Source: an uncultured Gemmatimonadales bacterium (GTDB lineage: Bacteria; Gemmatimonadota; Gemmatimonadetes; Longimicrobiales; Gaopeijiaceae). Taken from it: a stretch of DNA of 64,000 bases. The notes under the pieces were generated by a model. The model ran no database searches. It saw only the letters and a list, made by a program, of their open reading frames with translations, and was not told the origin of the DNA. Positions 1-64,000 of the stretch are shown here, piece after piece. The stretch lies in assembly GCA_963848895.1 (NCBI GenBank), contig CAWKGE010000008.1, forward strand, positions 196,901-260,900, given 5' to 3'. Made by a program: the position numbers and the translations under genes. How positions within the stretch are numbered: position 1 is the first letter of the stretch; the number at the start of each line of letters is the position of its first letter.

Positions 1-1928
1 CACGTACCAGGAGATCGGCGCGCACGGGCTGTCGCTCCAGCGCTCCCAGACCGGGGGGCGGGAACGCTCTTTCGGCGGCGCGTCGGAGGCTCGCTACGAG
101 CGTCTGTATCCGGATGACGGAGCGCCTCGCGAGGACGGCCTCTTCGACGGCCTGGACACCTCGCTTCCCGGGATCTTCGCCCTTCTGGGCGAGGAGCCTC
201 CGGCCGGGGCCGTGGAACGTCTTCGCGCCGCCGACGCGGAGATCCAGGCGGCCGTCGCCTCGTTCCGCATGGACGGCCGTGGCGGGGTGGCGACCCACCT
301 CGCCGCCGCGCTGGGCGCGCTGCGGGAGGCGGAGCGCGCCACCCCGTCCAGCTCCCAGGCGGCCTTCCACCTCGCCGTGAAGGAACGCCAGCTCGTGGCG
401 GCGCTGGGCGCCGCGCTGGGCGTGGGCGTCCGGGCCGTGGCGACTCCCGCAGGCACCGCGGCGGACACCCCGATGGGGCCGGTCGTCCCCGGGCAGGAGG
501 TGGACGTCCACGTACGCGTAACGAACGGTGGCTCCGGCGAGGTCCGCCTGGTCGGCGCCAACCTCGCTTCGACCTCCGGGTGGCGGGGCGAGGGCGGCGT
601 GGACACCGGGCCGTTGGCCGCCGGCGCCTCGGCGGAAGGGACGTTCCGGGTCCGTATCCCCGTGGACGCGGCGCCCTCCGGGCCCTGGTTCTTCCGGCGG
701 AGCATCTCCGAGAACGCCTACCAGGTGCGGGACTCGGCCGACCTGCTCCTGGCCGAATCGCGCCCGCGCCTGGTGGCGGCCGTCACCCTGGCGGTGGACG
801 GAGTCCCGGTCACGCTGACGCGAGAGGTGCGCACCCTGGAGGTCGACGCGCCCTGGGGCACGGAGCGGCGGGAGCTGGTGGTCGCGCCGCGGCTGTCGGT
901 ACGCATGGAGCCCGACGTACACGTCCTGCGGACCGGAGACGGAGCACCGTTCGACGTGCGCGTCGAGGTGACGTCGGCCGACCCGGCACCGCTGGATGCG
1001 TCGTGCTCCCTCGATGTCCCCGGGGGGTGGGCCGCGGCGCCCACCGAGGCCCCCCTTCGCTTCGAGGGTCCCGGACAGTCCAGGTCCGCGACCTTCTCCG
1101 TGCGGCCGGCGGGCGGCGGGACCACGGACGCGGGAGAGGCGGAACCATGGACGATCTCGGCCGCAGCGCGCGTGACGACCGGAGCCGATCCCACGGCCTA
1201 CCGCGAAGGCTACGAGACCATCCGGCACCGCGACCTGGAGACCCGATACCTGTACCGCCCCGCGCGGCTGACCGTCGTGCCCGTCGACGTGGCCGTCGCC
1301 TCCGACCTCTCCGTCGGCTACGTGATGGGCGTGGGCGACGCCGTGCCGGCGGCCATCGAGGAGCTGGGCGCCAGGGTGACGCTCCTGGGCGCGGCAGCGC
1401 TCGCCGCGGGTGACCTGTCCGAGTACGACGCCATCGTGGTCGGCACCCGCGCCTACGCGGTGCGCCCGGACCTGGTGGCGGCGACGCCGCGCCTCCTGGC
1501 ATGGGCGCGGGGGGGCGGCAACCTGGTCGTGCTCTACCAGACTCCCGAGTTCACGCCGGAGACGGAAGCACCGCTGCCCGCCACCCTTCCGGGCGACGCC
1601 GAGGAGACGTCCGAGGAGGACGCGCCGGTGGCGTTGCTGGCGCCCGAGCCATCCCCTGCTCACGACCCCGAACCGCATCGGGGCGGCAGACTTCGGCGGG
1701 TGGATCGAGCAGCGCGGGTCGAAGTTCTTCGCCACCTGGGACGACGGCTACACGGCGCTCGTCGAGACGCACGATACCGGCCAGGTGCCGCAGCGGGGCG
1801 TGTGGCTCTCGGCCGGGGTCGGCTCCGGCCACTGGACGTACGTGGCCCTGGCGCTCCACCGGCAGCTCCCCTACGGCGTTGCCGGGGCCTATCGGATCCT
1901 GGCCAACCTGATCTCGCTGGGACGCTGA
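1..1928 (+). CDS. 5'-partial gene encoding NEW3-like beta-sandwich repeats plus a C-terminal ThuA/class-I glutamine-amidotransferase-like domain. It is the C-terminal part of a large LmbE/PIG-L-associated family protein. There is an apparent frameshift near 1640; the true stop is at 1928.
   Basis: Frame 2 is open from nt 2 with protein-like composition (VHVRVTNGGSGEVRLVG, DLSEYDAIVVGTRAYAVRP, NLVVLYQTPEF). The conserved C-terminus (NRIGAADFGGWIEQ...ANLISLGR*) is in frame 0 from about 1650. The 212..2332 ORF runs past the real stop only because stop codons are rare in this GC-rich DNA. Confidence 0.55.
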
Positions 1929-1932
1929 GCCG

Positions 1933-3751
1933 GTGCAGCTCGTCGCGGCCGATTGGATGGTGGTCGCCGTGTACGGCGTCGTCACGCTCACCCTCGGCTT
2001 CTGGTTCAGCAGGCGCGCGGGACGCAGCCTCGAGGAGTACTTCGTGGCCGGCCGCGCGTTGCCGTGGTGGATCGCCGGAACGTCGATCGCGGCGACGTGG
2101 TTCGCCACCGACGCACCGCTCGCCACCGCCTCGCTCGTGCGCCAGCGCGGCATCTTCGCGAACTGGCTGTGGTGGTACGAGGCAGCCGGGATCATGCTTC
2201 TCGTCTTCTTCTACGCGAAGCTCTGGAGGCGCGCGGCGATCCTCACCGACGCCGAGTTCATCGAGCTGCGCTACGCCGGCCGGCCCGCCTCGGCGCTGCG
2301 CGGCTTCAGCGCGCTGTACCAGGGGCTGCTGAAGAACTGCGTGGTGATGGGGTGGGTCATGCTCGCCATGGTGAAGTTCAGCTCGGTGATGCTGGGCTGG
2401 AATCCGGAAGCGACGCTCGCGGTGTGCGTCGCGCTCGCGCTCCTGTACACGGTGGCGTCGGGCCTGTGGGGTGTCGTCGTCACAGACCTCCTGCAGTTCG
2501 TCGCCGGGATGACCGGATCGCTCGTGCTCGCCTGGGTGGTGCTCGCCCGCGTCGGCGGCCCACGCGCGATGGCCGCCGGAATCCGTGCGCTCCCGGACGC
2601 GCCGGTGGGCACGCTGGACATCCTCCCGAACCCCGCGCACCTGAGCCCACTCGAGTTCGCGTCGCTCCTCTGCCTGATCCTCCTGCTGTGGACCCGCAGC
2701 GGACAGGGCGACGGCTACCTGGCGCAGCGCCTCTTCGCGGCGCGGGACGAGCGTCAGTCCGTCCTGTCGGCGCTCTGGTTCGCCCTCGCCGGGACCGTGC
2801 TCATGACCTGGCCGTGGGTGGTGGTGGGGCTGGGCTCGCTCCTCATCCTCCCGGTGGCTTCGGCCACGCCCGCCCTCGCCGCCGATCCAGAGCTCGCCTA
2901 CCCGATGATGATCGCGCAGCTCATGCCCGCCGGACTGCGCGGCCTCATGGTCGCCAGCTTCCTGGCGGCGTTCATGAGCACGATGGACACGCACCTCTGC
3001 TGGGGCGCCTCCTATCTGGTCAACGACGTCTACAAGCGCTTCCTCAGGCGGGACGCCGAGGAGCGGCACTACGTGCTCGCGTCGCGGGGCGCGGTCCTGA
3101 TCCTGGTGGTGCTGGCGGCGCTCACCGCCTGGCAGATGGACACGATCGAGCGGGCGTGGATCTACGTGATCGAGCTCACCGTCGGGCGTGGCGCTCGTGT
3201 GGCTCCTGCGCTGGTACTGGTGGCGTGTCAACGCGTGGGCAGAGATCGCGGCGATGGCCGGCTCCGTGCTGCTCGCCAACGGTCGGGTGCTGCTCGGTTG
3301 GGCCGGGTCGGCCGGCGTGCTCGGCCCCGACACCGTCGCCGCGGTCGGGGCCTTCTACGGGTCGGACTACGACTTCCTGCGGGCGCTCTTCATCCTGGTG
3401 GTGTGCAGCGTCCTCTGGGTCGCGGTCGCCCTCCTCACGCGCCCCACCGACGCGGCGCACCTGGACCGCTTCTACCGGAAGGTGCGGCCCGGCGGGTGGT
3501 GGGGCCCCGTGGCCGCACGGTGCGGCCGGGTCGACACCGGCCTGCCGCCGGCCCACGTGCGCTGGACGGGGTGGGCCGCGGGCATGGTCTTCCTGTACGC
3601 CTGGCTGGTCGGCGTCGGCCACGTGCTCACGGGCAGGTCCGCCTCGGGGGTGACCCTGCTGATCCTGGGGGCAGCCAGCGGCTATGTGACCCTCAGGCTC
3701 ACGGAACGGGGCACCCCCGAAGCGGTTACGCCTCCGCCATCGCCCTCCTGA
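1933..3751 (+). CDS. Sodium:solute symporter (SSS) family transporter. There is a +1 frameshift at about 3186 (extra G in a GGG run).
   Basis: N-terminal 415 aa is typical SSS (AGRALPWWIAGTSIAATWF...). After ...VIELTVG the conserved continuation VALVWLLRWYWWRVNAW is in the next frame. Removing one G restores a single ~605-aa ORF ending at 3751. Confidence 0.75.
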
Positions 3752-5801
3752 TCCGCGCGGGCGTCATCGGAAGCTCGTACACGCGAACGCCGAGGGCGTC
3801 GTGGATGGCGTTGGCCAGCACCGCCCCCACGAGGATGATCGCAGGCTCGCCCCCGCCCTGGGGACCGATGTCCGGGTTGTCCACCAGCACGACCTCGATC
3901 TCCGGGACCCAGGAGAACTGCGGGATCCGGTAGGAGTCGAAGTTCTGGTCGTGGATCTCGCCGCGGGCGAAGTGGACCTCTTCGCTGAGCGCGTAGCCGA
4001 GGCCCATCGTGAGGCAGCCCTCGACCTGGAGCGTCGCGCCCTGCGGGTTGATCACCTCGCCCATGTCCTGGGCGCACACGATGCGCGCCACCTGCACCGT
4101 GCCGCGCTCCCGGTCCACGTCCACCTCGGCGGTGGCTGCGACGTAGGTTCCCGCGTCGATCCCGCACGCGAGCCCGAAGCCCCGTCCCGACGGCGCGGGG
4201 CGCATCTCGAGCCCGCACCGGTCCGCCGCGGCACGCAGCACGTTGCGCATCCTCCGGTCCTGCAGGTTCGCCAGACGGAAGTCCAACGGGTTCATACCCG
4301 CCGCCGAGGCCATCACGTCCACGTGCGACTCGATGGCGAAGTGGTTCACGTTCGCGCCCGGGGCCCGCCACGCGCCGGTGGCCAGGGGGTGGACGTCACC
4401 GCCCTCGAACGTCACGCGATGGTCACCCACGTCGTAGACCGGGCGCGAGCCGCGGCTGGTCCCGTGCTTGTTCGCATAGTCCCAGAACGCCAGCCGACCG
4501 TCGGCACCCAGCCCGGCCGCGACGTGCACGATCGCCGCCTGGCGGAAGTTGTCGTAGAAGAACTCCTCCCGGCGGCTCCACGCCACGCACACCGGTGCGC
4601 CCGCGAGCCGGGATAACCGTGCGGCTTCCAGCGCCTGGGCGTTGTAGTTCTTCCCACCGAACGCGCCGCCCACGAATGGGGTCACGACCCGGACCCGCTC
4701 CTCCGGCCATTTCAAGACCTCCGCGATCTGCGCACGCAGCGGGAACGGGTTCTGCGTGGACGCCCATACCGTGGCGCCGTCCTCCTTCACGCTGGCGATG
4801 GCGGCATGCGGCTCGATCGGCGCGTGGGAGACGTAGCGCGCACGGTACGTGCGCTCCTCGACGTGCGTGGCCTCCGCACGGCCCGCCTCGATGCGGCCGG
4901 CTTCGGTCACCACCTGCGGACGAGACCGGCTGGTCTCCAGATGCGTGAACAGCGTGTCGTCGTCGACGCCCTGGGTGGGCGTGTCCCATCGCACGCGCAC
5001 ACGCTCCAGCGCCGACTCCGCGACGTCGGGGTGCTCGTGCAGGACCGCGATCAGGTCGCCCTCGCGTACGACGCGGGCGCCCTCCACGTCCCCGACGCCC
5101 GAGCTGTCCACGTCGAGCAGGCGCGACCCGTGCGCCGGAGGACGCAGCAGCTTGGCGTGCAGCAGTCCCGGAAGGCGCAGGTCGGCCGCGTAGCGCGCCC
5201 TTCCCGTGACCTTGAGCGCGGCGTCGAGGCGAGGCGCGGGCTTGCCGCATATCACATGTTCCGCCAGCGGCTTGGGGGACACGTCGCCCCGCGCGGTTCG
5301 TTCGATGCGCCGTCCACGGGCCAGCTCGGCGTACGTCACCGAGTGGTCCGGACTGGCCGCCTCGTACACCCTGCCGTCACGGGTCGCCAGGCCCTCGACC
5401 GGGACCCCGAGTCGCTCGCTCCCGAGCTCCAGCAACACCTGGCGGGCGGTGGCCGCCGCGTTCCGGAGCGCCGGACCGAAGAAGCGCATCGTGCGCGATC
5501 CGCTCGTGCCCGAATCCCACGGACAGAGCTCCGTGTCGCCCATGACCGGCTCGATGGACGTGAGCGGTACGTCCAGCTCTTCGGCGAGGACCTGGGGCAG
5601 CGACGTGTACACGCCCTGCCCCATCTCGATCTTGCCGGTGAAGAGCGTGACGCGACCGTCCTCGCCGATTCGCAGGTAGACGTTGAAGTCGGTGGGGTAT
5701 TCCTGCGCGCCGAGCTCGCGCACCAGCGTCGACAGGTCGACGGCGCACAGGACGATGATCCCACCGCCGCCGATCTTCAGGAACTCACGCCGCGTGGTCA
5801 T
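3726..5801 (-). CDS. Xanthine dehydrogenase/aldehyde oxidase family molybdopterin-binding large subunit (IorB / isoquinoline 1-oxidoreductase beta-like) with a Tat signal.
   Basis: 692 aa from the ATG at 5801 (MTTRREFLKIGGGG... twin-arginine motif). A GGAGG RBS lies upstream. It overlaps the small-subunit stop by 4 nt (ATGA). Conserved motifs are present throughout (GxGxxT...QNPFP...GGAFGGK...) and the ORF has no frameshift. Confidence 0.85.
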   Translation of the reverse strand: MTTRREFLKIGGGGIIVLCAVDLSTLVRELGAQEYPTDFNVYLRIGEDGRVTLFTGKIEMGQGVYTSLPQVLAEELDVPLTSIEPVMGDTELCPWDSGTSGSRTMRFFGPALRNAAATARQVLLELGSERLGVPVEGLATRDGRVYEAASPDHSVTYAELARGRRIERTARGDVSPKPLAEHVICGKPAPRLDAALKVTGRARYAADLRLPGLLHAKLLRPPAHGSRLLDVDSSGVGDVEGARVVREGDLIAVLHEHPDVAESALERVRVRWDTPTQGVDDDTLFTHLETSRSRPQVVTEAGRIEAGRAEATHVEERTYRARYVSHAPIEPHAAIASVKEDGATVWASTQNPFPLRAQIAEVLKWPEERVRVVTPFVGGAFGGKNYNAQALEAARLSRLAGAPVCVAWSRREEFFYDNFRQAAIVHVAAGLGADGRLAFWDYANKHGTSRGSRPVYDVGDHRVTFEGGDVHPLATGAWRAPGANVNHFAIESHVDVMASAAGMNPLDFRLANLQDRRMRNVLRAAADRCGLEMRPAPSGRGFGLACGIDAGTYVAATAEVDVDRERGTVQVARIVCAQDMGEVINPQGATLQVEGCLTMGLGYALSEEVHFARGEIHDQNFDSYRIPQFSWVPEIEVVLVDNPDIGPQGGGEPAIILVGAVLANAIHDALGVRVYELPMTPARIRRAMAEA

Positions 5802-6277
5802 CGCACCGCCTCCTGCATCGCGCGCGATGCGTCCTGGACCGCACGCAGCACCCGAACGTGCGCCCCACAGCGGCACAGATGACCCTCCAGCGCTTCGCGG
5901 ACCTCGCCCTCGCTGGGGGTCGGATTCCGGCTGAGCAGCGCCACCGAGCCGAGGATCATCCCCGGCGTGCAGAAGCCGCACTGCATGGCATCGTTGTCGG
6001 CGAACGCGCGCTGGACGGGATGGAGGTCGTCTCCGTGCGCCAGCCCCTCGACGGTGACGACCTCGCGGCCTTCGACGGAGGAGACGGGAACGGAGCAGGA
6101 AAAGACGGGGCGGCTGTCGACCAGGACCGTACAGGCTCCGCACTGCTGCTCACCACAACCGTATTTGGTGCCGGTGAGGGCGAGGTCGCTCCGCAGCACC
6201 CAAAGGAGTCTTCGACGCGGATCCACGTCGAGCGAGGTGGGATCCCCGTTGAGGACGAAGCTCACGACGCGCTTCAT
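5798..6277 (-). CDS. (2Fe-2S)-binding small subunit of the molybdoenzyme (IorA-like).
   Basis: Cys clusters CGEQQCGACTV and QCGFCTPG are present. The ATG at 6277 is preceded by a GGAGGA RBS. An alternative in-frame ATG at 6298 would add 7 aa. Confidence 0.85.
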   Translation of the reverse strand: MKRVVSFVLNGDPTSLDVDPRRRLLWVLRSDLALTGTKYGCGEQQCGACTVLVDSRPVFSCSVPVSSVEGREVVTVEGLAHGDDLHPVQRAFADNDAMQCGFCTPGMILGSVALLSRNPTPSEGEVREALEGHLCRCGAHVRVLRAVQDASRAMQEAVR

Positions 6278-6419
6278 GGAGTCCTCCACGCGGCTCATCT
6301 ACCCGCCGTCTGGACGATAGAACCTGCCGGCGCCGAGGGAAAGTGCCCGGGCCCGGCCGGCCTCCCGCTCGGAAGCATACCCCCTTACGCCGCGGCGCCG
6401 GGGGCGGCAAACTGTGGCC

Positions 6420-7799
6420 ATGAGCCTCAAGATCGTGCTGGTCGGTGCGGGCAGCCGGGAGTTCGGCCCGGCCACGCTGCGCGACATCTATCTGAGCGAC
6501 GCCCTGGCGGAGGCCGGAGCGGACATCGTGCTCATGGACACGCTGGGCGAGGGCCTCGAGCGCAACCGGACGTACGCGCATTTCCTCGGCGAGCAGCTGG
6601 GGCGCCGACACCTCGTGGACACGACCACGGAGCTCGACCGGGCGCTCGACGGCGCCGACTACGTGGTGATGGCGATCGAGGTCGACCGCTACTACTACTG
6701 GGCCCAGGACTTCCACGTGCCGCGCATGTACGGGTTTCGCCAGATCTACGGCGAGAACGGAGGCCCCGGTGGGCTCTTCCACGCGCTGCGCAACATGGCC
6801 CCCTCGGTCGACATCGCGCGTGCCGTGGAGCGGTCCTGCCCCGACGCGTGGCTCCTCAACTACACGAACCCGCTCACCCGTCTGTGCGAGGCGCAGGTGC
6901 GGCTCACCTCCGCCAAGGTCGTCGGTCTCTGCCACGGCTTCGTGCACGGGCGTGAGCAGGTGTGCCGACTGCTCGGCCACCCCGAGGAGGACCTGGAGGC
7001 CTACGCGTGCGGGCTCAACCACATCACGTGGTTCCAGGAGATCCGCAGCCGAGCGACCGGCGAGGATCTCTACCCCAGATTGCGCGCCCGGGAGCGCGAG
7101 GCGCACTGGCTGAGCGACTGGGACGACATCGCCCTGCAGCGCACGCTCCTGCGCACCTTCGGTCTCTACCCGTCCCCCGGGGCGAACCACACGGGCGAGT
7201 ACATCCGCTGGGCGGAGGAATTCCTGGCGAGCGACAAGCTCCAGTTCTACTACGACCCGCGGGAGGGCCATCCGTGGGAGGGCGGGAAGGTCCCGACGTG
7301 GATCTACAACCTCCAGGACGCGCCCACCGAGACGAAGCTGTTCCACGACGAGCATCCGGGGCGCATCCGTCCGTCGCGCGAAGCCCGCGAGGGACAGACG
7401 GAGGAGCGCATCAACCCCTCCGGTGAGTTGGCGATCCCGATCATCGAGGGCCTGACGCTGGGCATCCGGCACGACCTGGCGGCCGTGAACGTGCCCAACG
7501 AGGGATGGATCCCGAACCTGCCGGACGGCGCCGTCGTGGAGGTGCCGGCCACCGTGGATGGCGAAGGGATGCATCCCCGGCGGATGGCGCCGCTCCCGGA
7601 GGCGGTGGCCGCGATCCTGCATACGCAGGTGAGCATATCCGCCCTGCTCGTGGAAGCGTTCGTCGAGCGCTCGAAGGACAAGCTGCTGCAGGCCGTCCTG
7701 CTCGACCCGACGTGCCACTCGCACCGACAGGCCATCGAGCTGGTGGACCGGATGTGCGAAATGCAGGCGGAGCTCCTGCCGGAGATGGCCTGGCGCTGA
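6420..7799 (+). CDS. Glycoside hydrolase family 4 enzyme (NAD+/Mn2+-dependent alpha-glucosidase/6-phospho-glucosidase-like).
   Basis: MSLKIVLVGAGSREF Rossmann N-terminus, ...NYTNP..., ...GLCHG...; 460 aa, typical GH4 length. A GTG at 6414 is an alternative start. Confidence 0.8.
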   Translation: MSLKIVLVGAGSREFGPATLRDIYLSDALAEAGADIVLMDTLGEGLERNRTYAHFLGEQLGRRHLVDTTTELDRALDGADYVVMAIEVDRYYYWAQDFHVPRMYGFRQIYGENGGPGGLFHALRNMAPSVDIARAVERSCPDAWLLNYTNPLTRLCEAQVRLTSAKVVGLCHGFVHGREQVCRLLGHPEEDLEAYACGLNHITWFQEIRSRATGEDLYPRLRAREREAHWLSDWDDIALQRTLLRTFGLYPSPGANHTGEYIRWAEEFLASDKLQFYYDPREGHPWEGGKVPTWIYNLQDAPTETKLFHDEHPGRIRPSREAREGQTEERINPSGELAIPIIEGLTLGIRHDLAAVNVPNEGWIPNLPDGAVVEVPATVDGEGMHPRRMAPLPEAVAAILHTQVSISALLVEAFVERSKDKLLQAVLLDPTCHSHRQAIELVDRMCEMQAELLPEMAWR

Positions 7800-7845
7800 G
7801 GTGGTGCCACGGCTGCCGGCGAGCCGATCGAACGAGGAGGGAAGC

Positions 7846-8361
7846 ATGGCGAAGACGGAGTATGGAGATCTGTTGGAGGAGGCGCTCGAGGGGTGGGCGG
7901 GCGTGCGCCAGGGCGTGATCGCGGAGGTCGAGAACCTCCCAGCGGATCGCTTCGACGAGCGCCCGGCCGAGGGGTTCCGTACCGTGCGCGAGCTCGTGGA
8001 CCATATCCTGGAGTCCGGGCTGCTCATGAAGGAGCTGCTGCGAGAGGATGGAGACTTCCGGCGCTCCCCCTACCCCGACCTGATCGCAGAGCACGCCGGC
8101 GATCTCCCGCGGGGACGGTCGAAAAAGGAGCAACTCGCGCTCCTGCGCGACACGCACCGGGAGCTGGACGCGGCGTTCCGTGAGGCGGGAGAGCTGCACA
8201 TGCTGCAGCACATCCATCGCTTCGACGGGCTGCCGGGCACCCGCCTGGCCTGGTTCGAGCACGGCGTGGCACACGAGTACTACCACTGCGGTCAGCTCGC
8301 GCTGACCGCGCGCGTCATGGGCGTGGTTCCGGCGTTGACGAAGCGGATCTACGGCGGATGA
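7846..8361 (+). CDS. DinB/YfiT-like (DinB_2) family protein.
   Basis: 171 aa with an AGGAGGG RBS before the ATG at 7846. It has the His-rich 4-helix-bundle pattern (ELVDHILE ... HEYYHCGQL). Confidence 0.75.
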   Translation: MAKTEYGDLLEEALEGWAGVRQGVIAEVENLPADRFDERPAEGFRTVRELVDHILESGLLMKELLREDGDFRRSPYPDLIAEHAGDLPRGRSKKEQLALLRDTHRELDAAFREAGELHMLQHIHRFDGLPGTRLAWFEHGVAHEYYHCGQLALTARVMGVVPALTKRIYGG

Positions 8362-8362
8362 C

Positions 8363-9013
8363 ATGAACATCCGGGAGATCCTCCGCGTCGCGACTGCGGT
8401 CACCCCCCTGGCGCCCGGCTCCCTCGCCGCCGTCGAGGAGGCCGCGCACTGGGGCACGACCGTGGCCGCACACGCCCACGGCACCGAGGGGATCAAGGCG
8501 GCGCTCCGGGCGGGCGTGCACACCATCGACCACGGGAGCATGCTCGACGACGAGGCGATCGCCATGCTGAGGGAGCGCCGGGCTTTCTACGTGCCGACGC
8601 CCTTCACCTCGGAGTGGACGCTCGCGCACGAGGATTCCACGAGCACACCGGCCTCGGAGCTGGAGCGGTCGCGCGAGATCGCGGAAGTGAAGTACGCGTC
8701 CTTCAGGAAGGCGCTCGCCGCCGGGCTCGACATCCCCTTCGGCACCGACGCCGCAGTGATCCCCCACGGGATGAACGCACACGAGCTCGCCGTCCGCGTG
8801 CGGCTGGGCCAGCCGCCCATGGACGCGATCGTCGCCGCGACCGGGCTGGCCGCGGAGGTGATCGGCTGGCAGGACCGCGTCGGTTCCGTCGCCCCCGGCC
8901 GCTTCGCCGACCTGGTGGCCGTGGCGGGCGACCCGCTGGGGGACATCACCGAGCTGGAGCGCGTCCGCTGGGTGATGAAGGGAGGGGTGGTGGTGAAGGA
9001 CGAGGCCCGGTAG
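8363..9013 (+). pseudogene. C-terminal ~216-aa fragment of an amidohydrolase-superfamily (metal-dependent hydrolase) gene. The N-terminal half is absent.
   Basis: It contains the AHAHGTEGIKAALRAGVHTIDHG and later metal-ligand regions of a ~420-aa amidohydrolase. The ORF begins 2 nt after the dinB stop. No N-terminal half is found in any frame upstream. Confidence 0.55.
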
Positions 9014-9016
9014 GCC

Positions 9017-11350
9017 TCAGCCGCCCAGCCGCTCCAGCGCCGCCCGCGCCTCGACGATCTCCGGCAGGTCGGGGTCGCCGCGCCGGGTCATCGTGACGAA
9101 GCTCCGGTAGTAGCGGCGCGCCTCGTCGGCCTCGCCGCGCTGGTCGTGGAGTCTCGCCAGGAGAAGGGTCGAGTGCATCCGCAGGTAGTCGCCCACCAGG
9201 TTCCCCTGCAGGTAGCGGACCGCTTCCGCGGTGTTCCCGGCGGCCAACTCGACCTCGCCGAGGGAGGTCCTCGCCAGGCTTCCCTGGTTCCCCGTCCCGC
9301 GGGTGAGGGGGCCGAGCAAACGGCGCGCCTCGTCCGAACGGCCCTCGGCCACCGCGATGGCCCCCTCGACGAGCGCGCCGGCCTCGTTGGCGAACGAGGT
9401 CTCGTCCGTGCCCTCGGCGTGGCGGCGGAGGATGCGCGCCGACTCACGCGCGCCCTGCACGTCGCCGCTGCGCGCAAGGCCCCACCCCACGAACATCTGG
9501 CACTGCAGGCTCACCGCCGGTGACTCGCACGTGGATGCGCGTGCGACGGCTGCGTGGGGAAGGTCCTTGGCCGTCTTCCACGTGCCCTGATACCACCCCA
9601 CCGCCAGCCCCTTGTTGCCCGCAGACACGTCCAGGGAGTCGAGGAGCCGATCGGCTCGGGACATCCGCCCTTCTGTACCCAGGAGGTAGAGGAGCCACTG
9701 GTGATCGGCGCCGGCCCGGTTCCGGTTCGCCCACGACAGATCCACCAGCCGGTCGTTCCGATCCGTCTTGTTGGCGAACTCGGTGCGGATGCGGCCGAGG
9801 ATTCCCATGTCCACACCCAGGGACGTCTGGATCGCCGCTGCCGCCTCGGCGGAGTCACCCATGAGGAGTGGGATGGCCACCTCGTACTCCGTATCGTGCC
9901 GCTCGTCCTGCGTCGCCTCCTCGTAGCGCGCGACGCGCCCCTCGGCGTCGGTCCTGTCGCCCCGGGCGACGGCGAACTCGATGGGGTGGACCTGGTAGGG
10001 CCCGAAGCCCGGGTCGAGGTCGATGGCGTGCTCGAACGCCTCCGCCGACTGCTCCTGCGTGGCCAGGCCGGTGGGCATGGCCACGTGGTAGATGAAATCG
10101 CCTAGCTGGTACCAGATGTCGGGATCGTCGGGGTACCGCTGCACGGCGTCGCGCAGCGTCGGGTAGTACGAGGCGTCTCCCTTTCTGGCCGCCTCCGTGG
10201 CCTCCACCATGATGCGCTCCCGGGCGGGCAGGCGGTCCAACATCGTGAGCGCCCGCTGCGCCGCAAGCGCGCCCGTCTCGCTCCCGATGTCCTCCAGCCA
10301 GCCATAGGCATCCGAGAGCCGGTACCAACCCAGCGCGAACATCGAGTCCAGCTCCACCGCCCGTTCGTACGAGGCTGCGGCGTGCGCGAAGTCGGCGTGG
10401 CGCATCGCCGCTTCGCCTTCCAGGTATGCCCGCAGCGCCGGAAGGGAGTTGGTGGTGAGCGCCTCCAGCCGCTCGGCCTGCACGACGCCCGTCCCCGACG
10501 CGCCGATCAGGCTCCTCGTCAGCGCCACGGAAAGCCGGCTGGCCAGGTCGAGCAAGTCCTCGGCCCCTCCTTCCTCCGAGGCCTGGGCCACCTTGTCACC
10601 CGAGGAGAGGTCGTAGATCTCGGCGCTCAGCCGGATGCCCGCCGGGTTGCCCACGACCGTGCCGACGAGCCCGTAGCGCGCGTCGGTGGCGGCGGCGGCC
10701 TCCAGCACCGTGCGGAGGTCCGGCGCCTCGTTCCCGGAGACCTTCTCCCGCCAGCGCGCCATCACCGTGCGCGAGTCGATCGTCCGGAACCCACCCAGAC
10801 CGTCGAGGTTGGTAGTCAGCAGGTCCACCATGCCCTCGCGCCAGAGGTCCAGGTTGTCGCCACCCGTGACGGTGAAGGGAACCACCGCGATGCCCTCGGC
10901 GGCCTCGCGGGCGCCCGCTTCCTGCGGCCCGAGGCCCGGCGCGCGCCCGCCGGTCACGAGCACGTACAGACCCGCGCCGCCGAACAGCAGGCAAAGCGCC
11001 AGCACGCCGCCCATGATCGCGCGTCCCCACGTCAGGTACGGCAGCCTGCCCGCCTTGAGGCTTGCCAGCGCTTCGGCCGGGGCGACCTGCCAGTCCGTCG
11101 GGCGCTCACCCGCCTCCTCGGCCGCCGTCGTGCTCGGTAGCGACTGCACCCACGCCGTGGCGAGGATGATGACCAGGCCGATTGCCAGAAGCAGGAGCGT
11201 GAACGCGCCCACCCACTGCGGCAGGCCCGCGGTCCCGGTGAGCACGTCGGCGAGCTGGAGCACGCCCCAGGAGGCGCCCAGGTAGACGAGGAGCACCTGG
11301 ACGATGCGCGCGCGCTTGAGGCGGTCGAAGAGCGGGGGTCGGTCGGTCAT
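9017..11350 (-). CDS. Membrane-anchored TPR-repeat protein with a TolB_N-like periplasmic motif (paralog 1 of a tandem pair).
   Basis: 777 aa. N-terminus PLFDRLKRARIVQVLLVYLGASWGVLQ precedes a TM segment, then a second TM, then IAVVPFTVTGGDNLDLWREGMVDLLTTNLDG (TolB_N-like), then TPR-like helical repeats. The ORF is intact. Confidence 0.75.
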   Translation of the reverse strand: MTDRPPLFDRLKRARIVQVLLVYLGASWGVLQLADVLTGTAGLPQWVGAFTLLLLAIGLVIILATAWVQSLPSTTAAEEAGERPTDWQVAPAEALASLKAGRLPYLTWGRAIMGGVLALCLLFGGAGLYVLVTGGRAPGLGPQEAGAREAAEGIAVVPFTVTGGDNLDLWREGMVDLLTTNLDGLGGFRTIDSRTVMARWREKVSGNEAPDLRTVLEAAAATDARYGLVGTVVGNPAGIRLSAEIYDLSSGDKVAQASEEGGAEDLLDLASRLSVALTRSLIGASGTGVVQAERLEALTTNSLPALRAYLEGEAAMRHADFAHAAASYERAVELDSMFALGWYRLSDAYGWLEDIGSETGALAAQRALTMLDRLPARERIMVEATEAARKGDASYYPTLRDAVQRYPDDPDIWYQLGDFIYHVAMPTGLATQEQSAEAFEHAIDLDPGFGPYQVHPIEFAVARGDRTDAEGRVARYEEATQDERHDTEYEVAIPLLMGDSAEAAAAIQTSLGVDMGILGRIRTEFANKTDRNDRLVDLSWANRNRAGADHQWLLYLLGTEGRMSRADRLLDSLDVSAGNKGLAVGWYQGTWKTAKDLPHAAVARASTCESPAVSLQCQMFVGWGLARSGDVQGARESARILRRHAEGTDETSFANEAGALVEGAIAVAEGRSDEARRLLGPLTRGTGNQGSLARTSLGEVELAAGNTAEAVRYLQGNLVGDYLRMHSTLLLARLHDQRGEADEARRYYRSFVTMTRRGDPDLPEIVEARAALERLGG

Positions 11351-11412
11351 CGGTCCCTGCTGGTCATCGGGTTACGGGCCATCCCGCGATCGGAAGCGTA
11401 ACGGTGCGCATC

Positions 11413-13773
11413 TCATCCGCCCAGGCGGGCTACACCGTCACGCGCCTCACGGGCCCACGAGAGGTCCGGGTCCGCGTCGACGAAGATGTCGGCGGCCCTC
11501 TGGTACGCGGCCTTCGCACCCGCAGTATCGCCGAGCCGCTCCTTCAGGCGGCCCAGGCGGACCTGCGCGTAGGGAGCGAAAGGCCCGCTGGTCATCACCT
11601 CCAGGACGGTCGCCGCTCCTCGAGGGTTGTCGGGAGAGAGAGCCTCGGCCAGCCGGAGGCGCGTGAGGTATGCCAGCTCCCCGGGAAGGCGGTTCGCCGC
11701 CTCGGTGAGCTTGTCGCCGGCCGTCGCGGTGTTCTCGTCCTGCACCAGCGCCCAGATCCCCTCCAACGCCTGGGCCAACGCCTCGTGCTCCTTCCCGTGG
11801 GCCACCTGACCTTCGTCCTGGTAGCGGGTGCCCAACCCGTGGTTCCGGTCCACCCACTTCCTCCACGTCGGGCGATCGCCCTTCATCGCGGCCAGGGAGC
11901 CCGCAGCGTACATGCACGCCTCCCCGGCATCCTCCCGGTCCGGGCAGACGTCGAGGTCCTGTGCGGCCCCGCGCAGCGACTCGGGCACCTCGATGTCGAG
12001 CTGGGTGAGGGCGGCCACCGTCCTCAAACGCGGCACGGCCGCGAACGACGGATCGGCCACGGTCGCCGCGGCGTCCCGTATGCGCCCCTGGTGAAGCTGG
12101 AGCCCGGACGACCACCAGAGAAAGCTACCGTCGCCGGTGGCGGCGTAGGCTGCCTCGAGCGTCCTCAGGACCATCTGGGGATCCAGCCCGTCGGTCCAGG
12201 GGAGCTCCGATCCCATCCGGCCGATGACCTCGTCGGAGACCGTATCCAGGGCGGCCAGCGTCCGCTGGCGCAGATCCTCGTCGTCTCCGAGGAGAGCCAC
12301 GGCCAGCGACAGGTGCGGCTGGGCGTCCGGTCCGGCCAGCCCGCGGTACGTCTGCAGCGCCGAAGCCGCTTCGGGGGCCCGGCCGGCGCCGAGGAGGGAC
12401 TCGATGTAGTGGATGTAGTACGGCGCGAACGTGGGGTCGAGGGATACGGCCTTGCCGAACGCCTCCAGGGCGTCGGCGTCCGTGGCGACGCCGGCGTCCA
12501 CGCCCACGTGACGATGGAACTCGCCCAGCTCGAACCACACCTCCGGGTCGTCGGGGTACTTGGACGCCGCCTGGCGGAGGTCCGTGAGCGCGGACAGGTC
12601 GCGCTCCCTCATGCCCCGCTCCGTCGCCAGCATGAGGGAGCGCTCCCGCATGGGAAGCCGGTCGGCCAGCGCTTCCACGTGGGCCCCTGCCCGGGCCGCC
12701 ACGTCACTGTTGAGGTTCTCCATCCACCCGTAGGCGCTGGACAGGCGGTACCAGGCCAGGGCGAACGTGGAGTCGGCCTCCACCGCGCGCTCGAAGGCCG
12801 CCGAAGCCGTGGCGAAGTCGGCCTTCCGGTACGCCGCTTCGCCGTCCAGGTAATGCCGCAGCGCCTCCAGCGACTCGGTGGTGATGCCGGCCGTGCGCGG
12901 CGCTTGCATGACCTGCTGGCCGGTGGAAGCGAGCAGCTCCCGGGTCAGGTCGACGGTGAGCCGGCCCACCAGCGCCAGGACGCTGTCGGCCGGGCCCTCC
13001 ACGTAGGCTTGCGTGACCTTGTCCCCCGACGAGAGGTCGTAGACGTCGGCGGCGACGCGCACCCCCCCGGGGTTGCCCACCAGGTTCCCGACGAGCCCGA
13101 AGCGCGCGCCCGTGGCCCCCGCCACCTCCAGGGAGGTGCGCAGATCCGGAGCGCCGCCCCCGTCGACCTTCTCCCGCCAGCGCGCCATGACGGTGCGCGC
13201 GTCGATCGTACGATATCCCCCCATGCCGTCGAGGTTGGTGGACAGCACGTCCACCATGCCCTCGCGCCACAGGTCGAGGTCTGTGCCTCCGGTGACGCTG
13301 AAGGGGAGCACCGCGATGCCCTCGGCGGCCTCGCGCGCCCCCACCTCCTGCGGTCCGAAGCCCGGCGCCCGCCCTCCGGTGACGAGCACGTAGAGCCCGG
13401 CGCCCCCGAAGAGGAGGCACAGCGCCGCAATGCCCCCCAGGATCGCCCGTCCCCACGTCAGGTGGGGAAGCTTCCCGGCCTTGAGGGACGCGAGCGCTTC
13501 GGCGGGTGCGACCTGCCAGTCCGTGGGGCGCTCGCCCGCTTCCTCTGCGGCGGTGGTGCCCGGCAGCGACTGCACCCAGGCGGTGGCGAGGATGATCACC
13601 AGGCCCACCAGGAGGAGGAGGATCGCCACGGGCATGACCCACTCGGGAAGCGAGAGGGACTCGGAGAGCACCTGGGCGATCTGGAGCACAGCCCACGACG
13701 CGCCCAGGTAGACCAGCAACACCTGGACGATGCGGGCACGACGGATACGGTCGAACAGCGAGGGGGCAGGCAT
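11413..13773 (-). CDS. Membrane-anchored TPR-repeat protein with a TolB_N-like motif (paralog 2).
   Basis: 786 aa from the ATG at 13773 (MPAPSLFDRIRRARIVQVLLVYLGASWAVLQ). The first ~300 aa are more than 80% identical to paralog 1 at both protein and nucleotide level. The C-terminal TPR region has diverged. Confidence 0.75.
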   Translation of the reverse strand: MPAPSLFDRIRRARIVQVLLVYLGASWAVLQIAQVLSESLSLPEWVMPVAILLLLVGLVIILATAWVQSLPGTTAAEEAGERPTDWQVAPAEALASLKAGKLPHLTWGRAILGGIAALCLLFGGAGLYVLVTGGRAPGFGPQEVGAREAAEGIAVLPFSVTGGTDLDLWREGMVDVLSTNLDGMGGYRTIDARTVMARWREKVDGGGAPDLRTSLEVAGATGARFGLVGNLVGNPGGVRVAADVYDLSSGDKVTQAYVEGPADSVLALVGRLTVDLTRELLASTGQQVMQAPRTAGITTESLEALRHYLDGEAAYRKADFATASAAFERAVEADSTFALAWYRLSSAYGWMENLNSDVAARAGAHVEALADRLPMRERSLMLATERGMRERDLSALTDLRQAASKYPDDPEVWFELGEFHRHVGVDAGVATDADALEAFGKAVSLDPTFAPYYIHYIESLLGAGRAPEAASALQTYRGLAGPDAQPHLSLAVALLGDDEDLRQRTLAALDTVSDEVIGRMGSELPWTDGLDPQMVLRTLEAAYAATGDGSFLWWSSGLQLHQGRIRDAAATVADPSFAAVPRLRTVAALTQLDIEVPESLRGAAQDLDVCPDREDAGEACMYAAGSLAAMKGDRPTWRKWVDRNHGLGTRYQDEGQVAHGKEHEALAQALEGIWALVQDENTATAGDKLTEAANRLPGELAYLTRLRLAEALSPDNPRGAATVLEVMTSGPFAPYAQVRLGRLKERLGDTAGAKAAYQRAADIFVDADPDLSWAREARDGVARLGG

Positions 13774-13931
13774 GGCGGGGAAGTATAGATGAGGGGATCG
13801 TTGCAGCGAAAGATTCCTGATATCGGAAGGCGGCCACCCCGACACCGCGGCGATGGTCTCCCGGCCGCTCGCGCACGGCCCCCGGACGCCGCATGTTTCC
13901 CGCCCCGAAACCGAGTCAGGAGATTGTCGCC

Positions 13932-15584
13932 ATGCGCCGCCTGGACCTCCGGATCGTAGCCTTTTCCCTCGCGCTCCCCCTCGCAGCCTGCTCGGACACC
14001 GGCGCCCCCGGGAGCGACGCCATCACCGAGGCCCGCCTGTCGGCCGACCTCCACGCCCTGTCCGCCGACTCCATGCAGGGTCGCCTGGTGGGCACCCCCG
14101 AGCACGCCGAGGCGGCCGATTGGGTGCGGGCGCGCTTCGATTCGCTGGGGCTGGAGCCGGCCGGCGACGCCGGGACCTACGACCAGCGCTTCGACATGGT
14201 GTGGGTCAGCCTGGGCGACGGAAACACGCTGACGGTCTCGGGCGCGGGCGGCGCCCGTGCGCCCGGGAAGGGCTGGACGCCGGCGAGCTTCGCGGCGAAC
14301 GCCTCCGCGTCGGGCCGCGTCGTGTGGGCGGGCTATGGGATCGTGGAGCCCCGGCTCGGGTGGGACGACTACCAGGGGCAGGACGTGCGCGGCCGGATCG
14401 TGCTCGCGCTGGACGGGGAGCCCGGAGCCGACGACCCGGCGAGCCCCTTCGACGGCCTGGTGACGGCCGAGGCGAGCCGTCCGTGGCGCAAGGCCCTCGC
14501 CGCGCAGGAGCGGGGCGCAGCCGGCATCCTGTTCGTGCGCTACGCACCGGGCCGCGCGGAATCCGAGGACTGGGCCCGGATGAACGCCGCCGCGTGGCCG
14601 GGCGAGCCCAGGCGCATCGAGCGGTTCACCCTCGGCGATTGGGCGGAGGACGTCACGATCCCCGGGGCCGAGATCTCCACCGAGCTCGCGGAGGCGCTGG
14701 TGGCGGGTAGCGGCCGCATGCTGGCTTCCCTGGCGGAGGCGTCGGAGGCCGCGGAGCACGGGCTCGGCGTCGTCACGTTGCAGGGTGCCCGCGCCAGCCT
14801 CACCACCGCGGTCGAGCGGCACGTCACCGAGGGCCGCAACATCCTGTCGATGATCGAGGGCTCCGATCCGGAGCTGAGCAACGAGGTGATCATCATCGGA
14901 GGCCACTACGACCACAACGGCGCCGACAGCACGGGCGTGTACAACGGCGCCGACGACAACGCCTCCGGCACCGTGGGCGTGATGGCGATCGCCGCGGCCT
15001 ACGCGGACGCCGCCAGGCGCGGGGAGCACCCCCGCCGCTCGGTGATGTTCGCGGTCTGGGATGCGGAGGAGCGCGGCCCCCTGCTGGGGGCCTGGTACTA
15101 CACGCTCCGGCCGCTCTTCCCCATGCCGCGCACGGCCGCGGTGCTCAACCTCGACATGATCGGGCGGAACGAGGAGGTGCCGGCGGACGGCGGCGGACGG
15201 TTCCGCGGTCTCGAGCCCCAGCCGGCGGACTCGAACGCCAACGCGGTGAACATCCTCGGCTACAGCCGCACGCCGGAGCTCGCTGCCGCGGTGCAGGCCG
15301 CCGACGAGGCGTACGGCCTGACCTTGCGCATGCGCTACGACAACAACGAGTCGAACCTGCTGCGCCGGAGCGACCACTGGCCGTTCCTGCAGAACGGCGT
15401 GCCGGCGATGTGGTTCTTCACGGGGCTGCACCCGGACTACCACACGCCGCGGGACGACGCCGACCGGATCAACTACGACAAGATGACGCGCATCGTGCGC
15501 CTGGTTCACCAGACGAGCTGGGACCTGGCGAACGCGGACGGGCGTCCCGTCGTGGAGGGGATGAAGAGCCGGCCCCGCTCGTGA
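13932..15584 (+). CDS. M28 family zinc aminopeptidase lipoprotein.
   Basis: Signal/lipobox MRRLDLRIVAFSLALPLAACS with an AGGAG RBS. Metal-binding motifs present (GGHYDH, DDNASG, WDAEE). 550 aa. Confidence 0.8.
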   Translation: MRRLDLRIVAFSLALPLAACSDTGAPGSDAITEARLSADLHALSADSMQGRLVGTPEHAEAADWVRARFDSLGLEPAGDAGTYDQRFDMVWVSLGDGNTLTVSGAGGARAPGKGWTPASFAANASASGRVVWAGYGIVEPRLGWDDYQGQDVRGRIVLALDGEPGADDPASPFDGLVTAEASRPWRKALAAQERGAAGILFVRYAPGRAESEDWARMNAAAWPGEPRRIERFTLGDWAEDVTIPGAEISTELAEALVAGSGRMLASLAEASEAAEHGLGVVTLQGARASLTTAVERHVTEGRNILSMIEGSDPELSNEVIIIGGHYDHNGADSTGVYNGADDNASGTVGVMAIAAAYADAARRGEHPRRSVMFAVWDAEERGPLLGAWYYTLRPLFPMPRTAAVLNLDMIGRNEEVPADGGGRFRGLEPQPADSNANAVNILGYSRTPELAAAVQAADEAYGLTLRMRYDNNESNLLRRSDHWPFLQNGVPAMWFFTGLHPDYHTPRDDADRINYDKMTRIVRLVHQTSWDLANADGRPVVEGMKSRPRS

Positions 15585-15734
15585 GTGCCTCGGTACGTCC
15601 GGCGGTGACACGTTGTTCGCCAGCATGTGCTACTTCCCCTGTACGCGGTCTTGGGTATCTGGTCACGATCCGGGCCGAGCGCCCGGAGGCGGGCCCTTGA
15701 CCCTTTCCGGTCCCGCGGCCAGCTTCTTCGGACC

Positions 15735-15815
15735 ATGAGCCATACGATCCGCGTCCGGCACCACCATCATCACCACGCGACCCACACGGGTGGCGGGAGG
15801 GCGGTGCGCGCCTAG
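15735..15815 (+). CDS. hisL: his operon leader peptide (26 aa: MSHTIRVRHHHHHHATHTGGGRAVRA).
   Basis: A short ORF about 110 nt upstream of hisG contains six consecutive His codons (15759-15776) plus two further His codons. It is followed by a GC hairpin and a T-run. Confidence 0.7.
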   Translation: MSHTIRVRHHHHHHATHTGGGRAVRA

Positions 15816-15840
15816 GACGCGAGTCCAGCGAAGCATCCCA

Positions 15841-15875
15841 CCGCGGCCCGAGAGATCGGGCCGCGGTCTTTTTTT
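15841..15875 (+). terminator. Intrinsic terminator (attenuator) between the his leader and hisG.
   Basis: Perfect 10-bp stem ccgcggcccg / cgggccgcgg with a 6-nt loop, followed by tcttttttt. Confidence 0.75.
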
Positions 15876-15922
15876 GTCCCGGGCGAGAGCTCCGGGAGGC
15901 ACGAACGGCGGGAGACGGGAGC

Positions 15923-16807
15923 ATGACCGATTCGACGAAAGGCCGCATCCGGGTGGCGCTGCCCAACAAGGGGCGCCTGTCCGAGAAGGCGGTGGCGCTT
16001 CTCGAGCAGGCGGGGCTGCGGCCGACGCTGCGGGGCGACCGGGCGCTGGTAGCGGACCTGGGACAGGACTTCCAGGCCTTGTTCGTGCGCGCCGCCGACA
16101 TCCCCGAGTACGTCGCCGACGGCGCCGCGGAGGTCGGTATCACCGGCGCGGATCTGGTGGCGGAAAGCGGCCGCGACGTGGCCGAGGTGCTCGACCTGGG
16201 CTTCGGCTTCTGCCGCCTGTGTGTCGCCGTCCGCGACGACTCGCCGGCCGCGTCGCTGACCGACCTCCCGGCGGGGACCCGGGTCGCCACGTCCTTTCCC
16301 CGCATCGCGCGGCGCTACTTCGAGGCGCTCGGGATTCCGATCGAGATCGCGCCGGTGACCGGCGCCACCGAGATCGCCCCCCACCTGGGCGTGGCCGAGG
16401 TGATCGTGGATCTCGTGTCGACGGGCTCGACGCTGCGCATGAACCAGCTCAGGGAGATCGACACGATCATGACGTCCACGGCGCGCCTGGTGGCGAACCC
16501 GGGCGCCCTCGAGGACCCGCGCGTGGCGCCCGCCGTCCGCGAGCTGGGCACGGCGCTCGAGTCCGTGCTACGGGCCGAGGCCAAGCGGTATCTGATGGCC
16601 AACGTGCCCCGCGGAAGGCTCTCCGAGGTACGCGAGGTCATCCCCGGCATCAACGGCCCCACGATCGTCGAGGTGCTGGACGGCGACGGGTGGGTGGCCG
16701 CACACGCGGTGGTGGACGCGGACCAGGTCTATCAGACGATCGCGCGCCTCAAGGCGCTGGGCGCCGAAGGAATCCTGGTCACCCGCATCGAGAGGCTCAT
16801 GCCATGA
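15923..16807 (+). CDS. hisG: ATP phosphoribosyltransferase, long form.
   Basis: 294 aa, intact, with a GGGAG RBS. The stop overlaps the hisD start (ATGA). Confidence 0.9.
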   Translation: MTDSTKGRIRVALPNKGRLSEKAVALLEQAGLRPTLRGDRALVADLGQDFQALFVRAADIPEYVADGAAEVGITGADLVAESGRDVAEVLDLGFGFCRLCVAVRDDSPAASLTDLPAGTRVATSFPRIARRYFEALGIPIEIAPVTGATEIAPHLGVAEVIVDLVSTGSTLRMNQLREIDTIMTSTARLVANPGALEDPRVAPAVRELGTALESVLRAEAKRYLMANVPRGRLSEVREVIPGINGPTIVEVLDGDGWVAAHAVVDADQVYQTIARLKALGAEGILVTRIERLMP

Positions 16808-18127
16808 GCGGCTCCGATCCGCTGCGCCTCTTCGCCGAGGGCCGCCTGGCCGACCTCGCACCCGACCTACGCCGGCACCTCCTCCTGCGTGCCCCTGTGG
16901 GCGAGCCGGACCTCACCGCCGCCGTCGCCGCCCTTCTCGCGGAGGTGCGGGCGCGCGGCGACGAGGCGCTGCTCGAGATGGCCGAGCGCTTCGACGGCGT
17001 CCGCCTCACCTCACTGGAGGTGCCGCGACCACGCTGGGACGAGGCCGCGGCCGCGCTGAACCCCGCGGTGCGGGCGGCGCTCGAGCGCGCCGCCGTGAAC
17101 ATCCGCCGCTTCCACGAGGCCCAGCTCCCCTCCGACGTGACGCTGGACGTGGAGCCGGGGGTACGAGTGACGCGGCGGTGGGCCCCCCTGGACACCGTGG
17201 GCGTCTACGCCCCGGGGGGCCGCGCCGCGTATCCCTCTTCGGTGCTCATGGGCGTCGTGCCCGCACGGGCCGCCGGCGTCCGCGAGGTGATCGTGTGCTC
17301 GCCCCCGACCCCCTCCGGCGAACCGTCGGCCGAGGTGCTCGCCGCGTGCGCCATCGGCGGAGCCGACCGGCTCTTCGCCGTGGGCGGCGCAGGCGCCGTG
17401 GCCGCGATGGCCTGGGGGACGCGCCACCATCCCCGCCGCGGACGCGGTGGTGGGTCCCGGCAACCGCTGGGTCACTGAGGCCAAGCGGCAGGTGGCGGGC
17501 CGCGTGGTCATCGACGCCCCGGCCGGTCCGTCCGAGGTGCTCGTCCTCGCCGACGCCACCGCCGACGCCGACCTGGTCGCGTGCGAGCTGCTGGCGCAGG
17601 CGGAGCACGACCCGGACGCTGCGTGCGTGCTCGTGACGACCGCGCCCGCGCTCGCCAGCGGCGTCCGCGAGGCGTTGGTCGCGCGCCTCGAGGCGGCGCC
17701 ACGCCGTGAGGTGGCGGCTGCCGCGCTGGCGGCCTCCGGCGCCCTGCTCGTGGCAGACTCGCAGGACGAGGCCATCGCCTTCGCGGAGGCCTACGCGCCG
17801 GAGCACCTCTCGCTGATGATCTCCGGCGGCGAGGCGCTGGCCTCGCGCATCGCCACGGCGGGCACCACGTTCGTGGGCCCGTGGGCCTCCGTGGCCTTCG
17901 GCGACTACATGACCGGCGCCAACCACGTGCTGCCCACGGCGGGCCGGGCGCGCAGCTTCTCCGGGCTGTCCACGCAGCACTACCTGAGGTCGTACACGGT
18001 GCAGGAGATCACCGAGCAGGGCGCGGCCGCCCTGGCGGACGACGTCGCCCTGCTCGCCGAGGCGGAGGGGTTGCCCGCCCACGCGGCGGCCGCCCGAGCG
18101 CGACAGGCGCCCAGGAGAAGCCCATGA
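16804..18127 (+). CDS. hisD: Histidinol dehydrogenase. There is one apparent frameshift at about 17425 (extra base in acgcgcc).
   Basis: N-terminal 205 aa are in frame 1 (…FAVGGAGAVAAMAWGT). The continuation …TIPAADAVVGPGNRWVTEAKRQV… is in frame 2 and runs to the stop at 18127. A 4-nt overlap with hisC follows. Confidence 0.8.
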
Positions 18128-19190
18128 GCCCGTTCCCCCGCGAGGACTACCGGGAGCTGAAGCGCTACCACTTCGACCGCACGCCGGTGGCGCTCGACCT
18201 GAGCGACAACACCAACCAGTGGGGCACGCACCCCGCCGCCCTGGAGGTGCTGCGCCGCGCGGACCACGACGCGCTGGCCCGCTACCCCGACCTCTACGCC
18301 GACAACCTGCGCGCAGCGGCCGCCACGCGGGCGGGCGTCGCCGAGGACTGCATCGCCACCGGGTGCGGCTCGGACGACGTGCTCGACTGCACGTACCGCG
18401 CATCGGGGGGCGGCCCGGGGATTTCGTGTCGATCGCCGCGCCGACCTTCTCGATGGCCACGCCGCTGGCACGCATGAACGGGATGCGTGCTCGCCTCACG
18501 CCGTGGGCGGACGCCCTCGACGACCCGGAACGTTTGCTCGCGGGCGGTCCCGCCCTGGTCTACGTGTGCCGACCGAACAACCCCACCGGACACGTCACGC
18601 CCCGGGCCTGGATCGACGCGCTGCTCGACGGGGTCGGGCGAGGACGGCCCGCTGCTCCTCCTCGACGAGGCCTACATCGACTTCGGCGGGGAGCCGCTCG
18701 GCGACGCGCGCGGCCGAGCACCCGCGGCTGCTCGTGTCGCGGACGCTCTCGAAGGCGTTCGGCCTCGCGGGGATGCGCATCGGTTACGCGGTGGCAGCGC
18801 CGTCCACGGTGTCCGAGGTCGAGAAGGCCCGGGGACCCTACAAGGTCGGTCGCCTGGCCGGGGCGGCGGGGGCAGCCGCGCTCGCCGACGAGGAGGGGTG
18901 GGTGACGCGCACGGTGGCCGAATGCGTCGCGAACCGCACCCGGGCGGAGGAGATGCTCGCGGCGCGCGGACTCGGGCCGCTCCCGTCGTCCGCCAACTTC
19001 ATCCTCTTCCGGGCTCCTTCGGGGGACGCGATACGGGACGCTCTCGCGGTCCGCGCGAAGGGCGTGGCCGTGCGGCCGTTTCCGGGCGACATGCCCGACG
19101 GCGCTGACGCGCTCCGCCTGACGGTCGCGCCGTGGCCGCTCATGGCGCGGTTCTTCGAGGCACTGGACGCGTACCTGGCGGAGCCGATGA
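18124..19190 (+). pseudogene. hisC: Histidinol-phosphate aminotransferase gene with at least three apparent frameshifts (near 18405, 18650 and 18715). No in-frame stop separates it from hisH.
   Basis: Conserved HisC segments are spread over three frames: MSPFPREDYRELKRYHF...GCGSDDVLD; GDFVSIAAPTFSMATPLARMNG...NNPTGHV; EDGPLLLLDEAYIDF; RTLSKAFGLAGMRIGYAVA...TVAPWPL. The last frame runs directly into the hisH ATG at 19187. Deleting one C in gagccgatga would give the usual ATGA overlap. Confidence 0.7.
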
Positions 19191-19795
19191 ACGTCGCCCT
19201 CTTCGACTACGGCGCGGGCAACCTGCACTCCCTGGGCAAGGCCCTGGAGCGCGCGGGCGCTACGGTGCGCGTCACGCGCCGACTGGGACGAGGCGCTCGG
19301 ACAGGACGCCCTCGTCCTTCCCGGCGTCGGGGCGTTCGGCGCCGCCGCGGCCGCGCTTGCCGCCGGACCGGGCGCCGCTGTGGCGGGCGCTCGCGGAGGG
19401 GCTTCCCGTGCCTCGGCATCTGCCTGGGGATGCAGCTCCTGTTCGACGGACAGCGAGGAGTCCGCGGGATCCGGCATCGGCGCTGGTGCCGGGACGCGTC
19501 GTGCGGCTGCGCGCCCCCGTGGTCCCCCAGATGGGGTGGAACGACGTCGAGACGGCGGACGACCCGATCTTCCACGGCACGAAGCCCCTGGTCGCGTACT
19601 ACGCCAACTCGTTCGTGTGCGCAGCCGGACGACCCCGGGGACGCGATCGCCTGGAGCGAGTACGGGGGCGTGCGCTTCGCGGCCGCGGTTCGCCGCGCCC
19701 GGACCTGGGGCGTGCAGTTCCACCCCGAGAAGAGCTCGGCGCGGGGACGCATCCTCCTGGCCAACTGGGTCGCCCTGGCGGGAGGCCGACGATGA
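19187..19795 (+). pseudogene. hisH: Imidazole glycerol phosphate synthase glutaminase subunit gene with about five apparent frameshifts.
   Basis: HisH motifs are found successively in frames 2, 0, 2, 0, 1 and 2: [30 protein letters not shown]; [20 protein letters not shown]; [16 protein letters not shown]; [14 protein letters not shown]; [41 protein letters not shown]; [36 protein letters not shown]. The stop at 19795 overlaps the hisA ATG. Confidence 0.7.
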
Positions 19796-20555
19796 TCGTC
19801 GCGCCGGCCGTCGACCTGAGGGGAGGGCGCTGCGTGCAGCTCGTCGGCGGTCGGCCCGGAGGACGAGCGCGTCTCCCTCCCCGACCCCGTCGCGGTCGCG
19901 GAGCGCTGGTGGCGCACGGGCTTCCGCACGCTCCACCTCGTGGACCTCGACGCCGCCCTGGGCGCCGGAGACAACCTGTCGCTGCTTCAGGAGCTGATCG
20001 GCGCCACACCCGCCGACACGCAGGTCGGGGGAGGCATCCGGGACGACGCGAGGGTGGCCGCCCTCCTCCGAGCCGGTGCCGACCGCGTGGTGGTGGGTAC
20101 CCGCGCCCTGGACGACCCGCGCTGGCTCGCCGCGCTCGTCGCGCGTCACCCCGGACGCGTGGTGGTCGCCGCGGACACGCGCGAGGGCCAGGTGCTGCGC
20201 AAGGGCTGGACCGAAGGCTCCGGCCTGAGCGTGGCCGATTTCCTTCAACGCATGGCCGGGCTGCCCCTGGCGGGCGTGCTCGCCACCGACGTGGGGCGCG
20301 AGGGCCGACTGGCGGGGATCGCAGCGGGAGGCGGTTGCGCATACATTGCGCTCGACGGCGCATCCCGTGTGGGTCTCCGGCGGCGTCACGACCGAAGACG
20401 AGCTCGCCTGGCTGGACGGCGAGGGTGCCGGCGGCGCGGTGGTGGGGATGGCGCTGTACACCGGGGTCCTGGATCCGGCGCGACTCGCAGCGCGCTGGGG
20501 CACGGCCGGAGACCGATCCGTCGACGACAGAGAGCAGGTGGGAGAAGAAACGTGA
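19792..20555 (+). CDS. hisA: ProFAR isomerase gene with two apparent frameshifts (near 19850 and 20330).
   Basis: [20 protein letters not shown] is in frame 1. [18 protein letters not shown]...[11 protein letters not shown]...[13 protein letters not shown] is in frame 2. [21 protein letters not shown]...* is in frame 1 and ends at 20555. Confidence 0.75.
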
Positions 20556-21091
20556 GCAAGCTGCAGAGGGAGACCCGAGAGACCCAGATCCTGTGCCAGG
20601 TGCGCCGCGGCACCGGCGAGGCCGGCGTGCAGATCGCCGACCGCTTCCTCAGCCACATGGTCGAGACGCTGGCGCGCTATGCGGGGCTGGACATCACGAT
20701 CGAAGCCGCGGGCGACCTGCGACACCACCTGGTCGAGGACGTGGCGATCACGCTCGGCCTGGCGCTCAAGGACGAGGTCCCCGAGAAGGCGGCGCGCTAC
20801 GGCTGGGCGCAGGTGCCCATGGACGAGTCCCTCGCCGAGGCGGCCATCGACCTGGGCGGTCGGCCGTACTACGTGGGCCCGCTCCCCTCCAAGCTGTACA
20901 CGCATTTCCTGCACTCCTTCGCCACCAACCTGGGGGCCACGCTGCACGTGCGGGTGCTCCGAGGCGAGGACCGCCACCACCGGGTCGAGGCCGCGGTGAA
21001 GGCCGTGGGTCTCGCCCTGCGCCAGGCGATGGCGGAGGGGGACAGCGTGTTCAGCACCAAGGGTGCCGTGCGCATGAAGCGGATCGACTGA
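20552..21091 (+). CDS. hisB: Imidazoleglycerol-phosphate dehydratase (monofunctional).
   Basis: GTG start overlaps the hisA stop. The 179-aa ORF is intact and carries IGPD motifs ([33 protein letters not shown]). Confidence 0.8.
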
Positions 21092-21873
21092 TGCTCCGTC
21101 CGCGCGTGATCGTGTGCCTCGACGTGAAGGATGGCCGCGTGGTGAAGGGGACCCGGTTCGAGGGGCTGCGCGACGTAGGCGATCCGGTGGAGCTCGCGGC
21201 CCGCTACGAGGCCGAGGGAGCCGACGAGATCGTCTACCTCGACGTGTCCGCGTCCCGCGAGGGACGGGGCACGCTGCTCGACACGGTGCGCCGCACCGCC
21301 GAGACCCTCTTCATCCCGCTGACCGTCGGCGGCGGCGTGCGCTCGGCCGACGACATCGGCCCACTCCTGCGCGCAGGCGCCGACAAGGTCAGCGTGAACA
21401 CCGCGGCCGTGAGGGATCCAAGCCTGCTGTCCCTCGGCGCCGAGCGCTTCGGGAGCCAGTGCATGGTCGCCAGCATCGATGCGGCGCGCGCAGGCGACGG
21501 TTGGCGCTGCTACACCCACGGGGGGTCGCGGCCGACGGATCTGGGCGCGGTGGCGTGGGCAGCGGCGTGCAAGGAGCGCGGCGCCGGCGAGATCCTCCTC
21601 ACCTCCATCGACCGCGACGGGGCCCGCACCGGCTACGACCTGGCGCTCACCCGGGCGGTGGCCGACGCCGTCCCCGTGCCCGTGATCGCGTCCGGGGGCG
21701 CCGGTGCCGCGGAGCACCTCCGCGAAGCCTTCACGGTGGGGCGGGCCTCGGCGGCGCTGGTTGCCGGGATCCTGCACGACGGCCTCACGACAGTGGGCGC
21801 GCTCAAGTCCGCCCTCGCAGGGTGGGACATCGCCGTGCGCAGCGTGGACGACGGGGAAGGAGCGGCCGCATGA
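21091..21873 (+). CDS. hisF: Imidazole glycerol phosphate synthase cyclase subunit.
   Basis: 260 aa, intact ([15 protein letters not shown]...SGGAG...). The start overlaps the hisB stop by 1 nt. Confidence 0.9.
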
Positions 21874-22500
21874 ACGACCGGGCGTTGGGCAACGCCGACG
21901 ATCTGGAGGGGCTCTCGTACGGCGAGGACGGCCTCGTGCTCGTCGTGGCGCAGGACGCCCGGGACGGGCGGGTGCTCATGGTGGCCTGGGCGAACCAGCA
22001 TGCGCTGGAGCGCAGCCTGGCGACGCGCGAGATGCACTTCTGGTCGCGGTCGCGGTCGCAGCTGTGGAAGAAGGGGGAGACGAGCGGGAACGTGCTCCGG
22101 GTGGTGTCGCTGCACGCCGACTGCGACGGCGACGCGGTGCTCGCGCGCGTGCACCCCACCGGGCCCGCGTGCCACACGGGAGATCCGACGTGCTTCGGCG
22201 AGGGGGCGGACCCCGAGGGGCTCGGAGCCGTGCTCGTGGCGCTGGACGCAACGATGGCGGGGCGCGCGCGGGCGCGACCCGAGAGGAGCTACACCGTCCG
22301 CCTTCTCGACGACGAGAACCTCCGCCTGAAGAAGCTGGGCGAGGAGACGGCCGAGCTGGTGGCGGCGCTGGCCCGGGGTGACGGGGAGCGCACGAGGGAG
22401 GAGGCCGCCGATCTGCTCTACCACCTCCTCGCCGCGCTTCGCGCCGCGGGGCGTGCACCTCGACGAGGTGGCCGCAGCGCTGGCGGCCCGGAGGCGCTGA
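21870..22500 (+). CDS. hisI: Bifunctional phosphoribosyl-AMP cyclohydrolase / phosphoribosyl-ATP pyrophosphatase. There is one apparent frameshift near 22455; as given, the ORF runs to 22538.
   Basis: HisI motifs (…[51 protein letters not shown]…CHTGDPTCF) are followed by a HisE helical domain. Removing one G in gcgggg restores …[18 protein letters not shown] with the stop at 22498-22500. Confidence 0.8.
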
Positions 22501-22598
22501 GCAAGCCCCACCCGCACCCTGCGCCGTCTGGGGGGTAGGAAGATGAGTCGGGACGGTGCAGGTCGCCGCTCGACAGGGTCCCGGGAAAGGAGGGTACA

Positions 22599-22793
22599 AT
22601 GGTCCAGATCGACCTCACACCCAGGGAAGCCGAGACTCTCCGAAAGGCGCTCGACAGCTACCTCTCGGAGCTCCGGACGGAGATCGTCCACACCGACTCC
22701 GCGACCTACCGCGAGGGCCTCGTCGAACGCGAGGAGCTCCTTCGCAAGGTCACGCAGCAGCTCGCGGAGCAGGCCGGGGCGCCCATCGGCTAG
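22599..22793 (+). CDS. Small hypothetical protein (64 aa, predicted helical).
   Basis: A strong AGGAGG RBS lies 7 nt upstream of the ATG. Composition is protein-like and not Arg/Pro-biased (MVQIDLTPREAETLRKALDSYLSELRTEIVHTDSATYREGLVEREELLRKVTQQLAEQAGAPIG). A hairpin follows the stop. Confidence 0.45.
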   Translation: MVQIDLTPREAETLRKALDSYLSELRTEIVHTDSATYREGLVEREELLRKVTQQLAEQAGAPIG

Positions 22794-22794
22794 C

Positions 22795-22864
22795 GTCCCC
22801 GGGCCTCGCCCGGGGACGCATCGGGAACGGAGGGGAGGCCCCCGTGCGCACGTTCGGGGGCCTC
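22795..22864. terminator. Two GC hairpins between convergent genes, the probable bidirectional terminator region.
   Basis: gtccccggg-cctcg-cccggggac (22795-22817) and gaggcccccg-N10-cgggggcctc (22835-22864). There are no T-runs, which is typical for high-GC genomes. Confidence 0.4.
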
Positions 22865-22888
22865 CGGCCTTCCTCGCGGATCGGCTGC

Positions 22889-25601
22889 CTACTCGGGACT
22901 CGAGGGACCGCACCGGGTCGGTGCGCACGGCCTCCCTGGCCGGGAGCCAGCTCGCCGCGAGCGCAACGGCCAGCAGGACGGCCGCCACCAACACGATCGT
23001 CGTCGGATCCGTGGGACTCACGCCCCACACCAGTCCCGCCAGCACCCGGGACAGCGCCAGGGAACCGGCGGCTCCTGCCAGGAGGCCGAGGGCCACCGGC
23101 GTCAGACCCTGCAGCGCCACCAGGCGCGACACCGCCAGCCCCCCGGCGCCCAGCGCCATGCGGATCCCGATTTCCTGGCGGCGGCGCCGCACCGTGTAGG
23201 CGAGCACGCCGTAGATGCCGAAGGCGGTCAGCACGAGCGCCAGCCCCGCGAACGTCGACAGGAGCGTCGCCCCGAAGCGCTCCCGCGCCAGGGACTCGGA
23301 GACCACGTCGTTCAGCGTAAGCACCTCGGGCGCGGGCAGCCCGGGATCGAGCGGAACGCAGCGCGTCGCGCAGCACGCGCTCGGCACCTCCCCCGCCTGG
23401 GCGCGATGCGGGCGATGAAGACGGGCATCCTCCCCAGCGCATCGGCGAGCAGCGTCGGCGCCTGTGCAGCCGGCTGATAGACCGTGCGCCGGGGCTCGGT
23501 GCGCAGCGACACCTCGCGCACGTCCGCCACCACCCCCACGATCTCGGCCCCCGGGCCCTCCAGCGACGGGTCGATGAACTCCCCGCGATAGCGGCCGATG
23601 TCGACGCGCTGTCCGAGGGGGCTCTCGTCCGGGAAGTAGCGGCGCACGAACGACTCGTTCACGATCACCACCGGCGGCCCTCCCTCCTCGTCCGTTTCCG
23701 AGAAGGCGCGACCGGCCAGCAGGTCGATTCCGAGGATCCCGAAGTAGCCCGGCGTCACCGCCCGCCATTCCACCGCTCCCTCGAAGTCGTCGGGACGGCC
23801 CCCGATGGACATCGGGAGGTTGAGGCCACGCTCCAGCGGGAGGTTCGACGCGCCCGCCAGCGAGGCGATGCCGGGAGCCCGTCCCGCCTGCGCCACCATC
23901 CGGCGCTCGAGCTCCCACAGGTCGTGGGCGGTCCCGTACCCGGCCGGCTTGAACGGGAATCGTACCGCCACCAGCCCGTCGGCCTCGAATCCGGGGTCCA
24001 CGCTGCGCAGGCTCACGAGGGTGGCGACGAGCAGGCCGGCCCCCACCAGGAGCATCATGGAGAGCGCGGCCTGCGCCGCGAGCAGCGTCTGCCGACCCCG
24101 GCCACCCCCCGTGCTCCCGCGTGCGCCCTCCTTGAGCACCTCGGAGAGGCGGGTGCGCATGGCGGGCAGCGCGGCGGCGCCCCCGAAGAGCAGCCCGGTG
24201 GTCAGCGCCGCGAGGAAGGTGAACGCCACCACCCGCCAGTCGACCCCGATCGTGTCCATGCGCGGCAGCTCGGCCGGCGACAGCGCCAGCAGGGCACTCA
24301 GCCCCCACCGGGCCAGGAGCAGGCCGACCGCACCGGCGAGGAGCGCGAGGATGACGCTCTCCGTCAGGATGAAGCGCGCGACCCGCCCGCGGGACGCGCC
24401 GAGGGCCGCCCGCAAGGCGACCTCGCGACGGCGGCTCACCGCCCGGGCCAGGAGCAGGTTGGCGACGTTCGCGCACGCGATCAGCAGTACCAGGCCGACC
24501 GCGCCCATCACGACCCACAGCGCTGTCGCGGCGTCGCCCACGTACAGCTCCTCGAACGTCGCGAGCTTCATGCCCCCGTCCGGGTCGTAGACCTGGTCGG
24601 GGTACTGCTCGGCGAAGGGTGCGTCCAGCCGGGCGACGTCGGCCGCTGCGGCACCTTTCCCCACGCCGTCCCGCAGGCGGGCGATGATCGGGAAGTTCGC
24701 CCCCTCGTCCTTCGGGTCCACGCGCAGGCCGAGGGGCACGACCACGTCGATCCGGTTGAGCACCTGGGGAAAGGAGAAGGCTTCCGGCAGCACCCCCACC
24801 ACGGTGTAGGGCTCCTCGTCGATCCGAAGCGTGCTTCCGACCGCGTCGCGTGCGCCCCCGAATCGCTCCTCCCACAGGCCGTGGCTGATCAGCGCCACGC
24901 GCGGCCCGTCCGGCACGTCCTCCGCCGCCGTGAAATCGCGTCCGAGGCGCGGGCTCGTAGCCGACCACCTGAAGGAAATCCCGGCTCGCCCGCAGGCCGG
25001 TGACGCCGGTGACGCCGTCGCCCACCTCGACACGCGCGAGGAACGAGCGCCAGGTGGCCATCCCCTCGAAGGAGCCGGTGTTGTCGCGCCAGTACTCGAA
25101 CTTGATCGGGCTCACCCCGGTCTGCAGCCACCCGCCCCGATCCCAGGCCAGATGGACGAACCGGTCCGCCTTCGGAAACGGCAGCCGCTGCAGCACCACG
25201 GAGTCCACGACGCTGAAGATCGCGCTGTTGGCGCCGATCCCCAGCGCCAGCGTGAGCACGACCATCACCGCGAAGCGGGGCGCCCTGGCCAGCGACCGGA
25301 ATACCTGCGCGACGTCCTGTCGAAGCGTATCCATCATCCACTCGAGCTGCGGTTCTCGTCCGGGCGAGCCACCCATCCGTGTGTGCGCGCCACTCCCTCG
25401 CGTCCGCCACCGCTCGTAGAGCCCGCGGCGGACCACGTCCCATATCCCCAACCACCCGGACGCCATGCCGCGCAGCCTGCCCGCACGGTACGCACGCCGA
25501 AGCTCGTGGGTGTACAGCGCCTCCATGGCCGGGCCGTGCTTGCGCCGCAGCCCCGTGGGCATCAGCCACAGCGCCGACCGATAGAGACGCCTCCAGATCA
25601 T
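22889..25601 (-). pseudogene. ADOP-family (MacB/FtsX-like duplicated) ABC permease gene with an N-terminal permease-prefix domain. At least four apparent frameshifts.
   Basis: N-terminus MIWRRLYRSALWLMP...MDTLRQDVAQVFRSLARAPRFAVMVVLTLALGIGANSAIFSVV, then two FtsX halves (LIACANVANLLLARAVSRRREVALRAALGASR ... IGIRMALGAGG). Segments lie in three frames with shifts near 24950, 23420 and 23330 and near the C-terminus. The start overlaps the padR stop. Confidence 0.65.
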
Positions 25602-25924
25602 GCCTGTGCCCGGCGGCTCCCGAGCCGCGCCCTGGCCGCGTCGGCCAGCGCCTCCATCCGCGCGACCTCCTCCTCCAGGGCGTCGCGCCCCCGGGGTGTG
25701 AGGCGATAGAAGCGCTCGCGCCCGGCGATCCCCTTCGGTCGCTCGCCTTCCTCCATCTCCTCCAGCCAGCCGCGGGAGGCGAGCTCCTCGAGCGATCCGT
25801 AGAGCGTGGCGGGCCACAGCCGGACCTTCCCGTCGCTGAGGGTGCGCACGTCGTCCTGGATCGCGCTGCCGTAGCGGGGCGAGGCGGAAACGGACAGGAG
25901 GATGTAGAACCAATGCGGCTTCAC
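25598..25924 (-). CDS. PadR family transcriptional regulator.
   Basis: 108 aa from the GTG at 25924 (VKPHWFYILLSVSASPRYGSAIQDDV...). A winged-helix PadR signature is present. The upstream TTG at 25963 is less likely because it lies inside the palindromic operator. Confidence 0.8.
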   Translation of the reverse strand: MKPHWFYILLSVSASPRYGSAIQDDVRTLSDGKVRLWPATLYGSLEELASRGWLEEMEEGERPKGIAGRERFYRLTPRGRDALEEEVARMEALADAARARLGSRRAQA

Positions 25925-25961
25925 GGCGGGCCTCGGCTTCGCTGAGCGTGGGTGTCCAGAC

Positions 25962-25994
25962 AAACTACTACGGAATAGTATGCCTGGGTAGTTT
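25962..25994 (-). promoter_or_regulatory. Nested inverted repeats upstream of padR; candidate PadR operator/promoter.
   Basis: AAACTAC-TACTA-cggaa-TAGTA-tgcctgg-GTAGTTT lies in a locally AT-rich stretch 38-70 nt upstream of the padR start. Confidence 0.4.
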
Positions 25995-26010
25995 CAGTCC
26001 GCGGCGCGGC

Positions 26011-26752
26011 CTACGGTCCGCCGATGTGCACCATCGTGAGCCCCGGGAGGGTGTTGATCAGCGCGTGGACGACCGCGCACGCGACGACGTTCCGGCGCGA
26101 GCCGAGGTAGACGCCGCCGAGGATCAGTCCGCCCGGCACGCCCTGGCCGAGGGCAGCCGTCCAGGCCGCGCCCCAGTCGCCGGCCGACGGCCAGCGCGGG
26201 TTCAGGTACGCGTAGGGAAGGTGGTAGAGGCCGAAGCAGAGCGAGGCGAGCACCAGCCCCGCGGCGGCCGACCCCGTGAGCCGCTCGAGCCGCGGCTGCA
26301 GGAATCCGCGGAAGAAGAGCTCCTCCGTGAAGCCTGCCGTGAGGAACATCAGGAGGAACACGATGGGAAGGAGCCAGGCGATGCTCCCGTCCTCCAGGAA
26401 GACCCGGATGGCCCCCGCCCTGGAAGACAGCAGGAGCTGCAGGGCGCCGAGCACGAGCCCGAGCGGCACGGCCCACACCAACCCCGCCCGGAGCCCGCCC
26501 CATCGCAGGCCGAGCGCGGCGAGGGCACGCCGTGCGCGCCCGCCGTCCCCACGGGGTACGGTGGCCAGCGTGAGGCCGAACGGCACGGCCACCAGCGAGA
26601 CCCAGTGGAGCGACTCCGATTCGGGGCGTGCGAAGAGGTACGCGAGGTAGGCGGCGAAATACGCGGGGCCGAGCCACGGCGAGCCGGACCGCCGGCGCCG
26701 GCCCGGGTACCACCGCCCGTGGGCGCCGACGCCCGATCGTCTGCGAGTCCAT
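26011..26752 (-). CDS. CPBP family intramembrane glutamic endopeptidase (CAAX protease-like). One apparent frameshift sits shortly after the start.
   Basis: The ATG at 26752 has a strong AAGGAGG RBS. After about 9 codons the conserved frame switches (…WLGPAYFAAYLAYLF…FTEELFFRGFLQ…YHLPYAY…HALIN…). Confidence 0.7.
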
Positions 26753-26879
26753 GGGCCTCCTTACGCGAGCGCCGCCCCGCCTGTGTCACGCGCCGCGGAA
26801 CGGCGGTCGCGCACGGAGGGTACGGTGTCGCCGCCCGAGCCGAGCCATCCCCGCGACATCGTCCTTCCCGCTCGAGATC

Positions 26880-28682
26880 ATGGCCGAGACCGGCATCCAC
26901 GTCGAAGAAGAAGCGCTGGGCAAGGCGTACGATGCACGCCTCATGCGCAGGCTGCTCCGATACCTGCGGCCCTACAAGCTGCCGGTGGTCGCGGCGGTCG
27001 CGCTGCTCATGCTCGGCTCCGCCATGGAGGTCGTGGGACCGTGGCTGACCCAGGTCGTGATCGACCGGGCGATCCCCGCCGCCGACTACGCGCTGCTGGC
27101 CAAGCTCGCCGTCGCCTACATGGGCGCAGTGGTGATCGGCGCCGCCCTCCAGTACGGGCAGGGCATCCTGACCACGTGGCTGGGGCAGAGCGTCATGTAC
27201 GACCTGCGCACCGAGATCTTCGAGCGTTTCCAGCGCCTCGACCTCCGGTTCTTCGACCGGAACCCGGTGGGCCGGCTCATGACGCGCATCACCAACGACG
27301 TCGAGACGCTGAACGAGCTGTTCAGCTCCGGCGTGGTGTCGGTCTTCGGCGACGTGTTCACGCTCCTGTTCATCGTGGTCGCGATGCTGCGCATGGACTG
27401 GCGCCTCGCCCTGGTGGCGTTCAGCGTCCTCCCGCTCGTGTTCATCGCGGCGTTCGTGTTCCGCGCGAGGATCCGGGACGCATACCGCGACATCCGGGTG
27501 CGGCTCGCGCGGCTCAACGCCTTCCTGCACGAGCACTTCACGGGCATCCGCGTGGTGCAGCTCTTCAACCGGGAAGAGGCGGACGCCCGCCGCCACCAGG
27601 AGCTGAACGCACACTACCTGGAGGCGCACCTCCGCTCGATCACCTACTACGCGCTCTTCTTCCCGGTCATCGAGTTCTTCACGGCGATCGCCCTCGCGCT
27701 CATCCTCTGGTACGGCGGCGTGCAGATCATCGCCGGCGGCGTAACGGTCGGCGTCGTGGCCGCCTTCCTCCAGTACGCACGCCGCTTCTTCCGCCCCATC
27801 CAGGACCTGTCGGAGAAGTACAACCTCCTGCAGGGGGCGATGGCGTCGTCCGAGCGCGTCTTCAAGCTGCTCGACCGGGAGATCGACATCGTGGACCCAC
27901 CGGACCCCCTCGAGCTCGCCGACCCCGTGCGTGGCGAGATCGAGTTCCGCGACGTCTGGTTCGCCTACGGCGAGCGCGAGGACGGCGAGCCCGATTGGGT
28001 CCTCAAGGGTGTGAGCTTCCGGGTGGCGCCGGGCGAGAAGATGGCGATCGTCGGGCACACGGGCGCAGGCAAGACGACGGTCATCAACCTCCTCATGCGC
28101 TTCTACGACGTGAAGCGCGGGCAGATCCTGCTGGACGGGGTGCCGATCGACCGGCTGCGGCTCTCCGATCTGCGCGCGCGCATCGGGCTCGTGCTGCAGG
28201 ACGTCTTCCTCTTCAGCCAGGACGTCGCCTACAACATCCGCCTCGGATCTCCGGAGATCGACGACGAGCGGGTGCGCCGGGCGGCGGAGCGCCTGGGGGC
28301 CGCCCCGTTCATCGAGCGCCTGGAGAAGGGCTATGCGCAGTCGCTGGGCGAGCGCGGCTCCACGCTCTCGGTGGGCGAGCGCCAGCTCGTGAGCTTCGCG
28401 CGGGCGCTCGCGTTCGATCCGGAGATCCTGATCCTGGACGAGGCCACCAGCTCGGTGGACTCGGAGATCGAGGAGAAGATCGAGCGGGCGACGGACGAGC
28501 TGCTGAAGGGACGCACGTCGCTCGTCATCGCCCACCGCCTGTCGACCGTGCAGAACGCCGACCGCATCCTCGTGCTGCACCACGGCGAGCTGCGCGAGGA
28601 GGGCACGCACGGGGAGCTCCTCGACCAGGGTGGGCTGTACGCGCGCCTCCACGAGCTGCAGTTCGCCGGCGCGGTGGGCTGA
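26880..28682 (+). CDS. ABC transporter ATP-binding/permease protein (MsbA-like exporter).
   Basis: 600 aa, intact: a six-TM domain followed by Walker A GHTGAGKTT, the signature LSVGERQ, and Walker B ILILDEATS. Confidence 0.85.
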   Translation: MAETGIHVEEEALGKAYDARLMRRLLRYLRPYKLPVVAAVALLMLGSAMEVVGPWLTQVVIDRAIPAADYALLAKLAVAYMGAVVIGAALQYGQGILTTWLGQSVMYDLRTEIFERFQRLDLRFFDRNPVGRLMTRITNDVETLNELFSSGVVSVFGDVFTLLFIVVAMLRMDWRLALVAFSVLPLVFIAAFVFRARIRDAYRDIRVRLARLNAFLHEHFTGIRVVQLFNREEADARRHQELNAHYLEAHLRSITYYALFFPVIEFFTAIALALILWYGGVQIIAGGVTVGVVAAFLQYARRFFRPIQDLSEKYNLLQGAMASSERVFKLLDREIDIVDPPDPLELADPVRGEIEFRDVWFAYGEREDGEPDWVLKGVSFRVAPGEKMAIVGHTGAGKTTVINLLMRFYDVKRGQILLDGVPIDRLRLSDLRARIGLVLQDVFLFSQDVAYNIRLGSPEIDDERVRRAAERLGAAPFIERLEKGYAQSLGERGSTLSVGERQLVSFARALAFDPEILILDEATSSVDSEIEEKIERATDELLKGRTSLVIAHRLSTVQNADRILVLHHGELREEGTHGELLDQGGLYARLHELQFAGAVG

Positions 28683-28775
28683 CGCTCACGCCCCCTGTGG
28701 GCAATGAAACCTTTCGTCTCTTTCACCCATCCAACCTCATCGAGAGGGCACGGGAAGCGATGAGCGGGAGGGGCG

Positions 28776-31337
28776 ATGCGAGGCGTGGCGACGGGGGGGC
28801 TTTGTGTGGCGCTTCTCGTGCCCGTCGGTACGGCGGCACAGCCGGTCCAGCGGCAGCCGGAGCCGGCACCCGTCCGGACCGCGGTGGCGGCCCGGACGCC
28901 CGCGGACGTCCGCGTGGACGGCCTGGCCGACGACGGGGTCTGGACCCGCGCCACCGCGGTCGCGGACTTCCGTCAGTACGACCCCGAGCCGGACGGCGAC
29001 CCGACGTGCCGGACCGAGTTCCGCGTCGCCTACGACGAGCACGACCTCTTCGTCTTCGTGCGCGCGTACGACCCGCACCCCGACAGCATCATGCGGGCCC
29101 TCAGCCGGAGGGACGTCCGCGGCCCGTCCGACCAGATCGGCATCTACGTCGACTCGTACCGTGACCGGCGGACCGGCTTCGCCTTCTACGTGAACCCGGA
29201 CGGGGTGAAGCGGGACTTCTCCGTCAGCGACGACTCCAACGAGGACTCCTCCTGGAACGGCGTGTGGGACGTCGCCACGCGAGTGGACTCCCTCGGGTGG
29301 ACCGCCGAGTTCCGGATCCCGCTCTCGCAGCTCCGCTACGCGGATGCGGACGAGCACACGTTCGGATTCGGGGTGCGGCGCACCGTCGAGCGGTATCCGG
29401 AGTCGGTCGCGTGGCCGGCGTACAGCCGCACCACGCCCGGGCTCATGTCGCAGCTGGGCACGCTGGGGGGCCTCGAGGGCCTCGGCTCCGCGGATCGCGT
29501 CGAGCTGTCGCCCTATGCGGTGGCGAAGAACGTGACGCGGACGTCCGACGCCGGCGGCTACGACCATCCGCAGGAAATGGCCGTCGGCGCCGACCTGAAG
29601 ATCGGCATCACACCGAACGTCACGTTGAACGCGACCGTGAACCCGGATTTCGGGCAGGTGGAAGCGGATCCCGCGGTGCTCAACCTGAGCGCGTTCGAGA
29701 CCTTCTTCTCCGAGCGGCGGCCGTTCTTCGTCGAGGGCACCGGCCTCTATACCTTCTCGCTCAACTGCTACATCGTCGTCGACTGCTCGACCAACGAAGG
29801 GCTCTTCTACTCGCGACGCATCGGTCGCAGCCCGTCGCTGGCCGACGAGTACGGCGACGCGGGCACGCCCACCGCCACCCCGATCCGGGTGGCCGCGAAG
29901 TTGACCGGACGCAGCGCGGGCGGTCTCTCGTTCGGGGTGCTGGATGCGGTCACGGGCGGCGTGACCGGAACGGACGACCGCACGGTCGAGCCGCGCGCGA
30001 ACTACGCCGTGCTGCGCGCGCAACAGGACCTGCGGGACGGAGATGCCGGCGTCGGCCTGATCGTCACCGCAGTGAACCGGGGCACCGACGCCTGGTCGGC
30101 ACCCTGGTTGCACCGGAGCGCCTACGTGGCGGGGGCGAGCTTCCGCAACCGTTTCGGAGGCAAGGACTACGAGATGGCCGGCTCGTTCGCGCTGTCGCGG
30201 GTCGCGGGCACGCCCGCGGTGATCACCCGGACGCAACGCAGCGCGGCGCACTACTATCAGCAGCCGGGGGACGACCCGGTGGTCGATTCCGCGGCGACGT
30301 CGCTGAGCGGGTACTCGGCTCAGCTCAAGGTCGGGAAGTACGGAGGTGGGATCACCCGCTTCGAGTCGAGCCTGGTGCGCATGTCGAGCGGGTTCGAGGT
30401 GAACGACCTCGGCTACCTGCGGCGGGCCGACGTCACGGACTGGAGCACCTGGGCCGCGCTCACGTTCCAGACGCCCACGAACCTGTACCGGTGGGCACAG
30501 GTCAACGGCAACACCTGGCACCACTGGAACACGTCGGGGACGCGCATCGAGAGCGCGGTCAACCTGAACGGCCACATGGGGCTGCGCAACAACTGGGACG
30601 TGCACCTCGGCGCCACGATCAACCGGCTCGGCGGAGCCATGTGCGATCGCTGCACTCGAGGAGGGCCGCTGCTGCGCCGGGATCCCGGCATCTTCCCCTG
30701 GGGCGGCGTGAACGCGGACAGCCGCCGGACGCTGGTGCCGGGCATCTGGGCGAACGCCGGCTTCTGGGACGGGGGGAGGAGCTCGTCGGTGGGCCTCGAT
30801 CCCTACCTCCAGCTACGGCTCTCCACACGGCTGAGCGCGAGGATCGGCGCGAGCGTGTACGATGCGAACGACAACACGCAGTGGTTCGGCAACTACACGG
30901 AAGCCGGCATCACGCACTACACCTTCGCGCACCTGGACCACCGGACGGTCTCGCTGAACCTGAGGGTCAACTACACGCTCACCCCCGACCTGACGTTCGA
31001 GTTCTATGGCGAGCCGTTCACGAGCTCCGGCACGTACACGGACCTGCGCGAGGTGGGGCCCCACCCCGACGCCGCCCGTTACGACGACCGGTTCGCCTCG
31101 TATCCGATGCCGCCCGACGCGGCGACATCCTTCTCCTTCAGCCAGCTGAGGACGAACGCGGTCGTGCGCTGGGAGTACCGGCCCGGATCGACGCTCTTCG
31201 TCGTGTGGGCGCACGGGCGCGAGGGATCCGCGGAGGACGGCCGTCGCCAGTCGTGGGAGGCCGAATTCCGGGACCTCTTCGACCGGCACCCCGACAACAC
31301 CTTCCTGGTGAAGGTGGCCTACTGGTTCAACCGCTAG
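28776..31337 (+). CDS. Secreted CBM9-like / DUF5916 family protein (putative outer-membrane-associated carbohydrate-binding hydrolase-like protein).
   Basis: 853 aa, intact. It has a signal peptide and an N-terminal CBM9-like region (VDGLADDGVWTRATAVADFRQYDPEPDGDP), followed by a long beta-rich region. The family name is from memory. Confidence 0.6.
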   Translation: MRGVATGGLCVALLVPVGTAAQPVQRQPEPAPVRTAVAARTPADVRVDGLADDGVWTRATAVADFRQYDPEPDGDPTCRTEFRVAYDEHDLFVFVRAYDPHPDSIMRALSRRDVRGPSDQIGIYVDSYRDRRTGFAFYVNPDGVKRDFSVSDDSNEDSSWNGVWDVATRVDSLGWTAEFRIPLSQLRYADADEHTFGFGVRRTVERYPESVAWPAYSRTTPGLMSQLGTLGGLEGLGSADRVELSPYAVAKNVTRTSDAGGYDHPQEMAVGADLKIGITPNVTLNATVNPDFGQVEADPAVLNLSAFETFFSERRPFFVEGTGLYTFSLNCYIVVDCSTNEGLFYSRRIGRSPSLADEYGDAGTPTATPIRVAAKLTGRSAGGLSFGVLDAVTGGVTGTDDRTVEPRANYAVLRAQQDLRDGDAGVGLIVTAVNRGTDAWSAPWLHRSAYVAGASFRNRFGGKDYEMAGSFALSRVAGTPAVITRTQRSAAHYYQQPGDDPVVDSAATSLSGYSAQLKVGKYGGGITRFESSLVRMSSGFEVNDLGYLRRADVTDWSTWAALTFQTPTNLYRWAQVNGNTWHHWNTSGTRIESAVNLNGHMGLRNNWDVHLGATINRLGGAMCDRCTRGGPLLRRDPGIFPWGGVNADSRRTLVPGIWANAGFWDGGRSSSVGLDPYLQLRLSTRLSARIGASVYDANDNTQWFGNYTEAGITHYTFAHLDHRTVSLNLRVNYTLTPDLTFEFYGEPFTSSGTYTDLREVGPHPDAARYDDRFASYPMPPDAATSFSFSQLRTNAVVRWEYRPGSTLFVVWAHGREGSAEDGRRQSWEAEFRDLFDRHPDNTFLVKVAYWFNR

Positions 31338-31342
31338 GCCGC

Positions 31343-32659
31343 TCAGGGCTTCTCGGCCGGCTCCCCTCCGTCACCCGCCTTCGGGCTCAGGCGGGACGTC
31401 GCGCCGCGCAGGACCGACTGGATGTCCACGCCCACCGCGGACGAGATGGCCTCCACGGTCCCGAGCGCGCCGTGCACCCTCTGGTTCACCGCGTTGCTCA
31501 CGCCCGTGCCGGTACCTCCGTCGATCACCACGACCTTGTCGATGTCCACGCCTTCGACCGCCTGCACGGAGGTGGCCAGCAGCTGGGGCAGCTTCTCCGC
31601 GAGCAGCACCGCGAAGGCCTGGTCGCCTCCGGCCTTCACCTGCTCGTAGAGCATCTGGAGCACCTGCGCGCTGGCTCGGCCCTGCTCCAGGATCGGCGCG
31701 GCCTCGCCCTCGGCGCGGGCCTTGGCGGCGGCGCGCTCCGCGTTGGCGGGCTCCACCACATCCGCCTGCAGGCGGAGCTTCTCCCGCTCGACGCGGCGGG
31801 TCTCCAGCGCCTTCTGCGCCTCGACCTCCGACTCCTGGGCCTTCACCTGCGCGGTGCGCTCGACGATCTGGGCCTCGCGGTCGAGCTCGGCCTTGCGCAC
31901 GCGCAGCTGGTTCTGAGCCTCGGCGATGCGCACGGCGGCCTCGGCCTCCTTGATCTCCGCCAGCTGGCGGGCGGAGGCCTGCCGCTGGCGGGTCTCGGCC
32001 GTGGCGTCGGCCTCTGCGATCTCGGCGTCGCGCACGGCCTCCGCCGCGCGCTTGCGCCCGATGGCCTCGAGGTAGCCGCGCTCGTCGCTCACGTTCTGGA
32101 TCTTGAGCACGTCCAGGTGGAAGCCCAGCGCCGCCAGGTCCTCACCAGCGTCCTCGGCAAGCGCGCGCGCGAAGCCCAGCCGGTCCTCGTTCACCTCCTC
32201 GGGGGTCAGCGTGGCCAACACGCCGCGCAGGTTCCCCATGAGCGTGTCCTTGGCCAGGCTCCAGATCTCCTCTTCGGTCTTGTCCAGCAAGCGCTCCACG
32301 GCGTTGTTGAACACCGTCTCCGGCTGCGACGCGATCTTGACCGCGGCGATGGCCTCGATGTTCAGCGGGATGTTGCCCTTGGAGAACGCGTTGGCCACGG
32401 AGATCTCGACGGGGAAGGTCTCGAGGGAGATGTGCTGCACGGTCTCCACGATCGGCACGCGCAGCGTCCGCCCGCCGATGACCGAGCGGTAGCCCACCTT
32501 CTCTCCGGAGATCAGCTTGCGCTCGCGGCCGGTGAGCACGGCGGCCCGGTTGGGCGGCACGATGACGATGAGCGAACGGATGGTCATCACCGCCACGATC
32601 ACGGCGAAGAGCAGCGCTACGGCCAGGGCGAATCCGCCGCTGACGAGATCAGGGTTCAT
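31343..32659 (-). CDS. Flotillin family (SPFH/band-7, YqiK-like) protein.
   Basis: 438 aa from the ATG at 32659 with a GGAGGA RBS. It has an N-terminal TM, an SPFH domain and a long EA-rich coiled coil. Confidence 0.85.
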   Translation of the reverse strand: MNPDLVSGGFALAVALLFAVIVAVMTIRSLIVIVPPNRAAVLTGRERKLISGEKVGYRSVIGGRTLRVPIVETVQHISLETFPVEISVANAFSKGNIPLNIEAIAAVKIASQPETVFNNAVERLLDKTEEEIWSLAKDTLMGNLRGVLATLTPEEVNEDRLGFARALAEDAGEDLAALGFHLDVLKIQNVSDERGYLEAIGRKRAAEAVRDAEIAEADATAETRQRQASARQLAEIKEAEAAVRIAEAQNQLRVRKAELDREAQIVERTAQVKAQESEVEAQKALETRRVEREKLRLQADVVEPANAERAAAKARAEGEAAPILEQGRASAQVLQMLYEQVKAGGDQAFAVLLAEKLPQLLATSVQAVEGVDIDKVVVIDGGTGTGVSNAVNQRVHGALGTVEAISSAVGVDIQSVLRGATSRLSPKAGDGGEPAEKP

Positions 32660-32711
32660 GGGGTCCTCCAGGTCCTCGCGAGTACGTTCATTCCCGAGCC
32701 GGCACGTCGGT

Positions 32712-33407
32712 TCACGCACCGAGCAGCTCCTGCGAGACGGGCGCGACCAGCGCCACGCCCCTTCGCATCTCCACCACCACGACGGACTTCCACGTGGAGG
32801 GGTCGCCCTGGTCCAGCGCGGACGGGTGCGGGAGCGCCCTCAGCTCCACGGAGTGCCCGAGCCGCTCCACCACGACCTTCCCCCCGGACCGGGTGATCGG
32901 CAGCGTCACCCTCCCTGCGTGGCCGACGAAGGCGTCCTCTCCCTGCACCGCGCCCGACTCCGACCGCCGCACCCACCCGAACGCGACGTTGACGAGCGTG
33001 CCCGACAGGATGCCGCCGGCCACGGCGAAGCCCGCGGTCACCGCGGACGACGTGGCGGGAAGGACCCAGGTCAGCAGCGTCCCCACCGCGCCGAAGCCGA
33101 AGAGCGCGTAGGTCACGGTACGGATCGAGAAGATCTTCGAGGCGACCTGCGTGCCGTGGGCGCCGCCGCCCTCGCCGACTCCGGGGTGCGACGCCTCCAC
33201 GCTGCCGGCGTCCGTGTCGAGATGGCCGGCGTCCGCGTCGAAATGGCCGGCGTCCATCTCCAGGTGCGCGTCGAGGCCGACGTCGGTGTCGAGGGTGGCG
33301 TCCGTGGAGAGGTCGACGTCGCCGTGCCCGCCGAGGATGTCCCCCAGCAGGGAGAGTCCCAGGAAGCCACCGCCCAGGACCAGCGAGAACACGTAGAAGG
33401 CAACCAT
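32712..33407 (-). CDS. NfeD/YqiJ-like membrane protein (flotillin partner) with an internal His/Asp-rich tandem repeat.
   Basis: N-terminal TM (MVAFYVFSLVLGGGFLGLSLLG), the repeat HGDVDLSTDATLDTDVGLDAHLEMDAGHFDADAGHLDTDAG, further TMs and a C-terminal OB-fold-like region. It sits directly upstream of the flotillin gene. Confidence 0.65.
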   Translation of the reverse strand: MVAFYVFSLVLGGGFLGLSLLGDILGGHGDVDLSTDATLDTDVGLDAHLEMDAGHFDADAGHLDTDAGSVEASHPGVGEGGGAHGTQVASKIFSIRTVTYALFGFGAVGTLLTWVLPATSSAVTAGFAVAGGILSGTLVNVAFGWVRRSESGAVQGEDAFVGHAGRVTLPITRSGGKVVVERLGHSVELRALPHPSALDQGDPSTWKSVVVVEMRRGVALVAPVSQELLGA

Positions 33408-33528
33408 CTGTCCGATAGATACGGGACTCGCGGGAGGGGCCTTCACGCGCAAGATCGGATGGACCGGCCGCCCGCGACAGAGGCACGTTCCGCACCGACG
33501 TCGATCCGGGCTTCGGGACACGCCGCAG

Positions 33529-33575
33529 TTGACCTAAAATTCTTAGGCCATTACCGTTTGCTCTAAGATCCTTAG
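33529..33575 (+). promoter_or_regulatory. AT-rich island with two inverted repeats upstream of padR-2; candidate promoter/operator.
   Basis: ttgacCTAAAattcTTAGGcca ... CTAAGatcCTTAGgcc. CCTAA-N5-TTAGG is at 33533-33547 and CTAAG-N3-CTTAG at 33563-33575, ending 16 nt before the ATG. Confidence 0.4.
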
Positions 33576-33590
33576 GCCAACGCGACCGCC

Positions 33591-33932
33591 ATGCCCGAAC
33601 ACACGCTGACCGTCCTCAAGGGAACGCTCGAGTTCCTCGCCCTGCGCACGCTCGCCGGAGGCGAGGAGATGCACGGGTTCCAGATCCTCGAGTGGCTCCA
33701 CCGGGCCACGCGGGAGGAGCTCCAGGTCGAGGAGGGCGCCCTCTACCCCGCCCTGCACCGCATGGAGAGGCGCGGATGGCTCGCGGCGCGGTGGGCGACG
33801 TCCGAGCGGGGTCGACGGGCCAAGTACTATCGGCTCACGGCGGCGGGACGCCGCGCGCTCGCCCTGGAGGAGGAGCGCTGGGCCCGCTACGTCGCCGCGG
33901 TCGAGCGCATCTCTCGGCCGCAGGAGGCGTGA
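33591..33932 (+). CDS. PadR family transcriptional regulator.
   Basis: 113 aa, intact. The stop lies 1 nt before the ADOP ATG. Confidence 0.85.
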   Translation: MPEHTLTVLKGTLEFLALRTLAGGEEMHGFQILEWLHRATREELQVEEGALYPALHRMERRGWLAARWATSERGRRAKYYRLTAAGRRALALEEERWARYVAAVERISRPQEA

Positions 33933-33933
33933 C

Positions 33934-36546
33934 GTGGATCCGCTGCGCCGGAAGCGGCTGGACGACGAGATCCGCCACCACATCGAAGAGCGCGCCGCGC
34001 GCCTGGTCGCCCAGGGAGTGGACGAAGACGAGGCGCTGCGCGAGGCGGAGCGCGCGTTCGGCGACGTGGGCGCCGTGCGGGCGGAGCTGGAGCGGATCGA
34101 GGAGCCGCCCCGTAGTCCGCTCGCCCTCCTGGTGGACCGCGTGCGCGGCGACCTGGCGTTCGCGCTGCGCCAGGCGCGGCGCGCGCCCGGATTCACCGCC
34201 CTCGCCGTCCTGACGCTCGGTCTCGGCATCGGATCGGCGACGGCGATGTTCGGGCTGGTGAAGGCCGTCGTGCTCGACCCCCTGCCCTATCCGCAGGCCG
34301 AACGGATCGTGGTCTTCAATCAGGAGACGCCCGACGGGCTGCGCTTCTCGGTGTCCGAGCCCGATTTCCGAGGACTTCCGGGAGCGGGTACGGTCCCTCG
34401 AGCTCCTCAGCGCCGTCGGCCGGGCGGACCTCACCTGGATCGAGGACGGCCGCCCCGTGAACGTCGTGGCCATGCAGGTGACCGGCAGCTTCTTCCGGCT
34501 GTTCGGCGGAGCCGCCCGCCGCCCTGGGTCGCACGTTCACCGACGAGGAGTCGGGTGAGCACGCCCGCTAGCTGGTGGTCGTGAGCCACGCCTTCTGGGA
34601 GGAGCATCTCCGCGGCGATCCGCGACGTCGTCGGGACATCACTGGTTCTGGACGACGAGCCGTACGAGGTCGTCGGCGTGGCGCCGCGCGGATGGGCGCC
34701 GCCGAGGGCGAGCGACGTGTGGATACCCATCGGCTTCGCGGATCCGGACCGGACGGACCACAACCTGGCCGCCGCGGGCCGGCTGGCGCCGGGGGCCACC
34801 CTGGAGAGCGCCTCGGCCGATGCGGACGCCGTCGCCGCCGAGCTGGGCCGGGAGCACCCGGACACCGACGGCGGGTGGGGGACGCAGCTCCGACCGCTCA
34901 AGGAAGACCTCCTCGGGCCCGGCGCGCATCCAGGCGGGATGGGTCCTCCTGGGCGCCGTGGGGCTCCTCCTCCTGCTCGCGTGCGCCAGCGTGTCCAACC
35001 TCCTCCTGGCCCGGGCCAGTGGCCGCGGCCGGGAGATGGACCTGCGCGCGGCACTCGGCGCGGGTCGCCGCAGGCTGGCGCAGCAGCTCCTGACCGAGAG
35101 CCTCCTGCTGGCGGGCGCCGGCGCCGTGGCGGGCCTCCTGCTCGCCTACGCCCTCCTCCCGGTTCTGCGGTCGATGAGCCCCGCGGACACGCCACGAATC
35201 GCCGAGGACGCATCCGTCGATGCCGTGGTGGCGCTCGCCGCGGCTGGCGGCCGCGATTCCTCACCGGGGTGGTGTTCGGCCTGGCGCCGGTGGCCCACGT
35301 CCTCGAGGAGCGCCCACGGCTCCACCGCCCGAGCCGGCGAGCCGCCCGGGACGGGAGGAAGCGAGCGCGCGCGGGCGCGCCCTGGTCGCCGCCCAGGTGG
35401 CGGTGTCGCTCACCCTGCTCTTCGGCACCGGGGCGCTGGGCGCCAGCTTCCTGCGCCTGCAGCGCGTCGATCCGGGAATGGACGTGGACCACACCCTCGT
35501 GGTGCCGCTGATGCTCTCCGGCGACCGGTACTCCGTCGCCGAGCGCCGCGTCACGACCGTGGACGCGCTCCATGACCGGCTGGCCTCGCTCCCCGGAGTC
35601 GAGGCGGTGGGGACCTCGAACATCATTCCGTTCAGCGGTGCGAACACCGCCGTGAGCGTCAACGTCGAGGGACGACCCACCGGACCGGACGCCGCCCCCT
35701 TCGTCCGGTGGCGGGCGGTGTCGCGCACGTATCCGACGCCGCCGGCCTCGAGCTGCTGCACGGACGCAGCGTTCCGGCCCGCCGACTTCGAAGATCATGC
35801 TCCCGACGTCGTGGTCGTCACGCGCACCCTCGCCCGCCAGCTCTTCGGTGATCCGGCGGCCGCCGTGGGCCGACGGATCGCCTTCGGTTGGGACGGACCG
35901 GAACTACCGGCAGCGTCGTCGGCGTCGTCTCCGACGTCGAGGACCGCGAGCTGGCCGAGACGCCTCCGGCCACGTTCTTCCTGCCCGCTGCGGGATTCAT
36001 GAACTGGTCCGTGTTCCTGCTCCGCTTCCGGCCCGGCGCCCCGATGGCGGACGCGAGCCGGATGCGGCGCGCCGTCTGGGAAGCGGATCCGGGGCTTCCC
36101 GTGCCCTCGGTCGAGCGGCTGGCCGACGGCGTGGGAAGCGCGGTGGCCAGCCCGCGCTTCAACCTGATGGTCATGGGCGTGCTCGGTCTCGTCGCGCTCG
36201 CACTCTCGTCTGATGGCGATCTACGGGCTCGTGCTGTTCGCCGTGCGGCAGCGCACGAGGGAGATCGGCGTCCGCCTGGCGCTCGGGGCCCGGGAGCCGG
36301 GGCGTGGTCGGCGCTCCTGCTCCGGCGCGGGCTGGCGATCACGGCGGCGGGCTGGCGGCGGGCGTCCTCCTCTCCCTGGGCCTCTCGCGAGCCTTGAGCT
36401 CCATCCTGTTCGGGGAGGCGGGATCGCACGCGCCCATGTTGGCGGCGGCGGCCGCGGCGGTGGGGTTCACCGCGCTCCTGGCGACGTGGCTACCCGCCCG
36501 ACGCGCCACCCGGGTGGATCCCCGGGAGGCCCTCGGCGCGGAGTGA
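33934..36546 (+). pseudogene. ADOP-family ABC permease gene with a permease-prefix domain, heavily frameshifted (about 8 apparent shifts).
   Basis: The N-terminus (MDPLRRKRLDDEIRHHIEERAARLVAQGVDEDEALREAERAFGDVGAVRAELERIEEP) and FtsX motifs ([35 protein letters not shown]; EIGVRLALGA; C-terminus WLPARRATRVDPREALGAE*) are scattered over all three forward frames between 33934 and 36546. Confidence 0.65.
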
Positions 36547-36549
36547 GGC

Positions 36550-38115
36550 TCAGCGACGCGGCTTCTTCCCGCGGGCGGCGCCCGTCGTGTCGGGCACCTC
36601 GCGGACGCCGGCGGTGTCGAGCGTCGCGCGCCTCCTCGCGCTGTCCGCGCGGGCGGCCGCTCTCGCCGAGTCGGCCCGGGCCACCGCGGCCACCGAGTCC
36701 GCCCTGGCCGCTTGGACGGAATCGAGAACGGCCATCCGCAGGGAGACCGGAACGATGCGGTCCGCGATCCGGATCGACGGCTCGGTGGGGAAGCCGCCGT
36801 CGGGCTCCAGGGCGGCCTCGGTGTAGTGGCTGCCCGGGTTCCACAGGATCCACTCCTCGACGCCCGCATCGTACACGGCCTGGATCTGGGCCCGCACCTC
36901 CGCAGCCGTGTAGGCGGGCTTGCCGAGGCTGAAGTCCTGCAGCCACGGGCGGGTCGCACCGGCTCCGTCGACCGACCGGGAGCGGCGCAGGGCGTCCCCG
37001 AGCGCCCGCCGCACGATCTCGTAGGGATAGGCGTTGGGGGTCCGGTAGCCGAAGCTCCCTTCCCAGTAGTGGCTGGGATAGACCATGGGCAGCGCCACGT
37101 CCACCGCTCCGATGAACGACTCCCACACCTGGCCGATCCCGACGTCCCTGGACGCCGACGCGGTGACGCCGAACACGTCCGCCGTGACCTGGACGCCCTG
37201 CTCCGACAGCTCCTCGCGCGAGTACGCGAGGAACCCACGGATGGCGTCGGGCTTGGCCATGTCGCCCGCACCCGGATAGGCGACGAGATCCTTCTCGGCA
37301 GCCGGGATGTCGGGAAAGCGCACGTAGTCCCACTGGATCTCCGGGAAGCCCATCCCGACGACCTCGCGCGCCAGCGCGACGTGGTAGTCCCACACCCGCT
37401 TGTCGTAGGGGTTCAGCCACACGATCCCCTTCCCGTCCTTGAAGGCTCCGCCGTTCACGTTCTGCACGGCCATCTCGGGATGCGCCGCCGTGAGCAGCGG
37501 GTCCTTCACGATCACGATGCGGGCGATGGGATAGACGCCCTCGTCGTGCAGGCGACGGAGCAGTCCGGGGAGGTTCGCGATGCGGATCTCCCCCGTGGCG
37601 CCGATCTCCCGTGCGAGGGGCACAGCGGTGCGATGGCTGACGTAGCCGCTCGCGTCCTTGATATCGATGACGAACGTGTTGATCTCGGTGCGCCGGGCGA
37701 GCGCGAGCAACTGGTCCACGCGTCGCCGCGAGCCGGCGGCCCACGCGTTGAGGTAGATCCCGCGGATGTGCTCGGGTCGCTCGAAGTGCGGGGGAACCGT
37801 GTCCGTTTGCCCGGCTACGACCCGTTCCGCATCGCCGGGGGCGTCCGTGTCGGCGGGAGCCGGGGCGGCGGCCACCGTCGGGGTCGCGCCCGCCGGCGAC
37901 CCCGGCGCCTGCTCGTCCGTCTCCCCCTCTTCGGCAGGCAGCCGCACGGTCTCCACGTCCACCGCGTCGGGGATCTCCGGAAGCGTCGCCGCGTCCGCGG
38001 TGTCCACCGGACCGCGCCCGTTCGACCCGCGTGCGAAGGCCGACGGCCCCGCCTCGCAGCCACCGAGGAGGGCCAGGACGGTCAGGCAGCAGAGGCCTCC
38101 GATGCGCCGGGTCAC
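36550..38115 (-). CDS. Putative glycoside-hydrolase-like TIM-barrel lipoprotein (DUF4015/GHL-type) with a C-terminal ARADS-type repeats.
   Basis: Lipobox LALLGGC. The core EINTFVIDIKDASGYVS...WDYVRFP is typical of this family. The C-terminus carries QAARADSVAAVARADSARAAARADSARRR repeats. Confidence 0.55.
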   Translation of the reverse strand: MTRRIGGLCCLTVLALLGGCEAGPSAFARGSNGRGPVDTADAATLPEIPDAVDVETVRLPAEEGETDEQAPGSPAGATPTVAAAPAPADTDAPGDAERVVAGQTDTVPPHFERPEHIRGIYLNAWAAGSRRRVDQLLALARRTEINTFVIDIKDASGYVSHRTAVPLAREIGATGEIRIANLPGLLRRLHDEGVYPIARIVIVKDPLLTAAHPEMAVQNVNGGAFKDGKGIVWLNPYDKRVWDYHVALAREVVGMGFPEIQWDYVRFPDIPAAEKDLVAYPGAGDMAKPDAIRGFLAYSREELSEQGVQVTADVFGVTASASRDVGIGQVWESFIGAVDVALPMVYPSHYWEGSFGYRTPNAYPYEIVRRALGDALRRSRSVDGAGATRPWLQDFSLGKPAYTAAEVRAQIQAVYDAGVEEWILWNPGSHYTEAALEPDGGFPTEPSIRIADRIVPVSLRMAVLDSVQAARADSVAAVARADSARAAARADSARRRATLDTAGVREVPDTTGAARGKKPRR

Positions 38116-38125
38116 GTCGTTGCCG

Positions 38126-38467
38126 CTAATAGGCCTGAAGAGTCGGATCCACGTCTTCCCGCCACCCGTTCACGCCACCCTTCAGGTTGGAGACGCCGTC
38201 GAAACCCCGCTCCAGCATCAGGCGCGTCGCCCAGGCGCTCCGGCTGCCGGTTCGGCAGTACAGCACGATGGGGCGGTCTCTCGGGAGCTCCCCCAGGCGA
38301 GAGAGGATCTCCCATGCCGGGATCCGGAGCTGGCCGATGTCGGGCAGATCGGCGATCCGCCGCTCGAAATGCTCGCGCACGTCGACCAGGATCGGAACGT
38401 CGCCGTCGTCGAGACGGCTCTTCAGTTCCCCGGGCGTGATCTCGGGGATGTCGGCGGCTTCGGTCAT
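38126..38467 (-). CDS. Single-domain rhodanese-like sulfurtransferase.
   Basis: 113 aa with the active-site loop LYCRTGSRS. The start overlaps the waaA stop. Confidence 0.75.
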   Translation of the reverse strand: MTEAADIPEITPGELKSRLDDGDVPILVDVREHFERRIADLPDIGQLRIPAWEILSRLGELPRDRPIVLYCRTGSRSAWATRLMLERGFDGVSNLKGGVNGWREDVDPTLQAY

Positions 38468-39781
38468 GGGCCAGGGGGTCGAGCGCGTGGCAGGAGGTCG
38501 TCCAGCAGAGCGGCGGAGCGCTCCGCGGCACCGAGATGGCGCTGAATATAGCCGAACGCACGCTCGCCGGCGTACCTCCGTTCCGCCTCGTCGCTCGTCC
38601 ACAGCGCCAGCACCTCCGCCAGGCCCACGCTACCTTCGACCTCTCTGGCGCCCCCTTCTGCAAGAAGCTGGCCCGCCGCGCGCGCGTTGGCGTGCCGGGG
38701 CCCGAAGGTCACAGGCAGGCGGGCAGCGGCCGGCTCGAGCACCGAGTGCAGCCCGGCATCGTGGAAGCCACCACCGACGAAGGCGGCCGCTCCGACCGTG
38801 TAGAGCTGGGCCAGCACGCCCACGCGGTCCACCACCACCACGTCGACACCGCGGGCGTCTCCCCGCTCCTCCACCTCGCCCAGCGTGGCGACGCTCCAGC
38901 CGTCCGCGCGGAGGTCCCGCACGAGCGCCCCCACGTGCTCCGAGTCCGGTTCGTGCGGCGCGAGCACCGCCCGCACCTCCGGGACGATGCCGCGAAGCGA
39001 GCGCAGCGCGGGCAGGAGCACCGCGTCGTCGGCCGGCCAGGTCGAACCGGCCACGACGGTGGGCCTCGGGTCCTCGTGCAACGGTCGGAGCCACGGCGCC
39101 CCTGGATCCGCCGCCGTCGCCCGCTGAGCCGCCGAGTCGATCCCGGGATCCCCGGTGACGCGGATCGCCTCGTCGCGCACCCCCAGCCTGCGGAAGCCGT
39201 CGGCGTCTTCCTCCGTGATGGCGCCGACGAGCGTCATGCTCCGCCACACCTCACGCAGGAGCGCGCGCGCCGGCCATCGGCCCCGCCCGGCGCCCGGGGG
39301 GACGGTCCCGCCCACCATGGCGACCGGCACCCCGCGGCGCGCCGACTCCGCGACCAGAACCGGCCAGGCCTCGGTCTTCGTGAAGACCACCACGTCGGGG
39401 CGAGACCGCGTCCAGGACGGGACCCATCTCGTCGGGGAGGTCCCACGGGAGGTAGCCCGCCACGTCGGCCGGCATCCGACGGGCCAGCTCGACCGCGGAG
39501 GGCGAGAAGTGGGTGTACAGCGTCTGCAGCCCCGGCCGGAGCGTCCGCCACGCCTCGAGCACGGCGCGCGCCTGCAGCCCCTCGCCCACGGAGGGAGCGT
39601 GGATCCATGCTCCCGGCCGGTCCGGCGCACGCGACGTCCGCCCCCACCCCACCAGGCGGCTCGCGGCGTCCCGGCGTCCGACGATCCCCCGCGCCAGCTT
39701 GGAGCCACCACGACCCACCAACGGCGTCGCGACGCGCAGCGTCCTCTGCGCGGCACGATAGAGAGCGAGGGCGGGGTTCAT
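38464..39781 (-). CDS. waaA: 3-deoxy-D-manno-octulosonic acid (Kdo) transferase. One apparent frameshift near 39400.
   Basis: N-terminal Glycos_transf_N region (IHAPSVGEGLQARAVLEAW...LYTHFSPSA) is in one frame. The continuation (PDVVVFTKTEAWPVLVAESARRGVPVAMV...) is in the next frame and runs to the stop at 38464. Confidence 0.7.
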
Positions 39782-39806
39782 GGGCCGGACGTTATAGATT
39801 CCGTCC

Positions 39807-40004
39807 ATGACGTTCCAGATCACCGTCCGCTATGGCGGACGCTACCAGCGCTACCACACCTTCACCGTGGACGCGGCCGACGCCCGCGCGGCGCTGGAGG
39901 AGGCCGCCCGCGCCCTGCCGGACGAAGTGGCCGCCGAGGCCGACCTGGTCGAGCTGCGCGTGGCGGTGGACCCCGACAAGCGACAATACCTGGGCGAGGT
40001 CTGA
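39807..40004 (+). CDS. Small hypothetical protein (65 aa).
   Basis: Protein-like composition (MTFQITVRYGGRYQRYHTFTVDAADARAALEEAARALPDEVAAEADLVELRVAVDPDKRQYLGEV). There is no clear SD, and it lies only about 25 nt from the divergent waaA start. Confidence 0.35.
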   Translation: MTFQITVRYGGRYQRYHTFTVDAADARAALEEAARALPDEVAAEADLVELRVAVDPDKRQYLGEV

Positions 40005-40115
40005 CCGGCCGCGCCCCGAAGAACCGGCTCCGCTCGCCCGTACTGCCCTACGAGCCTGCCCGCGGAGCGCAGGGAAGCACCCGATCCCGTTCCACCATGC
40101 CGGAGGACTGCATCC

Positions 40116-41018
40116 ATGGCACCCATCTTCCTCGCCATCGTCGCCATCGTCCTGGGCGCGGCGATCCGCTCGATCGGACCCTCCATCGGAAAGTCGGCCG
40201 GAGCGGCGCGCCTCGTGGGATACGGCTTCATGGCGGCCGGCCTGCTGCTGGCCGCCTCCAACACGCTCGCCGTGATCTCGGTCGGTGAGGTCGGCGTCCA
40301 GCACTTCCTGGGCAAGATCTCCCAGACGCCCCTCGACCAGGGCGTGCACATGATCAACCCGCTGGCGAGCATCGAGAAGATGTCGATCCGCGAGCAGAGC
40401 TTCCCGCCGGACGGCAGCATCGAGAAGATCGACGCGCAGACCAGCGAGCAGCTCAACGTCGCACTCGAGGTCTCGATCCTCTACCGGATCGACCCGGCCA
40501 ACGCCCCGGACCTGTACCAGCGCATCGGCTCGGAGAGCCAGATCAAGCAGCGCATCGTCCTCAACTCGGTGCGCAACGGCGTCCGGGACGCGGTGGCGAC
40601 GAAGTCGATCAACGACATCTTCTCGCCGAACCGGCGTGAGATCGCCGAGGACATGAAGGCCGCCATCCAGGCCAAGGCGGGCGACCGCATCGAGGTGCTG
40701 GACGTGTTCGTGCGCGACGTACAGGCGCCGCCCAAGGTGCGCGAGGCCATCGAGGAGAAGCTGCAGCGCGAGCAGAACGTCTCCGCCGAGCGCTTCCAGA
40801 CCGAGATCATCCAGGAGAAGGCGCGCCAGCAGATCGAGCAGGCCAAGGGGATCGCAGAGGCCCAGCACATCATCTCCGAGGGACTGACCCCCCAGTACCT
40901 GACGTTCTACTACATCGAGCAGCTCGCGAAGCTGCCGGCGGGCTCGGTCGTGTACGTCCCCACCGAGGGCGGCGTGCCGCTCATGCGCCAGATCAACGGG
41001 GCCGGAGGCGGTCGTTGA
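40116..41018 (+). CDS. SPFH/band-7 (prohibitin/HflC-like) membrane protein.
   Basis: 300 aa, intact, with a GGAGGA RBS. An N-terminal TM is followed by an SPFH domain. Confidence 0.8.
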   Translation: MAPIFLAIVAIVLGAAIRSIGPSIGKSAGAARLVGYGFMAAGLLLAASNTLAVISVGEVGVQHFLGKISQTPLDQGVHMINPLASIEKMSIREQSFPPDGSIEKIDAQTSEQLNVALEVSILYRIDPANAPDLYQRIGSESQIKQRIVLNSVRNGVRDAVATKSINDIFSPNRREIAEDMKAAIQAKAGDRIEVLDVFVRDVQAPPKVREAIEEKLQREQNVSAERFQTEIIQEKARQQIEQAKGIAEAQHIISEGLTPQYLTFYYIEQLAKLPAGSVVYVPTEGGVPLMRQINGAGGGR

Positions 41019-41022
41019 CGGA

Positions 41023-41568
41023 GTGAACGCCCGGAGCGAGTTGGTGGGCCAGCGGCCCGCGGGGCCCGTCGCGGCGATCTGCGCTGCCTGGATGTTGTCG
41101 CTCGCGTTCGATGTCTTCCTTCACGCGGGCGTGTTGGCACGGCTGTACGCGCGCCCCAGCCCGGTCCTCCTCCCGGCGGATCGCGCCTTCGCGCGCATCC
41201 CGATGGGCTGGACCGCCTTCCTCGCCCTGACCGTGGCCCTCTGGTGGCTGATGCGCCGCACGGACGTGCGCGGAGCCAGGGCTGGCGGGCGGCTGGGCCT
41301 GTCGGGCGGGCTCCTGCTCTGGGGAGCGTGGAGCCTCGGGCTATACTCGATCAGCCGCTTCGAGGGCGACTTGTTGATCGGATGGTGGCTCGGCCAGGCG
41401 GTCGAGCTCGGAATCGCCGGCGTGGTGCTGGGTGCCGCGCGCGCCGGCATGGGCCGTGGGAGGCTGTTCGCGAGGGTGGCGTTGGTCATGGCCCTCCTGA
41501 TTGCGGGCACGGTCGCCCTCCAGGCCTTCGGCCTCGCTCCGCCCATGAAGACCGTGGGGGCGAGGTGA
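41023..41568 (+). CDS. Hypothetical integral membrane protein (about 4 TM).
   Basis: 181 aa with a GTG start just after the SPFH stop. It contains hydrophobic helices (…AAICAAWMLSLAFDVFLHAG…, …WTAFLALTVALWWLM…). Confidence 0.5.
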   Translation: MNARSELVGQRPAGPVAAICAAWMLSLAFDVFLHAGVLARLYARPSPVLLPADRAFARIPMGWTAFLALTVALWWLMRRTDVRGARAGGRLGLSGGLLLWGAWSLGLYSISRFEGDLLIGWWLGQAVELGIAGVVLGAARAGMGRGRLFARVALVMALLIAGTVALQAFGLAPPMKTVGAR

Positions 41569-41606
41569 GCGAAACCCCGACCGGCTCCGGAGCATAGTAG
41601 GAGGGC

Positions 41607-42716
41607 GTGAACGTCACCGCGTCCGGGGCACGGCCCCTCCGTTCCCGCCTGCTCCGAGGCGGCTTCGTCGTCGTGGCCCTGGGCATGGTGGCGGGCTGTT
41701 GGGCCTGCTCGCCGGTCTACGTGATCAAGGCCGGCCTGGCCGAGGCGCGGATCCTCCGAGCGCGCCGGCCCATCGCGGAGGTCCTCACCGACTCGACGAC
41801 CGACGCGGACACGCGCGGCAAGCTCGCGTTCCTGGTGGAGGCGCGGCGCTTCGCTGCCGACGATCTCGGCATCGACGTGGGCGACGCATACACGCAATAC
41901 ACGGCGTTGAAGAGCGACACGCTCGCGCTGGTCCTGTCTGCGGCCGAGAAGGACCGCCTGGTGCCCAAGACGTGGTGGTTTCCGATCGTGGGGAACGTCC
42001 CCTACAAGGGGTTCTTCGACGAGAAGGACGCTCGACAGGCCCAGCACGACCTCGAGGGGGAAGGGTTCGACACGTACCTCCGACCCACCGCGGCGTTCAG
42101 CACGCTCGGGTGGTTCAACGATCCGGTCCTCTCGTCCATGCTGGACACCGACGACGTCGAAGTCGTGGAAACGGTCTTGCACGAGCTGTCGCACCGGTAC
42201 CTGTTCGTGCCCGGCCAGGTCGGCTTCAACGAGAGCTACGCCACGTTCGTGGGCCGGGTCGGAGCCGCCCGGTTCTTCTGCACCCGGCAGGGCGGCGGGC
42301 CCGATACCGTCAAGTGCCACCGCGCCGAGGCACGGTGGCGGGACTACCAGCGCTTCAGCGTGTTCGTGGACGAACTGGTGGCCGATCTGGACGGGGTCTA
42401 CGACCGCACGGACCTGACGTACGAGCAGAAGCTGACCTTGCGGCAGCAGGTGTTCACCGAGGGGCTGCACCACTTCGACGTGGACGTGGCTCCGACGTTC
42501 GAGAGCGTCGGCTTCGGCGGTTTCCGCCGGACGCCGCTGAACAACGCCACGCTCCTGGCGCGCATCCGGTACTTCCACCGGCTACCCGACTTCCAGCAGC
42601 TGCTCGAGGCGCACGGCGGTGATCTGAGGGAGGTCCTGACCGTTTTGAAGGCCGGGGTCGAGGACGTGGACGACCCCTTCGATCTTCTTCCAGAGGAGAG
42701 GGGTGGACGACGATGA
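41607..42716 (+). CDS. Predicted zinc aminopeptidase lipoprotein (DUF2265-like, HEXXH).
   Basis: Signal/lipobox …VVALGMVAGC, motif VLHELSHRYLFVPGQVGFNESYATF, and an AGGAGG RBS at the GTG. The family assignment is from memory. Confidence 0.55.
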   Translation: MNVTASGARPLRSRLLRGGFVVVALGMVAGCWACSPVYVIKAGLAEARILRARRPIAEVLTDSTTDADTRGKLAFLVEARRFAADDLGIDVGDAYTQYTALKSDTLALVLSAAEKDRLVPKTWWFPIVGNVPYKGFFDEKDARQAQHDLEGEGFDTYLRPTAAFSTLGWFNDPVLSSMLDTDDVEVVETVLHELSHRYLFVPGQVGFNESYATFVGRVGAARFFCTRQGGGPDTVKCHRAEARWRDYQRFSVFVDELVADLDGVYDRTDLTYEQKLTLRQQVFTEGLHHFDVDVAPTFESVGFGGFRRTPLNNATLLARIRYFHRLPDFQQLLEAHGGDLREVLTVLKAGVEDVDDPFDLLPEERGGRR

Positions 42717-44240
42717 CGGGGAAGCCGTGGCTCCTGGTGCTCGCGGTCGTGCTGACCACGGGAAAGGCCGTCGCGCAGACGACGTCGTACGAAGTGGATC
42801 TCCTGGATCGGGCCGACGACCGCTTCAAGGTCGTGGTGCAGCTCACCGGCCTCGGTCCGGCCGATTCGATCTTCCAGTTCGCCGCGACGGCCCCGGGCAC
42901 CTACCAGATCGAGGACATCGGCCGCTACGTGGAGAACCTGCGAGCCTTCGACGCGAACGGCCGGGAGATCCCGGTGGCCCGCGTGTCGACCAACCGGTGG
43001 CGCTTCTCCGATCCCGCGCGGGTGCGCACCGTGCGCTACGCCATCGCGGAGACGTGGGACACGCCGGTCCCCGAGCACACGCCCTACCTCATGTGCGGCA
43101 CGTCCATCGAGGCCGACAACGTCCTGGTGAGCCCGCACGCGGTGTTCGGCTACCCGGCCCTGCGTCAGGGGCAGCCGGTCCGGGTGCGCTTCGAACGGCC
43201 CGCGCGACTGGAGGGTGGGGTCCGCGCTCGTCCCCGACGCGCAGGGGTGGTACCACGCGGACGACTACGACCAGCTGGTGGACTCCCCCTTCCTCATGGG
43301 GAGCACGCTCACCGAGGCGACGCTCTCGGTGGGTGACGTGCCCGTCGAGGTCTGGGTGTACTCGAAGACCGGGAAGATCCGGGCGGAGCGGCTCCTGGGG
43401 AGCATGCGGTCCATGCTCACCTCGGCGGGCGCCTTCCTCGACGGGCTTCCGGTCGACCGTTACGCGTTCCTGTGGCACTTCGAGGACGTGAGCATGGGCG
43501 CGTGGGAGCACAGCTACAGCTCGGAGTACGTTCTGGCCGAGCCGCAGTCGTGGACGGACGCCGTCGGGCAGAGCCTGACCGACATGGCGGCGCACGAGTT
43601 CTTCCACGTGGTGACGCCGCTCAACATCCACAGCGAGATCATCGAGCACTTCGACTTCGAGCATCCGACGCCCTCCCAGCACCTCTGGCTGTACGAGGGC
43701 GTGACCGAGTGGGCGTCCGACGCGATGCAGCTGCGCTCGGACCTCGTCCAGCTCCCCGCCTACCTCGGCAAGGTCGTCGAGAAGATCCTCGTAGACCGGC
43801 AGTACTTCGACGCCTCGTACTCGCTCAGGAAGCTCGCGCTGACGTCGTACACCGACGCGGGGCAGCAGCAGTACGGGAACATCTACATGAGGGGCGCCCT
43901 GGTGGCCGGCCTCCTCGACATCCGGCTGCTGGAGCTGTCGCGCGGCCGGCGGGGGCTGCGGGAGCTGATCCTCGATCTCGCGAAGGAGTACGGGAAGGAC
44001 CGTCCGTTCCCCGAGGACCGCTTCTTCGACATCGTCACCGCGAAGACCTACCCGGAGATCGGGGACTTCTTCGGCCGCTACGTGAAGACCGCGGAGCCGC
44101 TGCCGATCGCGGCGTACTACGCGAAGCTCGGGATCCGCTTCGTGGACGGCGACACGCCCCGCTTCGAGATCATGAAGGACGCCACCCCGGAGCAGCTCGC
44201 CCTCCGCCGAGCCTGGCTGCGCGGGCGCCCCGCCGCGTAG
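42713..44240 (+). CDS. Secreted M61/M1-like zinc metallopeptidase (HEFFH…E). One apparent frameshift near 43212.
   Basis: Signal peptide MTGKPWLLVLAVVLTTGKAVAQ. The N-terminal 165 aa are in one frame; the rest (…HEFFHVVTPLN…WLYEGVTEW…) is in the next frame. Removing one G in ggtgggg joins the two. Confidence 0.6.
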
Positions 44241-44332
44241 ACGCGCACCCCGCCGGCCGAGCACCTCGGCCCGGCCGCCCTTGGGCGCGGCCCACGTCGC
44301 CTTTAGTTTGCGGCTTCCCTTGGGATTTCCGC

Positions 44333-46810
44333 ATGGAGCAGCACGTTCGTACGACCATGTCCACCGAAGACAGAGACACCTACAGCCCGTCGCGGGTCGA
44401 AGAGAAATGGCAGCGCCTGTGGGAGGAGCGTGGCACCAACACGTTCACGCTCGAGGCGCTGACGACCGCGGAGGAGCCGTTCTACAACCTCATGATGTTC
44501 CCCTACCCCTCCGCCGAGGGGCTGCACGTGGGCAACATCTACGCCTTCACGGGCGCGGACGTGCACGGCCGCTACCAGCGGATGCGCGGACGCACGGTGT
44601 TCGAGCCGATCGGCTTCGACGCCTTCGGGATCCACTCGGAGAACTTCGCCCTGAAGCGGGGCGTGCATCCGATGGACCTGATCCCGTCCAACGTGCGCAA
44701 CTTCACCCGGCAGCTCCGACGCACCGGCGGGATGTTCGACTGGAACCACGCCGTCAACACGACCGATCCCGCCTACTACAAGTGGACGCAGTGGATCTTC
44801 CTGCAGCTCTTCAAGGCCGGGCTGGCCGAGCGCAAGGAGGCTCCGGTCAACTGGTGTCCTTCGTGCATGACCGTGCTGGCCAACGAGCAGGTCATCGGGG
44901 GTGCGTGTGAGCGGTGCGGCACCCCGGTCGAGCAGCGACGCATCGCGCAATGGTTCTTCCGGATCACGAAGTACGCCGAGCGACTCCTCGACAACCTGGA
45001 GACGCTGGATTGGTCCGACACGACCCGCTCCGCCCAGACCAACTGGATCGGCCGCAGCGAGGGCGCACGCCTGCGCTTCCCCGTGCTGGGCGCGGACGCG
45101 ACGGAGACGGGGGGAACGATCGAGGTGTTCACGACCCGCCCGGACACCGTATTCGGCGCCACCTACATGGTGCTCGCCCCCGAGCACCCGCTGGTGGACG
45201 CGCTGACCGACGAAGCGCACGCCGCGAAGGTACGGGCCTACCGCGAGGAGGCGGTTCGCAAGGACCTGGTCGCCCGGCAGAAGGTGGACAAGACGAAGAC
45301 CGGCGAGTTCACCGGGGGCTACTGCCGCAACCCGGCCACGGGGGAGCCGATCCCCGTCTGGATCGCGGACTACGTGCTGATGGAGTACGGCACCGGCGCG
45401 ATCATGGCGGTGCCCGGCCACGACGAGCGCGACTTCGAGTTCGCCACGCAGTTCGCGCTGCCGATCGTGCGGGTCGTCGCCGGCCCCGGCGAGGACGCCG
45501 ACACGCCGCTCGGGGAGGCGTACGTCGGGCCGGGCGTCCTGGTGAACTCCTCCGACTTCGACGGCACCGACGTGGACGACGCGGTCCGCGCGGTGACGGA
45601 GTGGGCGGAGGGCCGCGGGTGGGGTGAGGGGACCGTCAACTACCGGCTGCGGGACTGGTGCATCTCCCGGCAGCGGTACTGGGGACCGCCGATCCCGATC
45701 ATCCACTGCGAGAAATGCGGCTCGGTTGCGGTCCCGGAGGAGGATCTGCCGGTGGTGCTGCCCCGCGTCGAGGACTTCAAGCCCGACGACACGGGGGTGA
45801 GCCCCCTGGCCCGCGTCGAGGCGTGGTACCGGACGACCTGCCCCGAGTGCGGAGGGCAGGCGCGCCGCGAGACCGACGTCTCGGACACGTTCCTCGACTC
45901 CGGCTGGTACTTCCTGCGCTACCCGTCCACCGACTTCGACGACAAGCCCTTCGACCCGGTGCTGACGATGCGGTGGCTACCGGTGGACACGTACATCGGC
46001 GGCAACGAGCACGCGGTGCTGCACCTGCTCTACTCCCGCTTCCTGACCATGGTCCTCCACGACCTGGGGCACCTGGACTTCGAGGAGCCGTTCACGGTCT
46101 TCCGCGCCCACGGGCTGATCATCGCCGAGGGCGCCAAGATGTCGAAGAGCAAGGGCAACGTCGTGGTCCCCGACCCGATCATCGAGGAGTACGGCGCGGA
46201 CACGTTCCGCACGTACCTGATGTTCCTGGGGCCGTTCGAGAGCGGGGGCGACTACCGCCAGGAGGGGATCCAGGGGCCGTACGGATTCCTGCACCGGCTG
46301 TGGGACACCGTGCTCGCGGCGGAGGAAGGCGAGCCGGACGCGTCCGTCGAGCGCAAGCTGCACCGGACCATCCAACAGGTGACCGAGCAGCTGCCCGACC
46401 TGCAATACAACACCGCCATCGCGGCGATGATGGAGTATCTGAACGCGGCGAGGGCCGGAGGGCGCAAGGCCGTGCGCGCGGAGGTGGAGCCGCTGGTGTC
46501 GCTCGTGGCGCCCTTCGCGCCCCACCTGGCCGAGGAGCTGTGGGAGCGCCTGGGGCACGAGGGCAGCATCTTCGACGGTGCCAACTGGCCGGAGTACGAT
46601 CCGGCCAAGACCGTCGAGGACACGGTGAACTACGCGGTGCAGGTCAACGGCAAGCTGCGCGGCACCGTGGCGGTGGCCCGCGCAACGGACGAGGCCGACG
46701 TCGTCGCCCTCGCCCGCGCCGAAGAGAACGTCGCGCGCCACCTGGACGGCGCGACGGAGCGCAAGGTCGTCTTCGTGAAGGACCGTCTCGTGAACTTCGT
46801 GGTGTCATGA
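44333..46810 (+). CDS. leuS: Leucine--tRNA ligase.
   Basis: 825 aa, intact, with HVGN(IY) (HIGH-type) and KMSKS motifs, the editing domain and the anticodon-binding domain. The stop overlaps the tkt start. Confidence 0.92.
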
Positions 46811-48763
46811 ATCACATCGAGCGTCTGGCGATCGACGCAGTCCGTGTCCTGTCCATGGACGCGGTGCAGAAGGCCAATTCCGGACACCCGGGCACGCCGA
46901 TGGCGCTGGCGCCGTTCGGGTACGTCCTCTTCCACCGCCACCTGCGCCACAACCCGAAGAACCCCGTGTGGCCGGATCGCGACCGCTTCGTCCTGTCGGC
47001 GGGGCACGCGTCCATGCTCCTCTACTCGCTGCTCCATCTGAGCGGCTACGACGTCGACGAGGACGACATCCGCGCCTTCCGCCAGTGGGGCTCCGCGACG
47101 CCGGGCCACCCCGAGTACGGGCATACGCCGGGGGTCGAGTGCACCACCGGCCCGCTGGGCCAGGGCATCGCGATGAGCGTGGGGATGGCCCTCGCCGAGC
47201 GCTGGCTCGCGGAGCGCTTCAACCGCCCCGGGCACGAGATCGTCGAGCCACAACACGTGGGCGCTGTGCTCCGACGGCGACCTGATGGAGGGCATCAGCC
47301 ACGAGGCGGCGGAGCTCGCGGGGCACCAGAAGCTCGGCAAGCTCACATGGATCTGGGACGACAACCACATCACCATCGAGGGCCGCTCGGAGCTGGCGCG
47401 CTCCGCCGACCAGATCCGTCGGTTCGAGGCGTACGGCTGGCACGTCATCGACGTGCACGACGGCAACGACCTCGAGGCGATGGACCTCGCGCTGGAGGAG
47501 GCCAAGCGCGAGACGGAGCGCCCCAGCCTGATCGTCGCTGCGCACGGTCATCGCCTGGGGCAGCCCAAACAAGGCGGGTACCGCGGAGGCGCACGGTGCG
47601 CCCCTCGGCCGCGACGAGGTCGACGCGACGAAGGCGCAGCTCGGGTACCCCTCGCTCGATCCCTTCTGGGTCGACGAGCTCGCGCGGGAGCACTGGCGTG
47701 CGTGCATCCGAAAGGGGGAGCGCCTCGAGGAGGCGTGGAACGCGCGCTACCAGATCTACCGGGTGGAGCACCCCGAGGAAGCGAAGGAGCTCGAGCGGGC
47801 CATCACCGGCCAGCTTCCCGACGACTGGAACGCGGACGTCCCGGACTTCCTCTACGCGGTCAAGGCGGACGCGACGCGCGGGTGGTCCGGCAAGGTGCTC
47901 CAGGGCCTCGCGAAGCGCGTCCCCAACCTGGTGGGCGGCTCCGCGGACCTCGGTCCGTCGAACAAGACCGACATCAAGGGTGCCGACGACCTCCTGCCGC
48001 AGACCCCGGGTGGGCGTATCGTCCACTTCGGTGTGCGCGAGCACGCGATGGGCGGCGTCATGAACGGGATGGCGCTGCACGGTGGGGTCCGCCCCTTCGG
48101 CGGCACCTTCCTGATCTTCTCCGACTACATGCGCCCGGCGATCCGCCTCGCGGCGCTCATGGGCCAGCCCGTCGTCTACGTGTTCACGCACGACTCGATC
48201 GGCCTCGGGGAGGACGGACCCACGCACCAGCCGGTCGAGCACCTGGCTGCCCTGCGGGCCATCCCCGGCCTCGTGGACCTGCGCCCCGGCGACGCCGCCG
48301 AGACGGCGGTCGCGTGGCAGGTCGCGCTCGAGCGCTCGGACGGCCCGACCTTCCTGGCGCTCTCGCGCCAGTCGGTGCCGATCCTCGATCGGGACGCGCT
48401 CGGCTCCGCCGACGGACTGCGCCGCGGCGGGTACGTCCTGGCGGAGGCGAGCGGCGACGCACCGGGCGCGATCCTCATCGCCTCGGGGAGCGAGCTGGCC
48501 CTCGCGCTCGATGCGCGTGAGCGCCTGGAGTCGGCGGGCGTAGCGACGCGCGTCGTGAGCCTGCCCAGTTGGCATCTCTTCGCCGAGCAGAGCGTGGCCT
48601 ACCGACATCGCGTGCTTCCTCCTTCGATCAGGGCGCGCGTCGTCCGTCGAGGCCGCCACCACCTTCGGCTGGGAGCGGTGGGTCGGATCCGATGGCCACG
48701 CCGTGGGCATCGATCGCTTCGGAGCATCGGCCCCGGCGGAGGTGCTCTACCAGCAGCTCGGGA

Positions 48764-50169
<1,406 letters not shown>

Positions 50170-50262
50170 GTGGACGGTGCGCGCGACACGCTCGTGCTCG
50201 GCTCTGACCTCCAGGGGTCCACGACTTCTGGACGAGCCCGCCATCCGGATTCGGGTCCTGCC

Positions 50263-51055
50263 TCAGGCTGCCCGCCGGCGGAGCGCGGGCGGCAGTGGAG
50301 GCACGCGCGTGATGCGCTGCTGCCGGCGCCGGCGGCGTACGACCGGTCGGTCGTAGCGCGTCTCGGCGCGGCACCCGGCGTGACGCGCCCACGCCTTCCA
50401 CGACGCCCCGTGCCCGTAGTTGCCGTCGAAGAGGTAGTCGGCCACGTGGGCCATCTCGTGGAGCAGGGTGTCCATGCGCTCGGCGCCGTTCCCCTCGAGC
50501 ATGAGATCGACGTTCAACGCGATCTCGAGCACGTAGCGTCCGCGTCGCCTGTCCTGGCCCGGGATCATGTGGCCGAGCGACGCACTCATGCGATTGCTCA
50601 GGCGGACGGGAACGTCCTCCGGAAGCAGACCGTCGAAGCGCGTCTTGTTCAGATAGCGGTACAGCGCGCGCAGGTAGGCCCGCTGCTCCGGCGTAGCAGC
50701 AGCAGTGGGTGAGCTCTTCGTCGCCACAGCACCGTGCGGCCGCGCGGCGCTGCCGCTGCGCGTGCGACTTCCGCACCGCTTCGAGCACCGGCGTGAGGCC
50801 GGGCCAGCTCTGCACGCGTTCCGAAGCCTCGCGCACCGCGGGCGTGCTCCACCCGCGCCCCCGGACGATCGTGGCGAACGCATCCAGGACCGACGCCGGC
50901 GCACGGCGATACGCCACGTGCAGGTTGAGCACCGTGGCGTCCTGCGTCAGCGACCAGATCGTGCTGCGGTTGGCGCGGAAGCTGACGCGTTTGAGCCGAC
51001 GGGCTCCGCGGCTCTTCAACTCCCGCAGCGTGTCTTCGGTGGACCGGGCGCGCAT
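50263..51055 (-). CDS. SprT-like zinc-metalloprotease-domain protein with a ~100-aa N-terminal extension. One apparent frameshift near 50690.
   Basis: The ATG at 51055 has a GAGGAAA RBS. The N-terminal region is protein-like. After the shift comes RAYLRALYRYLNKTRFDGLLP…TLLHEMAHVADYLFDGNYGHGASWKAWARHAG (HExxH SprT motif). Confidence 0.6.
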
Positions 51056-51324
51056 GGATTTCCTCGGGCAGAGCGTCCGTCGCCGAGCAGGCGACGAACA
51101 ATGATGGGGCAATCGATTCCCTCGCGCATCCCCCCGCCACCGAGGCCTCACCGCAGCGTGCCGCGCGTGCCCACAGGTCTACAGTATCTGGTGGTCCCCC
51201 GACGAGATGCTACCACATATCGTAGAATCGTGGCTCGCGCCTATTGCGCACGCGGAGCGAATTGCACTACATAGAAGTCGTTCGCGAACACGTGTTGGTC
51301 GTACCCTGCTTCCGGAGGCACAAC

Positions 51325-51693
51325 GTGGCGACCAAGAAGAGCACCAGGAAGACCGCAGCGAAGAAGCCGGCGAAGAAGAAGGCCGCCAAGAAGCCGGCCA
51401 AGAAGAAGGCGGCGAGGAAGCCGGCCACCAAGAAGGCCGCGGGCGCCAAGAAGCGTCCGGCCAAGAAGGCCGCGAAGAAGAAGGCCGCCAAGAAGGCGCC
51501 GGTGAAGAAGACGGCGAAGAAGCCGGCCAAGAAGAAGGCCGCGAAGAAGGCGGCCAAGAAGAAGGCCGCAAGAAGGCGCCAAGAAGCGGCGAAGAAGCCC
51601 GCCAAGAAGGCCGTGAAGAAGGCGAAGAAGCCGGCCAAGAAGGCGGCGAAGAAGCCCGCCAAGAAGAAGGCGGCGAAGAAGGCGAAGAAGTAG
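51325..51693 (+). CDS. Lys/Ala/Pro-rich histone H1-like (Hc1/AlgP-like) nucleoid-associated protein.
   Basis: A GTG start with a GGAGG RBS 6 nt upstream gives [30 protein letters not shown]… of about 122 aa. It consists almost entirely of AKKPAKKKA-type repeats. An in-frame irregularity (…[13 protein letters not shown]…) sits inside the repeat. Confidence 0.6.
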
Positions 51694-51719
51694 GGACGGT
51701 CGGACCCGGGAGGTCCCGC

Positions 51720-51750
51720 GGCGCCGGCGTCCCCTCGGGATGCCGGCGCC
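51720..51750. terminator. GC hairpin between the convergent histone-like gene and the sensor kinase gene.
   Basis: ggcgccggc-N13-gccggcgcc, a 9-bp perfect inverted repeat. Confidence 0.4.
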
Positions 51751-51777
51751 TTCGCGTGGTATCCCGGTATCGTCGAC

Positions 51778-54700
51778 TCAGCGCGACCGCCCCTCCTCCA
51801 GATAGTCGATGACCGCGCGGTACTCGTCGCGCAGCGCGCCGAACAGCTCCCGGGCCCCGTCCACGTCCCCGGCCTGCCCACGATCCTCCATGTACTGGAG
51901 GAGGAACGCGAGGCGATTCGCGCGGATGTTGCCCGACGCCGACTTCAGCGAGTGCGCGGCCTTGCGGACCTCCTCCGGAGCTCCCGACGTCACGGCCTCC
52001 TCGATCCCGCGGAAGAGCACGGGCGCCTCGGACAGGTAGATCTCCACGGTCGCGTCGACCACCTCTTCGACGCCGGCCTCCCGCATCGTCGCGCGGAAGC
52101 CCTTCAGATCCACCGGTGCGGCCGCGTCGTCACGGTTGTCGCTCACTTCCTCAGCCTCCTTCGATCGTGGGGCGTTCGCCGGGGCACCGATCCATCGCTC
52201 CACCACATCGTAGAGATCGCCGGGCTTGAACGGCTTCGCAACGAAATCGTTCATGCCGGCTGCTCGGCAGCGCTCCCGTTCCTCCGCGAACGCATGGGCC
52301 GTCAGCGCGACGATGGGGAGCGACGCGTTGCCCGGTTGACCGCGAATGCGGCGCGCCGCTTCCAGGCCGTCCATCTCCGGCATCTGGATATCCATCAGCA
52401 CGAGATCGAAGCCTCCGGCTCCCGCCGCCCGCACCGCCTCGACCCCGTCGCGCACGGCCACCACCTCGTGGCCGCGCTTGCTCAGGAGCCCGACGGCGAC
52501 CTGCTGGTTCACGGCGTTGTCCTCCGCGAGCAGGATCCGTGCCCTGGTGGTCGCACGCTCGATGCTCTCCCGCGTGACGATCCGACGCTCCTGACCGGGA
52601 GGCGATCCGAGACCGAGCACAGCCTCCAGGGCCCGGAGCAGCTCGGATCGCGAGACCGGCTTCGCCAGGTATCCGGTGATTCCCGCGGATCGCGCGCGGT
52701 CGGTACCCCCGGCGGGGACCGCGGACGTGACCATCAGGATCGGGGTGTCCGGCGCCTCGCCCACCGTTGCGCAGGCGAAGGGCGAAGTCGAACCCGTCGA
52801 GCTCGGGCATCATGTGATCGAGGATCACGGCGTCGAACGGCCACCCTGCGGCGTTCGCGGACCGCACCGCCTCGAGACCCTCCAACACACCTTCGGCTTC
52901 CGTGACCTCCGCCCCGACCTGGTTGAGGGCCTCGTGCACGATGCGGCGGGCCGTCGCGTTGTCGTCGACCACCAGATACCGACGCTCGGACAGGTCCACG
53001 CCCGGAGCGTGTCCGCGTGTCCGAGACGCGGTCGTCGTGGCCGGGCATGAGCTCGAGGACGAAGTGGAAATCGCTCCCCAGGCCCGGAGCGCTCTCCACC
53101 TCGAGGTGTCCGCCCATGAGCGCCACCAGCCGCCGCGAGATGCTCAGACCCAACCCGGTCCCGCCATGTGTCCGCGTCGTGGACGAGTCGGCCTGCTCGA
53201 ACTCCCGGAAGATCTGCTCCTGCTTGTCGCCGGGGATGCCGATGCCCGTGTCCTTCACGCTGAAGTGGATCCGGTCGCGCCCCTCCACCGCACCCAGCGA
53301 TCGGAGCCGGATCACCACCTCCCCGCGATCGGTGAACTTCACGGCGTTCCCCACGAGGTTCCCGAGGATCTGGCGGATGCGGTGGGGATCGCCGCGCACC
53401 GTCCGGGGCACTCCCCGACCCACGTCCACCACGATCTCGTTGCCGCGCTGCCCGGCGGGCACGGTGAAGATGCGCGCTACCTCGGCCGCCAGGTCGTGCA
53501 GCGCGAAGTCCACCACTTCCAGATCGAGCTGGCCCGCTTCGATCTTGGACATGTCGAGGACGTCGTTCAGGATGCGCAGCAGACCGCGACCCGACTCCCG
53601 GACCACCTGCGCCGTCTGACGCTGTTCGGCCGTCAGGGGAGAATCCAGCAGGATCTCGATCATCCCCAGGATCCCGTTCAGGGGCGTGCGGATCTCGTGG
53701 CTCATGCTCGCCAGGAACGAGCTCTTGGCGCGTGCTCCCTCCTCGGCCTGGATGCGCGCCATCATCTGCGTCTCGCGGGCCTCCACCTGATCGGTGACGT
53801 CCTCGCCCACCAGGATGAGGGTTCCCTCCACCATGCCGCTCCCCAGGGTCCCGGAGAGACGCATCCAGCGAGCCTTGCCGTCCCCACGACGGACCGGCAG
53901 GTCCGCCGTGGTCCGCTGACCCTCCCGGACCATGTCGAGGAACGTCATGAGGGGCGCCCGGTCGCGGGGATCGGTCACCAGCTCCACGAAGGGCTCCCCG
54001 ATGACGCCCGCACCGTCGTACGCCAGCGCCCGTTCGAAGGCGGGGTTGACGCGCATGACGCGGCCCACGCCGTCCAACACCACGATCGGCGTGGGCGCGG
54101 AGCTCAACAGCGCGTTGAGGAAGTCACGCCTGCGGGCCGTCTCCTCCTCCGCCATCCGCAGGCGCACGCCGGCCCGGATCTGCTCGAGGAGCATCCTGTG
54201 TGCCGCGCGATGCACCATCGTCATCACCGACACGAACAGCGCGATGAGCAGGAGCAGGGAGACCCGGCTCCGGTCCATCCCACCGAACAGCACGGCGCCG
54301 GCAAGCGGCCCCAGGATGAGCGCGGTGAGCCCGTAGAACGACGGCTTGTCCGCCACCAGGGTGGATGTCGCCGCCGCGACCAGGCCCGAGAAGATGAGCA
54401 GGAGGAGCGCGAGGTCCGTCGGAGAAGCGTCCGCGTGGAGGACGGCCCACCCACCCCACAGGAGCGCCGCGATCCAGACGTCGCGACGCAACAGGGAGAG
54501 GATCGCACGCGGGTCTTCCAGCCGTGACAGGGCGCGCTTGCGGTTGGCCGCGCGCGCCAGGGTCGTGACCAGGAAGCAAGCGAACCAGGCGACGCTCGCC
54601 CATACCGGATCGGCGCCCCAGAAGACGAACACGGTGAGGGCGGCGAGCGTGATGTGCGCCACGTCCGCCGAGAATCGTCCCGCGAGAAGGTAGCCGGCGA

Positions 54701-54821
54701 GTGCTTCGCGCAACTCTTCGGCAACCCGGCTCGGCGGGTGCGTCTGGGCCTCTCCCGGAAGGACCGCCGAGGCGAGGTCCTCTCCGGAGTCGGGTGCGCC
54801 ATGCGCGTGGCGGTCGGTCAT
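51778..54821 (-). CDS. Hybrid sensor histidine kinase: multi-TM sensor, PAS-like region, HisKA, HATPase_c, two receiver domains and a C-terminal Hpt. Two or three apparent frameshifts (near 53000 and 52750).
   Basis: HisKA SHEIRTPLNGILGM; HATPase N/G boxes GNAVKFT…GTGLGLSI; receivers LVVDDNATARRIV…DHMMPELDG and ILLAEDNAVNQQV…DIQMPEMDG; Hpt …AHSLKSASGNI…. The pieces are spread over three frames. Confidence 0.75.
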
Positions 54822-54957
54822 GGGATCCGGGCGTGGAATGGCACGGATCTAAAGTACGGCCCGGAAGGCGAGAGGCGAGCCCCTTCGCCCTCCGGGCCGT
54901 TCCGCCGCAGGCGCGGCAACAGGGAGCCCAACAGGCGCCCCCTGCTTCACCGACCTG

Positions 54958-56212
54958 CTAGAATGCGGTCACCACGCCGGCCGTCAGCCGTGTGCGGTCC
55001 GAGTGCAGGTCCCGCTGCACCTCCGCCATGAAGCGCAGGTTCCGGGCTTGCAGGTACGTCGCCGTCAGGCTGGCCGACTCGAACATGTCCAGGAAGCCGA
55101 GCTCGCCCACGCGCAAGGTGAATATCGGGCTGTTGGATTCCACCCGGTTGTACAGCGCCGCGAGGTGCCAACGGCCCATCGCCCCCTGCGGAGATGCGAT
55201 CAGCTCCGCCATGTACGAGTCAACCTCCGTCACCAGGGGATCCGAAGCGCCGTAGTCGCAGCGCGGATCGTCCTGCACGCAGGAGTCCAGGAAGAAGGGG
55301 TTTCCGTCACGCCGGTACAGGTACTGGAGGTTGAGCTCGACCTTCGGCCCGAAGGGGACGGTGGCGTCGGGACCCCACACCCGCACCGTGCTCTCGAGCC
55401 CGTCGGTGGCCTTTTCCTTGCCCGCGTATACGTATCCTCCCAACCGGAACAGACCCAGGTCCTGGGAGAGCCTCACGCCGACGTTCTTCGGGGTCTGGGT
55501 GGAGTAGTTCTTCTCCTCGGTGGCCTGGTCCAGGCCGCGCCCGTTCACCAGCTGCACGGCCAGGTCGGCGTTCTTCCACGGTGACGCGAGGGCCATCAGC
55601 CCGCGTTCGTACGTCAGGTCGGTCCCGACGTCGCCGACGCGGACCCGATAGGGCATGTAGTCTTCGTATTCGAGCCGGAGCTCCCGCTTGAAGAGCGGGT
55701 CGGAGAGCTGGAACTGGCCGACGATGAGGTCCACCCCGCTGTTGAAGACGTCGCCGAACTGCAAGTAGGCGTCCTCGAGCCCGGCGACCTCGCCGCGCTC
55801 GGTGAGGAAGAAGTACATGTAGTAGGAGATGTCGTCGGTGACCTGCCCGCCGGTCAGCAGCTTGATGCCCCACGGCGTCTTGAAGTCCGCGGCCACCGCG
55901 TCCTCGCCCGAGAGGCTGCTCATGTACGCCTCGACGCGGACGGCCAACGGGAGGTCTCGCTGCAGCCTGAGGAGGGGATCGCCCGACCGACATCGTGTCC
56001 ACGGCCGGCTCTCCCCGGGCCATCTGGAAGCCGTTCGCGGCGAACATGTTCCCGAAGGCATTCAACCGCGGGAAGGGCGCGTGGCAGAGCGCGCACGTGA
56101 CCTTGTATTTCCGCGCGAACGCCGGGATCGCATGGGCGTCAGCCGGAAGAAGGGGCAGGAGCAAGAGGGCGGCGAACAACCCGCTCGCTACGCCCCGCCG
56201 GGAACCGTGCAT
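54958..56212 (-). CDS. Cyc2-like fused monoheme cytochrome c / outer-membrane beta-barrel porin (candidate Fe(II) oxidase). One apparent frameshift near 55985.
   Basis: GGGAGG RBS. Signal peptide MHGSRRGVASGLFAALLLLPLLPADAHA is followed by IPAFARKYKVTCALCHAPFPRLNAFG (CxxCH). The remaining ~370 aa have amphipathic beta-strand periodicity and end in …TAGVVTAF. Confidence 0.6.
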
Positions 56213-56346
56213 GGAGAACCTCCCTGTGGGGGGAACGGGGCGCGCGTCACCCCGTGGTCGAAGATCTCCGCAGTCGATGCGCCGTCGCTGTCGGGAGAGC
56301 CACCAACGTCGTGCAGGGGTTTTCCCGACGGCCACGGACCCCGAGG

Positions 56347-56883
56347 TCAATGGTGGTCGTCGTCGCCCTCACGCTCGCCGCGTTCGCCGCCCTCGGACCG
56401 CCCGGGCGCCCGGATGGCGCCGGAGTCCGCCGATGCCACGTAGACCGACGCCGCACCGTGCTCGTAGACCAGCTTGCCGCCCAGGTCGCCCACCCGCACC
56501 GCCAGGCCCAGCACGACCAGGCCCCCCAGGACCGACAGCCACCGGGCACCCTGTCCCACCTTCCCCCGCACCAGGCCGAGGAGAACCACCGCGGTCAGGA
56601 TCGCCGAGCCCAGGAGTAGCCCCTCGGCGGCCTCCTCGTGGCCGTGGATCAGGCTCTCGGACACCACGCGCTCCACGACGTCCTCCTGCTGCTGGCCCGT
56701 CTCGATAGCGACCCAGGCCGAGCCCACGAGGAGGAGGGCCATGACGGTGAGGCCGATCCAGGCACCCCGCCCCGCGCCCGGGCGGCGGGACACGATGAGG
56801 GCCGCGGCGGCGACGAAGGGGAAGAGGACCGACAGCACGAGGGGGAAGTGGACGACGGCGGGGTGCAGGGGGTGCGGCAGCAT
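56347..56883 (-). CDS. DUF2231-like integral membrane protein (possible heme/redox partner).
   Basis: 178 aa from the ATG at 56883: MLPHPLHPAVVHFPLVLSVLFPFVAAAAL…. Four TM helices carry conserved His residues. The acidic C-terminus ends ERGEREGDDDHH. Confidence 0.55.
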   Translation of the reverse strand: MLPHPLHPAVVHFPLVLSVLFPFVAAAALIVSRRPGAGRGAWIGLTVMALLLVGSAWVAIETGQQQEDVVERVVSESLIHGHEEAAEGLLLGSAILTAVVLLGLVRGKVGQGARWLSVLGGLVVLGLAVRVGDLGGKLVYEHGAASVYVASADSGAIRAPGRSEGGERGEREGDDDHH

Positions 56884-57004
56884 GCTCGACTCCGGTTGAA
56901 GGACGCCCGGAACCTCGGCGATCTTTCGGCGGTCCTCCATCCGACAGATGCTCCAGACGCCCCCGGAGTGCCCTTCCGGACATCCGACAAACGACGGAGA
57001 CGGC

Positions 57005-57560
57005 ATGAGAGAAGTCAACGGCGACGGGCCTCCTCGGCTCTACCTGGTGCTGGCCGCCCTCTTCGCGCTGATCATGGTGGCGGCCGCCGCGGACCTCGCC
57101 ATGGACCGCCCGCCCACCCTGCTCAGCCTGCACGTGCTGGCCGAGGCGACGCTCGTGCTCATGAGCCTCGGGGCCGCGTCCTATCTCGCCTGGGGGTGGT
57201 ACAGCGCGTTGCGCGACGTGCGAATCACTGGAGGCCGAAGTAGCGGAGCGGCAGGCCGAACGTGACGCATGGAAGGAGCGCGCGGGCCGGGTGCTCGAGG
57301 GGCTGTCCGAGGCCATGGCCGACCAGTTCTCGTCCTGGGAGCTGACCGAGGCGGAGCGCGCGACCGCCCTCATGCTCCTCAAGGGCTACAGCCACAAGCG
57401 CATCGGCAAGCTCACCAACCGGAGCGAGCGCACCGTGCGCCAGCACGCCGTGGCGGTCTACCGGAAGTCCGGCCTGGCAGGACGCGCGGGGCTCTCCGCG
57501 TTCTTCCTGGAGGACCTCCTGCTCCCGGCTTCGGACCGCGAAGTGGGAGACGGGGACTGA
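57005..57560 (+). CDS. Membrane-anchored LuxR-family (HTH) transcriptional regulator. One apparent frameshift near 57225.
   Basis: N-terminal two-TM region (LYLVLAALFALIMVAAAADLA…LVLMSLGAASYLAWGWY) is in one frame. A coiled linker plus the LuxR HTH (LTEAERATALMLLKGYSHKRIGKLTNRSERTVRQHAVAVYRKSGL) is in the next frame. It is divergent from the DUF2231 gene. Confidence 0.6.
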
Positions 57561-57630
57561 GAGAGCCGGACCGGCGGTCCCGGCGGGACCCGGCCATCCC
57601 GGCCCGGGCCCCGCGTCGCGTCGCGTCGCG

Positions 57631-60600
57631 TCAGGAGATGATGCGACCCTGCTCCGGCAGCACGATGGCCGGCAGGCCGAGACGTTCCACCGCCTCGTTG
57701 AAGCGTGCGAGCTCGTTCTGCAGGATCGAGAGATAGCGGCCACGCACCGCGGCCCAGTCGCGGTTCAGGTCGCCGAGCCGCTCGTACGCCCCCGGCGTGG
57801 GCCTGCCCTCGGGCCCTCCCGAGATGTAGCCGTCCACGCCGGTCACGTAGTTGTAGAGCTCGATGAACTGGTTGTCGAGCTTCGGCGGGAATCGGATGGG
57901 GTCCTGGCCCGACTGGTTCTTCGTCTGCTGCATCTCCTCGTGGACCTCGGTGGACTTCGTCTGGAGCGTGTCCGCCAGCGGCTCCAGCGTGGCCGCCTGC
58001 CCCGCCGCCTCGGCCTTGTCCACCACCTGCTCCACCTGCTCGCGGATCGCGCGCAGGTTCTCGATGGCGTGGGTCACCGCCGTGATGGAGTCGCGGATCT
58101 CCATCCCCGCGCGGAACTGCTCGTCGTAGTCGGCCTGGGTGACCTCGGTCAGGCGCGGGTCGCCGAGCACGCGGAGCGTCTGCTCCTGCGGGTGCGCCGC
58201 TCCCGACGCTCATGCGCACCGCGTAGGTCCCGGGAGGCGCCTTCACGCCACCCGTATAGCCCCACATCCACCGCGTCGTCGGGGAGCTCGGGGGCCGGGA
58301 TAGGAGAGATCCCACACGATGCGATGGAGGCCCGCCGTCTTCTCGATGCGTGTGCCGCGCCCCTCGGCCGCGGCCGCCGAGTCGCTGGAGAAGAGGTGGG
58401 CGACGCGCCCGGAGCCGTCGACGACCTCGACGCGCACCTCGCCCTCCGGCTCGCTCTTCAGCCAGTAGTGGAGCGTCGCCCCCTGGGGCGGTGCCTCGGG
58501 CCCCAATTCGCTCAGGCCTCCCTCGACGCCCGCGCTGTTCACCCGGTACGCGTCCCGCGGGGCGAGCAGTCGTGCGTCCGCGGCCACGACCTGCGCGCTC
58601 AGCTGGCGCAGCGGCGTGACGTCGTCGAGGATCCAGAAGGAGCGACCCTGCGTGGAGAGGATCAGGTCGTCGTGCGCGACCTTGATGCCCGTCACGGGGC
58701 TGATGGGCAGGTCGCGCTGGATCGACTGCCAGTGCGCGCCGCCGTCGAACGACGCGAAGATCCCGTACTCGGTGCCGGCGAAGAGCAACCCTTCGCGCTC
58801 GGTGTCCTCCCGCACCGTACGAACCGGGTAGTCCGCCGGGATGCCGTTCGTCCCGTCCGTCAACAAGCGCCACGATACGCCCCAGTCGTCCGTGCGGAAG
58901 ATGTAGGGACGGAAGTCGTCGAGCCGGTATGCGTGCACGGCCACGTACGCCCGTCCGGCGGCGTGCGGGGAAAGCTCGATCTCGTCGACCGTGCCGAGCT
59001 TCGGCATCCCCGGCGGCGTGATCTCCGTCCACGTGGCGCCGCCGTCGCGCGTGACGTGCAGGCGGCCATCGTCGGTGCCCGCCCACAGCTCGTTCGGGTC
59101 GGTGGCCGACTCGGCGATCGAGAACACCACCTCGAAGATCTCCACGCCCGTGACGTCCGCGTTGATCGGCCCGCCCGACTGCGCCTGGTAGCGCGGATCG
59201 TTCGTCGTGAGATCGGGGCTGATCGTCTCCCACGTCACGCCCTCGTCACGCGAGCGGTTCACGTGCTGCGAGCCGTGGTACACGGTCTTCGGGTCGTGGA
59301 GCGACACCAGGATGGGCGACACCCACTGGAAGCGATGCTTCAGGTCCGCCGCCGCCGAGCCGAGCTGCAGCTGCGGGTACAGGTTCATGTTGCGCACCTG
59401 GTCCGTGGTGTGGTCGTAGCGATCGATGACGCCGCCGTAGCATCCGGCGTAGGTGATCTCCGGGTGGTCCGGGTGCAGCGCGACCGGTCCCGTCTCGCAG
59501 CCGCCCACGTTCAGCCAGTGCTGCTTCGGGTAGAGCGTGTTGCTCGACATCCACGCGGGCACGGACACCGTCGTGTTGTCCTGCTGTGCGCCGTAGAGCC
59601 GGTAGGGGAAGGCGTTGTCCACGACCACGTCGTACAGCTCGGCCGTCGGCTGGTTGTAGTACGTGGACCAGGTCCGTCCGCCGTTCACCGTCACCTGCGC
59701 GCCGCCGTCGTCGGCGATGATCATGCGGTCGGGGTCGTCCGGATGGATCCACAGGTCGTGGGTATCGCCGTGCGGCACCGGGATCTCTTCGAACGTCTTC
59801 CCGCCGTCCACGGAGCGGTACACGCTCGTGTTGAGGGCGTACACGGTGTTCGGGTCCTGCGGATCGGCCTGCACGTGCGTGTAGTACCAGGCGCGCTGGC
59901 GCAGCTTGTTCTCGCTGTTCGTGCGCGTCCACGTCCGGCCCGCGTCGTCGGAACGGTAGACGCCGCCCTCCGGCTCGGCCTCCAGGATCGCCCACACCCG
60001 GTCGGGGTCCGCTGGCGACACGGTCACGCCCACCTTCCCCACGACGCCCTCGGGCAGGCCGCCGTGCAGCTTCGTCCAGGTGTCGCCGCCGTCGGTGGAC
60101 TTGTAGACGCCGCCCTCCTCCCCCCCGGAGATCATCGCCCACGGCTTGCGCTCGCCGCGCCACATCCCGGCGTACAGCTCGCGCGGGTTCTTCGGGTTCA
60201 GGCTGAGCGCGGAGGCGCCGGTCGAGTCGCTGACGGCGAGCACGTGCTCCCACGTCGCGCCGCCGTCCCTGGAGCGGAAGATCCCCCGCTCCGGGTTCTT
60301 CCCGAAGGCGTGCCCGAGCGCAGCGACGTAGACCAGGTCGGCGTCCTTCGGGTGCACCACGATCCGGCTCACCTGCCCCGCCTCGGGCAGGCCGATGAAC
60401 GTCCAGGTCCGGCCGCCGTCCATCGACTTCCACACCCCCCGTCCCGCCGACGTGTTGCCGCGGATGTCGGCCGAGCCCATCCCGACGTAGATCACGTTCG
60501 GATCCGAGTCGGCGACGGCCACGGCGCCGATGGAGCCCCCGAAGAAGCCGTCCGTGATGTTGCGCCAGCTGGTGCCCGCGTCCGTGCTCAGCCAGACGCC

Positions 60601-60812
60601 CCCGCCCGTGGACCCCATGAGCCAGCGGTCCGGGTCGTTCACGAAGCCGGTGACGGCGGAGGAGCGCCCGCCCCGGTACGGACCGACCATGCGGTAGTGC
60701 AGTCCGGCGAGGGCGAGGGTGTCGAACGGCGCCTGGCGGGCGGTCGCCGGCTCCGCCACGACCGTGGAGAGGGCGACGGCGACGAAGACGTGAGCAACGA
60801 CGAACGGGACAT
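57631..60812 (-). pseudogene. Sortilin/VPS10-like double beta-propeller BNR-repeat protein gene (secreted). At least three apparent frameshifts.
   Basis: The ATG at 60812 precedes a signal peptide that needs a 1-nt repair (MSRS/VVAHVFVAVALSTVVAEPATA). About 830 aa of BNR/Asp-box repeats follow (SxDxGxTW many times). The C-terminal ~180 aa (LGDPRLTEVTQADYDEQF…) are in another frame, with shifts near 58250 and 58180. Confidence 0.65.
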
Positions 60813-60917
60813 GACGTGATCCGCGGATGGAGGGCCGAAACGGGACAGGGAGGCTAGGCCCCGGCGCGCCCGACCGTCAATGGGCGCGGCTCGGGGTCGC
60901 GCCGCGGACGGTCCGGC

Positions 60918-62852
60918 TTGTGGCCCCTTCGCCCGGGGCGTAGCGTTGCTCCCGTGACCGCCCCCACCCCAGGCCCGCAGAAGGGCACCGACTTCTGGGC
61001 CCTCTGCCTGGCCACGCTCGGCGTCGTCTACGGCGACATCGGGACGAGCCCCATCTACGCGATCCGCGAGTCGTTCCACACCTCGCACGGGATCGCGGCG
61101 ACGCAGGCGAACACGTACGGGATCCTCTCCCTGATCTTCTGGTCCCTCATCGTCGTCATCTCCCTGAAGTACCTCGTGCTCGTCATGCGCGCGGACAACC
61201 GCGGCGAGGGCGGCATCATCGCCCTCACCGCGCTCGTGATGCCCCGGCAGCAGTCCATGCGTGGTCGCGGGCCCCAGCACGTGCTCGTGCTCGTCGGCCT
61301 CTTCGGCGCGGCGCTGCTCTACGGCGACAGCATGATCACCCCGGCCATCTCCGTGCTCAGCGCCGTGGAGGGGCTCGAGGTGGCGGTGCCGAGCCTGACA
61401 CCGTGGGTGCTGCCGCTCACCGTCGGCATCCTGGTCGGGCTGTTCGCCTTCCAGCGGCGCGGCACCGGGGGCGTGGGCATCGTCTTCGGACCGGTGACGC
61501 TTCTGTGGTTCCTTACGCTCGCGGTCCTGGGCGTGGCCCAGATCGCGCAGCACCCCGCCGTCCTCGCGTCCCTGAATCCCTGGCACGCGGTGCGCTTCTT
61601 CCACGAGAACGGGGCGCGCGGCATCCTCGTGCTCGGCTCGGTCTTCCTGGTCGTCACCGGCGGGGAGGCGCTCTACGCGGACATGGGCCATTTCGGCAAG
61701 CGCCCCATCCGCCTCACGTGGATGGCGGTGGTCCTACCCTCGCTGGTGCTGAACTACTTCGGGCAGGGGGCCCTGATCATCGCCGACCCGGAGGTGGTGG
61801 AGCATCCGTTCTTCAGCATGGCGCCGGAGTGGGCGGCGTTCCCGCTGGTCGCGCTCGCCACCGCGGCCACGGTGATCGCGTCGCAGGCCGTGATCTCCGG
61901 CGCGTTCTCGCTCACGCGCCAGGCCGTGCAGCTCGGCTACCTCCCCCGGCTGCGCGTCGACCACACGTCGCACAAGCACATCGGGCAGATCTACATGCCC
62001 GCCGTCAACTGGGCGCTCATGCTGGCCTGCATCGGCCTGGTGCTCGGCTTCCGCACGTCCGGGCAACCTGGCCGCCGCCTACGGCGTGGCCGTCACCACC
62101 GACATGGTCTTCACGACGATCCTCTTCGCCGTGGTCGCCCACCTGCGCTTCCGCTGGAAGCTGCGGTGGATCGTGCTGCTCGCCGCCGGGCTGCTCACCG
62201 TGGACCTCGCGTTCTGGGGCGCCAACCTGCCGAAGATCCCCAACGGCGGCTGGTTCCCACTCCTCGTCGCGCTCAGCGTGTTCACGCTGATGACCACGTG
62301 GAAGCGCGGGCAGGGCGATCTTCGCGGAGAAGTTCGAGAAGCGACCCATGCCCGTGCGGGAGTTCCTGCGCTCCATCGAGCGGCACCCGCCACCCCGCGT
62401 GCCGGGCACGGCGATCTTCATGACCTCGAACGCGCACGGCGTGCCCGCCGCGCATGCTCCACAACCTCAAGCACAACAAGGTGCTGCACGAGCGGGTGAT
62501 CATCCTGACCATCGAGACGCAGGACGTGCCGGTCACGCCCGAGCCCGAACGTCTGGGCGTGGAGGACCTGGGGATGGGGGTGCACCGCGTGGTGGCGCGC
62601 TTCGGATTCACGGAGACGCCCGACGTGCCGGAGATCCTCCGCCAGGTGGACATCCCCGGCTACGAGTACCGCGAGATGGCCGACAGCTTCTTCCTCGGCG
62701 AGGTCACGGTGATCGTCTCCGAGCACCCCGGCATGGCGCACTGGCGCGCGGTTCTGTTCGAGCGCATGACACGCAACGCGCTGCGCGCGTCGGCCTACTT
62801 CAACATCCCGCCGACACGCGTGGTCGGGCTGGGCGCGCAGGTGGAAATCTAG
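60918..62852 (+). pseudogene. kup: Kup/HAK/KT potassium uptake transporter gene with three apparent frameshifts (near 62065, 62310 and 62450).
   Basis: …LGVVYGDIGTSPIYA… N-terminal 380 aa are in one frame. …VAVTTDMVFTTILFAVVA… and the C-terminal cytoplasmic domain (…LHNLKHNKVLHERVIILT…) are in other frames. Possible starts are the TTG at 60918 or the GTG at 60954. Confidence 0.7.
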
Positions 62853-62905
62853 CTCAGGCCAGGCCGCAGGCCGTCGCGGGCGTGCGCTCGCTCGCGACCG
62901 ACCCC

Positions 62906-63592
62906 CTACTCCGCCTCGTCCTCCTCCGGATGCTCCTTCTCCCTGAAGCCGATGCGGTAGTAGGGGTTCACCACGCTGGTGGCCACGTTCTTCAGGTGGG
63001 CGCTCACCCGCTTCAGGAAGCGCAGGTGCAGCGCGACGGTCACGGCGTGCCCCGACCGCCCCGACAGCACCTTCGAGGTGCGGAGGAGGAGGATGTCCTT
63101 CTCCACCATGGCCGACAGCTTCGAGTGTGCCTCGATGATGCCGCGGGCCCGGGTCTCGTCGGACTGGCGCAGCGCCGGCACGATGTCGGCGAACATCGAC
63201 GCCACCGTGGCCTCGATGTCGCGCACGTCCTGGTCGAGCTCGAGCCCGTCGAAGGGCTCGTCCAGTCCCACGGCGAGCTCGAGGATGTTCTTCATGTAGT
63301 CGCCGATCCGCTCGATGTCGATGACGATGGCCGTGAGCACGAGGCCCATGCCGATGTCCGGCTTCGACGACACCGACATGTGCGTCACGATCTTGCGGCG
63401 CACGCTGCGCTCGTAACGGTTGATCTGGCGGTCACGCTGGTAGAGGTCGTCCACCAGCGTTCCCTGCTCGTGCAGGGCGCGGATCGAGTCCTTGTACATC
63501 CCCTCGCACGTCTGGAGCATCAGGATCGCTTCGTCGAAGGCCTCCTCGCACAGCCCTCCACCCTTGAACAGCGCGAGTATGTCCTTCCACAT
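62906..63592 (-). CDS. PhoU-domain protein (phosphate-transport regulator-like), encoded downstream of the Na/Pi cotransporter gene.
   Basis: 228 aa with a GGAGGAAG RBS and two PhoU-like helical repeats (…DIERIGDYMKNILELAV…). Confidence 0.6.
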   Translation of the reverse strand: MWKDILALFKGGGLCEEAFDEAILMLQTCEGMYKDSIRALHEQGTLVDDLYQRDRQINRYERSVRRKIVTHMSVSSKPDIGMGLVLTAIVIDIERIGDYMKNILELAVGLDEPFDGLELDQDVRDIEATVASMFADIVPALRQSDETRARGIIEAHSKLSAMVEKDILLLRTSKVLSGRSGHAVTVALHLRFLKRVSAHLKNVATSVVNPYYRIGFREKEHPEEDEAE

Positions 63593-63621
63593 GGCGGTTC
63601 GCTTCCTCCGAGGGTTCGACT

Positions 63622-64000
63622 AGCGGCTCAAGACGTATGCGATGGGAATGATGTGCAGCGCGATGTACACCGCGATGACGAGCGCCGAGTTGCCCTTGGA
63701 CTTCCCGGCGATCGCGCCCGCCTGCTTCGCGAGCCAGATGGGCAGGGCCGCGCAGCGGGTAGAAGATCGCGATCCCCATGATGTTGAACGTCAGGTGTGC
63801 CAGCGCGACGGTCACCGCCGCCGCGCTCCCGGTCGCGAACGACGCCAGGATCGCCGTGACGGTCGTGCCGACGTTGGCACCCAGCGTATACGGATAGATC
63901 TGACGGAGGCTCAGCACGCCCGTACCCGCCAGCGGGACGATGAGCGAGGTGGTGGCCGAGCTGCTCTGCACGGTGGCCGTGGTGACCAGGCCCAGCGAGA
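63622..64000 (-). CDS. Na/Pi cotransporter family protein, 3' end only (5' partial, running past the window end). One apparent frameshift near 63760.
   Basis: C-terminal …TSLIVPLAGTGVLSLRQIYPYTLGANVGTTVTAIL… and the final …IAYVLSR* in an adjacent frame, with a TAG stop at 63622-63624. Confidence 0.6.

Follow-up and report, generated by a model that had tools for sequence, protein, structure and literature searches.

A probable histidine leader-peptide attenuator upstream of hisG conserved across Gemmatimonadota

The his locus and its leader region

The window, i.e. the whole 64-kb stretch of DNA analysed, has a GC content of 71% and carries a histidine biosynthesis operon on its plus strand. 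The first gene, hisG, starts with the ATG at 15923 and encodes a 294-aa product that matches the Pfam families HisG and HisG_C. Between the preceding gene and hisG lie a short ORF rich in histidine codons and a GC-rich hairpin with a T run. The following features were assigned to this region:

15735-15815, plus strand: leader ORF, hisL-like, from ATG 15735 to TAG 15813-15815, encoding MSHTIRVRHHHHHHATHTGGGRAVRA*
15759-15776, plus strand: candidate regulatory codons, an uninterrupted run of six for His (CAC CAC CAT CAT CAC CAC)
15840-15875, plus strand: intrinsic terminator with a 12-bp stem, a 4-nt loop and T7 (-27.5 kcal/mol; covariation; scan)
15910-15914, plus strand: GGGAG Shine-Dalgarno sequence of hisG, outside the terminator hairpin and separated from the ATG by 8 nt (direct reading)
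15923-22538, plus strand: his operon, the presumed target of regulation, with hisG (15923-16807), hisD, hisC, hisH, hisA, hisB, hisF and hisIE (Pfam)

The initial annotation of this DNA had reported a leader peptide of 26 aa with 8 His, six consecutive His codons at 15759-15776, a 10-bp GC stem with a 6-nt loop and a T run, and hisG downstream behind GGGAG. A direct reading of 15500-16100 confirmed all of these elements at their coordinates, MSHTIRVRHHHHHHATHTGGGRAVRA being indeed a peptide of 26 aa with 8 His, and extended the stem. In the hairpin, ccgcggcccg (15841-15850) pairs with cgggccgcgg (15857-15866), starting 25 nt past the leader stop; flanking A-U pairs lengthen the stem to 12 bp around a 4-nt loop (15840-15867), with 15840-15851 as terminator 5' arm. 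The T7 run at 15869-15875 ends 47 nt before the hisG ATG. Both elements are exceptional in this DNA. The pattern (CAY)6 has one occurrence in the 64-kb window and none in 100 shuffles, and a search of both strands of the 64 kb for hairpins of -20 kcal/mol or lower with T5 or more retrieved the leader terminator alone.

The window-wide scan yielded in addition a weaker terminator candidate on the minus strand, at about 8126. Genes in this genome apparently end by some means other than strong canonical terminators.

Compared with the intact genes of three relatives (L002, L004, L008), hisD and hisC of the window (16747-19186) are each split over two reading frames: hisD has frame 1 at 16747-17376 and frame 2 at 17417-18076, hisC has frame 1 at 17713-18693 and frame 2 at 18689-19186. 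The hisD frameshift resembles one extra base near 17421-17428 (acgcgccacc). The splits are either assembly indel errors or pseudogenes, and hisA and hisB may be affected by frame splits too.

Conservation among relatives

Relatives were collected by a HisG protein scan with one genome per species. The scan gave 28 Gemmatimonadota MAGs labelled Longimicrobiales or Gemmatimonadales (68-86% identity), one Eisenbacteria MAG and 51 haloarchaeal loci; all relatives are MAGs. The closest HisG proteins, with 84-86% amino acid identity, belong to Longimicrobiales/Gemmatimonadota MAGs, in agreement with the earlier impression of a Gemmatimonadota-type genome. Locus L011 has only 46 nt of upstream DNA; leaving it aside, 28 leaders were examined, those of 27 MAG loci and of the window. 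A His-rich ORF and a hairpin ahead of hisG, for which the initial annotation had suggested looking in related genomes, are kept in all of them: each of the 28 has, 70-170 nt before hisG, a His-rich ORF of 25-32 codons with a hairpin right behind the His codons, and further on a GC-rich stem-loop that ends in a T run. An upstream M28 peptidase neighbour is common to the window and its closest relative, L001, only. The neighbour thus changes, being different in 27 of the 28 loci, and the module stays, hence the module belongs to hisG and not to the preceding gene. An assignment of the terminator to the M28 peptidase gene was rejected, as that neighbour is common to one of the 28 loci.

A covariance model built from the 28 leader sequences matched the Eisenbacteria locus, a sequence outside the training set, over its full length and in the expected position, although weakly (24 bits, E = 8e-4). 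Neither the 51 haloarchaeal hisG loci nor the rest of the window gave a match to this model.

The Eisenbacteria locus (L029:349-536, Candidatus Eisenbacteria MAG JANLWK010000084.1) has a His-rich leader ORF, MARLARHHAHHVHHGPTGRGARRMTIRTT, before hisG, together with a promoter-like pair TTGACC-17-TACGCT and a hairpin with a T run, outside Gemmatimonadota. The element could descend from an ancestor common to the FCB group, or its presence could result from transfer or from mis-binning.

The next-best HisG matches (L030-L080) were all from Halobacteria (48-55% identity) and not from other bacteria. This ranking may be an artefact of a scan seeded by exact peptide words, or it could reflect an inter-domain relationship of this long-form HisG.

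Putative promoter and translation initiation

Two conserved boxes precede the leader ORF:

15697-15702, plus strand: -35-like box TTGACC of the putative leader/his promoter, conserved in 29 loci
15720-15725, plus strand: -10-like box CAGCTT (consensus nA(G/C)CTT), 17 nt past the -35-like box and 9 nt before the ATG

It took a comparison of the 45-60 nt before the ATG across loci to bring out this promoter. TTGAC(G/C/T) occurs in all 29 loci, window included (TTTAC in L019), 31-39 nt before the leader ATG. In the -10-like box, position 2 is A in 27 of the 29 loci and position 6 is T without exception, and the gap between this box and the ATG measures 5-10 nt in 28 of 29. The spacing of 17 nt from TTGAC to the second box is constant in the 29 loci and the spacer sequence diverges. 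The window has a single copy of the pattern TTGAC-N18-20-ANCTT, against 0.07 expected, and 22 relatives likewise have one copy each in the corresponding position. A Shine-Dalgarno-like motif before the leader ATG is absent in the window and present in only two of the 29 loci. Given a distance of 5-10 nt between the promoter-like boxes and the ATG and the lack of a Shine-Dalgarno sequence in front of it, the mRNA that carries the leader ORF is probably leaderless or almost so; judged by the position of the boxes, transcription would start 0-3 nt before the leader ATG. The TTGAC-17-nAGCTT boxes offer a candidate promoter consensus for this lineage.

A leader-peptide attenuator with a conventional 5' UTR would read these data differently: transcription would start further upstream, initiation on the leader ORF would be independent of a Shine-Dalgarno sequence, and the TTGAC/AGCTT boxes would be, e.g., a regulator site. 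In favour of such a 5' UTR, CAGCTT is a weak -10 box with a poor match to TATAAT, and a generic sigma-70 consensus scan called no promoter at the leader. A search of the literature on Gemmatimonadetes and leaderless translation had as its sole match a study whose anti-Shine-Dalgarno table lists the class with a low value (22) (PMC10783764); if that value denotes Shine-Dalgarno usage, internal initiation without this sequence could be common in Gemmatimonadetes. This alternative is harder to reconcile with the constant 17-nt distance between TTGAC and A..T across diverging spacers and with the 5-10-nt gap to the ATG in 28 of 29 loci, and the near invariance concerns the most critical -10 positions (A at 2, T at 6). 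We therefore hold a conventional 5' UTR to be unlikely, yet a serious competitor to the leaderless arrangement.

Two leaders (L001:1205-1216 and L006:2835-2846) start with ATGACCATGACC, in which a second in-frame ATG lies 6 nt from the first. Of the two, the second alone has the usual 8-nt distance from the -10-like box in L006, which suggests the second ATG as the true start in that locus.

Structures of the leader RNA

Besides the terminator, the leader RNA contains or is predicted to contain the following elements:

15746-15825, plus strand: long imperfect hairpin predicted for the untranslated leader (MFE), segment 1a (15746-15768) pairing with segment 2b (15800-15825)
15773-15797, plus strand: hairpin 1b:2a ('protector'; -15.8 kcal/mol, covariation, RNAalifold)
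15787-15801, plus strand: segment 2, proposed 5' strand of the antiterminator, CGGGUGGCGGGAGGG (MFE under ribosome mask)
15815-15826, plus strand: small hairpin GGAC-GCGA-GUCC, which overlaps the stop codon (-6.1 kcal/mol)
15836-15850, plus strand: segment 3, proposed 3' strand of the antiterminator, which overlaps the terminator 5' arm (folding, complementarity)

The fold of the leader RNA is more stable than that of shuffled sequences (z = -3.9), and RNAalifold proposed, unprompted, two conserved helices, namely the terminator and the 1b:2a hairpin. The terminator is 94% paired across the 28 sequences and shows double changes from G-C to A-U; none of 500 shuffles matched its covariation. Directly after the His codons, segment 1b, formed by the last His codons and GCGACCC (15773-15783), pairs with its partner 2a, GGGUGGCGGG (15788-15797). 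This helix is 92% paired with 10 double-change cells, a result reached by 0 of 500 shuffles. Segment 1a includes His codons and the codons before them, and the G-rich segment 2b spans the stop codon, the whole ORF becoming one long hairpin; the 1a:2b pairing amounts to 73% over the 28 sequences against at most 48% when the strands are slid (3 of 500 shuffles reach it).

The small hairpin at 15815-15826 has a GNRA-type loop. Its stem GGAC/GUCC is replaced by GGAU/AUCC in L008 and L010, and it shrinks to 3 bp in several Gemmatimonadales-type loci; in the switch it may act as a pause site or a spacer.

The similarity of segment 3 (CAUCCCACCGCGGCCCG) to segment 1 (CAUCACCACGCGACCC) is what a common pairing partner, segment 2, would require, and segment 2 closely resembles the terminator 3' arm. 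Thus segment 2 has the choice between 1b and 3, and segment 3 the choice between 2 and 4, the 3' arm. The alternatives among 1b, 2, 3 and 4 are the classical four-segment arrangement. They also substantiate the alternative pairing which the initial annotation had suspected within 15777-15840: 15787-15801 can pair with 15773-15783 or with the terminator 5' arm. As complementarity, the 2:3 pairing is 83% conserved across the leaders. Its columns are nearly invariant and consequently display no covariation beyond shuffles, of which 399 of 500 reach the observed pairing; a second antiterminator register fits about equally well, likewise with no covariation above shuffles. In the 28 leaders the 2:3 duplex has a mean energy of -24 kcal/mol compared to a mean of -25 kcal/mol for the terminator. 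Against shuffled G-rich sequence the gain is modest, with a mean z of -1.3 and 16 of the 28 leaders below -1. From the complementarity and the folding models we infer an antiterminator that would exclude the terminator, in one or the other register.

The influence of the ribosome position was modelled by masking. When the complete leader was folded at equilibrium under such a mask, the terminator persisted in every state, the stalled one included; the terminator wins at equilibrium, hence the switch would have to be kinetic. A second mask model used transcripts that end just short of the terminator 3' arm, with a mask of 30 nt centred on the A site. For the window, a ribosome placed on the His codons makes the MFE structure in this model identical to the 2:3 antiterminator; a ribosome at the stop codon lets 1b:2a form and leaves segment 3 only weakly engaged. 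Averaged over the 28 leaders, freeing the terminator 5' arm costs 12.6 kcal/mol with a mid-His stall, 7.3 kcal/mol with the ribosome at the stop codon and 5.7 kcal/mol with no ribosome. The margin of the stalled cost is 3 kcal/mol or more over the stop-codon cost in 21 of the 28 leaders and over the no-ribosome cost in 24; in seven leaders the simple mask model gives no separation of the stalled and the stop state. Averaged pairing probabilities of this arm in the cut transcripts (0.79 stalled, 0.70 stop, 0.67 no ribosome) discriminate poorly, because the C-rich arm always finds G-rich partners; the energy costs tell the states apart better. A ribosome at the stop codon leaves segment 2a uncovered, unlike in trp, thus the attenuation model needs 1b:2a to re-form behind the ribosome.

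Histidine codons and indirect support for translation

In the alignment of the 28 leaders the ATG is invariant, the ORF length is 25-32 aa throughout, and the His triplets are always in frame with the ATG and the conserved stop. The leader ORFs of the relatives code for 5-9 His per peptide in a cluster. Among the 171 His codons of the leader clusters, 85 are CAC and 86 CAU (50% CAU), whereas hisG of the same loci has 82 CAC and 8 CAT among 90 (9% CAT). This enrichment of CAU in the leaders has a Fisher p of 3e-12 for sequences that are not phylogenetically independent. The free interchange of CAC and CAU (85 to 86) shows that His identity is conserved rather than nucleotide sequence, and the synonymous drift points to selection on codon meaning, i.e. 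on translation. RNA structure gives no explanation for the CAU bias, since the third positions of the His codons pair with G in the long hairpin either as C-G or as U-G. Relaxed selection for fast decoding may be the cause; alternatively, slow decoding may be favoured because it would render the sensor more sensitive. A C-terminal peptide tail ..A(A/T)xTGGGxxVRA* is conserved in Longimicrobiales-type loci; TGGG..VRA is probably conserved because its codons form the strand of the long hairpin that is complementary to the His codons.

The in-frame position of the triplets and their synonymous drift also bear on a different kind of switch, one that binds a protein, a tRNA or a metabolite (T-box-like, a riboswitch, or HutP/TRAP-like) and in which the His codons would be read by a factor other than the ribosome. 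T-boxes control his operons in Lactobacillales and Corynebacterium (PMC9413887), and an antiterminator that lacks covariation support would suit such a switch. Ribosome decoding, however, fits the CAC/CAU drift and the constant frame between ATG and stop, and the leader of about 140 nt is too small for a T-box. Rfam searches gave no match to His_leader (RF00514), T-box (RF00230) or riboswitch families at 15300-16200 with E values up to 10, and no His_leader, T-box or riboswitch match at the gathering score in 20 relatives. A binding switch is accordingly very improbable. Similarities to sRNA models (e.g., sX12 with 25.7 bits versus a gathering score of 106) were dismissed as weak and terminator-like.

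Least probable of all, with hardly any chance in our judgement, is a functional His-rich small peptide, e.g. a metal-binding one, with the hairpin merely as its terminator and no sensing of histidine by stalling: the conserved C-terminal tail could reflect selection on the peptide, but it coincides with the RNA segments 1b, 2a and 2b that show base-pair covariation, the element is always found directly upstream of hisG whatever the upstream gene, a terminator before a same-strand operon with no promoter of its own would silence that operon and no second promoter-like site was found between 15875 and 15923, and a run of codons for the end product of the operon is the hallmark of a leader peptide.

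Proposed mechanism and significance

We consider it highly likely, on the strength of comparative sequence analysis and folding models, that the element is a ribosome-mediated his attenuator which is conserved in Gemmatimonadota and has an evolutionary origin separate from that of enterobacteria. According to this model, the TTGAC-17 nt-nAGCTT promoter would set the transcription start roughly 0-3 nt ahead of the leader AUG, and a ribosome would probably load directly onto the 5' end, as on leaderless mRNA. With plentiful His-tRNA the ribosome would pass the six His codons and reach the UAG, and 1b:2a (15773-15797) would re-form behind it. As 1b:2a ties up segment 2, segments 3 and 4 would form the terminator (15840-15867 plus U7), and the RNA polymerase would stop 47 nt before hisG. 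With scarce His-tRNA the ribosome would stall on the His codons and its footprint would cover segment 1b. Segment 2 (15787-15801) would then be free to pair with segment 3 (15836-15850) once the latter is made, the terminator 5' arm would be sequestered, and the polymerase would read through into hisGDCHABF(IE). If the ORF is not translated, the whole leader would fold into the long hairpin (1:2) and the terminator would form.

A full-text literature search, with some key surveys outside its scope, retrieved no paper that links Gemmatimonadota with leader peptides or attenuation. Within this incomplete coverage, the remark of the initial annotation that attenuation is undescribed in this phylum stands. 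Classical leader-peptide attenuation would thus be extended to a poorly studied, mostly uncultured phylum, as the first concrete cis-regulatory element for amino acid metabolism in Gemmatimonadota and as another case of convergent evolution in which the same logic is realised by unrelated sequence. The 28 natural variants may serve for the study of a terminator-type attenuator with a probably leaderless sensor in RNA of 70% GC, and the short ORF deserves annotation as a leader. The understanding of the attenuation mechanism itself is unchanged: an ordinary mechanism would have a new lineage-wide occurrence and an unusual codon bias. A wider generalisation combines several of these features and has, in our view, an even chance of being right: Gemmatimonadota, and possibly neighbours in the FCB group (e.g., Eisenbacteria), would have an independent attenuator in every sampled locus, with a leaderless sensor ORF on which the first ribosome loads at the nascent 5' end, so that coupling exists from +1, and with a sensitivity tuned by the enrichment of the rare codon CAU.

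Comparison with known systems

The initial annotation had seen in the leader the textbook attenuation of enterobacterial his operons. The architecture and its conservation in 28 of 28 loci bear this out; homology to the enterobacterial leader does not hold, as sequence and structure of the Gemmatimonadota leader gave no RF00514 match in the window at E values up to 10 or in 20 relatives at the gathering score. Like hisL of enterobacteria, the leader has a short ORF with a run of His codons (seven in E. coli and Salmonella, six here) and an intrinsic terminator before hisG. The mutually exclusive hairpins chosen by the ribosome position and the complete base-pairing of the untranslated, terminating leader are also shared, as predictions in our case. 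Differences concern the peptide, which is longer in Gemmatimonadota (25-32 aa versus 16), the leader ORF, which lacks a Shine-Dalgarno sequence and is probably leaderless, and the His codons, which lie 12 codons before the stop and not near it, with the consequence that a ribosome at the stop leaves segment 2 unmasked. The model of the Salmonella his attenuator by Johnston et al. in 1980 reportedly comprises six segments, A-F; the leader described here has four main segments (1b, 2a, 3 and 4).

Leaderless sORFs with poly-Cys codons are known from mycobacteria as the 'Cys ribulon', where a stalled ribosome unmasks the RBS of the next gene and control is exerted at the level of translation (bioRxiv 10.1101/834739). 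These actinobacterial Cys sORFs resemble the his leader in the position of the ORF at or next to the 5' end of the transcript, in the run of codons for the amino acid of the pathway and, as predicted here, in the remodelling of the downstream RNA by a stall within this run. The sensed amino acid is His instead of Cys, and given the intrinsic terminator the his leader would act on transcription; its leaderless status is deduced from promoter geometry only.

Independent His-leader attenuators have been predicted in the Bacillus cereus group, Peptostreptococcaceae and Erysipelotrichales (PMC9413887), and His leaders upstream of hisS/hisZ in Bacillus (PMC2965389). Like the Gemmatimonadota element, those of the Firmicutes are of independent origin, restricted to lineages and discovered by the same comparative logic (PMC9413887; PMC2965389), and they combine tandem His codons (3-5) with terminator and antiterminator hairpins before his operons. 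The element described here differs by its occurrence in another phylum, its unrelated sequence and its very GC-rich helices, and whereas the His leaders of Firmicutes are confined to few genera, it was present in all 28 sampled loci of Gemmatimonadota. The documentation of independent His-leader attenuators in several lineages makes a repeated evolution of this control plausible (PMC9413887; PMC2965389).

Follow-up and report, generated by a model that had tools for sequence, protein, structure and literature searches.

Our analysis indicated that a gene on the minus strand at positions 54958-56212 of the window (the whole 64-kb stretch of DNA that was analysed) probably encodes an outer-membrane protein of the Cyc2 superfamily, in which a monohaem cytochrome c is fused to a porin and which would take electrons from dissolved Fe(II). 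By sequence and profile comparison, the protein belongs to a separate, strongly conserved FARKY clade, mainly from Longimicrobiales and Gemmatimonadota, which appears to lie outside the classical Cyc2 clusters and is homologous to them over the full length. The sequence-only reading of this DNA had made the same Cyc2-like assignment, which was supported by the profile searches, with a strongly diverged barrel. Its further statement, that the gene implies a capacity for iron oxidation or extracellular electron transfer, was overstated; Keffer et al. warn about such conclusions for distant homologs.

The start codon (ATG) was placed by inspection at 56212 on the minus strand. The signal peptide, also by inspection, had an n-region with RR, a core rich in Leu and a cleavage site of the form AHA|IP, and it lacked a lipobox Cys. 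It was directly followed by the haem module stretch IPAFARKYKVTCALCHAPFPRLNAFG, which carries one CXXCH, and the second frame ended in ...TAGVVTAF before the stop TAG at 54958-54960. The ribosome-binding site, start, signal peptide, single CXXCH and C-terminal end described from the sequence alone were thus all present, and the length of about 418 aa given there became 417 aa after one base was dropped. Full-length homologs were 400-444 aa, and the Cyc2 criterion is a length of at least 365 aa. No promoters or terminators were found in a scan of 54600-57200. The features are as follows.

54958..56212, minus strand: cyc2-like coding region with its TAG stop, in two frames as deposited and 417 aa once one base is removed
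54961..55947, minus strand: predicted 16-strand porin barrel, residues 89-417 (predicted structure)
55981..55984, minus strand: frame break, one surplus base in GGGC, where GGC GAT (Gly-Asp) is the expected reading
56027..56128, minus strand: monohaem cytochrome c module, residues 29-62, IPAFARKYKVTCALCHAPFPRLNAFGNMFAANGF (invariance among homologs and hhalign)
56063..56071, minus strand: PRL, residues 48-50, the PXL motif, starting 4 residues past the CXXCH, with P48 and L50 invariant (sequence)
56081..56095, minus strand: CALCH, residues 40-44, the sole c-type haem attachment site (sequence)
56105..56131, minus strand: AIPAFARKY, residues 28-36, an instance of AXPXFAR[Q/K][T/Y] (published motif, PMC8406198)
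56129..56212, minus strand: Sec signal peptide, residues 1-28, MHGSRRGVASGLFAALLLLPLLPADAHA (by inspection)
56219..56224, minus strand: Shine-Dalgarno-like GGGAGG, 6 nt 5' of the ATG (sequence inspection only)
56347..56883, minus strand: upstream gene for a DUF2231 membrane protein (Pfam PF09990, E 1.3e-9; context only)

The Cyc2 motif published by Keffer et al. in 2021 consists of AXPXFAR[Q/K][T/Y], CXXCH and PXL, and its upstream part was described as unique to Cyc2 (PMC8406198). In the protein these elements were arranged in the order AIPAFARKY-KVT-CALCH-APF-PRL, and the spacing of 3 residues between AIPAFARKY and the first Cys of the CXXCH was identical in 87 classical Cyc2 sequences. The context PxFAR(Q/K)Y..CxxCH, to which the sequence-only reading had pointed, corresponded to the published defining motif. 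Among the 120 best homologs, exactly one CXXCH in an IPAFAR[KQR]Y context was present in 116/116 full-length proteins, and the 4 lacking it were N-terminally truncated calls of 321-359 aa. The residues P30, F32, A33, R34, Y36, C40, C43, H44, P48, L50, G54, F57, A58, N60, G61 and F62 were invariant in 74 homologs. After clustering at 50%, only 2 of the listed representatives of at least 360 aa lacked the haem motif, which otherwise persisted with variants such as FARQY, FARRY and FSRKY. The haem site is, judging from this conservation, under selection. Additionally, the haem module was aligned by hhalign on the cytochrome domain of classical Cyc2 (E 8e-20), and of all that the clade shares with the characterised Cyc2 proteins, this module, haem surroundings included, was conserved best.

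The fold of the remaining protein was predicted as a 16-strand beta-barrel, in which a long loop (residues 169-200) joins strands 5 and 6. The top structural match was OprP, which is also the template published for Cyc2 (PMC8406198). The cytochrome module was modelled with only moderate confidence, with a mean pLDDT of 47-77 in 10-residue blocks. Of the outcomes that the earlier reading had named as refuting, none occurred: HMMs of classical Cyc2 hit the protein, its predicted fold was a beta-barrel, and the CXXCH with its Cyc2-specific flank was invariant among homologs. The best structural matches were simple porins, OprP and Omp32 among them, and scans of the repaired protein with Pfam and NCBIfam gave no usable match and no Pfam cytochrome domain; both observations would suit an ordinary diffusion porin, for example for phosphate or other anions, with a chance CXXCH and no haem or redox role. 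We consider this extremely improbable, because the CXXCH and 14 flanking positions were invariant in the 74 homologs at 53-90% identity and persisted at 50% clustering, the flank coincides with the motif published as specific to Cyc2, and the N-terminal module aligned to that of classical Cyc2. The NCBIfam model NF041027 (GSU2204 family CXXCH (seleno)protein) reached 11.2 bits (E 0.12) on residues 246-300 only, its cut-off being 350 bits. The family profile gave only noise against PDB sequences (E >= 0.6), and tblastn against PLSDB plasmids returned nothing at E<=1.

The relation to classical Cyc2 was evaluated with a set from Acidithiobacillus, Sideroxydans, Gallionella, Zetaproteobacteria and Chlorobiota genomes. 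Since this set was gathered by motif scan, only the porin-only homology test was free of that selection. The full-length hhalign comparison gave a probability of 99.7 and an E of 1.2e-26 over 349 columns. Once the cytochrome module had been taken out, the probability was 94.7 and the E 5.7e-8 over 278 collinear columns, and reversed-sequence controls gave E 0.2-0.7 over at most 31 columns. HMMs built from the classical clusters, which were home-made surrogates of the FeGenie Cyc2 HMMs and had no calibrated cut-off, scored the protein at 51.8 and 52.8 bits (E ~1e-12 for a million-sequence space); between classical clusters the median was 75-89 bits. In porin-only BLAST, the FARKY clade formed its own component at E<1e-10. 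It was about equidistant from both classical groups, with a porin-only profile E of 7e-4 to each against 2.7e-12 between the groups. By these comparisons, divergence of the barrel from classical Cyc2 exceeds that among the classical clusters themselves. A shallow porin-only profile (Neff 2.4) had given a weak match of E 1.8e-4 to 0.04 overall (0.007-0.04 in the comparison with the classical inter-cluster value of 2.7e-12), from which came the idea of another porin lineage having captured the Cyc2 haem module. This idea was dropped because a Neff 4.8 profile matched the whole barrel collinearly at E 5.7e-8 and the reversed controls were clean.

The reading frame was broken at TCGGTCGGGCGAT, a G run, within the interval of 55975-55995 to which the earlier reading had assigned one frameshift. 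The junction obtained after repair, DTMSVGDPLLRLQRD, was the same as in homolog P0003 (83% identical). A tblastn search with the L003 ortholog matched in two collinear stretches, 56227-55982 in frame -1 and 55983-54961 in frame -2. The break as deposited, and the public protein call P0007, which is the truncated product of 321 aa beginning with MSSLSGED, would be expected of a true pseudogene, in which a real frameshift parts the haem module from the barrel and no functional protein is made. Nevertheless, the lesion was a single surplus base, both gene halves were otherwise whole, ~84% identical to the L003 ortholog and free of further lesions, and at least 7 more frame changes occurred in four other genes within ~14 kb. 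These other breaks lay near 47240, 47590, 48640, 50698, 52750, 53005 and 57220. The genes with similar breaks encode a transketolase, SprT, a hybrid kinase and a LuxR-type protein, a pattern expected from an indel-prone assembly, and a pseudogene was accordingly judged very unlikely. Because neighbouring genes including transketolase are broken likewise, the extra base is most likely an assembly or sequencing error and gene decay not its cause; the gene would have been under-called at 321 aa because of this indel, and is almost certainly intact in the organism.

The gene was located alone amid housekeeping genes, with neighbours that varied among relatives and no conserved gene partners. The neighbours named earlier were recovered, with the DUF2231 gene upstream and a hybrid kinase with PAS, HisKA and HATPase domains (Pfam) downstream. 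The DUF2231 adjacency was common only to the closest relative L003 and was absent in L001, L004, L005, L006, L127, L128 and L129; as the adjacency was found only in the nearest relative, we rejected the idea that either the DUF2231 gene or the hybrid kinase is functionally connected with the gene. Neither a cytochrome nor an oxidase or rusticyanin-like gene recurred next to it in the relatives' loci compared. In agreement with the remark that no multihaem cytochromes lie nearby, no CXXCH was found in any other coding-like ORF of at least 100 aa within the window. The named best matches were Longimicrobiales MAGs and the G+C content of the window was 71%, which fits the Gemmatimonadota origin proposed from the letters.

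Among the known systems, Cyc2PV-1 of Mariprofundus ferrooxydans (Cluster 1), Cyc2 of Acidithiobacillus ferrooxidans and Cyt572 of Leptospirillum were the closest. Like classical Cyc2, the protein has a signal peptide, an AXPXFAR[QK][TY]-x3-CXXCH-x3-PXL arrangement at the mature N-terminus that begins at the signal-peptide cleavage site, a 16-strand OprP-like barrel and an aromatic C-terminal residue, together with a similar length (~400-480 aa) and profile-level homology from end to end. Differently, classical proteins carry FARQTG where the K-Y variant FARKY stands here, they are mostly 410-540 aa so that the present 417 aa is shorter than most, and the gene neighbours of cyc1, cox and rus type known for Acidithiobacillus Cyc2 do not adjoin the gene. 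The OprP/OprO phosphate-selective porins (PDB 2O4V, 4RJW) shared 16% sequence identity, and OprP is without the N-terminal haem module. In MtrCAB, MtoAB and PioAB too, electrons are exchanged with extracellular iron by way of an outer-membrane barrel that carries c-type haem. However, in those systems a separate decahaem cytochrome is threaded through a barrel of 26 strands (PMC8406198), in contrast to one polypeptide, one haem and 16 strands here; the separately encoded decahaem cytochrome and 26-strand barrel that define MtrB/MtoB/PioB were not found, and no multihaem gene was present in the window.

Based on this architecture, the Sec signal peptide would be cleaved after AHA, leaving a haem module of ~35 residues (IPAFARKY...CALCH...PRL...FG...NGF) at the mature N-terminus, tethered by a linker of ~25 residues to the 16-strand OprP-like barrel. 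By analogy with characterised Cyc2, haem would be attached covalently in the periplasm, and the cytochrome module would be placed in the mouth of the pore on the periplasmic side, or at it. Fe2+ from solution would then enter the pore and hand one electron to the haem, from which it would pass to a soluble carrier in the periplasm whose gene lies elsewhere in the genome. By the same analogy, Fe(II) oxidation is most likely the function; its purpose could be energy gain, Fe(II) detoxification or other redox exchange.

The same Cyc2-type architecture might instead serve a role other than Fe(II) oxidation for energy, namely as a general outer-membrane one-electron gate in aerobic heterotrophic Gemmatimonadota, with cell-surface Fe(II) detoxification, exchange with other soluble redox species and electron export as possible roles. 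The clade appears to stand apart from all three clusters that hold characterised oxidases, and the stand-alone position of the gene among housekeeping genes with variable neighbours would agree with such a gate. Some distant members are located beside other genes, L127 adjoining a multihaem cytochrome and L129 copper-type genes, which also points in this direction. The only proteins in which Fe(II) oxidase activity, covalent haem and outer-membrane location have been demonstrated are Cyc2PV-1, A. ferrooxidans Cyc2 and Cyt572 (PMC8406198), and Keffer et al. regarded function as uncertain for homologs distant from the characterised proteins, allowed further functions and asked for verification. 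Moreover, a survey of marine Gemmatimonadota could not separate oxidation from reduction, and the carrier organisms are known as heterotrophs, which speaks against an iron-oxidiser reading. On the other side, all three biochemically tested members of the family oxidise Fe(II), the cytochrome module with its haem surroundings is the part best conserved between the clade and these oxidases, and an alternative substrate is without positive evidence. A gate of this kind was therefore regarded as possible if rather unlikely, and Fe(II) oxidation by a Cyc2-type cytochrome-porin was retained as the preferred reading.

The FARKY clade comprised 157 representatives at E<=1e-30 (50% clustering), the family count rising to 3263 at E<=1e-3, and the clade was unusually well conserved, with internal identities of 53-90%. 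Its members are unannotated ('hypothetical proteins') and covered by no Pfam or NCBIfam model. Iron-oxidising Cyc2 proteins are known from many bacteria; earlier work had described Cyc2 homologs from Gemmatimonadota MAGs, and surveys list 'Cyc2' there without a known role. From the K and Y options in the published motif, it seems that the published Cyc2 tree may already include similar sequences. The pore loop SDPLFKRELRLEYEDY (residues 170-185) was unusually conserved, and over residues 170-189 the loop was invariant. It is conceivable, as a speculation that we hold to be unlikely in its entirety, that the FARKY proteins represent a fourth, not yet delineated Cyc2-like cluster, present as a stand-alone gene in Longimicrobiales and Gemmatimonadota, with a role other than lithotrophic Fe(II) oxidation, such as surface Fe(II) detoxification or other one-electron exchange in aerobic heterotrophs; this pore loop and the loop Cys pair C311/C319 would then form a clade-specific substrate site.

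Cyc2 is the chief genetic marker by which microbial iron oxidation is inferred from genomes and metagenomes. A large Gemmatimonadota clade shows the testable published Cyc2 features of sequence and fold, yet appears to lie outside the clusters of the characterised oxidases, which affects the trust that can be placed in marker-based claims of iron oxidation for soils and sediments rich in these bacteria. As a compact and well-conserved protein, the FARKY-type cytochrome-porin is a good candidate for the biochemical test that the field asks for.

The cyc2-like gene was located on the minus strand at 54958-56212, and the following elements were identified:

56219-56224, minus strand, GGGAGG, putative ribosome-binding site, 6 nt ahead of the ATG at 56212
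codons 1-28 from the ATG at 56212, minus strand, Sec signal peptide of typical appearance, MHGSRRGVASGLFAALLLLPLLPADAHA
directly behind the signal peptide, minus strand, start of the mature N-terminus, IPAFARKYKVTCALCHAPFPRLNAFGNMFAANGF
56081-56095, minus strand, single CXXCH (residues C40ALCH44)
55981-55984, minus strand, frame break within TCGGTCGGGCGAT

Past ...DTMSVG the first frame gave only Arg/Pro-rich nonsense, and a clean ORF was found in the +1 frame from DPLLRLQRDL... to ...TAGVVTAF, followed by TAG (54958-54960). When one base was dropped at 55981-55984, a protein of 417 aa was obtained, and its repaired junction DTMSVGDPLLRLQRD was identical letter for letter to that of P0003 (a homolog of 83% identity) and near-identical in other homologs. 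The ortholog from L003, the closest syntenic relative, matched the window in tblastn as two collinear pieces meeting at 55982/55983. The ribosome-binding site, signal peptide, haem motif and ...TAGVVTAF end described in the sequence-only reading were all recovered on this strand, and the frameshift that it had proposed was confirmed, the removal of a single base being enough to restore one continuous protein. The public record's call for this gene covered only a 321-aa fragment (P0007, 100% identity).

Frame integrity was then judged by comparing the window with L003, and five other genes were found broken:

46807-48774, transketolase, split over two to three frames
50290-51055, SprT-like gene, split over two to three frames
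51787-54809, hybrid histidine kinase, split over two to three frames
56948-57551, plus strand, small, membrane-anchored LuxR/GerE-type regulator, split over two to three frames (203 aa in L003)
57634-60750, sortilin/BNR gene, seen as one ORF of 838 aa and another of 179 aa (a single 1058-aa gene in L003)

With the reading frames of at least five genes broken over about 14 kb, one of them a gene of central metabolism, the pattern spoke for indel errors of the assembly and against gene decay. The frameshift of the cyc2-like gene is most likely such an artefact. The assembly appears prone to indels in the window, so that many genes of this record will be under-called when annotation relies on ORFs.

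Cyc2 is defined by a signal peptide, a single CXXCH and a minimum length of 365 aa, together with AXPXFAR[Q/K][T/Y] upstream of CXXCH, which was called 'unique to Cyc2', a PXL motif four residues downstream of CXXCH, and a 16-strand porin modelled on OprO/OprP (4RJW, 2O4V) (Keffer et al. 2021, PMC8406198). The repaired protein carries A28-I-P-A-F-A-R-K-Y36, C40ALCH44 and P48RL50 within 417 aa, and at the level of primary structure it is in agreement with this definition in every sequence feature. Given this fit, the motif given as a Cyc2 signature in the sequence-only reading is the published one.

A search over 5.8 billion proteins returned 2632 matches at E ≤ 1e-3. The best 120 of these showed 54-91% identity to the window protein (except P0007, 100%), measured 390-444 aa when full-length, were annotated 'hypothetical protein' throughout, and came, where the source was named, from Longimicrobiales, Gemmatimonadales or Gemmatimonadota. 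Pfam gave no match to the repaired protein and NCBIfam only noise. Exactly one CXXCH was present in 116 of 116 full-length proteins among the best 120, set within IPAFAR[KQ]Y-x3-CxxCH-x3-P-x-L-x2-[FV]G, and the last residue was aromatic in nearly all. The motif was missing from four, all of them N-terminally truncated calls. In A1, the alignment of 74 homologs, 16 positions of the 34-residue haem module were invariant, as were many barrel positions, among them a block that stood out, residues 165-189 (GQFQ.SDP..KRELR....DY...R). When 1.84 billion representatives (50% clustering) were scanned exhaustively with HMMER, the matches numbered 157 at E ≤ 1e-30, 811 at ≤ 1e-10 and 3263 at ≤ 1e-3. Among the matches listed, all but two representatives of at least 360 aa kept the single CXXCH, and the flank variants FARQY, FARRY, FARKH, FSRKY and FARNT graded towards classical FARQT.

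For comparison with classical Cyc2, one genome per species was scanned for DNA encoding PxFARQT-x3-CxxCH. At least 120 loci were obtained, including Acidithiobacillus (L013), Sideroxydans (L042), Gallionella (L066, L068), Gallionellaceae (L047), Zetaproteobacteria/Mariprofundaceae (L016, L024, L028, L083), Chlorobiota (L082), many Proteobacteria, Acidobacteriota and Bacteroidota, and two Gemmatimonadota (L021, L052). The classical set was made up of 87 complete ORFs from these loci, each 365 aa or longer. In nearly all 87, the motif began directly behind the signal-peptide cleavage site and its spacing to CXXCH was that of the window protein. Because the set was picked by motif, matches in that region are partly circular, and tests on the rest of the protein are the informative ones.

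Profile comparisons between homologs of the window protein and classical Cyc2
hhalign of A1 with the alignment of classical Cyc2: probability 99.2, E 8e-20, 154 columns
haem module removed, A1 as a shallow profile (Neff 2.4), all classical barrels as target: E 1.8e-4
haem module removed, A1 as a shallow profile (Neff 2.4), each classical sub-group in turn as target: E 0.04 and 0.007
haem module removed, 50-sequence profile (Neff 4.8), all classical barrels as target: probability 94.7, E 5.7e-8
haem module removed, 50-sequence profile against each classical sub-group: E about 7e-4, about 280 columns
full length, 50-sequence profile against classical: probability 99.7, E 1.2e-26, 349 columns
classical sub-group against classical sub-group: E 2.7e-12, 302 columns
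reversed-sequence controls: E 0.2-0.7, at most 31 columns

The 50-sequence profile takes in 50%-level representatives, and its porin-only alignment at E 5.7e-8 spanned 278 collinear columns, essentially the whole barrel. HMMs of the classical sub-groups scored the opposite sub-group at a median of 75-89 bits. In a porin-only BLAST graph, the FARKY clade (the window protein and its close homologs) formed its own component at E < 1e-10 and E < 1e-20 and was linked to others solely at E < 1e-5. By these profile and graph comparisons, the homology of the window protein to Cyc2 extends from end to end, yet the protein belongs on a deep, separate branch. Since the published motif also allows K and Y, the published 1593-sequence Cyc2 tree may already include this branch.

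The beta-barrel proposed earlier was also borne out by an AlphaFold2 model built with A1 (mean pLDDT 82.2, pTM 0.79), in which residues 89 to 416 formed 16 strands, with DSSP elements 105-109 and 114-123 taken as one strand. A long loop (169-200) joined strands 5 and 6, the constriction-loop position of 16-strand porins. The haem site was flanked by two short helices followed by an extended linker, and this module was modelled less confidently (10-residue block mean pLDDT 47-77). The loop block SDPLFKRELRLEYEDY (residues 170-185; 55657-55704, minus strand) was almost invariant yet of low model confidence, and a Cys pair, C311/C319 (55258-55284, minus strand), in a long predicted loop (303-327) was kept in the family consensus; both may be clade-specific functional sites.

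The DUF2231 gene upstream and the PAS/HisKA/HATPase kinase gene downstream were found as previously described, the latter corresponding in L003 to a complete hybrid kinase that has both receiver and Hpt domains. This gene order was common to the window and L003 only, and at seven other loci (L001, L002, L004, L005, L006 and L128 among them) the neighbours were unrelated housekeeping or hydrolase genes. The LuxR/GerE-type gene (56948-57560, plus strand) is divergent from DUF2231 and was kept with the block in the closest relative only. In agreement with the claim that no multihaem cytochrome lies nearby, CXXCH was not found in any other coding-like ORF of at least 100 aa in the 64-kb window. 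With variable neighbours and no further CXXCH, the context argued neither for nor against a respiratory role; a periplasmic electron acceptor, if any, must be encoded outside the window. Among distant FARKY members, P0127 (400 aa; L127, 5537-8203) is encoded on the same strand as, and immediately downstream of, a 448-aa protein called a multihaem cytochrome from weak Pfam matches (Cytochrome_C554, NNT, MtrC-like), which may be its lineage-specific electron-transfer partner. Another, P0257 (L129, 5342-8284), has a sigma-54 two-component pair as well as DUF411, YHS and CopZ-type genes for neighbours, a hint that its setting is metal-responsive in that lineage.

Other Cyc2 forms were also encountered. 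The two Gemmatimonadota loci L021 (4812-4856, minus strand) and L052 (2086-2130, plus strand) encode classical FARQTG-type Cyc2 of 453 and 461 aa, with about 25 extra residues between signal peptide and motif, so that two different Cyc2 lineages exist within the phylum. In Alphaproteobacteria MAGs, one of Roseiarcus, L020 (motif 3920-3964, minus strand) and L062 (2557-2601, plus strand) hold complete ORFs of 91-93 aa with only a signal peptide and a Cyc2-type haem module (ATPQFARQTGKSCNFCH..PRLND.GLAFKN.GF); no barrel was found downstream in any frame, and the Cyc2 cytochrome domain appears to stand alone here, unfused. A zetaproteobacterial contig (L037) carried two motif matches (13-57 and 3293-3337) on the same strand, 3.3 kb apart, probably nearby paralogous cyc2 genes.

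The data and predictions suggested that the protein would be secreted via the Sec system, with a conserved c-type haem site at its mature N-terminus and a 16-strand outer-membrane barrel ending in Phe. If the protein works like Cyc2PV-1, A. ferrooxidans Cyc2 and Cyt572, the haem would be attached covalently in a module at the periplasmic mouth of the pore, where dissolved Fe2+ could enter and be oxidised, the electron then being passed to a periplasmic carrier. Keffer et al. (PMC8406198) cautioned that function is uncertain in homologs remote from characterised proteins, and the FARKY clade is, on sequence comparison, more remote than any of their clusters are from one another. In view of this caution and remoteness, the Cyc2 family and architecture are assigned with high confidence, whereas physiological Fe(II) oxidation is a tentative proposal with slightly under an even chance.

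Cyc2 homologs have already been reported in Gemmatimonadota MAGs by FeGenie-type surveys (PMC11316326, PMC9769843): marine Gemmatimonadota were 'widely annotated ... cytochrome-c Cyc2' (PMC11316326), and Southwest Indian Ridge MAGs of 17 phyla, Gemmatimonadota included, held such homologs (PMC9769843). Our literature search found Cyc2 tied specifically to Longimicrobiales nowhere beyond the marine survey (PMC11316326). The Cyc2 type is thus already known and the clade of the window protein is poorly delineated; no surprise to a specialist, the gene has its value in annotation and as a protein to take into biochemical work.
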